DNA of 64,000 bases from Candidatus Nanopelagicales bacterium. GTDB taxonomy: Bacteria > Actinomycetota > Actinomycetes > S36-B12 > UBA10799. This document shows, piece after piece, positions 1 through 64,000 of this stretch; positions within the stretch are counted from its first letter, which is position 1, and each line of letters starts with the position of its first letter. The position numbers were made by a program, and so were the translations under genes. Location of the stretch: NCBI GenBank assembly GCA_018003655.1, contig JAGNDY010000002.1, positions 926 through 64,925 of the forward strand. The letters are read 5' to 3'. The notes beneath the pieces were generated by a model. That model had not been told where the DNA came from. It did not search any database and saw only the letters and a list, made by a program, of their open reading frames with translations.

Positions 1-702
1 GAGTGGACCCAGCGCTGGGGTCTACGCAGGTATGGATTCCATGGGCTGTCGCACGCCTATGCCAGTCGCCGTGGTGCGGAACTCGCGGGGCGCGACGTTG
101 CCGACGCTCGCATTGTCACCTGTCACCTCGGTGCCGGGGCCTCGCTGTGTGCGGTGCGAGACGGCGCCAGCGTCGACACAACGATGGGCTTCACGCCGCT
201 GGAAGGCCTGGTGATGGCAACGCGCAGCGGGTCGGTCGACCCGGGCATGGTGCTGTGGCTGCAGGAACACGCAGATCTGACCGTCGACGACCTTTCGGTC
301 GGCTTAACCCGCGAGGGCGGCTTGGCGGGGGTGTCCGGTGTCGGTGGTGACCTCCGTGATGTCAGTGACGCAGCGTCCGCCGGCTCCGACCGGGCGGGCC
401 TGGCGCTGGCGGTCTACGACCACAGCCTCGCGAGCCTCACCTCGGCGATGATCACGTCCTGCGGCGGTCTGGATGTCTTGGTCTTCACCGGCGGAGTCGG
501 CGAACACTCAGTCGAGCGCCGCGGGCAGCTGGTGGCTTCACTGGCGTACTTGGGCATCGAGCTAGACGATGCCGCCAACCGCGCGACGCAGTCCGACGGC
601 GTGATCAGCAGCACCGCGTCCAGTGCGGCTGTGGTCGTCGTGACAGCACGCGAGGATCTGCAAATTGCCAGCAGCGTTGAGCAGCTGTTGCTGAACGGCT
701 AG
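1..702 (+). CDS. ackA: acetate kinase, C-terminal part (5' end outside window)
   Basis: Frame 1 is open from nt 1. The translation ..YGFHGLSHAY..CHLGAGASLCAV..DTTMGFTPLEGLVMATRSG..VFTGGVGEHS carries acetate/propionate-kinase signature blocks. Stop TAG at 700-702. Confidence 0.9.
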   Translation, partial: EWTQRWGLRRYGFHGLSHAYASRRGAELAGRDVADARIVTCHLGAGASLCAVRDGASVDTTMGFTPLEGLVMATRSGSVDPGMVLWLQEHADLTVDDLSVGLTREGGLAGVSGVGGDLRDVSDAASAGSDRAGLALAVYDHSLASLTSAMITSCGGLDVLVFTGGVGEHSVERRGQLVASLAYLGIELDDAANRATQSDGVISSTASSAAVVVVTAREDLQIASSVEQLLLNG

Positions 703-1718
703 CCCTGTTCGTCGCTGCTTCGCTCGGACGAGTCGCTGACGCCCTCGGAATGCTTCGGTTTAATGACTGTTCCTGCGTGGGCAACGGCTGTCGGGTCCTG
801 CCGAGTCTTGATCAGGCTGGCAATCGCCGTGATCGTCAAAATCACCACGATGACCGCCAGCGAGGTCAGTGTCGGAATCTTGGGAACGCTCGCCCAGGTC
901 TCGTGTGCCCAGGTGAGAACCAGCTTGATGCCGATGAAGACCAGAATCACCGCAAGACCCAATGACAGGTAGACCAACCGATCCAGAAGGCCCTTGAGCA
1001 GGAAGAACAAGGCACGCAGCCCGAGCAGCGCAAACGCGTTCGCTGCGAACACCAAATACGGATCCTGGGTGACACCAAAGGTGGCCGGAATCGAATCGAG
1101 GGCGAACAGGAGATCGGTCGAGCCGACTGCGATGACGACGAGCAGCAATGGTGTTGCTGCTTTGACTCCGTCGATCTTGGTGAAGAACGCGGTGCCGTGA
1201 TAGTCGTCGGTGACCGTGAAGCGCTTACGCGCCAGCTTGGTCACCAAGTTCTCGGAGGGTTCGGGATCCTCATTGCGGTGTCGGGCCAACTGAATCCCGG
1301 TCCAGATCAGCAACGCACCGAAGATCACAAAGGTGAAGGAGAAGTACGCGAGCGCGGCCGCACCAACGGCAATAAAGATGGTGCGGAACACCAGCGCCAA
1401 GATGATCCCGAACAGCAGCACCCGCTGTTGCAGGGCGTCCGGAACCAGGAACTTAGCGAAGATGATGGCGAAGACGAACAAGTTGTCGACCGACAGGCTC
1501 TTCTCCACCAGGTACGCGGAAAAGAACTCGGTGCCAGCGGTCGTGCCTTGCCACCAGAAGATGACGATGCCGAACACCACCGCCACCGCGATGTAAAACA
1601 CCGACCACCAGGTCGCCTCTCGGATTCCGACGTGGTGTGGCTTGTGGCTTATCGCAAAATCGAGCGCGAGCAACCCGAGGATCACAACTACGGTGGCGAC
1701 CCAGATCCAGATGCTCAC
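699..1718 (-). CDS. TerC-family integral membrane protein
   Basis: 339-aa polytopic ORF with the TerC block [17 protein letters not shown]. Its GTG start overlaps the upstream stop (GTGA at 1715-1718). Confidence 0.85.
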   Translation of the reverse strand: MSIWIWVATVVVILGLLALDFAISHKPHHVGIREATWWSVFYIAVAVVFGIVIFWWQGTTAGTEFFSAYLVEKSLSVDNLFVFAIIFAKFLVPDALQQRVLLFGIILALVFRTIFIAVGAAALAYFSFTFVIFGALLIWTGIQLARHRNEDPEPSENLVTKLARKRFTVTDDYHGTAFFTKIDGVKAATPLLLVVIAVGSTDLLFALDSIPATFGVTQDPYLVFAANAFALLGLRALFFLLKGLLDRLVYLSLGLAVILVFIGIKLVLTWAHETWASVPKIPTLTSLAVIVVILTITAIASLIKTRQDPTAVAHAGTVIKPKHSEGVSDSSERSSDEQG

Positions 1719-2821
1719 GTCGAGTCTCCTTCGTCGTTGCGTTTGTCGAACTCATGCTCGCCTTGACTGTCCGTCGGCCTTGCCGGGTCAGACTCGGCAC
1801 CACCGAGGTGCCGTAGCCCCGAACCCGCGCCTCTGACGGGCCGCTCGGGGTGGGAGCCTGCTGCCGCCTTAGGCGCCATCGTTGGGTGGCGCTTCACTGC
1901 GACGATGGAAGTGATCGCGGTGACGGCAAGAATAGCGACAATGACTGCGAGCGATGTAAAGGCTCCTATCTGGGGCACGCTCAAGCTCGTCGTGCCGTGG
2001 AGGGCCTCCAGAATCAGCTTGACCGAGATGAAGCAGAGGATGAGCGCAAGACCCTTGTGCAGGTAGATCAAGCGATCGATGAGCCCGTTGAGCAGGAAGT
2101 AGAGCTGCCGCAGTCCCATCAGCGCAAAGGCGTTCACGGCAAAGACGATGTAACTCTCCTGCGTCAGACCGAAGACGGCTGGGATTGAGTCCAACGCAAA
2201 GAGCAGGTCGGTGGTCCCAATCGCCAGCACGACTAGGGCCATCGGAGTGATCACCCGATGACCAGCCACGCGGGTGATCATCTTGTGACCGTCGTAGTCG
2301 GGCGTGGACGGAAGCCGCTTCTCGGCAAACCGAACGATGGCGTTGCCGTCCGGGTCTGGCTCCTCGTCGCCGGAGAACCACACCTTCCAAGCGGTCCACA
2401 GCAGGAAGGCTCCGAAGATGAAGAAAACACCGATGAACGCCTCGATGATGGCGGCGCCGATGATGATGAGAATCGTCCGCAGCACCAACGCGATCAGGAT
2501 GCCGATCAGGAGAACCCGGTGCTGGAGTTCGGCCGGAACGGCGAAACTGGCGATGAGCACGACGAAGACGAACAGGTTGTCCACGCTCAGCGAATACTCG
2601 GTGACGTAGCCGGCAAAGAATTGGCCAGCGATCTCCGCACCCTGGACGTAGTAGACGCCAATTCCGAAGACGATTGCGGCGGCGATGTAGATGATCACCC
2701 AACGGGTCGCCTCGCGAACGGTGAAGGCGTGCGGGCTGGCGTCGACCAGGATGAGGTCAAGCGCGAAAACTAGGAGGACGCCCCCGATGGTGAGTGCCCA
2801 GACCCAGACGGGAACGTTCAC
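1715..2821 (-). CDS. TerC-family integral membrane protein (paralog)
   Basis: 368-aa polytopic ORF with the block [16 protein letters not shown]. Its GTG start overlaps the uvrB stop (GTGA at 2818-2821). Confidence 0.85.
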
Positions 2822-4947
2822 CCGTGGCCCGCCTCGCGCATCTGCCGCAGCTCTTTTTTGAGGTCCGAGATCTCGTCCCGGTAGCGACCAGCTAGCTCGA
2901 ACTGCAGCTCGGCCGCTGCCGCGTGCATTTGTTCGGTCAACCTGGTGATCAGGTCGACCAGATCACGAGCGGGCATGCCGTCGCGGTCAGCGACCGTGAC
3001 GCTCGTGGCGCTGTCGCTTGCCTTCGCCCGGGATCGCATGTCACCCCCGGCAACGCGACCGCGCGAGCGACTGCGTCCCGATCCCCCGAGCAACTCCTCG
3101 GTGTCAGCGTCTTCACGAGCGAGTAGGTCGGTGATGTCGGCGATCTTCTTGCGCAACGGCTGTGGGTCGACGCCGCGCTCCACGTTGTAGGCAGTCTGCT
3201 TGGCTCGGCGACGGTTGGTCTCATCGATTGCTTTGCGCATCGAATCGGTGATGGTGTCGGCATACATGTGAACCTCGCCGGAGACGTTTCGCGCGGCGCG
3301 ACCGATGGTCTGCACCAGGCTGCGTGCAGACCGCAGGAAACCCTCTTTGTCGGCGTCCAGGATCGCGACGAGGCTGACCTCGGGTAGATCCAGGCCCTCG
3401 CGAAGCAAGTTGATGCCGACGAGGACGTCGTAGAGTCCCTGCCGAAGTTCGCGCAGCAGTTCCACCCGGCGCAAGGTGTCCACCTCGCTGTGGAGGTAGC
3501 GGGCGCGTACTCCGTTCTCCAGCAGATAATCAGTGAGGTCCTCGGCCATTTTCTTGGTCAGCGTTGTGACGAGAACCCGCTCCTTGACGGCGACCCGCGT
3601 CTGGATCTCGTCGAGGAGGTCGTCGATTTGGCCCTTGGTTGGTTTGACGATGATCTCCGGGTCGAGCAGGCCAGTCGGTCGGATCACCTGCTCAACAACG
3701 TCGTTGTCGACCTTGGCCAGTTCATAGGGACCTGGGGTCGCGGACAGGTAGATCGTCTGGCCGATCCGGTCGACGAACTCCTCCCACCGCAGCGGCCGGT
3801 TGTCCATCGCGCTCGGCAGCCGGAACCCGTGGTCGACCAACATCCGCTTGCGCGACATGTCGCCCTCATACATGCCGCCAATCTGCGGCACCGTCACGTG
3901 CGACTCATCGATGACGAGCAGGAAGTCCTCGGGGAAGTAGTCGATCAGGCAGTTCGGTGCACTCCCCTGCTCGCGACCATCGATGTGACGCGAGTAGTTC
4001 TCGATACCGGAGCAGAAACCGACTTGCTGCATCATCTCAATGTCGTACTCGGTTCGCATGCGTAACCGCTGGGCTTCCAACAAGTGGTTGCCCTTCTCCA
4101 GCTCGGCCAGGCGACCTTCAAGCTCCGCTTCGATGGCGGTGATCGCGCGTTCCATCCGTTCCGGACCGGCGACGTAGTGCGAGGCGGGGAAGACGTAAAG
4201 CTCACTGTCCTCAGTCAGGATCTCGCCGGTCACCGGCTGCAGGGTCATCAGCCGTTCGACTTGGTCGCCGAAGAACTCAATGCGGACTGGATGCTCCTCG
4301 TACACCGGGAACACCTCGAGGGTGTCGCCACGAACTCGGAACGTGCCTCGAGTAAAGGCGAGGTCGTTGCGGCTGTATTGGATCTGTACCAGTCGACGCA
4401 AGATCGAATCGCGATCGTATTCTTCGCCGACACGAACCCGCACCATCCGATCGATGTACTCCTGCGGCGTCCCCAGACCGTAGATGGCACTGACGGTCGC
4501 GACCACGATGCAGTCCCGACGGGTGAGCAGCGCATTGGTCGCGGAGTGCCGAAGACGCTCGACCTCCTCGTTGATGGAGGAGTCCTTCTCGATGTAGGTA
4601 TCGGTCTGCGGGATGTAGGCCTCGGGTTGGTAGTAGTCGTAGTAGGAGACGAAGTACTCGACCGCGTTGTCAGGCATGAGTTCGCGGAATTCGTTGGCCA
4701 ACTGCGCCGCCAGCGTCTTGTTGGGCGCCATGACCAGCGTCGGGCGTTGGAGTTTCTCAACCAACCAAGCCGTGGTCGCGCTCTTGCCGGTTCCGGTGGC
4801 ACCTAGCAGCACGACGTTCTGGTCATCCGCCTCGATCCGGCGGGCGATCTCCGCGATTGCCGCTGGCTGGTCGCCGGCCGGTTCGTACTCGCTAATCACC
4901 CGAAACGGGGCAACGGTTCGTTGAAGGTCGGTAACGGGCCTCGCCAT
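2818..4947 (-). CDS. uvrB: excinuclease ABC subunit B
   Basis: 709 aa with Walker [11 protein letters not shown], helicase blocks ([15 protein letters not shown]) and a C-terminal UVR motif ([17 protein letters not shown]). Confidence 0.97.
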
Positions 4948-5020
4948 GGCCCAACGCTACCCCGCCAGCCCGGCCGTGCCCCACGCCGTTGGCTCGACAA
5001 CGTCCGCTGTGGCCCGGGGC

Positions 5021-5115
5021 CGCTCACCCCTATTCCACTTTGCTACCGGTACACGCCGTGTGGCGTCCCTTTCACAGCCGCCTACCGGCGTGTGCCGGTT
5101 GCAAAGTCGGGTGGG
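5021..5115. repeat. palindromic repeat element, copy 1
   Basis: The arm 5035-5058 (CCACTTTGCTACCGGTACACGCCG) pairs with 5086-5110, with one bulge, one mismatch and one G-U. The flank CGCTCACCCCT at 5021-5031 reappears reverse-complemented next to copy 2. Confidence 0.6.
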
Positions 5116-5201
5116 TTGTTGCTGCAACGCTGACCGTGACGGTTTCCACAGCTGAGAGATGGGCGGCAGCTGGCACCACACATTCGCTGGACGCTGTTGT
5201 G

Positions 5202-6203
5202 ATGCCCTCAGATGCCGCCGCTTTCGCAACCACCGACCTGCTGATCGACCTATTTGGCGGCTTGCCATTCCGCGGGCGCGACGCGCAGCTTCGAGGTGTG
5301 CGAAGGAAGCGGCTTGACGCAGCCGCAACCATTGGGCTGTTGGGCCGAATCAGTCGAGACGTCTACGTGGTCAAGCAGCTCACAGACGGTGGGGACGACG
5401 ACCAACTCCACGAACGGGCGCTCGCGATTCAGTTGGCGATCCCGGGGGCGGTCATCAGCCACGAATCCGCGGCTCGTTTGCACGGCCTGGACTTCCGGAG
5501 ACGTTGGCGCCGCAGGCACGAAGGAGATCTTGTGACTGCGACGGTCCCGGGAGGGAGCCATCTCGCGCGCGACGGATACCGCACGGTTTCGGCGCGGGTT
5601 CCGCAGCAGCAACGCGTCACCATCGACGGGATTGTGACGACGGGCCCGGCACGGACCGCAGTTGATCTTGCCAGACAGTCAAATTTGGGCGATGGCCTTG
5701 CCGTCTGCGACTCCGCGATGCGCAAGCTCGTGCTTCGTGCCGCGTTGACCATGAAACTCGACGATCGTGTGGCAGTTCACCGAGATGACCTCCGGACGCG
5801 GGCACGGGAAAGCCTCGAACTCGTAGCCAGAGACATGCCCAGGTGGCCGGGCATTCGCCCTGCCCGGCGAGCAATTCTGGAGGCCGACCCGGCGTCCGAG
5901 TCACCACTTGAGTCCGCTTCCCGTGCGGTGGCGATCACTGCGGGTCTCCCGGCGCCGAAGGTCGGGTGGCCCATAACGCTACCCAACGGGCGCACGGTTT
6001 GGGGTGACCTCGTTTGGCTTGAGGAGCGTGTTGTCGGCGAGGCCGACGGCGCGTTGAAGTACACGTCGCGAGATGACCTCATGCGCGAGAAGCTGCGCGA
6101 GGACGCATTGAGGTCCTGCGGCTGGACGGTCGTTCGTTGGACCTGGAACGAAGCAGTCGTGGAGCCCCATCTCCTCGTCCGCAAACTCCACCGGGTGCTT
6201 TAG
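5202..6203 (+). CDS. AbiEi-like N-terminal domain / DUF559-type (PD-(D/E)xK-like) endonuclease-domain protein
   Basis: The central block AVISHESAARLHGL..TTGPARTAVDLAR and the C-terminal block GDLVWLEERVVGEADGALKY..GWTVVRWTW resemble this common actinobacterial family (from memory). The first ATG after the palindrome was chosen as start, because the ORF-track start at 4989 reads through the repeat. Confidence 0.6.
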   Translation: MPSDAAAFATTDLLIDLFGGLPFRGRDAQLRGVRRKRLDAAATIGLLGRISRDVYVVKQLTDGGDDDQLHERALAIQLAIPGAVISHESAARLHGLDFRRRWRRRHEGDLVTATVPGGSHLARDGYRTVSARVPQQQRVTIDGIVTTGPARTAVDLARQSNLGDGLAVCDSAMRKLVLRAALTMKLDDRVAVHRDDLRTRARESLELVARDMPRWPGIRPARRAILEADPASESPLESASRAVAITAGLPAPKVGWPITLPNGRTVWGDLVWLEERVVGEADGALKYTSRDDLMREKLREDALRSCGWTVVRWTWNEAVVEPHLLVRKLHRVL

Positions 6204-6250
6204 CAGCCGGGTAGCGCTCATCGCAGCCGATGCGTGCCGACGTGACCCCA

Positions 6251-6339
6251 CCACCTTGCTACCGCAACACACCGGAACGGAGCGAGTTCAACCCCAGTCG
6301 CCGGTGTGTTGCGGTAGCAAAGTGGAGCAGGGGTGAGCG
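6251..6339. repeat. palindromic repeat element, copy 2 (inverted relative to copy 1)
   Basis: 25-nt arms at 6251-6275 and 6301-6325 are complementary with one mismatch and enclose a 25-nt loop. AGGGGTGAGCG at 6329-6339 is the reverse complement of the copy-1 flank. Confidence 0.65.
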
Positions 6340-6417
6340 GGCGAGGACCACCCGACGGGCGTGGGTGGAGGTAGCGTGGCGCGGGTGCGGAGGCTTGGAG
6401 CGCAGGAGTGCGAGGCG

Positions 6418-7800
6418 ATGGCCGAGGCGGCCGCTGGTCACTTGCACGCCGCCCACACCGCTCAGGTGATGACCGGTGACCGGATCGCGATCGTGGTGCC
6501 AGCCGAGGGAACGCCGCACGAGGAAGCTGCTGAGATCCAGGCACACGTCCTCGGGCTGGTCATGGGTGCTTTGCGAAGCGGGATCATCCCGGTGATGGTG
6601 AATCCCGCTCTGCCGCCAGAGGCTCGCGAGCAGATAATCGCCGATGCCGAAGTGTCGTTGGTGATCGACGACGCGGACTCCCTCTTCACACTCACGAGCA
6701 CCCGGACAGACACCCCACCGGCTGAGCTTGCACCGATACCACTCGGTCGACCGATGCACTACACGTCCGGAACGACGGGACGATCGAAGGGGGTCTGGAG
6801 TGGAATCTGGGACGAGCAGACCGCCACCACGGCTTGGGCAGATGAACAGCAACAGTGGGTGTTCACTGGTCAGGATGTGACCCTGGTTCACGGCCCGCTC
6901 GCCCACAGCGGGCCCCTGCGGTTCGCCATGCTGGTGCTACTCGCGGGTGGCACCGTGTTGCTGCCCGGAGCTTTTGACGCCCAGCGCATCGCGGACTGCC
7001 TCGTCGAGGACAGGCCCACGCACGCGTTCGTCGTGCCCAGCCATATCCAACGGTTGATGGCCTTGCCGGGCGGACCGCCACCGTCCCCGTACCGCCTACT
7101 GACCCACGCTGGCGCGGCGTGCCCGGCCCCGCTCAAACAGCAGATTCACGACTGGGCCGGAGTCGACCGAACGTGGGAGTTCTACGGCTCCACCGAAGGC
7201 CAGTTCACCGCATGCAGCGGTCGTGAGTGGGAACAACGCCCAGGAACGGTCGGTCGGGCTCGCGCCGGACGAACGCTCACGATTCGCGATGGCGTCATCT
7301 GGTGCCAAGTTCCGCGATGGTTCACGTTCGAGTATTGGAACGACCCCGAGAAGACCTTGAGGGCCTGGCACACCAACGACCAGGGTGGTCGTGAGTTCTC
7401 CGTCGGTGACCTCGGTCGCCTCGACCAGGACGGCTACCTGTGGCTCGTCGGCCGCCGCGACGACCTCATCATCACCGGTGGTGTCAACGTGTACCCCGCG
7501 CAAGTCGAAGACGTCCTCTTGGCACATCCGTCCGTCAGCGAGGTCGCAGTGTTTGGGATCGAGGATGAGCAGTGGGGTCAGCGCGTTTGTGCGGCCCTCG
7601 TCCTCCACGAGGACCCCGCCGCGAGGAGCATGGAGACAGCGGCGACCGAAACCGTGTTGCGATCCATCACCAACCACGCAGCAGGGCATCTGGCCGGGTA
7701 CCAACGGCCAAAGAGCTACTACCCGACGAGCGATCTGCCCCGCACTGAGTCGGGCAAGGTGCGCCGCACCGAACTACCGGAGTTCCTCGGCCTCGGTTAG
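6418..7800 (+). CDS. AMP-dependent synthetase/ligase (acyl-CoA synthetase family)
   Basis: Contains the AMP-binding motif MHYTSGTTGRSKGV, then GDLGRLDQDGYLWLVGRRDDLI and a C-terminal SGKVRR. The start is ambiguous (GTG 6361, ATG 6418 or ATG 6469). Confidence 0.8.
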   Translation: MAEAAAGHLHAAHTAQVMTGDRIAIVVPAEGTPHEEAAEIQAHVLGLVMGALRSGIIPVMVNPALPPEAREQIIADAEVSLVIDDADSLFTLTSTRTDTPPAELAPIPLGRPMHYTSGTTGRSKGVWSGIWDEQTATTAWADEQQQWVFTGQDVTLVHGPLAHSGPLRFAMLVLLAGGTVLLPGAFDAQRIADCLVEDRPTHAFVVPSHIQRLMALPGGPPPSPYRLLTHAGAACPAPLKQQIHDWAGVDRTWEFYGSTEGQFTACSGREWEQRPGTVGRARAGRTLTIRDGVIWCQVPRWFTFEYWNDPEKTLRAWHTNDQGGREFSVGDLGRLDQDGYLWLVGRRDDLIITGGVNVYPAQVEDVLLAHPSVSEVAVFGIEDEQWGQRVCAALVLHEDPAARSMETAATETVLRSITNHAAGHLAGYQRPKSYYPTSDLPRTESGKVRRTELPEFLGLG

Positions 7801-7805
7801 GAGAA

Positions 7806-7838
7806 CAGCGGCGGCGCAGCGTCAAGACGCCGCCACTG
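7806..7838. terminator. candidate bidirectional hairpin between convergent ligase and coaE
   Basis: An 11-position stem (7806-7816 / 7828-7838, one mismatch) with an 11-nt loop. It straddles both stop codons. There is no clear U-tract. Confidence 0.3.
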
Positions 7839-8424
7839 TCGAGATGCGGTCCCACACCCGGTCAACGTGGTCTGCAAGATCCGCCAGCGTGCCGGAGTTG
7901 TCGATGACCTCATCCGCGATCGCCAAGCGCTGCTCGCGGGTCGCCTGCGCGGCCATCCGTGCGCGGGCATCCTGCTCCGTCAGTCCCCGAACCAGCAAGC
8001 GCTGGACGCGCAGATCATCAGGACAGTCAACGACCACCACTAGGTCGTAGGCATCAGCCAAGTTCAGCTCGGTCAGCAGCGCAACATCGTGCACAATCAC
8101 CGCGCCATCCGGTGCATCGGCGTACATCTGCAAGGTGCGCTCACGAATCAATGGGTGCGTGATGGCATCGAGTCGCTGACGCGAGGCCTCGTCGGCAAAT
8201 GCAACGGTGGCCAAGCCTGCGCGGTCAAGCGAACCGTCAGCCTGGATGACGCCGTTGCCAAAGGCCTCGGCCAAGGCAGCAAGACCTTGGGTGCCCGGTG
8301 CCACTAACTCACGCGCGATCGCGTCAGCATCGATGACATAGGCGCCCCGCGCCGCCAACAATTGGGCCACCGTCGACTTCCCCGAGCCGATTCCACCCGT
8401 CAGGCCGACTCGTACGTTGCCCAT
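7822..8424 (-). CDS. coaE: dephospho-CoA kinase
   Basis: Has the P-loop VGLTGGIGSGKSTVAQLL. ATG 8424 was chosen as start because the ORF-track start at 8523 would overlap the upstream gene by about 100 nt. Confidence 0.9.
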   Translation of the reverse strand: MGNVRVGLTGGIGSGKSTVAQLLAARGAYVIDADAIARELVAPGTQGLAALAEAFGNGVIQADGSLDRAGLATVAFADEASRQRLDAITHPLIRERTLQMYADAPDGAVIVHDVALLTELNLADAYDLVVVVDCPDDLRVQRLLVRGLTEQDARARMAAQATREQRLAIADEVIDNSGTLADLADHVDRVWDRISTVAAS

Positions 8425-8426
8425 CG

Positions 8427-9206
8427 CTACGACCCGGCTGCCCGCTTGGTCACAACCCGGAAGACCGGCCGTGGCAGATGTCGCAAGGTCGACATCAACG
8501 GCCGGACACCCGCGGGTGCCCACACCAGCGAGGAACCCTTTCGCAAGGCTTTGACGGTCTGTTCGGCGACGACCTCCGGCGTGGTGGCCAACGGCGCGAC
8601 CGGCAAGCCCTCGGTCATCTTGGTGTGGACGAATCCAGGACGAACCACCAAAACCTGAATCCCTGATCCCACCAGCGAATCAGCCATTCCAGACGCCCAC
8701 GCATCGACGCCCGCCTTGGTGGATGCGTATACGTAGTTGTCCAGTCTCGATCGCTCGGCCGCCACCGATGAGAGCACCACCAACGAGCCATATCCCTGGG
8801 TGCGGAAGCGCTGAACCGCGATGGTGCCGGTGAGGATCGCGCCGGTGTAGTTGACGTCCAGCAACTGCCGGACGCCGTCGAGGTCCTGCTCGCAGTCCAC
8901 CCCGGTACCCAACAGACCGAAGGAACTGATGACGCAATCCACGGAGCCACCGGAGAACGCTGTGTCGAAGGCCGGCTCATATGTCTCCTGCTTGGCTGCG
9001 TCAAACTGCACAGCGACCACGTTCAGGCCTGGGTGTTCGTGCGATAACGCCGCTATCGCCTCCGCAGCGGAGTCCACGGAACGAACCGCCAAGAAGACGT
9101 CGGTCAACCGTCCGTCCTTCGCCAACTCGCGCACGATCGCGAGGCCAATCTCGCTTGTGCCTCCAAGCAACATGATTCGTTGCATCGCACCCAAACCATC
9201 GCGCAT
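8427..9206 (-). CDS. dprE2: decaprenylphospho-2-keto-ribose reductase (SDR)
   Basis: The N-terminus MRDGLGAMQRIMLLGGTSEIG has the Gly-rich NAD motif, YASTK is the SDR catalytic motif, and the C-terminus reads LVWAPAGVRPLMSTLRHLP. It lies directly downstream of dprE1. Alternative starts are 9224 and 9182. Confidence 0.8.
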   Translation of the reverse strand: MRDGLGAMQRIMLLGGTSEIGLAIVRELAKDGRLTDVFLAVRSVDSAAEAIAALSHEHPGLNVVAVQFDAAKQETYEPAFDTAFSGGSVDCVISSFGLLGTGVDCEQDLDGVRQLLDVNYTGAILTGTIAVQRFRTQGYGSLVVLSSVAAERSRLDNYVYASTKAGVDAWASGMADSLVGSGIQVLVVRPGFVHTKMTEGLPVAPLATTPEVVAEQTVKALRKGSSLVWAPAGVRPLMSTLRHLPRPVFRVVTKRAAGS

Positions 9207-9239
9207 GTCGTGTCCCACTCTCATAGCTACCGAGATCCC

Positions 9240-10604
9240 CTAGATACCGAGCCGAGTGGCCAGGTCTGACTGCATCCGCCTCGACGGGTCGTAGCGGTCC
9301 CGCACTGCTTGCCACTGCCGGAGCTGCGGGTACATCGTGTCGACCAGGTCAGGCCGCAGCCGCGAGTCCTTGGTGAAGTAGATCCGGCCACCGGCCTGCG
9401 CCACCTGCTCGTCGAGCCGATCGAGTACCCGTCCGAGGCCCGCGACCCGTGCGGGGATGTCGAGCGCGAGCGTCCAGCCGGTCATGGGGAAAGAAAGCGG
9501 GGCCTGATTGCCCGGTCCGAAGCGTTTGAGGACGGTCAAGAACGACACGCCCCCGGTCGCCGCGATGGTTCGTAGCGCGCGGCCGATGAGTTCCGAGCCC
9601 GAGTCGGGGACGACGAATTGGTACTGCAGGAATCCGGGGGCACCATAGATGCGGTTCCAGTCACCGACCATGTCGAGTGGATGGAAGAAGCTCGCCATCG
9701 ACGTCAACTGCGCGGCGGCGGTCTTCGGAGTCTTGCGGAACCACAGTTCGTTGAACGCCGCCACCGACAGCTTGTTCAGCGACCTACTCGGAAGGTTGAT
9801 CGGGAATGCGACTGGATCGCTGATCGACATCGCTAGGGGATCAGCGCGGCCCGGAGTGTCAGCGGCCACCGCGTGATCGCCGTGGCTGATCAGCCCGCGC
9901 CCGAACCGCGAGCCCTTCGCCAAGCTATCCACCCACGCGACCGTGTAGGGCACGGACTTGTCGATCTCCATCATCCTCGACATGACGTCGTCGAGGTTGG
10001 CTGCGCGCTCGTTCGTGGCCTTGATCAGGGACGACTCGATCGGCTGCAGCTGCACTCGTGCGCGGGTGATCACACCAGTCAGGCCCATGCCCGCCACGGT
10101 CGCCCAAAAGAGCTCCGGTTCCGATTCCGGCGAGCAGTTCAGCACGGTGCCTGCCCCGGTCACCACGGTCAGGTCCACGACGTGCTGGCCGAAGCTGCCA
10201 ACGGCGTGGTGGTTCTTGCCGTGCACGTCGGAGGCAATCGCGCCGCCTACCGTCACATATCGAGTCCCCGGCGTGACTGGCACGAACCAGCCTTTTGGCA
10301 CAAAGGTTCGGATCAGGTGATCAATCGACACCCCAGCCTCAACGTCGACCACCCCGGTCGTCGCGTCGAATCCGAGGATGCGATCGCACCTGGTGAGGTC
10401 AATCGTCGTGCCGCCGGCCACTTGCGCCGCGTCGCCATAGGAGCGGCCCAGGCCTCTGGCGATCACCGAGCCCTCGGCTTGCCCGACGACGTCTGCGACG
10501 TTGCGGTAGTCCTCTGGGACGACGACGTCAGAGGTGACTGGCGCTGTCCGGCCCCACCCCGCGATGAGCCTGCGGGAATGTCCGGTGACGGCAATCTCGG
10601 TCAT
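9240..10604 (-). CDS. dprE1: decaprenylphosphoryl-beta-D-ribose 2'-oxidase (FAD)
   Basis: 454 aa with the blocks ARGLGRSYGDAAQ, GGAIASDVHGKNHH, FGPGNQAPLSFPMTGW and GGRIYFTKDSR. These match my recollection of M. tuberculosis DprE1. Confidence 0.85.
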   Translation of the reverse strand: MTEIAVTGHSRRLIAGWGRTAPVTSDVVVPEDYRNVADVVGQAEGSVIARGLGRSYGDAAQVAGGTTIDLTRCDRILGFDATTGVVDVEAGVSIDHLIRTFVPKGWFVPVTPGTRYVTVGGAIASDVHGKNHHAVGSFGQHVVDLTVVTGAGTVLNCSPESEPELFWATVAGMGLTGVITRARVQLQPIESSLIKATNERAANLDDVMSRMMEIDKSVPYTVAWVDSLAKGSRFGRGLISHGDHAVAADTPGRADPLAMSISDPVAFPINLPSRSLNKLSVAAFNELWFRKTPKTAAAQLTSMASFFHPLDMVGDWNRIYGAPGFLQYQFVVPDSGSELIGRALRTIAATGGVSFLTVLKRFGPGNQAPLSFPMTGWTLALDIPARVAGLGRVLDRLDEQVAQAGGRIYFTKDSRLRPDLVDTMYPQLRQWQAVRDRYDPSRRMQSDLATRLGI

Positions 10605-11479
10605 CTCGCGGCCACCTGCGCTACGAACAGTCCGACCCAGATCAATCCGAGGATCAACAGCACCGGATCAGCCAGGACAACGTCCTCGGGTGCTTCGGCG
10701 AGGGCAGCGTCAGCATCTCGGGCGAATCGCATCATCGCCAGGGTGAACGGAATGATCGACAAGGATGCCCACGGGCCTGCCAGCGGATGGGCACGGTCGA
10801 TCTCCAGTGCCCAGAGGACATACCCGACCAGGGCCACCGAGCCGGAGATCGCTATCAACGTGCGCAGGTATCCCGGGGTGTAACCAGCCAGTGATCGTCG
10901 GGTGATCTGCACCGACTGGTCTTGGGCCATGATCTCCGAGTACCGCTTACCTACCGCCATGAACAGCGCTCCGAATCCGACGACGACCAGGAACGCGTTG
11001 GAGATCACCACACCCGTGGCGACACCACCAGCGATAGCTCGTAGGAGAAATCCGGCGGCGACGCTGGCGACGTCGAGCACTGCCTCGTGCTTGAGACGCC
11101 ACACATACGCTGCCTGAAGCACCAAGTAGCCCGCGATGATCGCGGCCAAGCGTGGGTTGCCAAGTAGCAGCGGCAAGACCAGCGAGATCAGTGCCAGCAC
11201 CGCGGCAACGACACCGGCGGTCCGCGGCGAGACGATTCCAGCCGCGATTGCACGGTTGCGTTTGGAGGCGTGCTGGCGGTCGGCCTCCACGTCTAACACG
11301 TCGTTGGTCATATAGGTCGCGGAGGCGGCGCAACAGAAGATGAAGAAGGCCAGCAGCGTCCACAGCAGTGCCTTGGGCTGCAAGATGACACCAGCCGCCA
11401 CGGGTGCGGCAAACACCAAGACGTTCTTGACCCACTGTTTGGGTCGGGCTGCAGTGAGCAGTGCGCGCGCGCGAGTCAT
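10601..11479 (-). CDS. UbiA-family decaprenyl-phosphate phosphoribosyltransferase
   Basis: A polytopic UbiA-type protein (RPKQWVKNVLVFAAP, NDVLDVEADRQHASKRNR) sitting upstream of dprE1/dprE2. ATG 11479 forms an ATGA overlap with the upstream stop. Confidence 0.8.
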   Translation of the reverse strand: MTRARALLTAARPKQWVKNVLVFAAPVAAGVILQPKALLWTLLAFFIFCCAASATYMTNDVLDVEADRQHASKRNRAIAAGIVSPRTAGVVAAVLALISLVLPLLLGNPRLAAIIAGYLVLQAAYVWRLKHEAVLDVASVAAGFLLRAIAGGVATGVVISNAFLVVVGFGALFMAVGKRYSEIMAQDQSVQITRRSLAGYTPGYLRTLIAISGSVALVGYVLWALEIDRAHPLAGPWASLSIIPFTLAMMRFARDADAALAEAPEDVVLADPVLLILGLIWVGLFVAQVAAR

Positions 11480-12330
11480 GACGTCCTTCGGAGGACCATC
11501 CAGAGATTCCAGGAGAAGACCTCTCGGAAGCCAGGAACCAAGGTGATCCAATTCGCCCAACTCGGGTAATACCGCGGACGCGCCTCCACCAGTTCCGCGT
11601 TGCCGAGGCTTTTTGCCCACTTGAGCCCGTCAGCGACCGAAACGCGGTAGAGGTTCTCGTCGACGCGATGCTTGCCGCGGTGTCCGTGCTTTCGCTCAAA
11701 ACGGCGAAACGCATGCTCGGCACCGAGGTAATGGTGGGGAGACATCTCGTGCCCACCCCACGGCGATAGCCAATTGGTGTACGAGATGACGGCGTAGCCG
11801 CCGATCTTCGTCACGCGCATCATCTCGTTGCCAAATGCCGCTGGATCAGGAACATGCTCAAGCACGTTCGACGCGAGCACAATGTCAGCACATCCAGACC
11901 GAAAGGGCAGAGCGAGGCCATCGCCCGCGATTGGCAACGCGCGGTCCGACGTCGCAAACTCCAGCATTGACACGTCGGGGTCGAGTCCCGCGTAAATGCT
12001 TCCTGCGTCAACAAAAGCGTCGGCGAACTGAGGTCGGCCAGCGCCAATATCCAGGACGACAGCACCGTCGACGCTCCGGTGGCGCTCGATCCCGCGGATC
12101 GTGTCAGCCGCGAGGGTCGAGTAGAACACCTCTGGCTGAGTCTGCTCTAGCCGGAACGCCTTGAATAGATCGACCGAGCGGCGAATGCCGTCGCGTCCTA
12201 CCGTTTGTCCCGCCACGAGACGCCACCCTAGCCAATCGCCGGCCAAAGCCTGGCAAATCGGCCCTATCCCGCGACCTCGTCGAATCCCAGCAACCAATTC
12301 CCATCGGTGCGCGCCTGCTACAGCGAACAA
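11476..12330 (-). CDS. class I SAM-dependent methyltransferase
   Basis: Has motif I VVLDIGAGRPQF and the later block DIVLASNVLEHVPDP. It is the first gene of the MT-ubiA-dprE1-dprE2-coaE string. Confidence 0.7.
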   Translation of the reverse strand: MFAVAGAHRWELVAGIRRGRGIGPICQALAGDWLGWRLVAGQTVGRDGIRRSVDLFKAFRLEQTQPEVFYSTLAADTIRGIERHRSVDGAVVLDIGAGRPQFADAFVDAGSIYAGLDPDVSMLEFATSDRALPIAGDGLALPFRSGCADIVLASNVLEHVPDPAAFGNEMMRVTKIGGYAVISYTNWLSPWGGHEMSPHHYLGAEHAFRRFERKHGHRGKHRVDENLYRVSVADGLKWAKSLGNAELVEARPRYYPSWANWITLVPGFREVFSWNLWMVLRRTS

Positions 12331-12371
12331 TGGGCTAGCGTCTACCTGCGCAGCAAGAAGCCCAGCCGAAT

Positions 12372-14447
12372 GTGAGCCTCATGTCCTTCTCCAGCCCAAC
12401 GACTGACCTGCCAAAGTCTGGGGCAACGCAGTCAGGCACCGGTCCGACCGCGTCAGCGCTCACCTACGAACCGTCACTTGATGGTTTGCGGGCGGTGGCC
12501 GTGCTTGCAGTCATGGGTTACCACTTCACTCTGCCGGGGATCACGGGTGGCTTCCTTGGTGTGGACGTTTTCTTCGTCCTCTCCGGCTACCTGATCACCT
12601 CGATTCTGCTGCGTGAACACCAGCGACAGGGCGCTATCAACTACGTCGCATTCTGGGGTCGCCGAGCGCGACGGCTTTTCCCTGCGCTGTCGGTGATGCT
12701 CTTGGGCGTTTGCGTCTATGCCGTCTTCAGCCCGGCTCTTGAGCAAGTGACCATTCGCGGTCAGGGAATCGCAACGCTGTTCTACGTCAACAACTGGTGG
12801 ATCATCCTGTCCGGCCAGTCCTACTTCGATCAGTTCCAAGCTCCCTCCCCACTGATCCATACGTGGTCGCTGGGGGTTGAAGAACAGTGGTACCTGCTTT
12901 TTCCCGTGCTTCTCGCCGGGCTTCTCCTGTGGCGTTTGCGCGCGGACGGCCGCCTGGTTGCCGCTCTTGGGACATTGGCCGTCGCCTCGACGCTGTGGAC
13001 GGGCTTTCTCGCCAACGGCGGCGCGTCGGCAGACCGGCTCTATCTCGGTACCGACACTCGCGCCCAGGAATTGCTGGTCGGGGCAACGCTGGCAGCGTGG
13101 GCGCAGTGGCGTCGTGCGCAGGGTCAAACCGTTTTGCCCGGGTGGGCCAGGCACAGCGGCGCGTGGGGACTGGCCTTGCTGGGAGCTGTTGTACTCGCAT
13201 TCTTCCTCGTCAGCGAAACGGACCGCGGACTGTTCTACGGCGGCATGCTCGCCTTCTCGCTGGTTGTGGCCGGGCTCATCGCCGTGTGCAGCACACCGGG
13301 ATCCAACCTCACGAACAAGACGCTGTCGTGGGAGCCTCTGCGCAAGATCGGGCTGATCTCCTACGGCCTCTACTTATGGCACTGGCCGCTGCTGGTCATC
13401 TTGACCCCGGCGCGCGTCGGTGTGGACGGCCTCTTGCTGTTCGCGGTACGGATGGTGTTGACGTTCATCCTGGCGATCGCGTCATATGTCTTCGTTGAAA
13501 TGCCTATTCGGCGGGGCGCGTTGAAGCGCAAGTTCGGCAGCCAGGGTCAAATTGGAATCGCATTCGCATCGGTCGCAATCCTTCTCGTTGCGGTCATGGG
13601 CTCAACGGCAATGGGTGCCCGCGAGGCAGCCAATAATCCGGAACTGCTGAACAACAAGACCAAAGACATCACCTACACCGGGATCGGTCCCAGAGTCTTC
13701 ATCATCGGCGATTCAGTGCCGTATGGCTTGCGTGAGAACTTTCCCCAGCAGGGTATGCAGTTCGCAGTCGGTGGCGCGACCGAACTCGGGTGCGGCCAAT
13801 TCCCGACTACGTACGTGCTGGCCGGAAGTGACGAGGAGTCAGATCCAAAGTGCTACCAGTGGGTAGACAGGCGCGGCGAACTGCTCGACGCTGCCAACGC
13901 CGACCTGGCCGTGCTCTTCCTCGGTCACTACCAGCAATACGACATTCGGATCAACGGTCAGGTCGTGCGCCAGGGAACTCCCGAGTACGAAGCCTGGCTG
14001 ACGGCACAGATCGAACGCGCGATTGCCGATTTGCGACGTGGCGGTAAGAAGGTCGCGCTAGTCAATGTCCCATGCCACCGCACCGTTGAGACTGCGACCA
14101 ATCCGAAATCCATCGCAATGAATGACGACACCAGGGTCGCGTGGCTCAACGGTGTCATCGCGAAGGTGGCTGCCCAAGACGGCAACGTCCCGGTGGTCGA
14201 TCTTGACGCGTGGGAATGCGGTGCCGGCAAGGATCCGGAGAACATCGACGGCGTAGCGATGCGTGTCGACGGTCTTCACTACACGCCAGAGGGTGCTGAT
14301 CTGGTGTGGAGTTTCCTCCAGAGCCAATTCCTCCAGATCATCGGAAGTGAGCCTGTCCCAGCCACGACCCCGGCACCGGACTCAGCCGGTAAGGCTAAGG
14401 ATCGGGCCAAGGCGAAGAAGAAGACCAAGGCCGCCGCCGCCTCCTGA
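12372..14447 (+). CDS. acyltransferase-3 (AT3) membrane domain fused to an SGNH-like domain
   Basis: The N-terminal block LDGLRAVAVLAVMGYHF plus about 10 transmembrane helices marks the AT3 part. The C-terminal soluble part carries VFIIGDSVPYG. Alternative start ATG 12381. Confidence 0.8.
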   Translation: MSLMSFSSPTTDLPKSGATQSGTGPTASALTYEPSLDGLRAVAVLAVMGYHFTLPGITGGFLGVDVFFVLSGYLITSILLREHQRQGAINYVAFWGRRARRLFPALSVMLLGVCVYAVFSPALEQVTIRGQGIATLFYVNNWWIILSGQSYFDQFQAPSPLIHTWSLGVEEQWYLLFPVLLAGLLLWRLRADGRLVAALGTLAVASTLWTGFLANGGASADRLYLGTDTRAQELLVGATLAAWAQWRRAQGQTVLPGWARHSGAWGLALLGAVVLAFFLVSETDRGLFYGGMLAFSLVVAGLIAVCSTPGSNLTNKTLSWEPLRKIGLISYGLYLWHWPLLVILTPARVGVDGLLLFAVRMVLTFILAIASYVFVEMPIRRGALKRKFGSQGQIGIAFASVAILLVAVMGSTAMGAREAANNPELLNNKTKDITYTGIGPRVFIIGDSVPYGLRENFPQQGMQFAVGGATELGCGQFPTTYVLAGSDEESDPKCYQWVDRRGELLDAANADLAVLFLGHYQQYDIRINGQVVRQGTPEYEAWLTAQIERAIADLRRGGKKVALVNVPCHRTVETATNPKSIAMNDDTRVAWLNGVIAKVAAQDGNVPVVDLDAWECGAGKDPENIDGVAMRVDGLHYTPEGADLVWSFLQSQFLQIIGSEPVPATTPAPDSAGKAKDRAKAKKKTKAAAAS

Positions 14448-14515
14448 CAGCCAAAATCTCGGCCCATCCTGGACGAGATCACCAGCGAGATAGTGCCCGC
14501 CGATTGCTGCTTCGA

Positions 14516-14893
14516 CTACTCAGTCACGGTCTTGCGCCCGCTGCCGTCCTTGGCGAATCCGAAGACGGCCGCACCACCCACGGCGATCACCAGTCCGCCA
14601 ATGAGCACTGTCACGGCTTGGACCCGGCTCTGCGCTGCCGCCGGGCCGCAGGCGAAGGACTGCACTCCACTGGTTGGTGAAGCCGCACTCCCACAGTCGA
14701 GTTTGGCGCCATCCGTTGCCTGGACAGTGACCGGTACATAGAACAGTCCCCCGGCAACGACCCAGAGAACCGCACCAATAAGGATGGCCAATTTCGCCCC
14801 ACGGCTCAACTCCCTCGGAACCGGTTGCGATCCCGGCACCGGTTGAACGGTTTGGCCTTGTTGGCCTTGCTGGCCAGCGATATCCACGTCCAC
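14516..14893 (-). CDS. hypothetical two-TM membrane protein
   Basis: 125-aa ORF with two hydrophobic helices flanking a Cys-containing loop. It does not overlap any better ORF. There is no obvious SD sequence, and it uses a GTG start. Confidence 0.4.
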   Translation of the reverse strand: MDVDIAGQQGQQGQTVQPVPGSQPVPRELSRGAKLAILIGAVLWVVAGGLFYVPVTVQATDGAKLDCGSAASPTSGVQSFACGPAAAQSRVQAVTVLIGGLVIAVGGAAVFGFAKDGSGRKTVTE

Positions 14894-15008
14894 GGGGCAA
14901 CCTTACGACGAAATCCGAGTCAGTACCCGCCCCGCGCCGGTTTGAGCCGTAGAGTGCAACTTCGAACGGCGAGAATTGCCAGCAGCACACCAGGAGGGTT
15001 CCGCAGTC

Positions 15009-18000
15009 ATGTCCCTCCTGACCCGTCCCCCGATCGACGACGGCTCAGCCCCAGACGAGCAACGCCGGAGCCCGTTCACCGACCTGTTGTCGCGTTTCAA
15101 ACAGCGGTGGCAGTCCAGGCGAACGATCGGACCGGCAGAGCGGCTCAGCTACTTCCTGTTGGCACTCGCTGTGGCTGCACCAATCATGCTCAGTCAATTG
15201 GGCCTTTACACCCCTGACATCAAGATCGAGGTCTACCTCAACCCGTGGCATCGATTCGCGCTGGACCTTTCGACGTGGCTGCCTGACCCGCAGGCTGGGG
15301 CGGGCAACTACAACCTCGGGCTTGCTCCAGTCGACTTCGCGATGGGGATCCTGCACAGTCTGGGATTCTCGCCCGAACTGTCGATGCGGTTCACCAAGCT
15401 CGTGCTCGTGCTCTTTGGGGCCTGGGGTGCTGTCCGGTTCCTGCGTGATGTCACCGCAGACAGGGCCTCAACGATTACCCGGGTCGCCCTCGCCGTCGTC
15501 TACGTCGCGAACCCGTACGCCATTGTCGGTGCCTCCCAACTGGCCATCCAACTGCCCTACGCCCTGCTGCCTTGGTTCCTGATCGTCGTCAACCTCGCTG
15601 TCCGGCGGGGCGGTTGGCGCTGGCCCGCGCTGGCCGCACTGATCTTCTTCTCGATGTCGGGAATGAACACCGGTGTTGTCCCGATCATTCAGTGCGTCGT
15701 CATCCCAGTTCTCGTGGTGTGGGTCAGTCGGATCTGGGGCATCGACTGGAAGACAACACTGCGGGCGCTCCTTCGGATCCTGCTTCTGATTGCGCTGGTG
15801 TCGCTCTACTGGCTGGTTCCGGCCGTATTTGCGTTCGGTGCGGCAACCAACATCGTCGACAACACCGAATCGATTCAGACCATCAATTCGGTGTCCTCGT
15901 TCGCCGAGGTTCTGCGTGGCCTGGGTATGTGGACCATGTACGGGCAGAGCCCTGTGACAGGTCCCTGGCAACCGGGTTTCATGCCCTATCTGAACAACCC
16001 TTTCGTGATCATCGCGTCATTTGTGTTTCCGCTCATGGCCTTGGTGGGCCTCATTGTCAGCCGCGGGCGCGTGCGACTACTCGCATTCGGGATGGCCCTG
16101 AGCGCAGCAATCCTGATGGTCGGCCTCTATCCACCGGATAACCCGACACCATTCGGCAGGGTCCTGAGCGCGGCATTTGATTTCTTGCCGGGTGCGATTG
16201 CGTTCAGGACAACCAACAAGGCTGGGGCCGGGCTGGCACTCGGGCTGTCCATCCTGGTGGCGCTCGGAATTGGCACCCTGGCACCGCGTTGGCGAACGTT
16301 CGGGCAACGCTCGTTGGCAATCGGAACCTCGTTGGTTCTCGTTGGGCTGGCTGCCCAGCCAGCTGTCGTGGGCGAGTTGTATACCGGTCGCTGGGATATT
16401 CCGTCCTACTGGGCCACTGTCGGCGCCCGACTCGACGCCGGGTCGGCCCGCAGCAGGGTCTGGTGGCTGCCCGGGCAAGTGCTGGCACGCTACCGCTGGT
16501 CCACCGACAGCTACGACGATCTGCCCTTCAGCATCCTGAACACTCGCCACTCCATGCTGCGAACCGCTCTACCGACGACTTCTCCCCACCTGTCCAATTT
16601 CCTCGCTGCATCCGACATCGGACTGCAGTCGGGCTCACTGAGCCAAAGCGCCGTCTCGGATGCTGGTTGGTATCTGGGAGTCAGCGACATACTGCTGCGA
16701 AATGATTTCGATTGGGAGGCTTTCACCGGCGGCCGGCCGTCCATCGTCCAGCCCAGACTCGACACCGATCCCGGTCTGACCCAGGACGGGACGTTAGGTC
16801 GACCCGGCCAAAACGTCATCAGTCCGCGCGAATTGGCCAACAACCCACTGACCCGATTCGACGCAGACACTCCACCATTGCATTTCTACAAGCAGACCGC
16901 GGCGGGGAGCATCGTCCGATCCGAAGATCCGTCACGGACGGCCGTCATCGACGGTGATGGCTTCGCTTTCAGCGGCGCCGCTCAGTTCGGTGTGCTGACT
17001 GGTCAGCGCCCGTTCACCTATGCCGGCGACCTGACTTCGGAAGAATTCGCGCGCCAACTCGGCACCGGACACGAGTTGGTCTTCACCGACTCGAATCAAC
17101 GTCGGAACATCAACCAGACGGTCCTCCTGGGTGCCCTCGGCCCGATCCAGGGCGCTGGCCAGCCGCTCACCAGCGCCACCCGAACCCTGTGGCCATCTAC
17201 GCCCGCCCGCCAAGCGGTCCTCGATTGGGAGGGTGCGTCTTCGGTCACACCGTTCGGTTTCAATGACCCCACGATGCCGTTCGGCTCCCCCCAGTTCGCT
17301 TTTGACAAGGGCCTGAACACCGCCTGGCAAATCGGTGATGGCTTCACCAACACGGTGGGTTCCGGGGCCACTGTGCGCTTCGCTGCGCCCCGAACCATCC
17401 GCGGCATATCGATCGCCAACCTTCCCAAATCGGGCGCCGAGAGCTTCCGGATCTCGGCGGGGACGGCATCCCAAACGGCCAAGGTGGACGCGACCGGCTT
17501 CGCCAGCGTCGACCTGGGTGGCGTCGAATCTGATCAGGTCAAGATTGAAGTCAATTCCCTCAAGCCCGGACGCACGCCGCCGGTGTTCATCAATCACATT
17601 TCAATCGACGGGGCCGATATCCTTCCGGTCACCAAGACGTCGTCGCAGTTGTCAGATCTGGTCGGCGACGCCGTCCAGAAGAACAGCAGCGAGATCGCTC
17701 GCACGCCGATGACGGTTCTGCTGGAACGGGACGCACAGGGCCCGCTTGCGGACGACGATCTCGAGCCGACGCTTGAGCGGAACATCATGTTCCCGGCCGT
17801 CCGAAAGGTCGAGGAGTATGGCGTTGCCGAAGGCGGAGGCACCGGAAAGCCGGACAAGAAGGGATGCTTAACGGCATCGACCCTCAATGGCCAGCCCATG
17901 CGGGTAAAGCCGGTTGGCGGCAAGGCAACGGAGGCACCGTGGTTGTTCACCGGCTGCGACTCGGTCACCCTGAATCCAGGTACGAACCGCCTGCGGTCGG

Positions 18001-18770
18001 TCAATGGTGTCGTCATCAACTCGTTGGCCATGAGAGACCCAAAAGCGTCCGCCCAACCACTAACTCCCCCCACCTCGGCCACGTCGGTCGTCACCTCGAC
18101 GGCGACTGAGACCACGGCGAAATTCGATAGCAGCGACAGGCCGCAGTTGGCTGTCTTCAGCCAGACCCTCGGCCCGGGATGGAAGTCGACCCTGGATGGA
18201 CAGCCAGTCAACCCATTCATCGTCGACGGACACGCTGCGGCCATCGCGCTTCCCGCAGGCGGTGCTCACGAGGTCACCCTGAAGTACGAACCCCAGGGCT
18301 CTGCCGTGTGGTCCCGATACATCTCGGTCATTGCGTTGGCGCTGTGCCTCCTTCTGTGGCTGGCTCCAGGCAGGCTGCGCCGCGTGCGCGCAGTGACTGG
18401 GGCACCCACCGACCCACCAACCGCTACCGACGCGGCCAACGGCCGGCTTTGGACGTACCTGCGAAACCCATCCCGCGCCGCGATCGCGGTCAGCATTGGC
18501 GCTTTTGTGTTCGGCGGCTTGCTCATTGGGGTTGTGACAGCCGCCCTGTGCGCTGCCGCGTTCCTGTTTAACATCGGTTCGCGGCGGATCTTTGCAGCGG
18601 CCTTGCTGCTTCTGGCAGCCGCGCCATTCGCGTGGATCGCTGGCAATGTGTCCCAGTGGTCGTTGGCCTCGCCAGTGCTCGTGACCCGAAACCCGGCACC
18701 AGCCATCCTCACTGCTGTGGCGCTCGCCTTGGCGTTACTGGGAGTCCTCTGGCGGAAGCACCGGCCGTGA
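15009..18770 (+). CDS. AftD-like (DUF3367-type) GT-C glycosyltransferase, divergent paralog
   Basis: About 1250 aa with a polytopic N-terminus (YTPDIKIEVYLNPW..), a large soluble middle and a C-terminal TM bundle, the same architecture as the ORF at 27486-31691. ATG 15009 is preceded by AGGAGGG. The ORF-track start is TTG 14976. Confidence 0.7.
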   Translation: MSLLTRPPIDDGSAPDEQRRSPFTDLLSRFKQRWQSRRTIGPAERLSYFLLALAVAAPIMLSQLGLYTPDIKIEVYLNPWHRFALDLSTWLPDPQAGAGNYNLGLAPVDFAMGILHSLGFSPELSMRFTKLVLVLFGAWGAVRFLRDVTADRASTITRVALAVVYVANPYAIVGASQLAIQLPYALLPWFLIVVNLAVRRGGWRWPALAALIFFSMSGMNTGVVPIIQCVVIPVLVVWVSRIWGIDWKTTLRALLRILLLIALVSLYWLVPAVFAFGAATNIVDNTESIQTINSVSSFAEVLRGLGMWTMYGQSPVTGPWQPGFMPYLNNPFVIIASFVFPLMALVGLIVSRGRVRLLAFGMALSAAILMVGLYPPDNPTPFGRVLSAAFDFLPGAIAFRTTNKAGAGLALGLSILVALGIGTLAPRWRTFGQRSLAIGTSLVLVGLAAQPAVVGELYTGRWDIPSYWATVGARLDAGSARSRVWWLPGQVLARYRWSTDSYDDLPFSILNTRHSMLRTALPTTSPHLSNFLAASDIGLQSGSLSQSAVSDAGWYLGVSDILLRNDFDWEAFTGGRPSIVQPRLDTDPGLTQDGTLGRPGQNVISPRELANNPLTRFDADTPPLHFYKQTAAGSIVRSEDPSRTAVIDGDGFAFSGAAQFGVLTGQRPFTYAGDLTSEEFARQLGTGHELVFTDSNQRRNINQTVLLGALGPIQGAGQPLTSATRTLWPSTPARQAVLDWEGASSVTPFGFNDPTMPFGSPQFAFDKGLNTAWQIGDGFTNTVGSGATVRFAAPRTIRGISIANLPKSGAESFRISAGTASQTAKVDATGFASVDLGGVESDQVKIEVNSLKPGRTPPVFINHISIDGADILPVTKTSSQLSDLVGDAVQKNSSEIARTPMTVLLERDAQGPLADDDLEPTLERNIMFPAVRKVEEYGVAEGGGTGKPDKKGCLTASTLNGQPMRVKPVGGKATEAPWLFTGCDSVTLNPGTNRLRSVNGVVINSLAMRDPKASAQPLTPPTSATSVVTSTATETTAKFDSSDRPQLAVFSQTLGPGWKSTLDGQPVNPFIVDGHAAAIALPAGGAHEVTLKYEPQGSAVWSRYISVIALALCLLLWLAPGRLRRVRAVTGAPTDPPTATDAANGRLWTYLRNPSRAAIAVSIGAFVFGGLLIGVVTAALCAAAFLFNIGSRRIFAAALLLLAAAPFAWIAGNVSQWSLASPVLVTRNPAPAILTAVALALALLGVLWRKHRP

Positions 18771-19636
18771 CGGTTCGAGCGTGTGAAGTCTGCTCTGGCG
18801 AATCCTCGCTGGTAACACTGGACGACCAAGCGCACCTCTATCGGTGTGCAGACTGCGGACACGTCGAGCGGGATCTGGACCTGGCCCCGGCCTATGCCAG
18901 AAACGTCGAATACGGCGAAGGTCCAGGAGGCACCGTACGGATCGAGCTGACCTACCGCCGACTTCTGCACCGAGTGCCCGAGTTGTCTCCCCCAGGTGCC
19001 GTTCTTGAGGTTGGTTGCGGGCCAGAGGCATTGCTGGCGCGCCGGCTGGCCCGAGCTGGCTTTGACGTGGTCGGCATAGATCCAAACGTGTCGACAGGCG
19101 AAGTCGACGGAGTCCGACTCGTTCGTGCGGGCCTTGACGCCAGCACCGCCCGCGTCCTCAGCGAGGTCGCCAGCCATTCCTCAGCGGGCTACCGGGCGGC
19201 CACTGCGATCCACGTGCTTGAGCACATCGGTGACCTACACACGGCACTGCGCGTCCTGCGGTCACAACTGCAGAACGATGGATCTTTCTACGCCATCACA
19301 CCAGCCGGTGACAGCAGTGCACTATCCCGAAATGGTTCCGCCTGGTGGATGCTCGAAGATCCCACGCATATTCGGTTTTTCTCCGAGCAATCACTGCGCA
19401 TCGCACTGCAACGTGCAGGCTTTGGCAACATCCGCATCCGGCGGCTGGTCACCGACAGCATGGCCACCGACTCAGCGACCCTCATCCGTAAGCTGCGTCC
19501 TAGGACTCGACCCAAGGGCGTGCTCGATCAAACCAGCACAAGGGTGATATCAGTTGTAACCTTGCCCTTTGCCCTTGGAGCTCGCGTCGTGTCCAAACGA
19601 TGGCGATCAGTACTTGAAGTTGTCGCCGACAGCTAG
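18767..19636 (+). CDS. class I SAM-dependent methyltransferase with N-terminal Cys4 ribbon
   Basis: CEVCSG..CADCGH is followed by motif I VLEVGCGPEALLARRL. The GTG start forms a GTGA overlap with the stop of the preceding gene. Confidence 0.65.
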   Translation: MTVRACEVCSGESSLVTLDDQAHLYRCADCGHVERDLDLAPAYARNVEYGEGPGGTVRIELTYRRLLHRVPELSPPGAVLEVGCGPEALLARRLARAGFDVVGIDPNVSTGEVDGVRLVRAGLDASTARVLSEVASHSSAGYRAATAIHVLEHIGDLHTALRVLRSQLQNDGSFYAITPAGDSSALSRNGSAWWMLEDPTHIRFFSEQSLRIALQRAGFGNIRIRRLVTDSMATDSATLIRKLRPRTRPKGVLDQTSTRVISVVTLPFALGARVVSKRWRSVLEVVADS

Positions 19637-19641
19637 ACCAG

Positions 19642-21450
19642 TCATGACCCAAATACCTGCACCGGGTTTCCGTACACCACTTTGTTCAGGCAGACAGCGT
19701 CTTTCGGGCTGGGCACGGAGAAATCCAAGTCCCCACCGAAGGCGCCAACCGAGGCATAGACGTCGTTCCACTGGTTGGCTTTGACGGGGATGTCCGTCGG
19801 TGCCGAACCCACGTTCACGGTCAAGACGGTGTCCGTCTTGGAGTAGTACTGCAGATAGACGACTCGCCAGAAGTTGAATGGCGTCGGGGTGATTGGAATC
19901 CTCGCCGTGTCGTCTACAAGCGTCCCGCAACCCGGTGACAAGCCCGTCGGAAGCTCCGGACCGTCGACTATTCCGGGCTTGAGGTGCCCGTCCGCTGCAA
20001 CGACGGTCAACTTCTCGCTCCACGTCGCCCAGTGAGGCTGGCGAGGATAGATCTTGAACATTGACTCCTGCGTATTGAAAGGCAACGGGGCGACCACCAA
20101 CCCGAAGGCAGCCGGTGGGGAACTGTTGAAGACTTGCGCCTGTGGGTTCGCAGCAAGGTCAGCCTGCAGATTGTCGGAGAAGCTACGCCCGGGGTTCACA
20201 CTGAAGATGTCGCGATAGGCCGCTGCGGACACCAGCGTGCTGACGCTGAACAGCGCCACGCAGCAGCCGACAGCAACCGGATTCCCCAGGTATCGCCGCA
20301 GAGTCAGGGCTGCGGGATTTGATCGTCGCTCGCTCGCCGGGTCAATTCTCAGTCCGAAGAACGCGACTGCCAGCGTGCACGCCAGCAACGGTGCACCATC
20401 AGCGAAGTGACGGAATGTGTGGGTGACGCCCCAGCCCACCGTCGAGACTCGGCCAACTACCAGCGGGACGGTGGCAATCCCGACGAAGACAAACCACGGC
20501 AGCCAGACACGCAACCGCCGCCGACGCAGCATGGCTGAAATGACGACCAAACCGATAAGCAGGATGATCGAGAGGGCCGTCATGAACACGGGGGCGTTGC
20601 CATCCGCGTTCACATTCCCAAAAGCAAACCACCGCCAAGGCCCACCGGCGAGGATCCACCCGATTGTCTGGGTGTAGGTCCCGGCAAACGATCTGCCAGC
20701 GTCGACCAATGCAGGTGGTCGCAGAGGCTCCTGCGAAATGAAGGCAAACGCGGTGACGTACACAACGCCCAGCACCGCGAAGGCCGCCCATAGCCGCCGG
20801 TAGCTCCGCAAGGTGACGGTCAGTGAGTCAATAAACCCACCTCGGACGAACCAACCTGCGGTGATCAAGAACAGGATGAACGGAATCAGGACTGCCTTTT
20901 CAAGGAACAGCAGACCCGCGACTACCGAGAGGAAGGCTCCCAGCCAGGCTGTGTTCGAGTTCGTTCTCAGCAACTTCACCTGGAAGAAGATCGCCAGACC
21001 ACCGAAAAGCCAGACAGGAATGACGGTCACGGCGACGACGATCCAAGTTGAGCTTGGGTAGGACAGTGCCGAAAGCATTGGCACTAGCAAGGCAACAACC
21101 GCCAGCGGACGCGGACCCACCAGACTCCGCAGCGCTAGCCAAGTGGTGACGCCGGCACCGGCGAGCAGCAGCGAGGCAAGAACAACCATTGGTAGCCAAG
21201 GAGTGCCACCCCCGATGGCGACGCCGAACCCGAACAGCAGAAGGGTCGCGGGCTGAAGGTGACCGCCATACGCCTCGAACATCCGCGCTGGGTTGACTCC
21301 TTCATTGGCGATCCGACTGAGCATGACCCAGTCGTCAGACCAGAAATACCCTCGCACGCCCACATAGATGGAGACAACGACCGCCGCAACTACAACGACT
21401 GCAGCAAGCCAATCGGCGAGCTGCAGTCGTTGTAGTTGGCGTCGAACCAC
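19642..21450 (-). CDS. polytopic membrane protein, putative GT-C-fold glycosyltransferase
   Basis: 602 aa. The first loop carries YFWSDDW, a GT-C-like acidic motif. About 10 TM helices are followed by a ~200-aa C-terminal soluble domain. The assignment rests on architecture only. Confidence 0.55.
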   Translation of the reverse strand: MVRRQLQRLQLADWLAAVVVVAAVVVSIYVGVRGYFWSDDWVMLSRIANEGVNPARMFEAYGGHLQPATLLLFGFGVAIGGGTPWLPMVVLASLLLAGAGVTTWLALRSLVGPRPLAVVALLVPMLSALSYPSSTWIVVAVTVIPVWLFGGLAIFFQVKLLRTNSNTAWLGAFLSVVAGLLFLEKAVLIPFILFLITAGWFVRGGFIDSLTVTLRSYRRLWAAFAVLGVVYVTAFAFISQEPLRPPALVDAGRSFAGTYTQTIGWILAGGPWRWFAFGNVNADGNAPVFMTALSIILLIGLVVISAMLRRRRLRVWLPWFVFVGIATVPLVVGRVSTVGWGVTHTFRHFADGAPLLACTLAVAFFGLRIDPASERRSNPAALTLRRYLGNPVAVGCCVALFSVSTLVSAAAYRDIFSVNPGRSFSDNLQADLAANPQAQVFNSSPPAAFGLVVAPLPFNTQESMFKIYPRQPHWATWSEKLTVVAADGHLKPGIVDGPELPTGLSPGCGTLVDDTARIPITPTPFNFWRVVYLQYYSKTDTVLTVNVGSAPTDIPVKANQWNDVYASVGAFGGDLDFSVPSPKDAVCLNKVVYGNPVQVFGS

Positions 21451-21459
21451 GATTGATGG

Positions 21460-22938
21460 CTACTCGGCGCCGGAGAGTTTGTCGCGAAGCGCCTGGAGCG
21501 CCTCGTTGGCATCGCTGTCCAGCGCACCAGCAGCAGCGGCCTCGGACTTGTCTGAGGAGAAGCTGCTCGCGCCCTCGGCAGTGGTTTCGGCGGCCTCGGC
21601 ATCGGCCTTCTTAGCCTCGCCGATCTGCGTCTTGTGCTGTTCCCAGCGCGCGTACGCGTCGTTGTACTGGCGTTCCCATTCGGTCCGCTGGTCTTCGAAG
21701 CCCTCTTTCCACTCACCGGTGTTGGGGTCGAAGCCTTCCGGCCCGATGTAGGCGCCGGCCTCGTCGTAGGAGGCGGGCATGCCGTAGAGGTACGGATCGA
21801 ACTCGTCTACTGTCTCGGTTCCGCTGTCGTTGGCCTGCTTGAGTGACAACGAGATACGGCGGCGCTCGAGGTCGATGTCGATCACCTTGACGAAGATCTC
21901 GTCATCAACGGTGACGACCTGCTCTGGCATTTCAACGTGGCGCTCAGCCAGCTCGGAGATGTGCACCAGACCCTCGATGCCGTCGTCGACGCGGACGAAG
22001 GCGCCGAACGGCACCAACTTGGTCACCCGACCGGGGACAACCTGGCCGGTTGCGTGGGTTCGAGCGAACTGCTGCCACGGATCTTCCTGGGTGGCCTTGA
22101 GTGACAGCGAGACGCGCTCGCGGTCCATGTCCACGTCGAGAACCTCGACGGTGACTTCCTGGCCCACCTCGACAACCTCGGACGGGTGATCGATGTGCTT
22201 CCAGGACAGTTCGGAGACGTGCACCAGACCGTCGACGCCACCGAGGTCCACGAAGGCACCGAAGTTGACGATGGAGCTGACGACGCCGCTGCGGACCTGG
22301 CCCTTTTGAAGCTCGTTGAGGAAGTCGTGGCGAACCTGCGACTGGGTCTGCTCAAGCCATGCGCGACGCGAAAGGACGACGTTATTGCGATTCTTGTCCA
22401 GCTCGATGATCTTCGCTTCGATCTCGTCACCGACATATGGCTGCAAGTCGCGCACGCGACGCATCTCGACGAGGGAAGCTGGCAGGAACCCACGGAGGCC
22501 GATATCGAGGATTAGTCCACCCTTGACCACCTCGATGACAGTGCCCTTGACGACTCCGTCGGCTTCCTTGATTGCCTCAATATCGCCCCAAGCGCGCTCG
22601 TACTGCGCGCGTTTCTTGGACAGGATCAGCCGACCGTCTTTGTCTTCCTTCTGGAGAACGAGTGCCTCGACCTCGTCGCCCACGGAAACGACCTCGCTGG
22701 GGTCAACGTCGTGTTTGATCGATAGTTCTCGGCTCGGAATGACACCCTCGGTCTTGTAACCGATGTCGAGTAGGACCTCGTCCCGGTCGACTTTAACGAT
22801 GGTGCCTTCGACAATGTCACCATCGTTGAAGTACTTGATGGTCTCGTCGATAGCGGCTAGTAGGGCTGCCTCGTCGCCAATGTCGTTGATGGCGATGGAT
22901 GGGATCTCGTGGGCAGCGGTGACGTCAGTTGCGGTCAT
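21460..22938 (-). CDS. rpsA: 30S ribosomal protein S1
   Basis: 492 aa with repeated S1 domains (GTIVKVDRDEVLLDIGYKTEGVIP, GTVIEVVKGGLILDIGLRGFLP and others). Confidence 0.97.
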   Translation of the reverse strand: MTATDVTAAHEIPSIAINDIGDEAALLAAIDETIKYFNDGDIVEGTIVKVDRDEVLLDIGYKTEGVIPSRELSIKHDVDPSEVVSVGDEVEALVLQKEDKDGRLILSKKRAQYERAWGDIEAIKEADGVVKGTVIEVVKGGLILDIGLRGFLPASLVEMRRVRDLQPYVGDEIEAKIIELDKNRNNVVLSRRAWLEQTQSQVRHDFLNELQKGQVRSGVVSSIVNFGAFVDLGGVDGLVHVSELSWKHIDHPSEVVEVGQEVTVEVLDVDMDRERVSLSLKATQEDPWQQFARTHATGQVVPGRVTKLVPFGAFVRVDDGIEGLVHISELAERHVEMPEQVVTVDDEIFVKVIDIDLERRRISLSLKQANDSGTETVDEFDPYLYGMPASYDEAGAYIGPEGFDPNTGEWKEGFEDQRTEWERQYNDAYARWEQHKTQIGEAKKADAEAAETTAEGASSFSSDKSEAAAAGALDSDANEALQALRDKLSGAE

Positions 22939-23002
22939 GGAGGAAAGGACTCCGGGATGGACATGAATCTCGTTGCGGAAAGTGGACAGTTGAAGGCTAC
23001 CT

Positions 23003-23041
23003 GACGAGGGGCGGCCCGGGAATCCCGGACCGCCCCTCGTC
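23003..23041. terminator. strong GC-rich hairpin (candidate terminator of the DUF3068 gene, in the rpsA upstream region)
   Basis: An 18-position stem (17 bp plus one C-A mismatch) at 23003-23020 / 23024-23041 with a 3-nt loop AAT. It lies 18 nt downstream of the stop at 23059-23061 on the minus strand. There is no clear U-tract. Confidence 0.45.
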
Positions 23042-23058
23042 AGACTTCGTGCAGTTGC

Positions 23059-24066
23059 CTATGCGGCTGGCGGTGCCCCCGAGGTGGAAACGGCGGTCGC
23101 CTCTTTCGACTTGGCTCCGGACTTTGCCATCAGCCAGCCGATGACGACCAGGATGATGCCGAGGATCAGGAACACAATCGGCAGAACGTTCATCACCAGG
23201 TTGAGCTGACTTGCCTTGGCGTTGATGTCCTTGGCCGCCTGCTCCAAGTACGCGGGCGAAGCCGATGCCTTGACCGACAATGCTGTCGCCAGGTCGGTCG
23301 TGCCGTCTGGGCCACGGAACGTCACGGTCGGCGTTGCGGCCGTGTCAACGATCTGGCCGGTCAGTGGCTCGATCCAGAACGTGGTGGTGTTCTCGTAGTA
23401 CTGGCTGATCGTGACGTCTCCCGAGCCAGGGAGCTTGACGATCTTGGCCGGGACCTTCATCTCGGAGCCGGGTACCTGGGTCGGCGGGATCGCCTGGGTG
23501 AAGCGGTAGGACGCCACTCCAGCGTGGTCCTCCTTGGCCTCGAACACCGCAGGTGCCGTTGCCTGGAGTTGGTCATCCCAGATGTCGTATGTCTGCTCCT
23601 TGACGAAGAACGGGAACTTCAAAGGCATGATTCCGCTGAAGTTGACCGTCTTGCCGGCAACGTTGGCGCCGCAGCAGTTGGCCAACTGCGAATCAGTCTG
23701 ACCGAACGCGTAGCGCGATTGGCTGGCGGTGATGAGACGCCCGTCGTCGGCATTGGTGCGGGAGAAGGTGTCGTAAACCGCGAGTCCGTCGGATTTTGCG
23801 GGATCCTGATCCGCGGCCAACACGTCACCTCGCGTGTACCGCGTGTTGGTCACAGGCGTGTTCGCCGGGAAGTAGGGGTCGGCTTTGCCAGCTGCGAACT
23901 CGGCGATGTTGAGTTGTTTAACGGCCACACCAACGCCTTCAGAGACGGTGTACTGGTCGAGCGGCGCTACAGCGGCGCTTGGTCCGACATAGAATCGGAA
24001 CAGCGGCGCGAGGACGATGAGCATGAAGCCCAAGCCCAGCAGAATAAGTCCAAATACACGCTTCAC
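23059..24066 (-). CDS. DUF3068/PorA-family-like envelope protein
   Basis: Has an N-terminal signal-anchor MKRVFGLILLGLGFMLIVLAPLFRFYV, a large extracytoplasmic domain and a C-terminal TM helix. The family name is from memory. Confidence 0.6.
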   Translation of the reverse strand: MKRVFGLILLGLGFMLIVLAPLFRFYVGPSAAVAPLDQYTVSEGVGVAVKQLNIAEFAAGKADPYFPANTPVTNTRYTRGDVLAADQDPAKSDGLAVYDTFSRTNADDGRLITASQSRYAFGQTDSQLANCCGANVAGKTVNFSGIMPLKFPFFVKEQTYDIWDDQLQATAPAVFEAKEDHAGVASYRFTQAIPPTQVPGSEMKVPAKIVKLPGSGDVTISQYYENTTTFWIEPLTGQIVDTAATPTVTFRGPDGTTDLATALSVKASASPAYLEQAAKDINAKASQLNLVMNVLPIVFLILGIILVVIGWLMAKSGAKSKEATAVSTSGAPPAA

Positions 24067-24160
24067 GTCGTGCCTCCAGGTCGGGTCAAGTTAGCGTTGA
24101 TGAACTTAGCGTAAAGAGTGGCAGTTATGCACCCATAGCGCCACATTCGGGCGTGGTGGA

Positions 24161-24754
24161 TCATTTTTTCGGTGAATCCCTCGTGTCAACGCGCGTCATC
24201 TGCACTAGCAGGTCGTCAACCAAATCACTAAGGGCCGCGTATCGCGGCACTGCCTGACCGCCGTCAGGCGCGGAGCCGCCAATCAGAGCTACCCCTGTGC
24301 CGGCGGCCATGCCAGCTGCGATATCTGTCATTGCGTCACCAACCATGATCGCGTCGGCCGGATCGATCGCCCACGCCGACAGCGCCTGCTGCAAGAGGCC
24401 CGGCAAGGGCTTTCGGCAGTCGCAACTGCCTTCTACATGGGGGCAGGTAAATACGCCATCGACGTGTGCGCCCGACTCGGCCAGCAACGTCTGCATTCGA
24501 TCGTGTACTTGCGCAACCGCGGCCTCGGTCACGACCCCAGTACCGATTCCCTGCTGGTTGGTCACGACCAGCACAACGAACCCGGCGCGATTGAGCTTTG
24601 CGATCGCTGGTGCAACCCCCGCCTCGAGTTCGAAGTCGCGAGGATCACCCACATATCTGGTCCGTTCGGGTGACACGTTGATCGTTCCGTCCCGATCAAG
24701 CAATACGCACCGTATCCGGTTCAGCACTGTGTCCCTGCCTTCAATGGGACTCAT
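24161..24754 (-). CDS. gmhB: D-glycero-D-manno-heptose 1,7-bisphosphate phosphatase (HAD-IIIA)
   Basis: Contains the HAD motifs VLLDRDGTIN, VVTNQQGIG and MVGDAMTDIAAG. ATGA overlap with the gmhA stop. Confidence 0.8.
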   Translation of the reverse strand: MSPIEGRDTVLNRIRCVLLDRDGTINVSPERTRYVGDPRDFELEAGVAPAIAKLNRAGFVVLVVTNQQGIGTGVVTEAAVAQVHDRMQTLLAESGAHVDGVFTCPHVEGSCDCRKPLPGLLQQALSAWAIDPADAIMVGDAMTDIAAGMAAGTGVALIGGSAPDGGQAVPRYAALSDLVDDLLVQMTRVDTRDSPKK

Positions 24755-25347
24755 CCGAACAGGCGAATCTCAACCCACTCGGCCCACAGATGTCCCCAGA
24801 TTTTGTGGACTTCCTGGATGCGACCGATCACATCGCTCGGAGCTCGCATGACGACGTCGGCGACTGTCTCCATCTGCCCGCCGGTGGTTCCCGTGAGCGC
24901 AATCGTGCGCAGCTCGAGTTCTCGCGCCTGCCTGAGGCCGGCCAGCACGTTGGCCGATCGCCCGGAACCGGACAGCCCGAAGACCATGTCGCCCGGCCGC
25001 GCGAGCGCCGTGACTTGGCGAGCGAAAACCTGCTCGTATCCGTAGTCGTTCGCTAAGGCCGTCAAAATTGCCGGTGAGTCCGTCAGTGACAGTGCCGGCA
25101 ACGGGTCGCTCTCGTGGACACAGCGTCCAACAAACTCCGCCGCCATGTGGCCCGCATCGGCCGCACTGCCTCCGTTGCCAAAGAAGAGCAACTTATGACC
25201 ATTGCGAATGGTGTCTTCAATCTCGCCCGCGACCTCTTCGACAGCCTGCACCGACTCTGGATCCTTCAGTTGGTGCAGCACGGACTCAATGTCAGAGACC
25301 CTGTCCAGTAGTAGCCGGTCGAAAGCACGTTGATCTAACTTGTTCAC
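24751..25347 (-). CDS. gmhA: phosphoheptose (sedoheptulose-7-P) isomerase, SIS domain
   Basis: Has the block LLFFGNGGSAADAGHMAAEFVGR. GTG 25347 forms a GTGA overlap with the hddA stop. The ORF-track start is 25362. Confidence 0.85.
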   Translation of the reverse strand: MNKLDQRAFDRLLLDRVSDIESVLHQLKDPESVQAVEEVAGEIEDTIRNGHKLLFFGNGGSAADAGHMAAEFVGRCVHESDPLPALSLTDSPAILTALANDYGYEQVFARQVTALARPGDMVFGLSGSGRSANVLAGLRQARELELRTIALTGTTGGQMETVADVVMRAPSDVIGRIQEVHKIWGHLWAEWVEIRLFG

Positions 25348-26414
25348 GGCCACGCCCTCCACGTAGTCAGCCCTTGGCGACTGAAACCAAAGTCCGTCAC
25401 CGTCAGTCCGAGGTTAACCAGCGACTCGGTCACCAACGGTCGCGTTCCCTCGCCGAGGTAGAAGAGCATGTATCCCCCACCGCCAGCACCGGTCACCTTG
25501 CCACCAATCGCGCCAGCCTTCTTCGCTGCCTCATAGGCGTCATCGATGTATCCAGTGGCGATCCGGGGACTCATACGGCGCTTCTCGTGCCACGCCTCAT
25601 CCAGCAGTTCGCCGAACACCCGCGGGCGCCGTTGCAGCAGAGCGTTCTTCATTTCCACGGCCAATTGCTTCTGTCGCCGCAGCGCATCGATGGCACCCGG
25701 TTCGCCTCCGAGGTACCGCGAGGTCTGGTCGGCGATGATGTGATCGGACATCCGAGTTCTGCCGGTGTCGACCAGCAACAGGTTGTGTTCGAGCTCGCGG
25801 ACTGTCTCGTCATCGATCCGCAGCGGGTTGACCACGACGTGGTCTGCGTGGAACTCAATGAAGTTGAACCCACCGAACGTCGCGGCGTACTGGTCTTGCA
25901 ACCCACCGGCGATTCCGAGGTCCTGTCGCTCCACGAGATATGCCAATTCGGCGATCTCATAGCTGGTCAGCGGAGTCCGATAATGGGCCTGCATCGCCCC
26001 GATCAACGCCACGACTACGGCCGAGGAGGCTCCCAGACCCGAACCTGGTGGAGCCGACGAGCGCAGGGTGACGTCAAAACCGCCAGCCTCCTTGTCGATG
26101 ACACGTCGAACCGCCGCCTTGGCCAAGTCGAGGTTGCCGTCAAAGTGAATCTGGTCGCCCACCTGGAAGGACGCCTCCCGGCCAAGATCGTGGGACGTCA
26201 CCGTGACCGCCCGGTCATCTCGCGGACTAAGGCTGGCAAACGCGGCCCGGTCTATGGTTGCGCTGAGGACAAACCCACCCTCGTTCTCCGGGAATGGGGG
26301 CACATCGGTACCGCCACCCGCGAAGCTCAAACGCAGCGGCGCCTTAGCGCGAATCACTTCTGAGCCCGACTTCAAACCTGCCTCCAGAAATCCAAACGGT
26401 CTGCAATCATGCAA
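25344..26414 (-). CDS. hddA: GHMP kinase, D-glycero-alpha-D-manno-heptose-7-phosphate kinase type
   Basis: Has the N-terminal block RAKAPLRLSFAGGGTDVPPF and the GHMP motif PPGSGLGASSAVVVA. Confidence 0.8.
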   Translation of the reverse strand: MHDCRPFGFLEAGLKSGSEVIRAKAPLRLSFAGGGTDVPPFPENEGGFVLSATIDRAAFASLSPRDDRAVTVTSHDLGREASFQVGDQIHFDGNLDLAKAAVRRVIDKEAGGFDVTLRSSAPPGSGLGASSAVVVALIGAMQAHYRTPLTSYEIAELAYLVERQDLGIAGGLQDQYAATFGGFNFIEFHADHVVVNPLRIDDETVRELEHNLLLVDTGRTRMSDHIIADQTSRYLGGEPGAIDALRRQKQLAVEMKNALLQRRPRVFGELLDEAWHEKRRMSPRIATGYIDDAYEAAKKAGAIGGKVTGAGGGGYMLFYLGEGTRPLVTESLVNLGLTVTDFGFSRQGLTTWRAWP

Positions 26415-26495
26415 CTACCCATCCCGGTGTGCACGATGGCCACGGGCACGCTGAAGACTAGCCTGAATTACGCCCCTTGAGGAGGCTTAGCGGCA

Positions 26496-27677
26496 ATGGT
26501 CAGTTCAACGACTCACCCGCACAGTACTCCCGCCCATGATGCCCCCCGCCTTGACGGGCTCCGTGCCATTGCCGCAACGCTCGTTGTGCTTACTCACTCC
26601 GGCTTCCTTTCCGGGCAGTACTACAACGGCCAAGTTGGCGCCTTCTTGGCCAGGTCAGACGTGGGTGTTCCCATCTTCTTCGCCCTCTCGGGCTTTCTGC
26701 TCAGTCGTAGCTGGGCACGCAAGGAACCAGGCCGTCCGGGTCTGCGCCGGTACTTCCGGCACCGCTTCTGGCGCATCGCCCCGGCTTATTGGGTAGCGCT
26801 GGTCGCGGTGCTGCTCACAACTGCTCACGGCACCGACTTCGCTGCGATCGCATCCAACTTTTCGCTTACCCAGGTCTACAGCAACGATTTGTTGCCTAGC
26901 TTCACCCAGACCTGGAGTTTGTGCGCTGAAGTCGCCTTCTACCTCGCGCTGCCGTTGATTGCGCCCTGGGCGTTGGCCAGTGACGCGGTCAATCCGTTCC
27001 GGTCGTCAATCAAACGCTGCCTCGTCCTCTGCCTTGTCGCGTGGACGTGGCTTGGATTCTTCACACTCGTCGGTGCTGGCAACACCGCAGGAGCCCTGAC
27101 CCAGTGGGCGCCGGGGCACCTGGATTGGTTTGCCGCAGGAATCATCCTCGCGCGGTTTGAGCCGCAGGTGCGCACCCGGTTGCAAGCCCTCCCACGGGGC
27201 AGCATTTTGGCTCACCCGGGGACACTCATGCTGGGCGCGATTGCTCTGTTCTGGCTGGCAATGACCCCGCTTGCAGGGCCCAGGGATCTGTCGACGCCGA
27301 GTGTCTTCTCAGCGTTAACCCGAGAGATCCTGTACGCCGCAATTGCCGGCCTTGCAGTACTTGCGGCGCTGACCGACGCCAGCGCAGACACTTGGTGGGG
27401 CCGCACTCTGCAATCACCGTTTATGAAGTGGGCTGCGGAGATATCTTACGCCGTGTTCCTCTGGCACCTGCTCGTGCTGCAGGGTCTAAGAAACCTGTTC
27501 GGGTTTGCCGACTTCACCGGCAATTGGTTCTTCTTGGCTGTCCTCACCCTTATCGTGTCGGCCGCCATCGCGCAACTGTCCGTCTGGTTGGTCGAGCGTC
27601 CCAGCATGCGCATCGCGCGCCGGGGTGATCCGCAGCGAAAGAACCAGCCAAGCCAACAGGCCGCCGCAACTCAGTAA
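26496..27677 (+). CDS. acyltransferase-3 family membrane protein
   Basis: Has the block LDGLRAIAATLVVLTHSGF and about 10 TM helices. ATG 26496 is preceded by GGAGG at 26481-26485. Confidence 0.8.
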   Translation: MVSSTTHPHSTPAHDAPRLDGLRAIAATLVVLTHSGFLSGQYYNGQVGAFLARSDVGVPIFFALSGFLLSRSWARKEPGRPGLRRYFRHRFWRIAPAYWVALVAVLLTTAHGTDFAAIASNFSLTQVYSNDLLPSFTQTWSLCAEVAFYLALPLIAPWALASDAVNPFRSSIKRCLVLCLVAWTWLGFFTLVGAGNTAGALTQWAPGHLDWFAAGIILARFEPQVRTRLQALPRGSILAHPGTLMLGAIALFWLAMTPLAGPRDLSTPSVFSALTREILYAAIAGLAVLAALTDASADTWWGRTLQSPFMKWAAEISYAVFLWHLLVLQGLRNLFGFADFTGNWFFLAVLTLIVSAAIAQLSVWLVERPSMRIARRGDPQRKNQPSQQAAATQ

Positions 27678-30600
27678 CTGAATAAGCCCCGCCCAGAATG
27701 TGTGCCCGGCTACCTCTGTTGTCACGACTGCGACGGTTGTGGCGACCGCAAGCGCACCCACAAAGATCGCGCTGAGAACCCTGCGCCCGAGGAAACTTGC
27801 GATGACGCCCAGCACGGCGCCGACCAGGCCAGCAACGATCGCCCCCAGCAGCGTCGGTACAACCACCTCTACGGCTCTTGGCGCATGAGCACCAGGATCA
27901 TGCAGGACCTCCTGATCCGCCGATTCAGGCAAAGCCACTACTGGTCCGCGCACGATCGCGAGCAGCGCGACGACGACCAAAGCCAGCAGCCCTGCGAGAA
28001 GCCCAAATCGGTACGTGGTTGCCGGCGCAAACGAGGCCTCCACCGTGCTCGGTTGACTAGCTGCCGGCAGCACCCATCCTTGCTTCCAGCCGTCAACTCG
28101 CACTGGAGTCAGCGGGGCATCCCCGATGCTGGCTCGCCAGCCGTCGTTGAAGCCCTCGTTGACGGCCAAGATGCTCGCCGCACCTGGTCCCAGTTCGAGT
28201 TCCCGCTTGTCAGCTCCCCAACTCTCGATCTGCAGGCTCCGCGGAGGCACGATCGCTGCGCCGCCCTGCGTCGCGGGCCGGATTGCGACCGAATCGACCT
28301 TGAAGGCCGCACTCGGAATACCATCGAGAGTGTTGGTCCCGGCTTTGACGTCAGGCACCGGGTCGCACAGTTGAAGCGGCACTTTCGCTCTGCCGACCAG
28401 GTCTCGGGCGCTTACTGAGAGCCGTGTGCGGACTGGCTGGCCATTCAGTTCGATCAGGGGGCCTTCACCGCAAGGGAGGGTGATCTTTCCAGTGGTCGGG
28501 CTGACGACCGAATCGCCCAGCTTGAACCGCAGCTCTCTGACCGAGATCCCGGAGATGTCACTAGTCTTCTTCTTCGTTTCGGTATTCAGCACGATGAAGA
28601 ACTCGCGACCGGTCAGCGGTTGGAAAGTGAAGTCGCCGGTTTTCCCACCGGTAACTGACGTTCGAGACTGGTTGCCACTTGAGATCGTCATTCCCAAGAC
28701 TCGGAATGGCGAGTCTTCACCGAGCACGGCTTGCACGCCGTCGATCGTCAACGGCTTGTCGTAGCGGACGCGCAGCCAGGGAGACACATCGCCCTCGCCG
28801 GGGATCCAGCCAGTGCGAGGATCGCCGTCCAGGGCAGCCCCGGGTCGCGCTGCGGGGTCGTCGGAGAATCTGCTGGATGCGTATACCTTCATCCCCGAGC
28901 TTGCATCCAGGAGCCGCTCAAGATCCGGACCAGCTATCGGACTCGCGGTAGCCCGCAGATCAACGGCGTTGTCACCGGAGCTGGAGAAGGTGCGTGCAAA
29001 ACGATCCGGTTCGGGCGAGGCCGCTTGCTCTGTCGCCACACAGGCGAATACTTCGGTGAGGGTGCAGGCGGCGCGCTCCCCCGGCTCCCGTTGGAAGAGC
29101 CACTGCGAGGCTGAACCAGGGACAGCCAACCGCTCGACGGCGGTGAATCCGGGCAACGACAAACCCGTGATACCGGTCGGCAGGGTCCTGTCTCGCCAGT
29201 TGACTATCTCGACCTCAACGAAGTCCGTCTTTCCGTCGAAGCTGTCGACAACATCTTGCGCCCCTGGGGGCACGACGAATGTGCGGGAGCCCTGCGCAGT
29301 CGTGACCCTCAATTCGGTTGGGCGCTCGATACCGCGTGCACGCGGTAGAGTGATTTTCAACGGTCCGGTTTGGGGTCGTTCGAATGTCGTCTTCAACGTC
29401 GGGCTCTTATCTCCAATAGCAGAAACCCACGTAGTCAGGTCGGATCCATCGAATGCGGAGAATGCCCGGGCTTTGGGACCCAGGAAGGGAATCTCGTAGG
29501 GATCCGAGGCTGAACTGGACGAATCCAGCGTCGCGAGTCCGTCATAGATGACCACGGTCTGTTCCGTCGATTCGGGGAACGGTGAGATGTCGGCAACCGC
29601 GCGGCCACCAGAGACATCACTGCCTGCCGTCTGGGTAGGGCCGTAGTTCTTTCCAACCGGGGCTCCCACATTGAGGACCCGTCGCCGCAGCGTGTCGGTA
29701 GCCACATCTGGTTGACCACCGTCAATCGGTTGACCATCAGCAGTCGCCACGGAGGCGAAGTCATCGGCCGCTCCAGTTGCGGCCCATGCCTCAGGTCCAC
29801 CGGCAAACGTCTTCGGAGTCGCTCCGGCCGCCACGTAGGCGCGAGGATCGTCGCGAGACACGCCAGCCGACGTTGGCGGTGACACCGCGAAGACTTCGAT
29901 CGCCGGCACCTTGCCTTGAGTCCCTACCGCCTCGCCAGGCAGAGTCCTGGCGACGGGAACCTTCTTGCCGAAGCCTGCGACGAGGTTAATGCCCGGGGAA
30001 GCTATCAAGGTCGCCCGAGCGGCCGCTGGGGGCGTGGTCGCGCGGAATGTATCCACGTCGTTGCGCAGAATCACGGTTGTCACCCCGGCCCGCGCCAGGC
30101 CCCTGGCGAGACCGTCGTTACCGACACCACTGGCCAAGATGGACTCAAAGCCATCCATCAGTCTGGTGGCACCGGGTGCCCCAAGCGGCACGGCGTCGCG
30201 GACGGCCCACGGCGAGCGCGCAAGTGCTTGCATCGGCTCGTCTCGGGTGTCACCCCAACTGTAAGTTGCAAACGAAGTACCCGGTACCAGCAAGCTCCGG
30301 CCACCCCCGCGAGATGCCTCCTGCGCGGCAGCCGACGCCTTCGACCACGACGGGGGAATCTTCTCGAACGAACCGCTGGGCACAAAGGTCGCCGATAGTG
30401 CTGGCGAGACAGCCGCGAGGACCAAGGCAAATACAACGACGACCGGCACTACATGGATGCCCCGCGCGAGTTGGTAGCCGAATCGCCATTCCAGCCAACG
30501 ATTCAGGGGACGGCGCGCGTAGTTGACGAGCAAGGGGAAAGCGACGGCCAGACCCAGTGCGATCGGTAGCCGGAGTAGGACGTCGAACTTGTGGACGTTT

Positions 30601-31691
30601 CGCAAGGGTGAGCCTGGACCATCGAGGAATGATTGAACGGCCGAGCCAATCGGCGACCCCAACGCCCCCGCATAGCCAGCGGTAATGATCGCGACTCCGA
30701 TGACTGTTGATGTCACGAGCCACAGTCGAACCCGGCCGTCGATCTTGCTGACCCCCCACAGACCCAAGATTGCCACGACCGCAGTGCCGGCAATTCCAAG
30801 CGCAGAAAGTGCCAACCAGTTGCCGGCAGGTTGCCGGCTCTGACTCGTGTCGCCCAGGAATGCCAACCAGCTATCACTGCCCCTGATCACGTTGAAGGCA
30901 GAAGCGGGCAAGGTCGTGAAGTTCGCCGATTCGATGTAGTCCAGGAACGGGAACGAGTACTTGCCCAGTACGAGCAGCGGCACGAGCCACCACAAGCAGG
31001 CAACGGGAATCAGGATGAGCCACCACCGCATCAGCACCCGGCGTGCAGTTCCTGTTGCGGAGAACAGCAGGAAGGTGAAAGCCAGCGGCAGCGTGGCCAG
31101 CACCGCGACAGCGTTGACACCGCCCATGAGCGCGACCGCGAGCGCCGATCTGGCGGCCCCTCGACGCAGCCGACCACTCGCTTGCGCCGTGATCAGCGGT
31201 ATGACCGTCCACGGTGCCAGTGCGGTCGGCCACGACTCGATGGAGATTGCAGCCATGCTTCCGATCAGCCGAGGAGACAGCGCGAAGATTATTGCGGCGA
31301 CGATCCGCGACGCGGGGGTTCCGAGCCCGAGCAGCTTGGCCAGGCGCAGCACCCCGAAATACGCCACCAGTAGGAGCAGGCACCACCACGAGCGTTGAAT
31401 CAACCACCCCGGAAGGTGCAGCAAATCGCCGAGCAGGAAGAACGGGCCCATCGGCATGAGGTAGCCGTACGACTGGTTCTGCATCTGCCCGAAGGACGCG
31501 CTCGGGTCCCACGCCTGCATCGCTCGAGCGAGGAATCCGGCCGGATCGATGAGCAAATCGGTCTTGGTGTCCGCCGTCATGGCCGTGGGGGTCGGTGCCA
31601 TTGCGACCCCCACGAGGACGACCGCTCCGAGCAGCGCCCACAGACGCTCCGCAGTGATGGTGACCGAGCGGAGCCTTTGCGACAGCGTCAC
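27486..31691 (-). CDS. aftD: alpha-(1->3)-arabinofuranosyltransferase AftD-like GT-C enzyme
   Basis: 1401 aa. The N-terminal DTKTDLLIDPAGFLARAMQAWDPSASFGQMQNQSYGYLMPMGPFF closely matches my recollection of M. tuberculosis AftD. It has a large soluble middle and C-terminal TM helices. Confidence 0.8.
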   Translation of the reverse strand: MTLSQRLRSVTITAERLWALLGAVVLVGVAMAPTPTAMTADTKTDLLIDPAGFLARAMQAWDPSASFGQMQNQSYGYLMPMGPFFLLGDLLHLPGWLIQRSWWCLLLLVAYFGVLRLAKLLGLGTPASRIVAAIIFALSPRLIGSMAAISIESWPTALAPWTVIPLITAQASGRLRRGAARSALAVALMGGVNAVAVLATLPLAFTFLLFSATGTARRVLMRWWLILIPVACLWWLVPLLVLGKYSFPFLDYIESANFTTLPASAFNVIRGSDSWLAFLGDTSQSRQPAGNWLALSALGIAGTAVVAILGLWGVSKIDGRVRLWLVTSTVIGVAIITAGYAGALGSPIGSAVQSFLDGPGSPLRNVHKFDVLLRLPIALGLAVAFPLLVNYARRPLNRWLEWRFGYQLARGIHVVPVVVVFALVLAAVSPALSATFVPSGSFEKIPPSWSKASAAAQEASRGGGRSLLVPGTSFATYSWGDTRDEPMQALARSPWAVRDAVPLGAPGATRLMDGFESILASGVGNDGLARGLARAGVTTVILRNDVDTFRATTPPAAARATLIASPGINLVAGFGKKVPVARTLPGEAVGTQGKVPAIEVFAVSPPTSAGVSRDDPRAYVAAGATPKTFAGGPEAWAATGAADDFASVATADGQPIDGGQPDVATDTLRRRVLNVGAPVGKNYGPTQTAGSDVSGGRAVADISPFPESTEQTVVIYDGLATLDSSSSASDPYEIPFLGPKARAFSAFDGSDLTTWVSAIGDKSPTLKTTFERPQTGPLKITLPRARGIERPTELRVTTAQGSRTFVVPPGAQDVVDSFDGKTDFVEVEIVNWRDRTLPTGITGLSLPGFTAVERLAVPGSASQWLFQREPGERAACTLTEVFACVATEQAASPEPDRFARTFSSSGDNAVDLRATASPIAGPDLERLLDASSGMKVYASSRFSDDPAARPGAALDGDPRTGWIPGEGDVSPWLRVRYDKPLTIDGVQAVLGEDSPFRVLGMTISSGNQSRTSVTGGKTGDFTFQPLTGREFFIVLNTETKKKTSDISGISVRELRFKLGDSVVSPTTGKITLPCGEGPLIELNGQPVRTRLSVSARDLVGRAKVPLQLCDPVPDVKAGTNTLDGIPSAAFKVDSVAIRPATQGGAAIVPPRSLQIESWGADKRELELGPGAASILAVNEGFNDGWRASIGDAPLTPVRVDGWKQGWVLPAASQPSTVEASFAPATTYRFGLLAGLLALVVVALLAIVRGPVVALPESADQEVLHDPGAHAPRAVEVVVPTLLGAIVAGLVGAVLGVIASFLGRRVLSAIFVGALAVATTVAVVTTEVAGHTFWAGLIQLLSCGGLLAWLVLSLRITPARDAHAGTLDQPDGQLRDGGRHDKGEDSQEEPIAGEVGKPEQVS

Positions 31692-31876
31692 GAAACGGCC
31701 TCTGCGCGCACATGACCATCGCTGCGAGATGCGAGTGAGGCGAAGGCCGACGTGAGTTCGTGGACAGATCCGCTGGAGCCGGGTACGAAACTGCGTCCGT
31801 GATTTGCGAACTCATCGCGCCCGGACATTGGGCAATAGTATCTCTTGAACTCAGTCCCGAGGGCTAAACTCGGCCC

Positions 31877-33025
31877 ATGCTAGAAGGTGGCACTGCCGCG
31901 TCAGTGGATCGGCCGGACCGGCTCCGAATCCTGGTAACTTCATGGCGCGACGAGGGACACCCAGAGGCGGGCGGTGCAGAGGTCTTCCTCGAACGGGTCA
32001 CCAGTTCACTCGCTGAGCGCGGACACCACGTCACAATTGGTACCGCCCGCTATCCGGGATCGCTGCCCAGCCAAGCAAGGGGTGACCGCCTGTTTGTTCG
32101 CGCCGGTGGCCGATACACGGTCTACCCGCGTGGCCTGTTGCATGCGGCGGTCCATCGCAGGCAATACGACGTCATCCTCGATATCGCCAACGGCGTGCCA
32201 TTCTGGACACCGGTCGCCCTCGCCGCGCCGGTGGTTTGCCTGGTCCACCATGTGCACCGCGAGCAGTGGGCGGAAGTGTTCTCCCCGGCTGTCAGCAGAT
32301 TCGGCTGGTGGATGGAATCAAAGGTAACCCCGGCCATCTACCGGCGGGCGCAGTTCCTCGCTGTGAGCAACGCAACCGCAGCTGACCTTCAGGGGTTGGG
32401 AGTGTCACCGGAACGGATTCGAGTCATCTACTCCGGCGTCGAAACCGCAGTCCCGCAGAAGAGACTCATGGAGGCGCCGCCATTCCCACACCTTGTCTGT
32501 ATCGGCCGACTTGTCCCCCACAAGCGAATTGAGATCGCCCTGCGGACAGTTGCCCGAATGCGCGAGCAATTCCCGGGCGTGCTGCTGACAATCGCTGGTT
32601 CGGGCTACTGGGAAGAGGGACTTCGGGCAGAGGCCGCGCGGCTCGGCATCGAAGACCACGTCCGTTTTGCGGGGGTTATCTCTGATCAGGAAAAAGCGAA
32701 TCTGCTCGCCGAGGCCACCATCCACCTGATGCCGTCACTCAAGGAGGGTTGGGGTCTGGTCATCATCGAGGCAGCCACCGTCGCTACGCCGTCGATCGCG
32801 TTTGGATCTGCTGGCGGCACAAAAGAGTCGGTGGTGCAGAACGAGACGGGGATCCTGGTCGAAACTGAGGATGAGTTCTACGAAGCGGTACTGTGTTTGA
32901 GCAGCGACTCAGCCGAGCGCGAACGCCTGGGAGCCCAGGCGCTGCGCCACTCACAACGCTTCAACTGGGGCAACACCGCAGATGGTGTGGAAGACGCCCT
33001 TATGCGTGCGGCCGGGAAATTCTAG
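31877..33025 (+). CDS. GT4-family (GT-B) glycosyltransferase
   Basis: 382 aa. The C-terminal half carries PSLKEGWGLVIIEAATVATPSIAF, the EX7E-type retaining GT-B signature. Confidence 0.85.
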   Translation: MLEGGTAASVDRPDRLRILVTSWRDEGHPEAGGAEVFLERVTSSLAERGHHVTIGTARYPGSLPSQARGDRLFVRAGGRYTVYPRGLLHAAVHRRQYDVILDIANGVPFWTPVALAAPVVCLVHHVHREQWAEVFSPAVSRFGWWMESKVTPAIYRRAQFLAVSNATAADLQGLGVSPERIRVIYSGVETAVPQKRLMEAPPFPHLVCIGRLVPHKRIEIALRTVARMREQFPGVLLTIAGSGYWEEGLRAEAARLGIEDHVRFAGVISDQEKANLLAEATIHLMPSLKEGWGLVIIEAATVATPSIAFGSAGGTKESVVQNETGILVETEDEFYEAVLCLSSDSAERERLGAQALRHSQRFNWGNTADGVEDALMRAAGKF

Positions 33026-33104
33026 GCGTGATCGATGGCATGTGGTGGTGTGTCAGTACATGTAAAAGAGCGCACCCGCCTCGATGTGCCGCGAATGCGC
33101 TCTG

Positions 33105-33130
33105 AACCGGACGGAGTGAAGTGTCCGGTT
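33105..33130. terminator. candidate hairpin between convergent GT4 and small ORF
   Basis: An 8-bp stem AACCGGAC/GTCCGGTT with a 10-nt loop. It overlaps the small-ORF stop and has no U-tract. Confidence 0.25.
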
Positions 33131-33320
33131 AGTTAGCTGAGCTCGTGCTGCCGTAATCGACCAGTGGCTGGTCGCTCTGCCCGGAGTTACCGGTCACAGC
33201 TGATGTGATTCCGAAGGCTGCGACAACCGCAATAACGACGCCAGCGACTGCCGCGACAACCGCGCCCGCCGTACCGGACAGTCCGCCGCCGCCTGCTGCT
33301 CCACCAGATGACTCACTCAT
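33129..33320 (-). CDS. small Gly/Ala-rich single-TM protein
   Basis: 63-aa ORF with one hydrophobic helix. A strong SD (GGAGGAGA, reverse complement of 33328-33335) lies upstream of ATG 33320. Confidence 0.55.
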   Translation of the reverse strand: MSESSGGAAGGGGLSGTAGAVVAAVAGVVIAVVAAFGITSAVTGNSGQSDQPLVDYGSTSSAN

Positions 33321-33371
33321 TGCGTTGTCTCCTCCAGTTAAGTTCGTTTCGCGCGAAACGTACCACCTTGG

Positions 33372-35162
33372 CTATTGCGAATGCACGGAAGTAGCGCCAT
33401 TTGGACGAGGAAACTTCCTAGCACCCAACAGCAGCGTAGCCGAGCCCAACAGGATTACCAACCCCAACAGATCAACGGTCACCACGAGTGGCCACCAACC
33501 CGGAAGTACGGGGGCCGTCCCGGCCGTCGGTACTTCCCACAATCTGAGGCCCGTCTGATCACTTACCAACCGCAAGCCAGCGAGCTTCGACTGGTCGATC
33601 GGGCGCGGCTGGTCAGTCTGTTCGATCACCCAACGCACGCCCATGGTAGGCAGCACGTCGGCCAGTTGCACGTTCCTTTCCAGCGCGTCGGCGACCGCCG
33701 CCGAGCGTGGATCGTCGCCTGCCACCCACGTCACCCCGCCGGGCCCGGACACCGGCAACCGATCATCGGCAATGACCGTGCGGGTCATGAACCGCGGAGC
33801 AGGGTCCAACACGGTTCGGTTGCCGTTCCATGGATACCGACGAAACGTCGTCCACGGAACGGATACCGCGTCCCCGGGTGGCCCAGCCGCAATCGCGGAG
33901 CGCACGGATTCCCACCCCGACGGGTAGGACACTGAGCCAAGTCGCCCCCACACGCCTGCGGCCATATCTGGCAGCAACGCCAACGGGACGACGATGAGGA
34001 CGGCCATTGCCAGCCGCAGTCGCACCTGCGCGTGGGATCTATCGAAGATTCGGGCTACGCCCAGCGGAAGGGCCAGCGCCATCAGCAGCGCCAGAGGTGC
34101 CAGCAGCTTCTGGCCGTCTCGGACGATGCCCCCACCGGGCACCGACTCGACTATCCACCGGATCGTTCCGGCCGTCGGACTCCATGCGCCAGCAACGGCC
34201 AGGAGCAACGAGACCGCCGCAAACCCAACGAGCCACCACCCCGTAGCCCGGCCGAGTCTCGCCACCAGCGGCACAAGACCGATCACCGCCAGTGCTGCTA
34301 GCACCACTGCGGCGATCGGCATCCACGGCAGGTCGCGTGTGGCCGGGATGACCTGGGCGTTCCATGCCCCGCCGAGGCCAAGCGCAGTCAGCAGCGGCCC
34401 GCCCCAGGCCTCGCTTCGCAGCGCAAAAACGGACGCGCCAGCAGCATCCGAGCTTGCGACGTTCGGATTGAGCATTGCCGGCAACCACCAGGTGGCGTTG
34501 AGCAGAACGAGAGCGCCGAACACGGCGGCCCGCCACTTGATCGCCAACCTGCTGGGAATCAGCCACACCGGTGCGGCGAGCACCAGGCACCAGACACCCC
34601 CAGTGGGAACCAACGACCCGAGTCCGCACCACAGCGCCAACTGGGCGCAACCAGTCAGTTCGCCCCGCCGTGCCTTTATGACCGCCGCAACGATCCACGG
34701 CATTGCCCCGTAGGTGAGCAGCACGGCCCAGTTGCCCAGGACTAGGCGCTCGGCGACGAATGGGTTCCAGATCGCCAGCGTGGCGGCGGCGAGCTGGACC
34801 AGCAGATGAGTGCCGCGCAACAGCCGGGCAGCGCCGATGCCCGCTAGCAACAGCGCCGCCATCAGGACGACCTTCTGCAGAATCTGGCCGGGCAACGGAC
34901 CTGCAATCAGTGACACAACGATGTCCTGCGGCGTCGACCGAGGCAGACCGCCGGATATTCCCAACATCCACGGGAGCAGTGTTTGGCGAGGGACGAACAC
35001 CATGTCGTAGGACAGCGTGTAACCAGGCAGTAGCGCAGGCCCGAGCGCGAGCACGGAGAGCGCAAAAGACCAAAGCGGAATCAACCACCGGCGGGAGCGC
35101 GGCACAGCAAAAATTGCTTCGCCTTCTCCCACGACTTGGCGCTCGTCCACCGGACTCCTCAT
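33372..35162 (-). CDS. polytopic membrane protein, possible GT-C-like glycosyltransferase
   Basis: 596 aa. The first loop reads GYTLSYDMVFVP. More than 10 TM helices are followed by a ~130-aa soluble region and a C-terminal TM helix. The call rests on architecture and context only. Confidence 0.5.
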   Translation of the reverse strand: MRSPVDERQVVGEGEAIFAVPRSRRWLIPLWSFALSVLALGPALLPGYTLSYDMVFVPRQTLLPWMLGISGGLPRSTPQDIVVSLIAGPLPGQILQKVVLMAALLLAGIGAARLLRGTHLLVQLAAATLAIWNPFVAERLVLGNWAVLLTYGAMPWIVAAVIKARRGELTGCAQLALWCGLGSLVPTGGVWCLVLAAPVWLIPSRLAIKWRAAVFGALVLLNATWWLPAMLNPNVASSDAAGASVFALRSEAWGGPLLTALGLGGAWNAQVIPATRDLPWMPIAAVVLAALAVIGLVPLVARLGRATGWWLVGFAAVSLLLAVAGAWSPTAGTIRWIVESVPGGGIVRDGQKLLAPLALLMALALPLGVARIFDRSHAQVRLRLAMAVLIVVPLALLPDMAAGVWGRLGSVSYPSGWESVRSAIAAGPPGDAVSVPWTTFRRYPWNGNRTVLDPAPRFMTRTVIADDRLPVSGPGGVTWVAGDDPRSAAVADALERNVQLADVLPTMGVRWVIEQTDQPRPIDQSKLAGLRLVSDQTGLRLWEVPTAGTAPVLPGWWPLVVTVDLLGLVILLGSATLLLGARKFPRPNGATSVHSQ

Positions 35163-35236
35163 TCACTCGATGCTCGACACCCAGATGTACTCCACAGATC
35201 CGGCTAACCCGCATAGGGTGTCAGCCCGGAGGACTA

Positions 35237-36502
35237 ATGGCCACGAGCAACACCAAAGCGGGCAAGCCGCAAATCAAACCGCAGCGCAGCGCGCTCAGCG
35301 GCGCGATCTTGGTTGGCATCGGTCTGGCCATCGCCCAAGTCACCTCCTACCTGCTGAGCTTGATCTCCGCGCGCGTGCTCGGCCCTACGGGCTACGGCGT
35401 GATCGCCTCGATGCTCGCCCTGCTCCTGGTCGGAAGCGTCCTCGCTTTGGGCATCCAGGCCGCCGGAGCTCGCAGGATCGTCCTGCTGCCATCGGGCGAA
35501 CGACGCCACGGCGCATCCGGCGTGCTGCGCAGCGCCTACCTGGCGGGCGTGGCAGTCGCGATCGTCACGGCAGCGCTGGCCGCTCCGTTGACCTGGTTGC
35601 TGCACCTTTCCGGGCCTGTGCCGGTGCTACTGGTGGCCCTGAACCTGCTGCCGCTGACCGTCATGGGTGGCCTGCTCGGAGTCGCCCAAGGCCGCGAGGC
35701 ATACCTGCGTCTAGCGGTTCTGTGCGCTCTGAACGGAGCAGGTCGGGCGATGGGCGGCATCATCGGCGTCATCGTCTTCAAGTCGATTCTCGGCGCGCTC
35801 ATCGGCATGACCATCGGCACCTTCGCCTCGGTCGCCTTGGCTTGGCTACTGACTCAGAAACTGATCCATCGACCAGCGACGCGCCTCAATCACTTCATGT
35901 CCGAGGCTCTGCACGACACCCATGCGCTGTTCGTGCTTTTTGTGCTGACCAACATGGATGTGCTGCTTGCCCGCCACTTCTTGACCGCTTCGGCGGCGGG
36001 AATGTACGCAGCGGGCGCTGTCGTCGCCAAGGTCACCTTTTGGCTGCCGCAATTCGTGGCGACAGTGGCCTACCCCCGATTAGCCGACAAGCGACGGTCG
36101 CGAACCCTCGGACTCGGCGCGCTGATTGTCGCTGTCATCGGGATCGCAGCTACGGCGGTCATCGCGGCGATCCCGAATGTCGTGGTGCAGTTCGTCGGTG
36201 GTTCCGCCTACAACGAGTTGTCGAGTGAGGTGTGGATCTTCGCAGCATCGGGATCGGCGTACGCGCTCGCGCAGTTCCTGCTTTACGGCCAACTGGCGGC
36301 GAGCAAGAACTCGGCCATCATCGTTTTGTGGCTGGCGGTCGTCAGCCTGGTCACATTGGTGATTCTGTTTCATGACTCAGTGCTGCAAATCGTTTTGTCG
36401 GTCCTGGGCGTTGCCCTGTCTGTCTCCGTGGTGGGCGTGATCGAGCTCCTATTCGAACGACGCAGAGACCGCGCGATGGAACTGGAAGTCAATGCGGTCT
36501 AA
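35237..36502 (+). CDS. MOP/Wzx-type polysaccharide (oligosaccharide) flippase family protein
   Basis: 421 aa with about 12 TM helices. ATG 35237 is preceded by GGAGGA at 35228-35233. The longer ORF-track start at 34760 would overlap the divergent gene. Confidence 0.7.
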   Translation: MATSNTKAGKPQIKPQRSALSGAILVGIGLAIAQVTSYLLSLISARVLGPTGYGVIASMLALLLVGSVLALGIQAAGARRIVLLPSGERRHGASGVLRSAYLAGVAVAIVTAALAAPLTWLLHLSGPVPVLLVALNLLPLTVMGGLLGVAQGREAYLRLAVLCALNGAGRAMGGIIGVIVFKSILGALIGMTIGTFASVALAWLLTQKLIHRPATRLNHFMSEALHDTHALFVLFVLTNMDVLLARHFLTASAAGMYAAGAVVAKVTFWLPQFVATVAYPRLADKRRSRTLGLGALIVAVIGIAATAVIAAIPNVVVQFVGGSAYNELSSEVWIFAASGSAYALAQFLLYGQLAASKNSAIIVLWLAVVSLVTLVILFHDSVLQIVLSVLGVALSVSVVGVIELLFERRRDRAMELEVNAV

Positions 36503-37910
36503 GAACTCTGCGGCGATGCTGCGAACACGAACCGTCTCCCCTGGCCGCCAGTGCAGTCGCTCAGATTTCAGCGGCTGGGGACGAACCACCTCATCGGTGG
36601 CGGAGGACTGCGTGGTCTCAGGCTACGCCGAATTGACCGAAGCAATCACGACCGCGAGTACGCGGGGAGTCATCGCCCGTGGATTCGGACGGGCCGCCGG
36701 CGACGCGAGCCAAAACGCGGGCGGACGAGTAGTTCGACTCGAAGGCGAGTTCAGCGAACCGGCAGTCCACTGGATCGATTGGGAACGCCGCGTAGCGCGG
36801 GTGAGCGCAGGCGCGTCATTCGCGGCGGTGATGCGGGCGCTGCTGTCACAAGGGTGGTTCCTGCCCACACCTGGGACCACCGGGCACATGACCATCGGCG
36901 GCGCGTTCGCCAGCGACCACCTCACCGCCGCCCAGTCACGCCGTGGGTCACTGGCGGCCAACACCGAGGCCGTCGGGTTGGTGGACGGCAGAGGTCGCGA
37001 GTTGCGCCTGGAACCCCGAGGCAAGTCCGCGCCAGAGTTCTGGGCAACCGCAGCTGGGCTCGGCATGACCGGAGTCATCACCAGCCTCGACGTCCGTGTA
37101 GTGCCGGTTACCTCCGCCTGGATGGTGGTGGAATCGGCTCGACACGACCGCATCGATGATGTGCTCTCCGACTTGGAGAGAGCGTCGTCGCTTTACCCGT
37201 ACAGCTACGCCCTGCTGGATACCTCAGCATCCGGTGATTGCCTTGGCCGCGGCACCGTGTCGGCCGCCCGTCATGCTGTCGTGTCCGAACTGCCAGAACA
37301 CCGACAACACGAGGCATTGGACTTCGATCAGGTTGGTGGCCGGGCTAGGCGTCGGCAAGTTCCCGACCAGTTGCTCAGGCCTGCCACGTCACGACTGGTG
37401 CAGGGTCTTGCTTTCCGAGCCGCTCCTCGCCGCGAGGTGGAGCAACTGCAGCCGGCGTCCATGTTCTTCCATGTCGACGACCGCTCGAGCTGGACGGCAC
37501 CGGTGAGCGAGCACGGCCTGCTCACCTACCAGGTGTCAATCCCGCAGGACAGAACGGACCTCATCGCCCATTTACTCGAGGGCCTCGCCAACGAGCGGAT
37601 CGTCAGCCAACGCTGTCTGCTCATAAAACTGGCTAACCATCAATCCGGTGCCCTGTCGTTCGAAACACCGGGGTGGGCATTGTCGATCGAGTTCCCGCAA
37701 CAATGCCAACAGCTTTCGGCCACGCTGGATACCTTCGATGAGCAACTCGCGGCCGCCGGTGGCCGCGCGGCATTGTCCAACGATGCCCGACTACTGGCCG
37801 ACGTGGCTCCGGCGATGTATCCGAACCTGCCGGTCTGGCAATCTGCGCGCTCGCGGCTCGATCCAGAGCACCGATTCAGGTCTGACCTCGTTAGCAGGCT
37901 CCAACTGTGA
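36492..37910 (+). CDS. DprE1-like FAD-binding protein with degenerate active-site blocks
   Basis: Aligns end-to-end with the ORF at 9240-10604 (ARGFGRAAGDASQNAGG; C-terminal DPEHRFRSDLVSRL). However, SDVHGKNHH reads SDHLTAAQS and YFTKDSR reads ALSNDAR. Confidence 0.7.
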   Translation: MRSKNSAAMLRTRTVSPGRQCSRSDFSGWGRTTSSVAEDCVVSGYAELTEAITTASTRGVIARGFGRAAGDASQNAGGRVVRLEGEFSEPAVHWIDWERRVARVSAGASFAAVMRALLSQGWFLPTPGTTGHMTIGGAFASDHLTAAQSRRGSLAANTEAVGLVDGRGRELRLEPRGKSAPEFWATAAGLGMTGVITSLDVRVVPVTSAWMVVESARHDRIDDVLSDLERASSLYPYSYALLDTSASGDCLGRGTVSAARHAVVSELPEHRQHEALDFDQVGGRARRRQVPDQLLRPATSRLVQGLAFRAAPRREVEQLQPASMFFHVDDRSSWTAPVSEHGLLTYQVSIPQDRTDLIAHLLEGLANERIVSQRCLLIKLANHQSGALSFETPGWALSIEFPQQCQQLSATLDTFDEQLAAAGGRAALSNDARLLADVAPAMYPNLPVWQSARSRLDPEHRFRSDLVSRLQL

Positions 37911-45924: not shown

Positions 45925-46332
45925 CTACAGCACCAAATGCGGCTTGATCTCGGCAACCTTGGCCAGCACCCCGTTGACGAACGACGGGGATTCCTCGGTC
46001 GACAATGAGCTGGCTAATTCCACGGCCTCGGAGATCGCGACGACGTCGGGTACATCGGACCAGAGAATCTCCCACGCCCCGATGCGCAGAACATTGAGGT
46101 CGACGGTCGGCATGCGCTCCAACGTCCAGCCCGATGAGTACGTCGCGAGCAACTCGTCGATGCGGGCCTGGTTCAGCTCGACGCCCTCCACGATCGTGCG
46201 CGTGTGGGAATTCAGCGGACCATCAGTTCGTGCCTCCAACGCGGCCAACGCGGTGGTGACCGGAACACCCTGGACCGACGCCTCGAACAAAACGTCGAGT
46301 GCCCGCTTGCGGGCTTTGCTGCGCGCTGACAC
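45925..46332 (-). CDS. nusB: transcription antitermination factor NusB
   Basis: 135 aa with the N-terminus RSKARKRALDVLFEA. It lies downstream of efp, as in other actinobacteria. Confidence 0.9.
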   Translation of the reverse strand: MSARSKARKRALDVLFEASVQGVPVTTALAALEARTDGPLNSHTRTIVEGVELNQARIDELLATYSSGWTLERMPTVDLNVLRIGAWEILWSDVPDVVAISEAVELASSLSTEESPSFVNGVLAKVAEIKPHLVL

Positions 46333-46349
46333 CGATTCGACTCGCGCGA

Positions 46350-46916
46350 TCAGCTAGAGACGCGGCTGATGTAGGAGCCGCCTTCGCGGGTGTCGACCTT
46401 GATCTTCTCGCCCACCTCAAGGAAAAGGGGCACGGCAATCTCCGCGCCAGTCTCCAGCCGCGCGGGCTTGGTGCCACCGGTCGACCGATCGCCCTGCAGG
46501 CCCGGCTCGGTGTATTCGATGAGCAACTCGACGCTCGCCGGTAGCTCCACGTAGAGCGCAATGCCCTCGTGGATCGCCACAACTACCTCTTGGTTCTCCA
46601 GTAGGAACTTGGCGGCATCGCCGACCACCGCTACCGAGACAGGCAGTTGGTCGTAGGTCTGGGTGTCCATGAAGATGAAGTCGTCGGCGTCCATGTAGGA
46701 GTACTGCATGGTGCGCTTGTCGACGCTGGCGGTCTCTACCTTGACGCCTGCGTTGAAGGTCTTGTCGACAACCTTGCCGGACATGACGTTCTTGAGCTTC
46801 GTCCGAACAAATGCCCCGCCCTTGCCCGGCTTGACGTGTTGAAACTCCACGACAGTCCACAACTGGCCATCGAGATTGAGCACGATGCCGTTCTTGAGGT
46901 CGTTAGTACTGGCCAC
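46350..46916 (-). CDS. efp: elongation factor P
   Basis: 188 aa with the block [40 protein letters not shown]. Confidence 0.97.
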
Positions 46917-46930
46917 AAGGTCCTCTTTCG

Positions 46931-48016
46931 TTAGTCGAGCCTGATCAGTTCGCGTGAGGCCGTGGTCAACGGGACGGGACCACCGTCGGCAACCAGGCAG
47001 GTGTCTTCGATTCGGACGCCGCCACGGCCCGCCAGGTAGATCCCGGGCTCGATGGTCGCCACCACGCCTTCGGCAAGGGTACCGACGGAAGCTGCCGCGA
47101 ACAGCGGCGCCTCGTGGATCTGGAGCCCAACGCCGTGTCCCAGCCCGTGACTGAACTGCTCGGCGTAGCCAGCTTCGGCAATCACACCTCGCGCCACCGC
47201 ATCGACCGCGGCAACCTCGGCACCCGGTTGCAACGCGGCTCGTCCGGCAGCGGCAGCGCGTGCGACCACGCCGTGAATCTCCAACTGCCAGTCCTGTGGG
47301 TCGGCCCCGACCACGAAGGTCCGGGTGCAGTCGGCGTGATACCCAGCCACGCGAGCACCGAAATCAATCTTGAGTAGGTCACCGGACGCGACCGCGCGAT
47401 CGGTGGGTTCGTGGTGGGGAATGGCGCTGTTCGATCCGGTCGCGACGATCGTGGGGAACGCTCGGTCGTCGGCGCCTGCCTGCCCCATCAGCTGCTCAAG
47501 TCGGCGTGCCAGCGACAACTCAGTCATTCCGACGCGGACCTCGTCGACCAGTGTCGTGAGCGCTACCGTCGAGATCCGGCAGGCCTCACGCAGAGTCTCG
47601 ATCTCCCGGGCGTCCTTGACCACCCGAAGCGCATCCACAACTGGCGCGATCGCAACCACGTGCGCCAATTGCGCGCCCGCCTGACGCCATGAATCCATCA
47701 TCGCCAAGGTCACGAAATCCGATGCCACCGCGACGGCAGCGACTCCGAGTTCGCGCGCTTTGGTCAGCAACGCCACGTCGGTCCGGCGATCGATGAGCAA
47801 TTCGACGCCGGGACTCTGTGTTGCGGCCTGTTCGCGGTACCGACCGTCGGTTGCCAGCCAACTCTGCGCACCTGTCAGCAGCACCGATCCGTTACTGCCG
47901 GAGAAGCCGGTGAGCCACGCCACCCCTGGACCATCGGTGACCAACAGTGCCTGGTAGTCCGTTCCCGCACCGAGTCTGGTGAAGGCCCGGGCGCGCCGGC
48001 TGGTGAAGTCAGGCAC
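46931..48016 (-). CDS. pepQ: M24-family Xaa-Pro dipeptidase/aminopeptidase
   Basis: Has the metal-binding blocks [28 protein letters not shown] and GGVRIED. GTG 48016 was chosen to limit overlap with aroQ. Confidence 0.85.
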
Positions 48017-48485
48017 GTGGGGCAAGTCCGGCGACCGCGCGCAGCGCAAGAACGTAGGACTCGGTGCCAAAGCCAGCGATAGTCCCCGAGGCCACCGCCG
48101 AGATAACCGAGGTGTGCCGAAACTCCTCGCGCGCCGCGGGATTGCTCAGGTGAACCTCAACGAGCGGCGCGGTGTGCTGGGCACAGGCGTCACGCAACGC
48201 GTAGGAGTAGTGCGTGAAGGCGGCCGGGTTGAGCACCACGGGCAGTTCGGCATCAACCGCCTCGTTGATCCAACTGATCAGTTCGGCCTCGGAGTCCGTC
48301 TGGCGCACATCGGCGGCAAGTCCGAGTTCGGCAGCAGCGACCTGACACAACGTGACCAGATCGGAATAGCTCGCCGCGCCGTACACGTCGGGCTCACGAG
48401 TACCCAGGCGCGCGAGGTTTGGCCCATTGAGCACGAGCACAGTGCTCAACGGGGCTTCGTCAGTCACGCTCTTGGCCTCAGTCAC
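48009..48485 (-). CDS. aroQ: type II 3-dehydroquinate dehydratase
   Basis: Has the blocks VLVLNGPNLARLGTREPDVYG and HLSNPAAREEFRH. Confidence 0.9.
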   Translation of the reverse strand: MTEAKSVTDEAPLSTVLVLNGPNLARLGTREPDVYGAASYSDLVTLCQVAAAELGLAADVRQTDSEAELISWINEAVDAELPVVLNPAAFTHYSYALRDACAQHTAPLVEVHLSNPAAREEFRHTSVISAVASGTIAGFGTESYVLALRAVAGLAPRA

Positions 48486-48518
48486 TATTGTTCCCCGGTT
48501 CTGTTGCGGCTGAATCGA

Positions 48519-49634
48519 TCAAGCGCTGACCTGGTCGTAGGCCGCGACCAGTATGACCGGATCCGGGCCCTCCATGACGGCTGCTTTCGCGACATCCTCA
48601 AGGACGATGAATCGGAGCATGTCACCGCGAGTCTTCTTGTCGCGCTTCATCGCCGCGAGAAGTTCATCCCACCGGCCGCCCTGGTAGGTGATGGGCAGCC
48701 CCAGTGACGTCAGCACCGCCCGGTGCCGATCGACGACCCGGTCGGGGAGGCGGCCGCCAAGGTTCGCAACCTCGGCGGCGTAGACCATTCCCACGCTGAC
48801 CGCTGCGCCATGCCGCCAGCGGTAGCCCTCCACCCGTTCGATCGCGTGGGCAAGGGTGTGGCCGTAGTTCAGCAATTCGCGACCAATCCCCCCGCCGGTT
48901 GGCCCGCCCACGACCTCGCGGAAATCAGCCGACACCACGTCAGCCTTCACTTGGATTGCCCGGGTCACGAGCTCGAACACCACGTCCGCGTTCGGATCTG
49001 CCGCCGCAATTGGATCTGCCTCGATCAGGTCCAGGATGGCGGGGTCCTTAATAAAGCCTGCCTTCACCACCTCAGCCATGCCGCTGATGTAATCGAGCGC
49101 TGGCATGGTCGCAAGAGTCGCCAGATCGCAGATAACCAGCTCCGGTGGATAGAAGGCGCCCACCAGGTTCTTGCCCTCTTCGGTATTGATTCCGGTCTTG
49201 CCACCAACGGCGGCATCGACCATCGCCAGCAGCGTGGTGGGCACCTGAATCAGTGGCACGCCGCGCAGCCAGGTGGCTGCGACGAAGCCCGCCAAGTCGG
49301 TCGTGGCCCCGCCGCCGAGGCCGATGATCAGGTCAGTGCGGGTAAATGACGACTGGCCAAGCACCGACCAGCAGTAAGCAGCAACGTCAGAGGCCTTCGC
49401 CTTCTCCCCGTCGGGGATCTCGATCGTGATCGCGTCCTTGCCAGCGGCCGCGAGATCCTCCCGCAGGACGTCCGCCGTCGCTCTCAGTGTCGGTGGATGA
49501 ATGATCGCCACCCTCGCGACCGCATCGTCAACGGCACTGAGCAGTCTGGGCCCTAGGCCCGATCCAACGATGACGTCGTAGCTTGTCTCCGCGTCAACCC
49601 GGATGGTCGCCTCGCCGGACATACTGCTGGTCAC
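48519..49634 (-). CDS. aroB: 3-dehydroquinate synthase
   Basis: Has the blocks GLGGGATTDLAGFVAATWLRGV and LNYGHTLAHAIE. Confidence 0.93.
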   Translation of the reverse strand: MTSSMSGEATIRVDAETSYDVIVGSGLGPRLLSAVDDAVARVAIIHPPTLRATADVLREDLAAAGKDAITIEIPDGEKAKASDVAAYCWSVLGQSSFTRTDLIIGLGGGATTDLAGFVAATWLRGVPLIQVPTTLLAMVDAAVGGKTGINTEEGKNLVGAFYPPELVICDLATLATMPALDYISGMAEVVKAGFIKDPAILDLIEADPIAAADPNADVVFELVTRAIQVKADVVSADFREVVGGPTGGGIGRELLNYGHTLAHAIERVEGYRWRHGAAVSVGMVYAAEVANLGGRLPDRVVDRHRAVLTSLGLPITYQGGRWDELLAAMKRDKKTRGDMLRFIVLEDVAKAAVMEGPDPVILVAAYDQVSA

Positions 49635-50143
49635 TGGTCCTCCAGGGCGAGCCCATCGATGATGGCCTGCACGACGTCATCGATGGCCAACTCATCGGTG
49701 TCAACGGCGATGTTGGCAACCTCCTCGTAGAGAGGCACGCGCTCCTTGAGCAAAGACACCATCCGACCCCGCACATTTCCGAGTAAGACCGGCCTGGCCG
49801 CGTTCAGGCCTACCCTGCTCGCGGCAACGTCGGACGTGACCCGAAGCCACACGGTCGTGATGTTGGCCAGCTCAGCCCGCAGGTCGGGATCCATTACCGC
49901 GCCGCCACCCAGCGCCACAACGCCAACCTGCTCGACGAGTGCCTGGCGGACCACGGCTCGCTCACGTTCCCGGAAGTGGTCCTCGCCGGATTGGATGAAG
50001 ATATCGCCGACGGTCTGACCCTCGGCCAACTCAATGAGTCGGTCGGTGTCCGCAAATGGCACACCTAACCGCGTAGCAAGAGCATCGCCGACCGTGGTCT
50101 TGCCAGCACCGGGAGCACCGACCAGGACCACCGCAGGACTCAT
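49631..50143 (-). CDS. aroK: shikimate kinase
   Basis: Has the P-loop [14 protein letters not shown]. 4-nt overlaps with aroC and aroB. Confidence 0.9.
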
Positions 50144-51318
50144 CGGATCGTCAGTCCGTCCAAGTAACCGCGGGAATTGCGACGGGTCTCACTGAGGCTG
50201 TCGCCCCCGAACTTCTCCAATGCGACATCGGCAAGTACGAGCGCGACCATCGCCTCGGCAACGATGCCGGCCGCGGGGACCGCACACACGTCGGAGCGCT
50301 GATTGTGCGCCCGCGTTTCCTCACCGGTGGCCGTATCAACCGTGCGCAACGCGCGGGGGACGGTTGAAATGGGCTTCATCGCCGCGCGCACGCGCAGCCG
50401 TTCACCGGTGGACATGCCGCCTTCGGTTCCACCAGATCGACCCGACGCGCGCCGGATACCGTCAGCGGTGCGGATGATCTCGTCGTGCGCCTGCGAACCG
50501 CGCGAGGACGCTAGGTCAAATCCGTCTCCCAGCTCAACGCCCTTGATTGCCTGAATCCCCATGAGTGCGCCCGCCAACCGCGAGTCGAGGCGACGATCCC
50601 AATGAACGTGTGAACCCAGGCCGGGCGGCAGGCCATCGACAACGACCTCCACGACGCCTCCGAGAGTGTCCCCCTCGCGACGAGCGGCCTCGATCTCGTC
50701 CTGCATCGCAGCACTGGCCGCAGGATCGAAGCACCGGACCGGGTCTGCATCGAGGGCGGCCAGGTCGGCGAAACCTGGCTGGCGGTCCGATGGTGCCTCC
50801 ACCCTCCCCAGCGAAACCACATGACTGACCAGGGTGACATCGAGTGCCTGGCGCAGAAAGTTGCGAGCGACGGCGCCGAGCGCGACACGGGCTGCCGTCT
50901 CGCGGGCACTGGCACGCTCCAAGATCGGGCGCGCGTCATTGAAGTCGTACTTCTGCATACCAGCCAAGTCAGCATGACCCGGACGCGGTCGGGTCAGTGC
51001 CGCGTTGCGGGCAATGCCCGCAAGTTCGTCGGCGTCGACCGGATCGGCAGCCATGACCTTGTCCCACTTGGGCCACTCACTATTGGCGATCTCAATGGCA
51101 ATCGGACCGCCCTGGGTCAGACCATGACGAATTCCACCAACGACGCGAACCTCGTCGCGCTCGAACTTCATCCGGGCACCGCGCCCGGCGCCGAGGCGTC
51201 GACGTGCGAGCTCGTCGACGATGTCAGAACTGGTGGTCGCGACGCCCGCAGGCATTCCTTCCAGAATCGCTACGAGTGCGGGGCCGTGCGACTCACCTGC
51301 GGTCAACCAACGAAGCAT
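50140..51318 (-). CDS. aroC: chorismate synthase
   Basis: Has the N-terminus [16 protein letters not shown] and the block [16 protein letters not shown] 51318 is preferred over the ORF-track start at 51345. Confidence 0.95.
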
Positions 51319-51345
51319 TCGGCCATTGTTCCATGTCTCTTGCAA

Positions 51346-52005
51346 TTAGCTGACCGGCGTGGATACGTATAACTCGGTGATTCGTTCGGCGTACAGCACG
51401 GCGACCAGGGCTCCGGCCAGCATGAACGGGCCAAATGGGATCGCGGTCTTGCGGTTCGCACGCCGCAGAGCCAACAGAACGAGACTGACCAGGGCGCCGA
51501 TGAAGAAGGCCGCGAACAAGCCGATCACCACGAACTTCCAGCCCAGGAAGCCCAGTCCCAGCCCGAGCATGGCCGCGAGCTTGACATCGCCCATACCCAT
51601 CCCAGCCGGATAGATCAGCGCGAGGATGAAGTAGAAACCGAACATTGCCAGCGCTCCGAGCCACGCCCTGCCATAGCAGGACCACGATCCGGCAACAACG
51701 GCCGGAAGGAACAACAGCAGGCCAACGGCGGGGATCGAAGTGAGGGTCAACCGGTCGGGCAGTCGGTGATGTTCGACATCTATCACGGCCAACAACGAGC
51801 CAACGACCGCTATCCATAGGAATGCCGGCAGCTCCCACGTCGCCCCGATCCCCCATGCGGTCAGCCCCGCGACCAGCCCCACCACCGGTGCCGTGAGGAC
51901 AGGTGCTGCGGATATCGGAACTCCGACAAATCGCGCGCAGATCGTTCTCGCGAACCAACCGACCAGCATCCCGGACAGCACGGAAACAACGACCACGATC
52001 ATCAC
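51346..52005 (-). CDS. A24-family prepilin peptidase-like membrane protein
   Basis: A polytopic protein with the Asp-containing block PAGMGMGDVKLAAMLG. Confidence 0.75.
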   Translation of the reverse strand: MMIVVVVSVLSGMLVGWFARTICARFVGVPISAAPVLTAPVVGLVAGLTAWGIGATWELPAFLWIAVVGSLLAVIDVEHHRLPDRLTLTSIPAVGLLLFLPAVVAGSWSCYGRAWLGALAMFGFYFILALIYPAGMGMGDVKLAAMLGLGLGFLGWKFVVIGLFAAFFIGALVSLVLLALRRANRKTAIPFGPFMLAGALVAVLYAERITELYVSTPVS

Positions 52006-52083
52006 AACGCCAACCCTAGGGTTCTGTCACGTCATCCGCGCCCTGTCGCGACCACCCCTGTGGAAAGCTCACTAACGATGCGC

Positions 52084-52941
52084 CTAGTTGGCTTCCAGGG
52101 CGCGTCGACCGGCGGTCAGCATCGCGTCTATTGGCGCGTCCTGCCCGGTCATCAACCGGACCTGCTCCGCAGCCTGTCCAACCAGCATCGCCAACCCGCC
52201 AATTGCCGTTCCACCCTGGCTTTGCCAGGATTCCGCGAGGTCGGTTGGCCAGGGCGAATAGACCACGTCCAGCAGGACTCCCGGCTCATTGGGCACGTCG
52301 AGCGACAACCGGTCGGCGGCGTGAGCTGGCAGCGTGCTGACCAGAATGTCGCTGAGCAGAAGCTCATCGGCGCGCTCCCACGGCACAATGACCAAGTCGA
52401 GTCCAGCATCCTGGGCGAAAGGTGCCAGTGCATGTGCCGCCTGTGTCCGGCGAGCACTCACCGTCACCGATGCCACGCCCAACTGCCCGAGTGCGACCAA
52501 TGCCGAGCGAGTCGTTGCCCCCGCCCCCAGCAGTGCCACGCTCTGGCCCGCCAGCACCGAGGCGTCAGCCTTCACACCACCTTCGACCAGTGCCCAGGCA
52601 ATCCCGGCCACGTCGGTGTTGTACCCGCATGTGATTCGACCGTCTGCCCGATCCTCGAATACCACCGTGTTGACGGCGTGGGTTCGCGCTGCGACGGCAG
52701 AGACCTCATCGAGCAAGGGAATCACTGCCTCTTTGAGCGGCATCGTCAGCGACAAACCGACCCAGTCAGAGTCCAGCGACCCGAGGAATGCGGTCAGCTG
52801 ATCCGCGGTGACTTCCAGAGCGTCGTACCGCCAATCCAGACCCAACTCGGCGTACGCAGCACGGTGCAAGGTCGGAGACAGCGAGTGGGTGATCGGCGAG
52901 CCCAACACAGCAGCGCGTCGGGTGGTGGGTGCGTCAGACAC
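52084..52941 (-). CDS. aroE: shikimate dehydrogenase
   Basis: Has the blocks LGSPITHSLSPTLHRAAY and LLGAGATTRSAL. Confidence 0.85.
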   Translation of the reverse strand: MSDAPTTRRAAVLGSPITHSLSPTLHRAAYAELGLDWRYDALEVTADQLTAFLGSLDSDWVGLSLTMPLKEAVIPLLDEVSAVAARTHAVNTVVFEDRADGRITCGYNTDVAGIAWALVEGGVKADASVLAGQSVALLGAGATTRSALVALGQLGVASVTVSARRTQAAHALAPFAQDAGLDLVIVPWERADELLLSDILVSTLPAHAADRLSLDVPNEPGVLLDVVYSPWPTDLAESWQSQGGTAIGGLAMLVGQAAEQVRLMTGQDAPIDAMLTAGRRALEAN

Positions 52942-52943
52942 TG

Positions 52944-54047
52944 CTACTGACCGCTGGACTGCTTATCGAACGCAGCACGCATGTCCTCTTGGTCCTTAAG
53001 GAACTGCTTGTAACTGTTGGTGAAGCGCATCTCCTTGGTGCCAGGGATGGACAGGAAATACGTCCAGTCACCCGGCGCAGGGTCAAGTGCGGCCACCAGC
53101 GCGGCCTGACCAGGGCTGTTGATGGGGGTTGGGGGCAGTCCGTCGTGCAGGTACGTGTTGTACGGGGTGTCCTGCTTGAGTTGCGCTCCAGTCAGTTCTT
53201 CCTGGCTGGTGCCCAGTCCGTAGTTGACGGTGGAATCCAACTGCAACCGCATGGGGGCGGCCAGGCGGTTGTAGATGGTTCGCGAGATTTGGGCGAAGTA
53301 GTTCTCGTAGCCCTCCTTCTCGAGAATGCTCGCGACGGTGACGATGTCATGCGGGCTTTGGCCGATCGCGGCCGCACGCTTGACCAAGTCGATCTCCGTG
53401 GCGACGGACTTGAACTTGTCGATCATCGCCTTGAAGATGCTTGTCGCGGTCGCATCGGGACCGAAGTCGTAGGTTGCGGGGTACAGATAGCCCTCGACGT
53501 CATTCCTTGCGTACGCGGGCAAACCCAGGTCGCTGGGGTCTTTGATCAGCGCATTGAACTGCTCGACCGAAATCTTTGTCGCATCCGCGGCAGCTTGGGC
53601 GATGTCGGTTGCCGTAGCGCCTTCTGGAACAACAACGACGCTCTGGATCAGATTGGCAGGATCGGACAGGATGCCGAGCGCGCCGGAAGCGGTCATTTGT
53701 TCCTTCATCTTGAAGAAGCCTGTCTGGATCCCACGAGCACGATCATCCCCACTGGCCGCATCAACGAACGCCTCAGTGGACAGCACCACGTCCTTGGCCT
53801 TCAGTTCATCGGCGATGGCAGGAATCGATTGCCCCTGTGACACCTGCACCGTGACTTCGCCTTGCCCTGGACCCGGGTAATCGGGTGCGGGCTTCAAAAC
53901 GAAGATGTAGGCGACGACAGCGCCACCGGCGACCAGAGCGAAAACAGTGACTAGCGCAATCCAGATCGCCACGCGTGAACGTCTGCGTCCCGGCGTCGGG
54001 TCTTCGCTTTCAGGATGATTCGTCATGGTCAGGCCAAGCTGGCTCAT
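52944..54047 (-). CDS. mltG: endolytic murein transglycosylase MltG (YceG-like)
   Basis: Has an N-terminal TM helix and the blocks EGYLYPATYDF and NTYLHDGLPPTPINSPG. Confidence 0.88.
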   Translation of the reverse strand: MSQLGLTMTNHPESEDPTPGRRRSRVAIWIALVTVFALVAGGAVVAYIFVLKPAPDYPGPGQGEVTVQVSQGQSIPAIADELKAKDVVLSTEAFVDAASGDDRARGIQTGFFKMKEQMTASGALGILSDPANLIQSVVVVPEGATATDIAQAAADATKISVEQFNALIKDPSDLGLPAYARNDVEGYLYPATYDFGPDATATSIFKAMIDKFKSVATEIDLVKRAAAIGQSPHDIVTVASILEKEGYENYFAQISRTIYNRLAAPMRLQLDSTVNYGLGTSQEELTGAQLKQDTPYNTYLHDGLPPTPINSPGQAALVAALDPAPGDWTYFLSIPGTKEMRFTNSYKQFLKDQEDMRAAFDKQSSGQ

Positions 54048-54499
54048 GGCGTCCTTACATTCGTGCCGAGGGGCTCTCCGGTGGCCCGTTCGGCGTCAAG
54101 GGCGTGCTGAACGATGATGACAGCCGCAGCCTGATCCACCACGGATCTGCCCTGGCGAGTCGTTCTGCCAGCTTCATGCAGGCCACGCTGGGCCTGGACG
54201 GTGCTCAGCCGCTCATCGACCATCAGGACCGGGGTGGGCGCGATCGCCGCAGCCAACGCCTCGGCGTACCGTGTCGCCAACGCAGCCGCCTTGCCAGGCT
54301 GGCCAGACATGGACAGCGGCATGCCAACTAGCACCTCAAGGGGTTCGTACTCGGCCACCAACGTCACCAACGCGGCAAGATCGCCCTTGCCGCGGCGCAG
54401 GGTCGCGACAGGCACGGCCAGAGATCCACTGGCATCGCTTCGGGCAACTCCTACGCGCACTGACCCCACGTCAACGCCGAACCGGATGCCCGGGCGCAC
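54044..54499 (-). CDS. ruvX: Holliday-junction-resolvase-like nuclease RuvX/YqgF
   Basis: Has the blocks FGVDVGSVRVGVARSD and VDERLSTVQA. Confidence 0.88.
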   Translation of the reverse strand: MRPGIRFGVDVGSVRVGVARSDASGSLAVPVATLRRGKGDLAALVTLVAEYEPLEVLVGMPLSMSGQPGKAAALATRYAEALAAAIAPTPVLMVDERLSTVQAQRGLHEAGRTTRQGRSVVDQAAAVIIVQHALDAERATGEPLGTNVRTP

Positions 54500-54501
54500 T
54501 T

Positions 54502-57174
54502 CTAACCTGCGACCGATCGTACGTAGTCGGTGACCGCTACGAACGCATCGTTCAGACCTGCCGGGCGGGTGCCCCCGCCTTGGGCGATGTCCGCTTTGCC
54601 GCCACCACGACCGTCAATCGACGGTAGCGCTGCCTTGAGTACGTCCGAGGCGTTAATGCCTCGATCCCTACCCAAATCGTTGACTGCCGCAACGAGTGAC
54701 AACTTGCCGCCAGCTTCTGACGACCCCACCATCGCGACCGGGATATCGGGACGGGTCAGGCCGATGCCCCGCTGGATCAGGTCCCGTAGCTCGCCGCCAC
54801 CCAAATCATCCGGAGCACGGAAGGTCCAGAGTCGGACGTCGCCGATGTCGATGTGACTTCCCAAGATCGAGGTCAGGTTGGATGCCAAATTCGCTTGCTT
54901 GGTCTTGGCTAGCTCCCTTTCGGCGTCCTTCAACCGTGCGACCATCCCGGCGACCCGCTCCGGTAGCACGTCAGCGGACACGTTGAGCATCTCGGCAAGT
55001 TGCGCGACCATGTCCCGCTCCCGCGCGAGGTATGCGAACGCCGGCAGTCCGACCGTCGCCTCGATGCGGCGGGTTCCAGAGCCAATCGACGATTCCCCCG
55101 ACACCGCGATCGGGCCGATCTGCGAACTCGCTGAGACGTGCGTTCCCCCGCACAGCTCACGGGACCAAGGACCGCCGATCTCCACCACCCGAACACTGTC
55201 GCCGTAGGTCTCGCCGAACAGAGCCAGGGCGCCAGCTTTCTTTGCCTCGGCCAACGTCATGTACTGCACCCCGACCGGCAGATCGTCGCGTACAGCGCGG
55301 TTGGACACCTCCTCAACCGAAGAGCGAAGCTGGCGGGTCAGCGGCGCACTCCAGGCGAAGTCAAGTCGCAAATAGCCCGGGCGGTTGAACGAACCCGACT
55401 GCAGCGCAGTCGGGCCCAGCACCTCACGCAGTGCTGCGTGCACAATGTGGGTACCGGAGTGGGCTTGCCGGGCATCGCGGCGCCAGGCTGGGTCGACCTG
55501 GGCGTGCACCTGCTGATCAAGGGCTACTTCCCCGCGCAGCACCCGAACCTTGTGCGCGACGAGTCCCTTGACTGGCCGCTGCACGTCGATGACCTCGATC
55601 TCGACACCGTCACCGGTGAGAACTCCGGCATCGGCATGTTGTCCGCCGGACTCCGCGTAGAAGGTGGTGCGGTCGAGCACCACCGTGCCCACCTCACCCT
55701 CGCCAAGCGCGGGGACAGCCTGTGCCTCCTTGATGATTCCGACTACCCGGGATTCGCAGTCCAGTCCCTCGTAGGCCAACCAGTCGGTAGCCCCATCGGA
55801 GTCCAGAATTGCCCGGAAGACACTCAGGTCGGCCAGGCCGGACTTCTTACTGCGCGCATCCTCCTTGGCCCGGAAACGCTGATCCTCCATGAGCGCCCGG
55901 AATCCCGCTTGATCGACATCCAGACCCGCTTCGCCCGCCATCTCCAGCGTCAGATCAATGGGGAACCCATAGGTGTCGTGCAGCAAGAACGCCTTGGATC
56001 CCGGCAACGTGGTGGAACCGGACTTGTGCAAATCGTCGACGGCGGTCTGGAAGATCGCGGTTCCTGACCGCAACGTCTCTAGAAACGCCCTCTCCTCAGT
56101 GGTGACAATCGCTTGGATGCGCTCCTTGTCCGCTATCAACTCTGGGTACTGTGGGCCCATCGAGGCAACGACCGCCTCGACGAGGTCTGCCATCACCGGC
56201 TGAGTGGCCCCGAGCAAACGCATCTTGTTGATCACCCGGCGAGTGAGTCTGCGCAAGACGTACCCGCGACCCTCGTTCCCCGGCAGAACGCCATCGCCAA
56301 TGATGAACGTGCATGTGCGCGAGTGGTCGGCGATGACCCGCAGCGCCACGTCATCAGCCTCGTTGTCGCCGTAATGCTTGCCGGTAATCGCAGTGGCCTT
56401 GTCCAGCACTACCCGAGAGGTGTCGATCTCGTAGATGTTGTCGACACCCTGCAGTAACGCCGCTATCCGTTCCAGGCCCGCTCCGGTATCGATGTTCTTG
56501 GCAGGCAGATCTGCCAGGATCGGGTAGTCCTGTTTGCCCTGGCCCTCGCCGCGTTCGGATTGCATAAAGACCAGGTTCCAGATCTCCAGATAACGGTCTT
56601 CGTCAGCAATCGGACCGCCCTCCCGGCCGTGCTCGGGACCGCGGTCGTAGTAGATCTCGCTGCACGGTCCGCAGGGCCCGGGCACGCCCATGGACCAGAA
56701 ATTGTCGGCTTTACCGCGTCGCTGAATCCTTTCGGCAGGGACGTCGGTCAACTCAAGCCACAGTCGCTCGCTCTCGTCATCGTCCTCGTACACGGTGACC
56801 CACAGGCGATCCTTGGCCAGCCCGTAACCGCCCTGCTCCACCGATGCCGTGAGCAAGTCCCAGGCCAGCGGAATCGCCCCGGACTTGAAGTAGTCACCGA
56901 ACGAGAAGTTGCCGCACATCTGAAAGAAAGAGGCGTGCCGAGTGGTCTTGCCGACCTCGTCAATATCGAGGGTTCGCACGCACTTCTGAACGCTGGTTGC
57001 TGTTCGGTAGGGTGGCGGCGCTTCACCGAGGAAGTACGGCTTGAATGGCACCATTCCGGCGTTGACAAACAACAGAGTCGGATCGTCGAGCGGCAACGGC
57101 GCACTGGGTACCACTGTGTGTCCACGCTCTTGAAAGAACGCCAGGAATCGGCGTCTGATCTCTGCAGATTCCAT
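54502..57174 (-). CDS. alaS: alanine--tRNA ligase
   Basis: 890 aa with the blocks FFQMCGNFSFGDYFK, WSMGVPGPCGPCSEIYYD, an editing-domain HSGTHIVHAAL and CGGTHV. Confidence 0.97.
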   Translation of the reverse strand: MESAEIRRRFLAFFQERGHTVVPSAPLPLDDPTLLFVNAGMVPFKPYFLGEAPPPYRTATSVQKCVRTLDIDEVGKTTRHASFFQMCGNFSFGDYFKSGAIPLAWDLLTASVEQGGYGLAKDRLWVTVYEDDDESERLWLELTDVPAERIQRRGKADNFWSMGVPGPCGPCSEIYYDRGPEHGREGGPIADEDRYLEIWNLVFMQSERGEGQGKQDYPILADLPAKNIDTGAGLERIAALLQGVDNIYEIDTSRVVLDKATAITGKHYGDNEADDVALRVIADHSRTCTFIIGDGVLPGNEGRGYVLRRLTRRVINKMRLLGATQPVMADLVEAVVASMGPQYPELIADKERIQAIVTTEERAFLETLRSGTAIFQTAVDDLHKSGSTTLPGSKAFLLHDTYGFPIDLTLEMAGEAGLDVDQAGFRALMEDQRFRAKEDARSKKSGLADLSVFRAILDSDGATDWLAYEGLDCESRVVGIIKEAQAVPALGEGEVGTVVLDRTTFYAESGGQHADAGVLTGDGVEIEVIDVQRPVKGLVAHKVRVLRGEVALDQQVHAQVDPAWRRDARQAHSGTHIVHAALREVLGPTALQSGSFNRPGYLRLDFAWSAPLTRQLRSSVEEVSNRAVRDDLPVGVQYMTLAEAKKAGALALFGETYGDSVRVVEIGGPWSRELCGGTHVSASSQIGPIAVSGESSIGSGTRRIEATVGLPAFAYLARERDMVAQLAEMLNVSADVLPERVAGMVARLKDAERELAKTKQANLASNLTSILGSHIDIGDVRLWTFRAPDDLGGGELRDLIQRGIGLTRPDIPVAMVGSSEAGGKLSLVAAVNDLGRDRGINASDVLKAALPSIDGRGGGKADIAQGGGTRPAGLNDAFVAVTDYVRSVAG

Positions 57175-57355
57175 CTGTGCGCGAACTCCCAGTCAGTGGC
57201 CGAGCTGTCCAACACCTGTTGGCAGCCGAAGCGAGGAGTTCCCGTGGACTCGGGTTCCCCGCGACTACACGCAGTGCGTGCAGCGGTTCGAGTCTCGACT
57301 TTACCGCCTGTGCGGGCAAACTGAGCGCCGTGCCCATGTCAGCAAGGCTGTCGCC

Positions 57356-58060
57356 ATGACCAGCTTTGGAACCACGTTGCTGCTGTGCGCGTGGATGGGT
57401 TGGGGGTTGGCGACTAGTCCGTTACCACTCGCCGCGCTCGGCGTGATGCTGCTGAACAACCACCCCGCCCGTTCGGCGCTGAGCTTCACGGCGACGTGGT
57501 TCACGTGTCAATTCGTTGCAATTGCGGTCTCTGTGCCGCTCGTCCACCTACTGCTGGGCATCCAATTCAGCGCCAACGAGAGATCCGTCGTCGGATACGT
57601 CGGCGTCATCCTTGGCTCGCTCATGGCGATCGCCGCAGTGATCTTGTGGAGTCGGTCCCGGCACAATCAGTCAACCTCGGGAGCTGACAAGTCGGCTGCG
57701 TTTCTCAACCGTGCGTCGACGGCTACACCTCGACAGGCCGCCCAACTCGGATTCATCTTCGGCTTGCTCAACGTCACCAACATTGCCTACTGGTTGGCAG
57801 CAGCCCTGTTCATCCATCGCGGGCAGTTGGACCTGTTTGAGCAGGCCACAGCGGTGTTGGTGACTGCCCTGGTGGCCAGCAGCACGTTCATCGTCATATC
57901 GCTGCTCGCGTTGATCTTCCGACGCCAGCTGACGCCCTGGCTCAATCGAGGCAGGAGTTTCGTACTGAAACACAGCGGCAGCATCGTGCCGGGCATTCTT
58001 TTCGTCGCAGGGCTGACCCTGGTCGCGATTGGAACCAGAGACCTCGGGGTGTGGAGCTGA
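57356..58060 (+). CDS. six-TM membrane protein (GAP/Sap-like, LysE-type topology)
   Basis: 234 aa counted from ATG 57356. The N-terminus LATSPLPLAALGVMLLNNHPARS recalls the GAP family, a weak assignment made from memory. Confidence 0.45.
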   Translation: MTSFGTTLLLCAWMGWGLATSPLPLAALGVMLLNNHPARSALSFTATWFTCQFVAIAVSVPLVHLLLGIQFSANERSVVGYVGVILGSLMAIAAVILWSRSRHNQSTSGADKSAAFLNRASTATPRQAAQLGFIFGLLNVTNIAYWLAAALFIHRGQLDLFEQATAVLVTALVASSTFIVISLLALIFRRQLTPWLNRGRSFVLKHSGSIVPGILFVAGLTLVAIGTRDLGVWS

Positions 58061-58079
58061 CGTTCGCGTTGCTCGTCAG

Positions 58080-58484
58080 CTAGCCAGTCGCACGTGAGGA
58101 AATGTTGCGAACATCGACCACGGACTCGGGGTTCAAGGCCTCGAGCTTCATCGCCGTTGAGGGCACCCGCGCATCCTGGCGACTCAGCGGCGTACGACGT
58201 ACCGGCATGACCTGAACGCGCTCGACAGCTGGATCGACTTGAGCATCCAGTGCCTGGCCATAGCCACTACCCTGACCAGCCAACGCGACAAGCTTGCTTG
58301 TTCCGTTGGCGATGGAGACTGCCGCACCGGCGGCGGCCTGCACGTTGCCAACCAAACCGCGTTCGCGTGCCTCTGCGGCCGCCCGTTGCCCACGGCGGTA
58401 CGCATACACGCCGCCAACTGCACCTACTGCTACCCAGAAAGTTCTGCTCACTGTCGCATTCTCCCCCGGTCGCTGCCTAGTCAA
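58080..58484 (-). CDS. hypothetical protein with N-terminal TM helix
   Basis: 134-aa ORF with TFWVAVGAVGGVYAY followed by an Ala-rich region. It does not overlap any better ORF. Confidence 0.5.
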   Translation of the reverse strand: MTRQRPGENATVSRTFWVAVGAVGGVYAYRRGQRAAAEARERGLVGNVQAAAGAAVSIANGTSKLVALAGQGSGYGQALDAQVDPAVERVQVMPVRRTPLSRQDARVPSTAMKLEALNPESVVDVRNISSRATG

Positions 58485-58532
58485 ACCGATTCGGCGCGAC
58501 CCGATTGTGTTTTGGTACCACCCGTTTTGTTG

Positions 58533-58555
58533 CCACTTGCTACCGGCCGTGTGGC
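58533..58555. repeat. partial third copy of the palindromic-repeat left arm
   Basis: CCACTTGCTACCGGCCGTGTGGC matches copy 1 (5035-5064, CCACTTTGCTACCGGTACACGCCGTGTGGC) apart from one T and a 6-nt gap. Confidence 0.35.
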
Positions 58556-58619
58556 TACTACCCGTATTGCTACCACCCGATGAGAACCTCCCGCTGTTCT
58601 CCCGATCAGCGTACCTTCA

Positions 58620-59960
58620 TCAGGTGCGCCGACCCAGGCTCTTTCGAATACCAATATTCAATTCGGCCGCCCGAGCTTCGGCCCCGCGTGTGGTCGGCTG
58701 GTAGTACTGCTTGTCAGCAACAGCGGTGGGAGCGTATTGGAAGGCGGCGATTCCCGCCTCCTCGTCGTGCGGGTAGCGGTAACCCTCGCCCGCGCCCTGC
58801 GATCGCGCCGCAGAACTCGATCCATCGCGCAGCGGCGCTGGCACTGCGCCAGCCAAACCAGCCTCGACGTCGGCGATCGCCGCATTGATCGCGGTGTAGA
58901 CCCGATTGGACTTGGGCGCCAAACTCAAATGCACTACGGCGTGGGCGAGTGTGATTCGCGCCTCGGGTAGCCCGATAAAAGAGACCGCGTGCATGGCCGC
59001 AATAGCCGTTTGGAGCGCGCTCGGATCGGCCATGCCGATGTCCTCACTGGCCAGAATCACCAACCGCCGCGCGATGAACCGTGGATCTTCACCGGCCACC
59101 ACCATCCTCGCCAGGTAGTGCAGCGCGGCGTCAACGTCACTACCGCGGACACTCTTGATCAGCGCGCTGGTGACGTCGTAGTGCTGATCGCCGTCCCGGT
59201 CATAGCGGGGTACAGCGTGGGCAACGGCCTGCTCGATTCCCTCCACCTCAACTGAGCCGCCGGACTGAACGCTCGCGGCGGCGGACTCCAGAATCGTGAG
59301 CGCCCTTCGCGCGTCGCCGCCGCCGATCCGTACGAGGTGCGGCAACGCCTCCTCCGAGATGGTTATCCGGCCTGCTAGCCCATTCTCGGCAGTGACCGCG
59401 TGATTAATGACGGCCGCAACGTCCTCGTCCTCCAGCGAGCGCAGTGGCACCAGCAAGCTACGGGACAGCAACGGCGCGATGACCGCGAACGAGGGGTTCT
59501 CGGTGGTCGCCGCGACCAAGGTGACCCACCCGTTTTCCACTGCTGGCAGCAGGGCGTCTTGCTGAGTTTTGGAGAAGCGGTGAACCTCGTCGATGAACAG
59601 GACCGTTCCGCGGCTACGCAGCTCGAGCTCAAGTTTGGCCGCCTGAATGACCGCGCGAACATCCTTGACGCCGGCGGTGACTGCCGACAACTCGACGAAC
59701 CGATCGCCAGTCGCTCGTGCAACGAGCATCGCGAGGGTGGTCTTGCCGGTGCCGGGCGGACCCCACAGAATCAGTGAACTGCGGGTTGGTGCGCCTTCGC
59801 CGGACAGCATGCGCCCGAGCGGGCTTTGCTCACCCAAGACGTGCTGTTGACCAACCACCTCAGCCAGCGACTTTGGTCGCATCCTGGCGGCCAACGGCGC
59901 GCCGGGCCGATCAGGATCGGAAGCTTCGCCGAACAGGCTGGGTGTGTCGGTTCCGGTCAC
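58620..59960 (-). CDS. rarA: replication-associated recombination protein A (AAA+ ATPase)
   Basis: Has Walker [16 protein letters not shown], Walker [10 protein letters not shown], and the C-terminal MgsA block GYRYPHD. Confidence 0.9.
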
Positions 59961-59995
59961 CTGGCCAGGCTATGTCAATGGTGGCGAACGAGTGT

Positions 59996-61741
59996 CTATT
60001 CCTCCGGTTCGGGTTTGGCGTCTACGCCAGCTTCGGCCCGCTGGGCGTCAGTGATCGGTGCAGGAGCTGAGGTGAGGGGATCAAAACCAGCACCGGTCTT
60101 GGGAAAGGCGATCACGTCACGAAGCGACGGCGCATCGGCCAACAGCATGCAGATTCGGTCCCACCCGAAAGCAACGCCGCCGTGTGGCGGCGGACCGTAG
60201 TTGAACGCCTCGAGCAGAAAGCCAAACTGCTCCTGTGCCTCTGCCGCTGACAGGCCGAGCAGTTCGAATACCCGCTCCTGCACATCGGCCCGGTGAATAC
60301 GGATCGAACCGCCGCCGATCTCGTTGCCGTTGCAGACCAGGTCATAGGCAGAGGCCAACGCATCCCCAGGTGACTGCTCGAAGGTGCCGATCCAGTCATC
60401 GTTCGGAGAGGTAAATGGATGATGGACCGAGGTCCAACCAGTGGTACCGCCGGGTAACTCGATGGCTTCGAACATCGGGGCGTCGACGATCCACACGAAC
60501 GACCACTGCTCGCGGTCGATGAGGTCCAACCGCTCGGCAATCTCGACCCTGGCCGCGCCGAGCAGACCGCGAGCCGCGCCAGCTCCACCCGCCGCGAAGA
60601 ACACGCAGTCACCTGGAACAGCGCCAACAGCGGCTGCCAGTCCGTCGCGCTCTGCATCGGACAGGTTCTTGGCGACCGGCCCGGATAGTTCACCGTCATC
60701 TCCCACGATGACGTAGGCCAGCCCGCGTGCACCGCGCTGCTTGGCCCACTCCTGCCAGGCGTCGAACGTGCGTCGCGGCTGCGACGCTCCACCGGGCATG
60801 ACGACGGCGCCAACGTACGGCGCTTTGAACACCCGGAATGGGGTCTCGGCGAAGTACTGGGTCATCTCCACGATCTCGATGTCGAATCGCAGATCCGGTT
60901 TGTCGGTGCCGAAGCGCGTCATGGCCTCGCCGTAGGTCATCGTCGGGATGGTTGGGATCTCGAAACCGCGCACCCCGGACCACAGCGCGCGCACGACCGC
61001 TTCGGATACCTCGATCACGTCACTTTGATCAACGAAGCTCATCTCGATGTCGAGTTGGGTGAACTCAGGCTGCCGATCGGCCCGGAAGTCCTCGTCGCGG
61101 TAGCAGCGAGCGATCTGAAAGTACTTCTCGAAACCGGCCACCATCAGCAGTTGTTTGAACAGTTGGGGTGACTGTGGCAGTGCGTACCACGAGCCTGGAC
61201 GCAGGCGGGCCGGAACGAGGAAGTCGCGGGCGCCTTCGGGCGTGGATCGTGTCAGGGTTGGGGTCTCGACCTCGACGAAGCCACGCTCGAGCAGCACGTC
61301 GCGGGCAAGCCGGTTGACCTCGCTGCGCATCCGCAGTGCGCGCGCCGGGCCGGGACGCCGCAGATCCAAGTACCGCCACCGCAGCCGAGCTTCCTCGCCA
61401 ACCTCGGCGTACTCATCGACGCCGAAAGGCAGTGGTGCGGCCTCGCTGAGCACATTCACCGTGGTCGCCATGACCTCGATGTCACCAGTCGGGATCTCCG
61501 CGTTCTCGTTGCCAGCGGGCCTGATGGCAACGTCGCCAGTGATCTGAACACATGACTCCGGCCGCAGGTCGCGCGCGACATGCTCCTCGCGAATCACCAC
61601 TTGGGACACGCCGGATGAGTCACGGATATCGACAAACGCCACACCCCCGTGGTCACGGCGACGTGACACCCAACCCGCGAGCGTCACCTCGATACCGGCG
61701 TCGCCGGCTCGAAGGGTTCCGGCTCCATGGGTGCGCATCAT
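59996..61741 (-). CDS. aspS: aspartate--tRNA ligase
   Basis: 581 aa with the class II motifs [32 protein letters not shown] and [14 protein letters not shown] overlap with the hisS stop. Confidence 0.97.
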
Positions 61742-63003
61742 CGGGAAAGCATCTCCTGAACTGTGGTTGCGACGTCTTGCCAGGCAATCGTCTGTTGTTG
61801 TCCATCGGTAAGGTCCTTGACTTCCACCGTGCCAGCCGCAAGTTCGCGCTCCCCGAGCACGACGGCGAGTCGCGCACCGGCCCGGTCAGCGGCGCGCATG
61901 GCGCCTTTGACGCTTCGGTCTCCGTAGGCGAGATCGACCGACACACCCATGCCCCGCAACTGCGCCGCAAGTTGAACCAGCGGACGTTTGGCCGCGCCTC
62001 CCATGGGGATCAGGAACACCTCGCACCGCCGCTCGTCGCCGATTCGCAGACCTTCTGCCCGACACGCCAGCAGTGTCCGATCCACTCCGATTCCGTACCC
62101 GATGCCGGACAACTCCTGACCACCGAGCGCGGCCATCAGCCCGTCGTACCGACCGCCACCGCCGATCGCCGACTGGGCCCCGAGGCCATCGTGGACGAAC
62201 TCGAAGGTGGTGCGGGAGTAGTAGTCCAAGCCGCGGACAAGCCGAGGGCTGTCCACCCACTCGATGCCCAGGGCGCGCAGGTAGGACTGAACTTGCTCGT
62301 GGTAGTCCGCCGCGTCAGCGGACATGACATCTGCGAGCTCGGGTGCGGCAGCGATCGCCTGCTGTAGCGAAGGTCGTTTGTCGTCCAACACGCGCATGGG
62401 GTTGAGCTCGGCGCGCTGACGCGTCGCCTCGTCGAGGTCGAGTGTGGCGAGATAATCGGTCAAAGCCTCGCGGTACCGCGTCCGCGTTTGCGTGTCACCC
62501 ACCGAGTTGAGCAGCAGACGGTACCCCGATAGGCCCAGCGAGCGGAAGCCCTCGTCGGCCAGTGCGATGACCTCGGCATCGAGGGCGGGGTCCTCGGCCC
62601 CCAGCGCTTCTAGCCCGACTTGGTGGAACTGCCGATAGCGGCCCTGTTGCGGTCGCTCGGCCCGGAAGAACGGTCCCGCGTACCAAACTTTGACCGGCAG
62701 CCCCGCTCGGTCGAGGCCGTGCTCGACCACAGCACGAACAACCCCTGCGGTCCCCTCCGGCCGAAGGGAGATTGATCGGCCGCCACGATCATCGAAGGTG
62801 TACATCTCCTTGCTGACGACGTCAGTGGACTCCCCCACGCCACGGACGTAGAGCGCGGTGTCCTCAAAGACGGGCAACTCAAGGTAGCCGTAGCCCGCGC
62901 GTGTGGCCGGCCCCGCGAGAGCGTCACGCACGGCAAGAAACGCGGATGACTCCGGTGGCATGTACTCAGCGACGCCTTTCGGCGATTGGAATCGAGTGGC
63001 CAC
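61738..63003 (-). CDS. hisS: histidine--tRNA ligase
   Basis: 421 aa with the blocks [16 protein letters not shown] and [11 protein letters not shown]. Confidence 0.97.
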
Positions 63004-63006
63004 CGG

Positions 63007-63741
63007 CTACAGCCCCCGCTGGTTCGCGGGCAAGTCAACGATTGGTGCGCCGACATCGGCGAGTTGGACCAGGAACGGATTGGTCGCGCGTTCCCGCTCG
63101 ATGGTGGTGGTCCCGCCGTGGCCGGGAAGCACGGCAGTGGAATCGTCGAGTGGCAGAACCACTCGTGCCAGTGAGTCCATCATCTGCGCGGAGTCTCCCC
63201 CGGGCAGGTCGGTGCGGCCGATGGATCCGGCGAACAGCAGGTCGCCGCTGAACATGATCGGGGGGTAGTCGTCGCCGGCCGGTGCCAGGAACGACACTGA
63301 CCCAGGGGTGTGGCCGGGCGCATGGTCCACCCGCAAGGTCACCCCAGCCAATTCGATCAGTTCCTGATCGGCGAGTTCGCGGACGTCGTCCGGCTCGCTG
63401 AACTGCATGCGACCACCGGTCATCTCAGCGAAGGCTGCGGCGGTTTCACCGGAGATCCCAGCCAGTGGGTTGCTGAGCAGTTCGCGGTCGCCGGGGTGGA
63501 TGAATGCCGGGATGTCGCGTGCCTCGCATACCGGAAACACCGACCACATGTGATCGATATGACCGTGGGTGAGCACCACCGCAACAGGCTTGAGCTTATG
63601 CTCAGCAACAAGGTCGTCGACTCCGGGCGCGGCATCCTTACCTGGATCTATCACGATGCACTCTTGGCCAGGGCCAGCAGCAACGACATAGCAATTGGTC
63701 GCCCATGGGCCAGCCGGAAATCCAACGATGAACACGTGCAC
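63007..63741 (-). CDS. MBL-fold metallo-hydrolase (glyoxalase II-like)
   Basis: Has the metal-binding motif VVLTHGHIDH and later the block HAPGHTPGS. Confidence 0.85.
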   Translation of the reverse strand: MHVFIVGFPAGPWATNCYVVAAGPGQECIVIDPGKDAAPGVDDLVAEHKLKPVAVVLTHGHIDHMWSVFPVCEARDIPAFIHPGDRELLSNPLAGISGETAAAFAEMTGGRMQFSEPDDVRELADQELIELAGVTLRVDHAPGHTPGSVSFLAPAGDDYPPIMFSGDLLFAGSIGRTDLPGGDSAQMMDSLARVVLPLDDSTAVLPGHGGTTTIERERATNPFLVQLADVGAPIVDLPANQRGL

Positions 63742-63821
63742 GAGGGTAACGACCTCGTCCGCAGCACTTGCGACCTACACTCCTACCTTGCCCGACATGC
63801 CACTTTGAGAGGAACCCGACG

Positions 63822-64000
63822 TTGGTCAGCGACAAGCGCGCGAGGCAGGTAGCCCGAGCGAAGGCCGAGCGCCAAGCTGCCCGTCGCGCTGCCCAACGGC
63901 AGCAGAACCGGGCGCGTGCTCTGTGGGCTGCGGGAATCGTCTTCGGCCTGATCGTCGTGGGTGGAATCATCTTTGCCGCCTGGCCGGAAAGCACCCCCAC
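63822..64000 (+). CDS. N-terminus of a membrane-anchored protein (probably a PpiB-like peptidyl-prolyl isomerase by synteny), 3' end outside window
   Basis: TTG 63822 is preceded by GAGAGGA at 63807-63813. The translation VSDKRARQVARAKAERQAARRAAQRQQNRARALWAAGIVFGLIVVGGIIFAAW gives a basic region followed by a TM helix. The ORF is below the length cutoff of the ORF track. The product is inferred only from gene order in M. tuberculosis. Confidence 0.4.
   Translation, partial: MVSDKRARQVARAKAERQAARRAAQRQQNRARALWAAGIVFGLIVVGGIIFAAWPESTP

What the first reader, a model, noticed from the sequence alone, without database searches (positions are those of the whole stretch)
5021..6339. AbiEi/DUF559-type gene bracketed by inverted copies of a ~90-nt palindromic element between uvrB and an acyl-CoA ligase
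Seen: copy 1 (5021-5115) and copy 2 (6251-6339) each form a ~25-bp imperfect hairpin with a 25-27-nt loop. Copy 1 matches the reverse complement of copy 2 over about 40 nt (CGCTCACCCCT[AT/GC]TCCACTTTGCTACCG..ACAC.CCG). The two copies are therefore in inverted orientation and flank the single gene at 5202-6203. Copy 1 sits 74 nt upstream of the uvrB start, and copy 2 ends 22 nt before the first candidate start of the ligase. Established: DUF559/AbiEi-like proteins are multi-copy accessory genes in actinobacteria, and REP- or MITE-like palindromes can mobilise or insulate genes. Inference: there are three possibilities. The gene may be a cassette delimited by terminal inverted palindromes (MITE-like or recombination-site-like). 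The palindromes may be insulators or terminators protecting uvrB and the ligase from cassette transcription. Or they may be binding sites for the encoded HTH/nuclease protein itself.
Basis: partly seen in the sequence, partly recalled or inferred. Interest (0 to 1): 0.55.

Follow-up and report, generated by a model that had tools for sequence, protein, structure and literature searches.

The report
Nuclease gene bracketed by matching palindromes
A small gene for a DNA-binding nuclease sits between two matching DNA hairpins. The same hairpin-gene-hairpin layout, with a DnaA-box-like motif in front of the gene, recurs in most sampled members of a very large actinobacterial gene family, so it looks like a self-contained and probably selfish genetic module that I could not find described.

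Summary
Two ~87-90-nt palindromes (5029-5115 and 6245-6334) bracket one gene (5202-6203), and their outer edges extend into a 50-nt inverted repeat (5009-5058 / 6302-6351).

The gene encodes an AbiEi-type wHTH fused to a Vsr-like PD-(D/E)XK nuclease. It has no AbiEii partner.

The layout is a family trait, not a local accident.
- In 44 of 78 loci sampled from metagenomes, MAGs and Tsukamurella, the gene's two flanks resemble each other above the 99th percentile of a cross-locus null.
- Each lineage has its own palindrome sequence.
- Strong palindromes are about 40-fold denser in these flanks than elsewhere.
- Between related loci, third codon positions are near saturation (0.40-0.55 identity) while the palindromes keep 0.72-0.96 identity.
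- A relative with an 81%-identical ligase has uvrB next to the ligase with no gene and no hairpin.

A motif matching the DnaA box, TT(A/G)TCCACA, lies between the upstream palindrome and the start codon. It is 231-fold enriched there.

I found no target-site duplications, no recent transposition, and no extra copies in the window.

Best reading: an autonomous, probably selfish nuclease cassette whose palindromes are its cognate cis sites. The mechanism is inferred, not shown. I found no published description.

The parts
5009..6351 (+). Whole module as delimited by the outermost inverted repeat (1343 bp): upstream palindrome, promoter region with a DnaA-box-like motif, nuclease gene, downstream palindrome.
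   Evidence: Inverted repeat 5009-5058 / 6302-6351, 50 nt at 82%. The empty-site relatives L127/L128 align confidently only outside 4962-6403.
5029..5115 (.). Upstream palindrome (U). Core arms are 5037-5065 / 5079-5107. It carries the outer-stem motif CCACTTTGC and a C-run/G-run at the stem base.
   Evidence: MFE -65.7 kcal/mol, z = -5.1. The motif class CCACTT / ACTTTG is enriched in family flanks.
5142..5150 (+). DnaA-box-like motif GTTTCCACA, within GGTTTCCACAGCT. It lies 52-60 nt upstream of the start codon, between U and the gene. It differs at 2 positions from the consensus TT(A/G)TCCACA.
   Evidence: The family consensus is GTT(A/G)TCCACAG(A)T. Perfect boxes are 231-fold enriched in this zone. 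The DnaA-box consensus comes from PMC4285127, Table 1.
5202..6203 (+). Gene of 333 aa. Residues ~20-190 form an AbiEi-type wHTH plus AbiEi C-terminal domain, followed by a helical linker. Residues ~250-333 form a Vsr-like PD-(D/E)XK nuclease, with D269, E280, D282 and K286 in the motif GEADGxxKY.
   Evidence: Pfam. PADLOC AbiEi, E = 1e-10. Alignment A1 for the conserved residues. AlphaFold2 model, pLDDT 92.3. Foldseek matches: 6y8q AbiEi, 3r3p I-Bth0305I (TM 0.76), 1vsr.
6245..6334 (.). Downstream palindrome (D). Core arms are 6251-6275 / 6301-6325 with a 25-nt loop. It starts 42 nt after the stop codon.
   Evidence: z = -5.5 on the + strand, -7.5 on the - strand.
2818..4947 (-). uvrB, the left neighbour. 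It is not part of the module.
   Evidence: Pfam UvrB_inter, UvrB and UVR.
6361..7800 (+). AMP-binding acyl-CoA ligase, the right neighbour. It is not part of the module. The start conserved with the relative L127 is ATG 6418; MAG annotations use 6376 or 6385.
   Evidence: Pfam.

Best explanation
Segment 5009-6351 is one member of a very large, chromosomal, mostly actinobacterial family of single-gene modules. The layout is: palindrome, DnaA-box-like promoter motif, wHTH-nuclease gene, palindrome.

**What the palindromes are.** They are cognate cis-acting sites of the encoded protein, and they mark the ends of the unit.

**Proposed working (inferred).**
1. The AbiEi-type wHTH binds repeated half-sites in both palindromes. 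Binding at the upstream copy represses the gene, as AbiEi does at its own operator. Binding at both copies bridges the two ends.
2. The Vsr-like nuclease domain nicks or cuts at or near these sites, perhaps when they extrude as hairpins or cruciforms. This triggers recombinational repair.
3. Repair keeps the two copies alike and internally symmetrical, flips loops and whole cassettes, and occasionally copies the cassette into a new or solo site. This is homing-like, with no transposase chemistry.
4. The DnaA-box-like motif would tie expression, or local DNA opening, to replication initiation.

**Shown:** the architecture and its spread across the family; co-evolution of each pair; purifying selection on the hairpin sequence; excess compensatory change; presence or absence as a unit; intact catalytic residues; enrichment of the DnaA-box motif.

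**Inferred:** who binds the sites, where cleavage occurs, and any mobility mechanism.
For: **1. Family-wide pairing.**
- 35 of 62 loci have upstream/downstream flank similarity above the 99th percentile of a cross-locus null. With wider flanks and extra loci it is 44 of 78.
- Elements are ~65-90 nt. The upstream copy ends 0-110 nt before the estimated start in most loci. The downstream copy begins between -19 and +50 nt from the stop in most loci.

**2. Palindromicity.** 32 of 35 positive loci have at least one flank element palindromic above the 99% null. Strong palindromes occur at 1.65-1.66 per kb in the flank zones, 0.04 per kb elsewhere, and 0 inside the genes.

**3. Lineage specificity.** Hairpin sequences cluster only with their own partner or with related loci. 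The three Tsukamurella paralogs each have a different pair.

**4. Selection.** Between related loci, third-codon-position identity is 0.40-0.55 while hairpin identity is 0.72-0.96. For L020/L035 the figures are 0.48 against 0.91-0.96.

**5. Symmetry is kept.** Comparing U and D stems, 60 of 886 paired positions changed on both sides (about 25 expected), and 36 of those keep pairing (about 11 expected).

**6. Sub-family A3.** Its palindrome is built from 4 copies of CACTTCGCG. The invariant columns fall on that motif, as expected for protein half-sites. Unrelated hairpins share C(C)ACTT(C/T)G.

**7. Unit behaviour.**
- The nearest homologs lie in unrelated contexts: murB/aminotransferase, corA/metallophosphatase, DUF202.
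- L127/L128 (ligase 81% identical) have uvrB, then 131 nt, then the ligase, with no gene and no significant structure.
- Solo copies of two Tsukamurella repeat types lie in other intergenic regions.
- The same neighbour gene abuts opposite cassette ends in L061 and L065.

**8. Protein.** It has an AbiEi fold and a Vsr / I-Bth0305I-like nuclease fold. D269, E280, D282 and K286 are conserved in at least 90% of 31 diverse members.

**9. DnaA box.** 21 perfect TT[AG]TCCACA in 19 of 75 upstream zones, against 3 in 368 kb elsewhere. None of the TCCACA hits in the downstream zones is in this context.
Against: - There is no direct evidence of movement. Identical or related cassettes sit in the same context wherever I could check (15 contigs of P0015; 10 same-species contigs).
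- There is no target-site duplication signal.
- There are no extra copies of this hairpin in the 64-kb window.
- The family is essentially absent from phages and true plasmids.
- Vsr-like PD-(D/E)XK nucleases are not known to carry out strand transfer.
- About 44% of sampled loci show no recognisable pair.
- Within the source species, 5 of 9 variable sites fall in the hairpins and some weaken pairing.
- I could not test whether the wHTH binds the palindromes.
- The single empty site is too diverged (81% protein identity) to give exact junctions.
Confidence: 0.5

Rival explanations
1. A purely regulatory, resident gene. The protein is a chromosomal defence or repair nuclease kept under tight control. 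U is an AbiEi-type operator for autorepression. D is a second operator (a repression loop around the gene) and/or a T-tract-less terminator. There is no mobility, and different contexts reflect ancient paralogy and horizontal transfer.
For: - AbiEi proteins autoregulate through paired inverted repeats (knowledge of the AbiE family; fold match).
- Positions are stable across diverged genomes.
- The pair co-evolves with the protein.
- Sub-family A3 shows four conserved half-sites.
- There is no TSD and there are no multi-copy cassettes.
Against: - It does not explain solo copies elsewhere in Tsukamurella.
- It does not explain the opposite cassette orientation next to the same neighbour gene, or the hairpins being absent together with the gene at the empty site.
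- Stop codons overlap the D element and the packing is tight and IS-like.
- The excess of symmetric changes that differ between U and D argues against recognition by one protein being the only constraint.
Confidence: 0.3
2. A REP/RAYT-like relationship. The gene is a domesticated, single-copy enzyme whose job is to spread or maintain a genome-wide family of these palindromes. The two flanking copies are simply the ones next to the enzyme gene.
For: - The layout matches RAYT genes flanked by REPs.
- In Tsukamurella, the repeat flanking one paralog has about 6 solo copies in 4 other intergenic regions, and another type has 2-3.
Against: - There are no solo copies in the 64-kb window or in about 290 kb of flanks of about 80 loci.
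- Copy numbers are very low where solos are seen.
- The enzyme is not a HUH/Y1 transposase.
- The genome-contig scan gave only chance-level hits (33 found, about 35 expected by my estimate), none next to a homolog. The source species did not appear in that scan, so its whole genome could not be searched.
Confidence: 0.1
3. Incidental structures. The palindromes are ordinary intergenic terminators or host repeats, kept alike by gene conversion between two nearby copies, and have no function tied to the gene.
For: - Long hairpins without T-tracts are common terminators in high-GC actinobacteria (general knowledge).
- The two copies are only ~1.1 kb apart.
- Population SNPs are concentrated in the hairpins.
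Against: - Gene conversion within a locus cannot keep hairpins 0.72-0.96 identical between genomes whose third codon positions are near saturation.
- Strong palindromes are about 40-fold enriched at this family's flanks.
- Ordinary terminator palindromes flanking another gene in the same window (21387-21438 and 23001-23043) are unrelated to each other.
- U lies upstream of the presumed promoter of its own gene.
Confidence: 0.05
4. RNA-level elements. Matching 5' and 3' hairpins in the mRNA control its stability or translation, or are bound by the protein as RNA.
For: - Both fold strongly as RNA.
- Compensatory changes preserve pairing.
Against: - The conserved promoter-like / DnaA-box motif lies downstream of U, so U is probably not in the transcript.
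- Relative orientation of U and D is random, and loops and motif sequences are conserved, which a purely structural RNA role would not predict.
- There is no Rfam match beyond generic hairpin noise.
Confidence: 0.05

Closest known systems
REP elements with their RAYT (REP-associated tyrosine transposase) genes
   Same: A single-copy, vertically stable enzyme gene is flanked by two copies of a short palindrome specific to that gene's lineage. Solo copies can occur elsewhere in the genome, as seen in Tsukamurella.
   Different: The enzyme is a wHTH plus Vsr-like PD-(D/E)XK nuclease, not a HUH/Y1 transposase. Solo copies are few or absent rather than tens to hundreds. Relative orientation of the two copies is random. 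A DnaA-box-like motif is part of the unit.
IS200/IS605-family insertion sequences
   Same: Compact ~1.2-1.3-kb units with an imperfect palindrome near each end, no target-site duplication, and tight packing of the ORF against the right-end hairpin.
   Different: There is no TnpA or TnpB. There is no multi-copy distribution and no sign of recent transposition. The hairpins are longer (about 25-35 bp stems with loops up to about 30 nt) and are not strand-consistent.
AbiE type IV toxin-antitoxin systems (AbiEi antitoxin with operator inverted repeats)
   Same: The N-terminal two-thirds has the AbiEi fold and sequence signature. Paired inverted repeats lie upstream of the gene, as in AbiEi operators.
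   Different: There is no AbiEii nucleotidyltransferase partner. Instead AbiEi is fused to a nuclease. A second copy of the 'operator' lies downstream of the gene.
Free-standing homing endonuclease genes of the Vsr-like / EDxHD type (I-Bth0305I)
   Same: The catalytic domain fold matches (TM 0.76 to 3r3p). It is a solitary nuclease gene inserted between housekeeping genes, present in one lineage and absent from a related one at the same site.
   Different: It is not inside an intron or intein. It is bounded by matched palindromes. No target site is known, and it is stable at the same locus across deep divergence.
Integron gene cassettes with attC sites
   Same: A single ORF is associated with an imperfect palindrome of 60-140 nt whose structure matters more than its sequence across cassettes.
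   Different: There is no integrase and no array. There are two matched palindromes per gene. The shared outer motif is C(C)ACTT(C/T)G, not the attC core GTTRRRY. The cassette appears to carry its own promoter region.

Membership tests
DUF559 / Vsr-like PD-(D/E)XK nuclease | Pfam PF04480 match above the gathering score, and a Vsr-like fold | tested here: met
   PF04480 scores 21.6 bits against a cut-off of 20.6. The PDB sequence hit is 3hrl, an endonuclease-like protein. Foldseek finds 3r3p (TM 0.76) and 1vsr (probability 0.97).
DUF559 / Vsr-like PD-(D/E)XK nuclease | Conserved acidic and lysine catalytic residues | tested here: met
   D269 is invariant. E280, D282 and K286 are conserved in at least 90% of 31 diverse members, and all are present in the window protein. 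Catalytic activity itself is not testable here.
AbiE type IV toxin-antitoxin system | AbiEi antitoxin domains (wHTH plus C-terminal domain) | tested here: met
   PF09407 scores 23.3 against 22.2. PADLOC AbiEi has E = 1e-10 over residues 26-185. Foldseek finds 6y8q with probability 1.0.
AbiE type IV toxin-antitoxin system | Adjacent AbiEii (DUF1814 nucleotidyltransferase) toxin gene in a two-gene operon | tested here: not met
   The neighbours are uvrB and an AMP-binding ligase. None of the related loci shows an adjacent partner gene.
REP / RAYT | HUH/Y1 transposase encoded between the repeats | tested here: not met
   Pfam, PADLOC and the structure search show AbiEi plus a Vsr-like nuclease only.
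REP / RAYT | Many dispersed copies of the palindrome in the same genome | tested here: inconclusive
   There are no extra copies in the 64-kb window or in the flanks of about 80 loci. Two Tsukamurella repeat types have 2-6 solo copies. The whole source genome could not be searched; the source species did not appear in the genome-contig scan.
IS200/IS605 | TnpA (Y1) and/or TnpB gene | tested here: not met
IS200/IS605 | Multiple near-identical copies in different contexts | tested here: not met
   Identical proteins always occur in one context. Related cassettes share flanks.
MITE / classical TIR transposon | Target-site duplication directly outside the terminal repeats | tested here: not met
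   The longest shared word between outer flanks averages 4.72, against a null of 4.67.
Integron cassette (attC) | Integron integrase, a cassette array, and the attC core GTTRRRY | tested here: not met
   No integrase or array appears in any locus gene table. The enriched outer motif is CCACTT / CACTTC. I did not scan explicitly for the attC core.
Intrinsic (Rho-independent) terminator | GC-rich stem followed by a T/U tract | tested here: not met
   The consensus scan finds no terminator-like site at either palindrome. T-tract-less 'I-shaped' terminators cannot be excluded with these tools.
DnaA box | 9-mer TT(A/G)TCCACA | tested here: inconclusive
   The family consensus equals the box, and perfect boxes are 231-fold enriched upstream of the gene. 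The window copy, GTTTCCACA, has 2 mismatches. Binding by DnaA is not testable here.
Known RNA families (Rfam 15) | Covariance-model match at the gathering score | tested here: not met
   Only a tRNA is found in the window. At E <= 1 there are only generic miRNA-precursor hairpin hits.

The most novel reading that the evidence does not exclude
The AbiEi-wHTH / Vsr-like nuclease genes, with their matched flanking palindromes and DnaA box, form a previously unrecognised class of autonomous chromosomal selfish element.

The protein would recognise its own palindromes and nick or cut them, possibly when they are extruded as hairpins during DnaA-linked opening or replication. Host repair would then propagate the element by copying hairpin-gene-hairpin into solo or naive sites. 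This would need no transposase or integrase chemistry.

The family is very large: at least 8,800 clusters at 50% identity.
Probability: 0.3. Interest if true: 0.85.

Novelty: new variant of a known kind. Interest (0 to 1): 0.68.

Why it matters
DUF559 and 'AbiEi domain-containing' proteins are among the commonest unexplained solitary genes in actinobacterial genomes. This sub-family alone has 8,803 clusters at 50% identity with E <= 1e-30. They are annotated as orphan antitoxins.

Most sampled members carry a conserved, selected cis architecture: two cognate palindromes plus a DnaA-box-like motif. That gives the family a concrete hypothesis to test: a DNA-binding nuclease acting on its own boundary sites, possibly coupled to replication initiation.

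If the module is mobile or homing, it would add a nuclease-driven, hairpin-bounded element to the list of bacterial selfish DNA. It would also offer a natural source of sequence-specific wHTH-nuclease and site pairs.

If it is purely regulatory, it would be an unusual case of a gene enclosed by matching operators.

Either way, the palindromes affect neighbouring genes. Here the module sits in the shared promoter region between uvrB and the ligase.

Tried and rejected
1. **Whole-collection pattern scan for the hairpin** (TTGCWACCG-N40-55-CGGTWGCAARGT in genome contigs). It returned 33 single hits in unrelated taxa. By my estimate about 35 are expected by chance. None lies next to a homolog, and the source species did not appear. 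The scan says nothing about solo copies in the source genome.
2. **MFE-based hairpin test on the flanks**. It did not discriminate in high-GC DNA, because gene-internal windows fold equally well. I replaced it with flank-to-flank similarity and self-complementarity scores.
3. **Exact insertion junctions from L127/L128**. Only the coding flanks align confidently, and the intergenic DNA is too diverged.
4. **Same-species presence/absence.** The ligase look-up found no record. Both uvrB contigs carry the cassette.
5. **Recent mobility through a multi-contig member, P0015**. All contigs have the same context.
6. **Target-site duplications**. None found.
7. **Phages and plasmids**. The family is essentially absent. 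The plasmid hits are chromosome pieces or chromids.
8. **Rfam** and **NCBIfam**. Nothing found.
9. **Literature**. I found no description of the architecture. The library is incomplete, so this is weak evidence of novelty.
10. **attC / integron, MITE, ubiquitous REP and chance.** I considered and rejected all four; see the membership table.
Full report
**1. The observation**

The sequence shows two strong palindromes.
- Copy 2 has 25-nt arms (6251-6275 / 6301-6325) that are 96% complementary, with a 25-nt loop.
- Copy 1 has arms 5037-5065 / 5079-5107 that are 83% complementary.
- With bulges the stems extend to 5029-5115 and 6245-6334. Folding energies lie 4-7.5 SD below shuffles on either strand.
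- The outer edges of the two elements form a 50-nt, 82% inverted repeat (5009-5058 / 6302-6351).
- The core CCACYTTGCTACCG occurs only in these arms, apart from one 2-mismatch hit elsewhere: 5 matches against 0.64 expected in 64 kb.

The gene between them (5202-6203, 333 aa) matches AbiEi_1 and DUF559 just above Pfam's cut-offs. The neighbours are uvrB (2818-4947, - strand) and an AMP-binding ligase, then coaE.

**2. The protein**

- PADLOC models place an AbiEi domain at residues ~20-190.
- An AlphaFold2 model built on a 31-sequence alignment is confident (pLDDT 92.3).
- Its N-terminal part matches the S. agalactiae AbiEi structure 6y8q. Its C-terminal ~85 residues match the catalytic domain of the homing endonuclease I-Bth0305I (3r3p, target-normalised TM 0.76) and E. 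coli Vsr.
- D269, E280, D282 and K286 (GEADGxxKY) are invariant or nearly so across members only 30-45% identical. The nuclease is therefore probably active.
- No AbiEii partner gene is present here or in any related locus.
- The family is very large: 8,803 representatives of 50%-identity clusters at E <= 1e-30, and 31,143 at 1e-10.
- It is essentially absent from phage records. The 'plasmid' hits are chromosome pieces or very large replicons.

**3. The palindromes are a family trait**

Ten contigs with the identical protein are the same species (over 99.6% identity) and add nothing.

The nearest homologs (40-45% identity) lie in unrelated contexts: murB/aminotransferase, corA/metallophosphatase, and DUF202 with an unannotated neighbour. 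Each is bracketed by its own pair of mutually similar palindromes.

I fetched 80 more loci from metagenomes and compared each gene's upstream flank with its downstream flank.
- 35 of 62 usable loci exceed the 99th percentile of a null made by pairing flanks from different loci.
- With wider flanks and four extra loci, 44 of 78 exceed it.
- Elements are ~65-90 nt. In most loci the upstream copy ends 0-110 nt before the estimated start, and the downstream copy begins between -19 and +50 nt from the stop, sometimes overlapping it.
- 32 of 35 positive loci have at least one clearly palindromic element.
- Strong palindromes occur at 1.65 and 1.66 per kb in the two flank zones, 0.04 per kb in 289 kb of other DNA, and not at all inside the genes.
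- The three paralogs of the cultured Tsukamurella tyrosinosolvens NCTC13231 each carry a different flanking pair. So does P0015.

As a contrast, another gene in this window (21460-22938, - strand) is flanked by two strong palindromes that are unrelated to each other, as ordinary terminators would be.

**4. How the pairs evolve**

- Hairpin sequences cluster only with their partner or with related loci.
- Between related loci, third codon positions are near saturation (0.40-0.55 identity). The hairpins keep 0.72-0.96 identity, comparable to first and second codon positions. For L020/L035 the figures are 0.48 against 0.91-0.96. This is purifying selection on the sequence. Conversion within a locus cannot produce it.
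- Comparing U with D, paired stem positions changed on both sides 60 times in 886 pairs (about 25 expected from the single-side rate). Of these, 36 keep pairing (about 11 expected). Internal symmetry is therefore also maintained. The window pair shows three such changes.
- In one sub-family the palindrome is built from four copies of CACTTCGCG (two direct, then two inverted) about 20 nt apart. The invariant columns fall on the motif. This looks like an array of protein half-sites.
- Otherwise unalignable hairpins share C(C)ACTT(C/T)G in the outer stem and C-runs/G-runs at the base.
- The relative orientation of U and D, judged from the loops, is direct in about half the loci and inverted in the other half. 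The related loci L020 and L035 differ in it. The inverted orientation seen in the window is therefore not a defining feature.

**5. Unit behaviour**

- Contigs L127/L128 encode a ligase 81% identical to the window's. They have uvrB's ATG, 131 nt with no significant structure, and then the ligase. There is no gene and no hairpin.
- At the same spot, a 61%-identity relative has a PIN/PhdYeFM pair, and another relative has an unrelated 508-aa ORF. This intergenic region therefore collects accessory genes.
- In Tsukamurella, the repeat flanking one paralog also occurs as about 6 solo copies in four other intergenic regions. Another type has 2-3 solo copies. None is next to a family gene, and the solo copies of the first type that I checked carry no gene remnant and no DnaA box.
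- L046 has two tandem downstream copies.
- In L061 and L065 the same neighbour gene abuts opposite ends of the cassette.

Against mobility:
- Related cassettes otherwise share their flanks.
- One protein found on 15 contigs always has the same neighbours.
- There is no target-site duplication signal.

**6. A second conserved element**

Between U and the start codon, and not in that form downstream, lies (G)TT(A/G)TCCACAG(A)T, in either orientation, in roughly half the loci.
- Perfect TT[AG]TCCACA occurs 21 times in 19 of 75 upstream zones, against 3 times in 368 kb elsewhere. That is 231-fold enrichment.
- It is present, sometimes doubled, in Tsukamurella.
- This 9-mer is the high-affinity DnaA box of E. 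coli and B. subtilis (TTATCCACA) and of M. tuberculosis and S. coelicolor (TTGTCCACA) (PMC4285127, Table 1).
- The window has the variant GTTTCCACA at 5142-5150.
- Whether DnaA, RNA polymerase or the encoded wHTH reads it is unknown. Its position suggests overlap with the promoter, which would place U outside the transcript.

**7. Interpretation**

The palindromes are functional, gene-specific cis elements that bound a compact module.

The best-supported model (confidence 0.5) is an autonomous, probably selfish nuclease cassette. Its wHTH binds both palindromes, giving autoregulation and end bridging. Its nuclease acts there to provoke repair-based homogenisation, inversion and occasional copying.

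The main rival (0.3) is a resident, tightly autoregulated nuclease gene enclosed by two operators, the downstream one perhaps doubling as a terminator.

REP/RAYT-like dispersal (0.1), incidental terminators (0.05) and RNA-level hairpins (0.05) fit less well.

**8. Comparison and novelty**

The layout works like REP/RAYT or IS200/IS605 ends, but it fails their defining test, which is a Y1 transposase. It contains AbiEi but is not an AbiE toxin-antitoxin pair. Its nuclease fold matches a homing endonuclease, but no target site or homing event is known.

Searches of the held literature found no description of this architecture. Rfam has no model for it. I therefore rate it a new variant of a known kind: enzyme genes bounded by cognate repeats. 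There is a real chance that it is a new class of element.

Noticed in passing
window 5142-5150 (GTTTCCACA, within GGTTTCCACAGCT); L011 ~4973-4986; many loci among L014-L093; L131 2742 and 2762; L132 2775 and 2793: A conserved motif, (G)TT(A/G)TCCACAG(A)T, lies between the upstream palindrome and the start codon. It equals the DnaA-box consensus, occurs in either orientation, is sometimes doubled, and does not occur in that form downstream. It is 231-fold enriched. It is also present in many loci that lack a recognisable palindrome pair.
   Followed up: partly
L130 4277-4929; L129 2176-3702; L127 372-502: The uvrB-ligase intergenic spot holds different accessory content in relatives. One has a PIN/PhdYeFM toxin-antitoxin pair (in the MAG that carries another family member at corA, L012), one has an unrelated 508-aa ORF, and one has nothing (131 nt). 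It looks like a hot spot for selfish genes.
   Followed up: partly
L046 942-1020 and 1079-1150, compared with L063 1162-1232: One locus has two tandem copies of the downstream palindrome where its relative has one.
   Followed up: partly
L061 3034-4333 compared with L065 149-1450: The same neighbour gene (83% nt identity) abuts the 3' end of the cassette in one contig and the 5' end in the other. The opposite flanks are unrelated. This is either a rearrangement with a breakpoint at the palindrome or an independent insertion in the opposite orientation.
   Followed up: partly
window 5066, 6240, 6256, 6278, 6305 (compared with L001-L010): Among 10 same-species contigs, 5 of the 9 variable sites in 4948-6360 fall in the ~220 nt of palindrome and only 1 falls in the 1002-nt gene. 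Some of them weaken pairing. This could be hairpin hypermutability, conversion, or assembly error at palindromes.
   Followed up: no
window 21387-21438 and 23001-23043: Two strong short-loop palindromes flank a 492-aa gene on the - strand (21460-22938). The gene has internal ~258-nt repeats and may be rpsA, which I did not check. The two palindromes are unrelated to each other, as ordinary terminators would be, so they serve as a contrast to the finding.
   Followed up: partly
L133 2501-2710; L134 2454-2620; L135 2501-2620; L136 2479-2621; L141 2501-2569; L142 2501-2541: Tsukamurella tyrosinosolvens has a low-copy set of dispersed intergenic repeats identical in type to those flanking two of its three family genes. 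The copies of the first type that I checked carry no gene remnant and no DnaA box.
   Followed up: partly
PLSDB records NZ_LR134451/52/54/61/63/65/66/69: The records for T. tyrosinosolvens NCTC13231 labelled 'plasmid 9...27' carry core housekeeping genes (secA, mtrAB, rpmG, hadAB, map). They are evidently chromosome fragments labelled as plasmids. The 11.85-Mb Nonomuraea record is likewise chromosome-sized.
   Followed up: no
alignment A3 (L063, L046, L059, L040, L033, L024 hairpins): In this sub-family the palindrome consists of four ~12-nt motif copies (CACTTCGCGTTA twice, then its complement twice) at ~20-nt spacing, about two helical turns. The spacers between them are variable.
   Followed up: partly
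window 699-1718 and 1715-2821: Two tandem TerC-family membrane protein genes with overlapping stop and start codons lie immediately downstream of uvrB.
   Followed up: no
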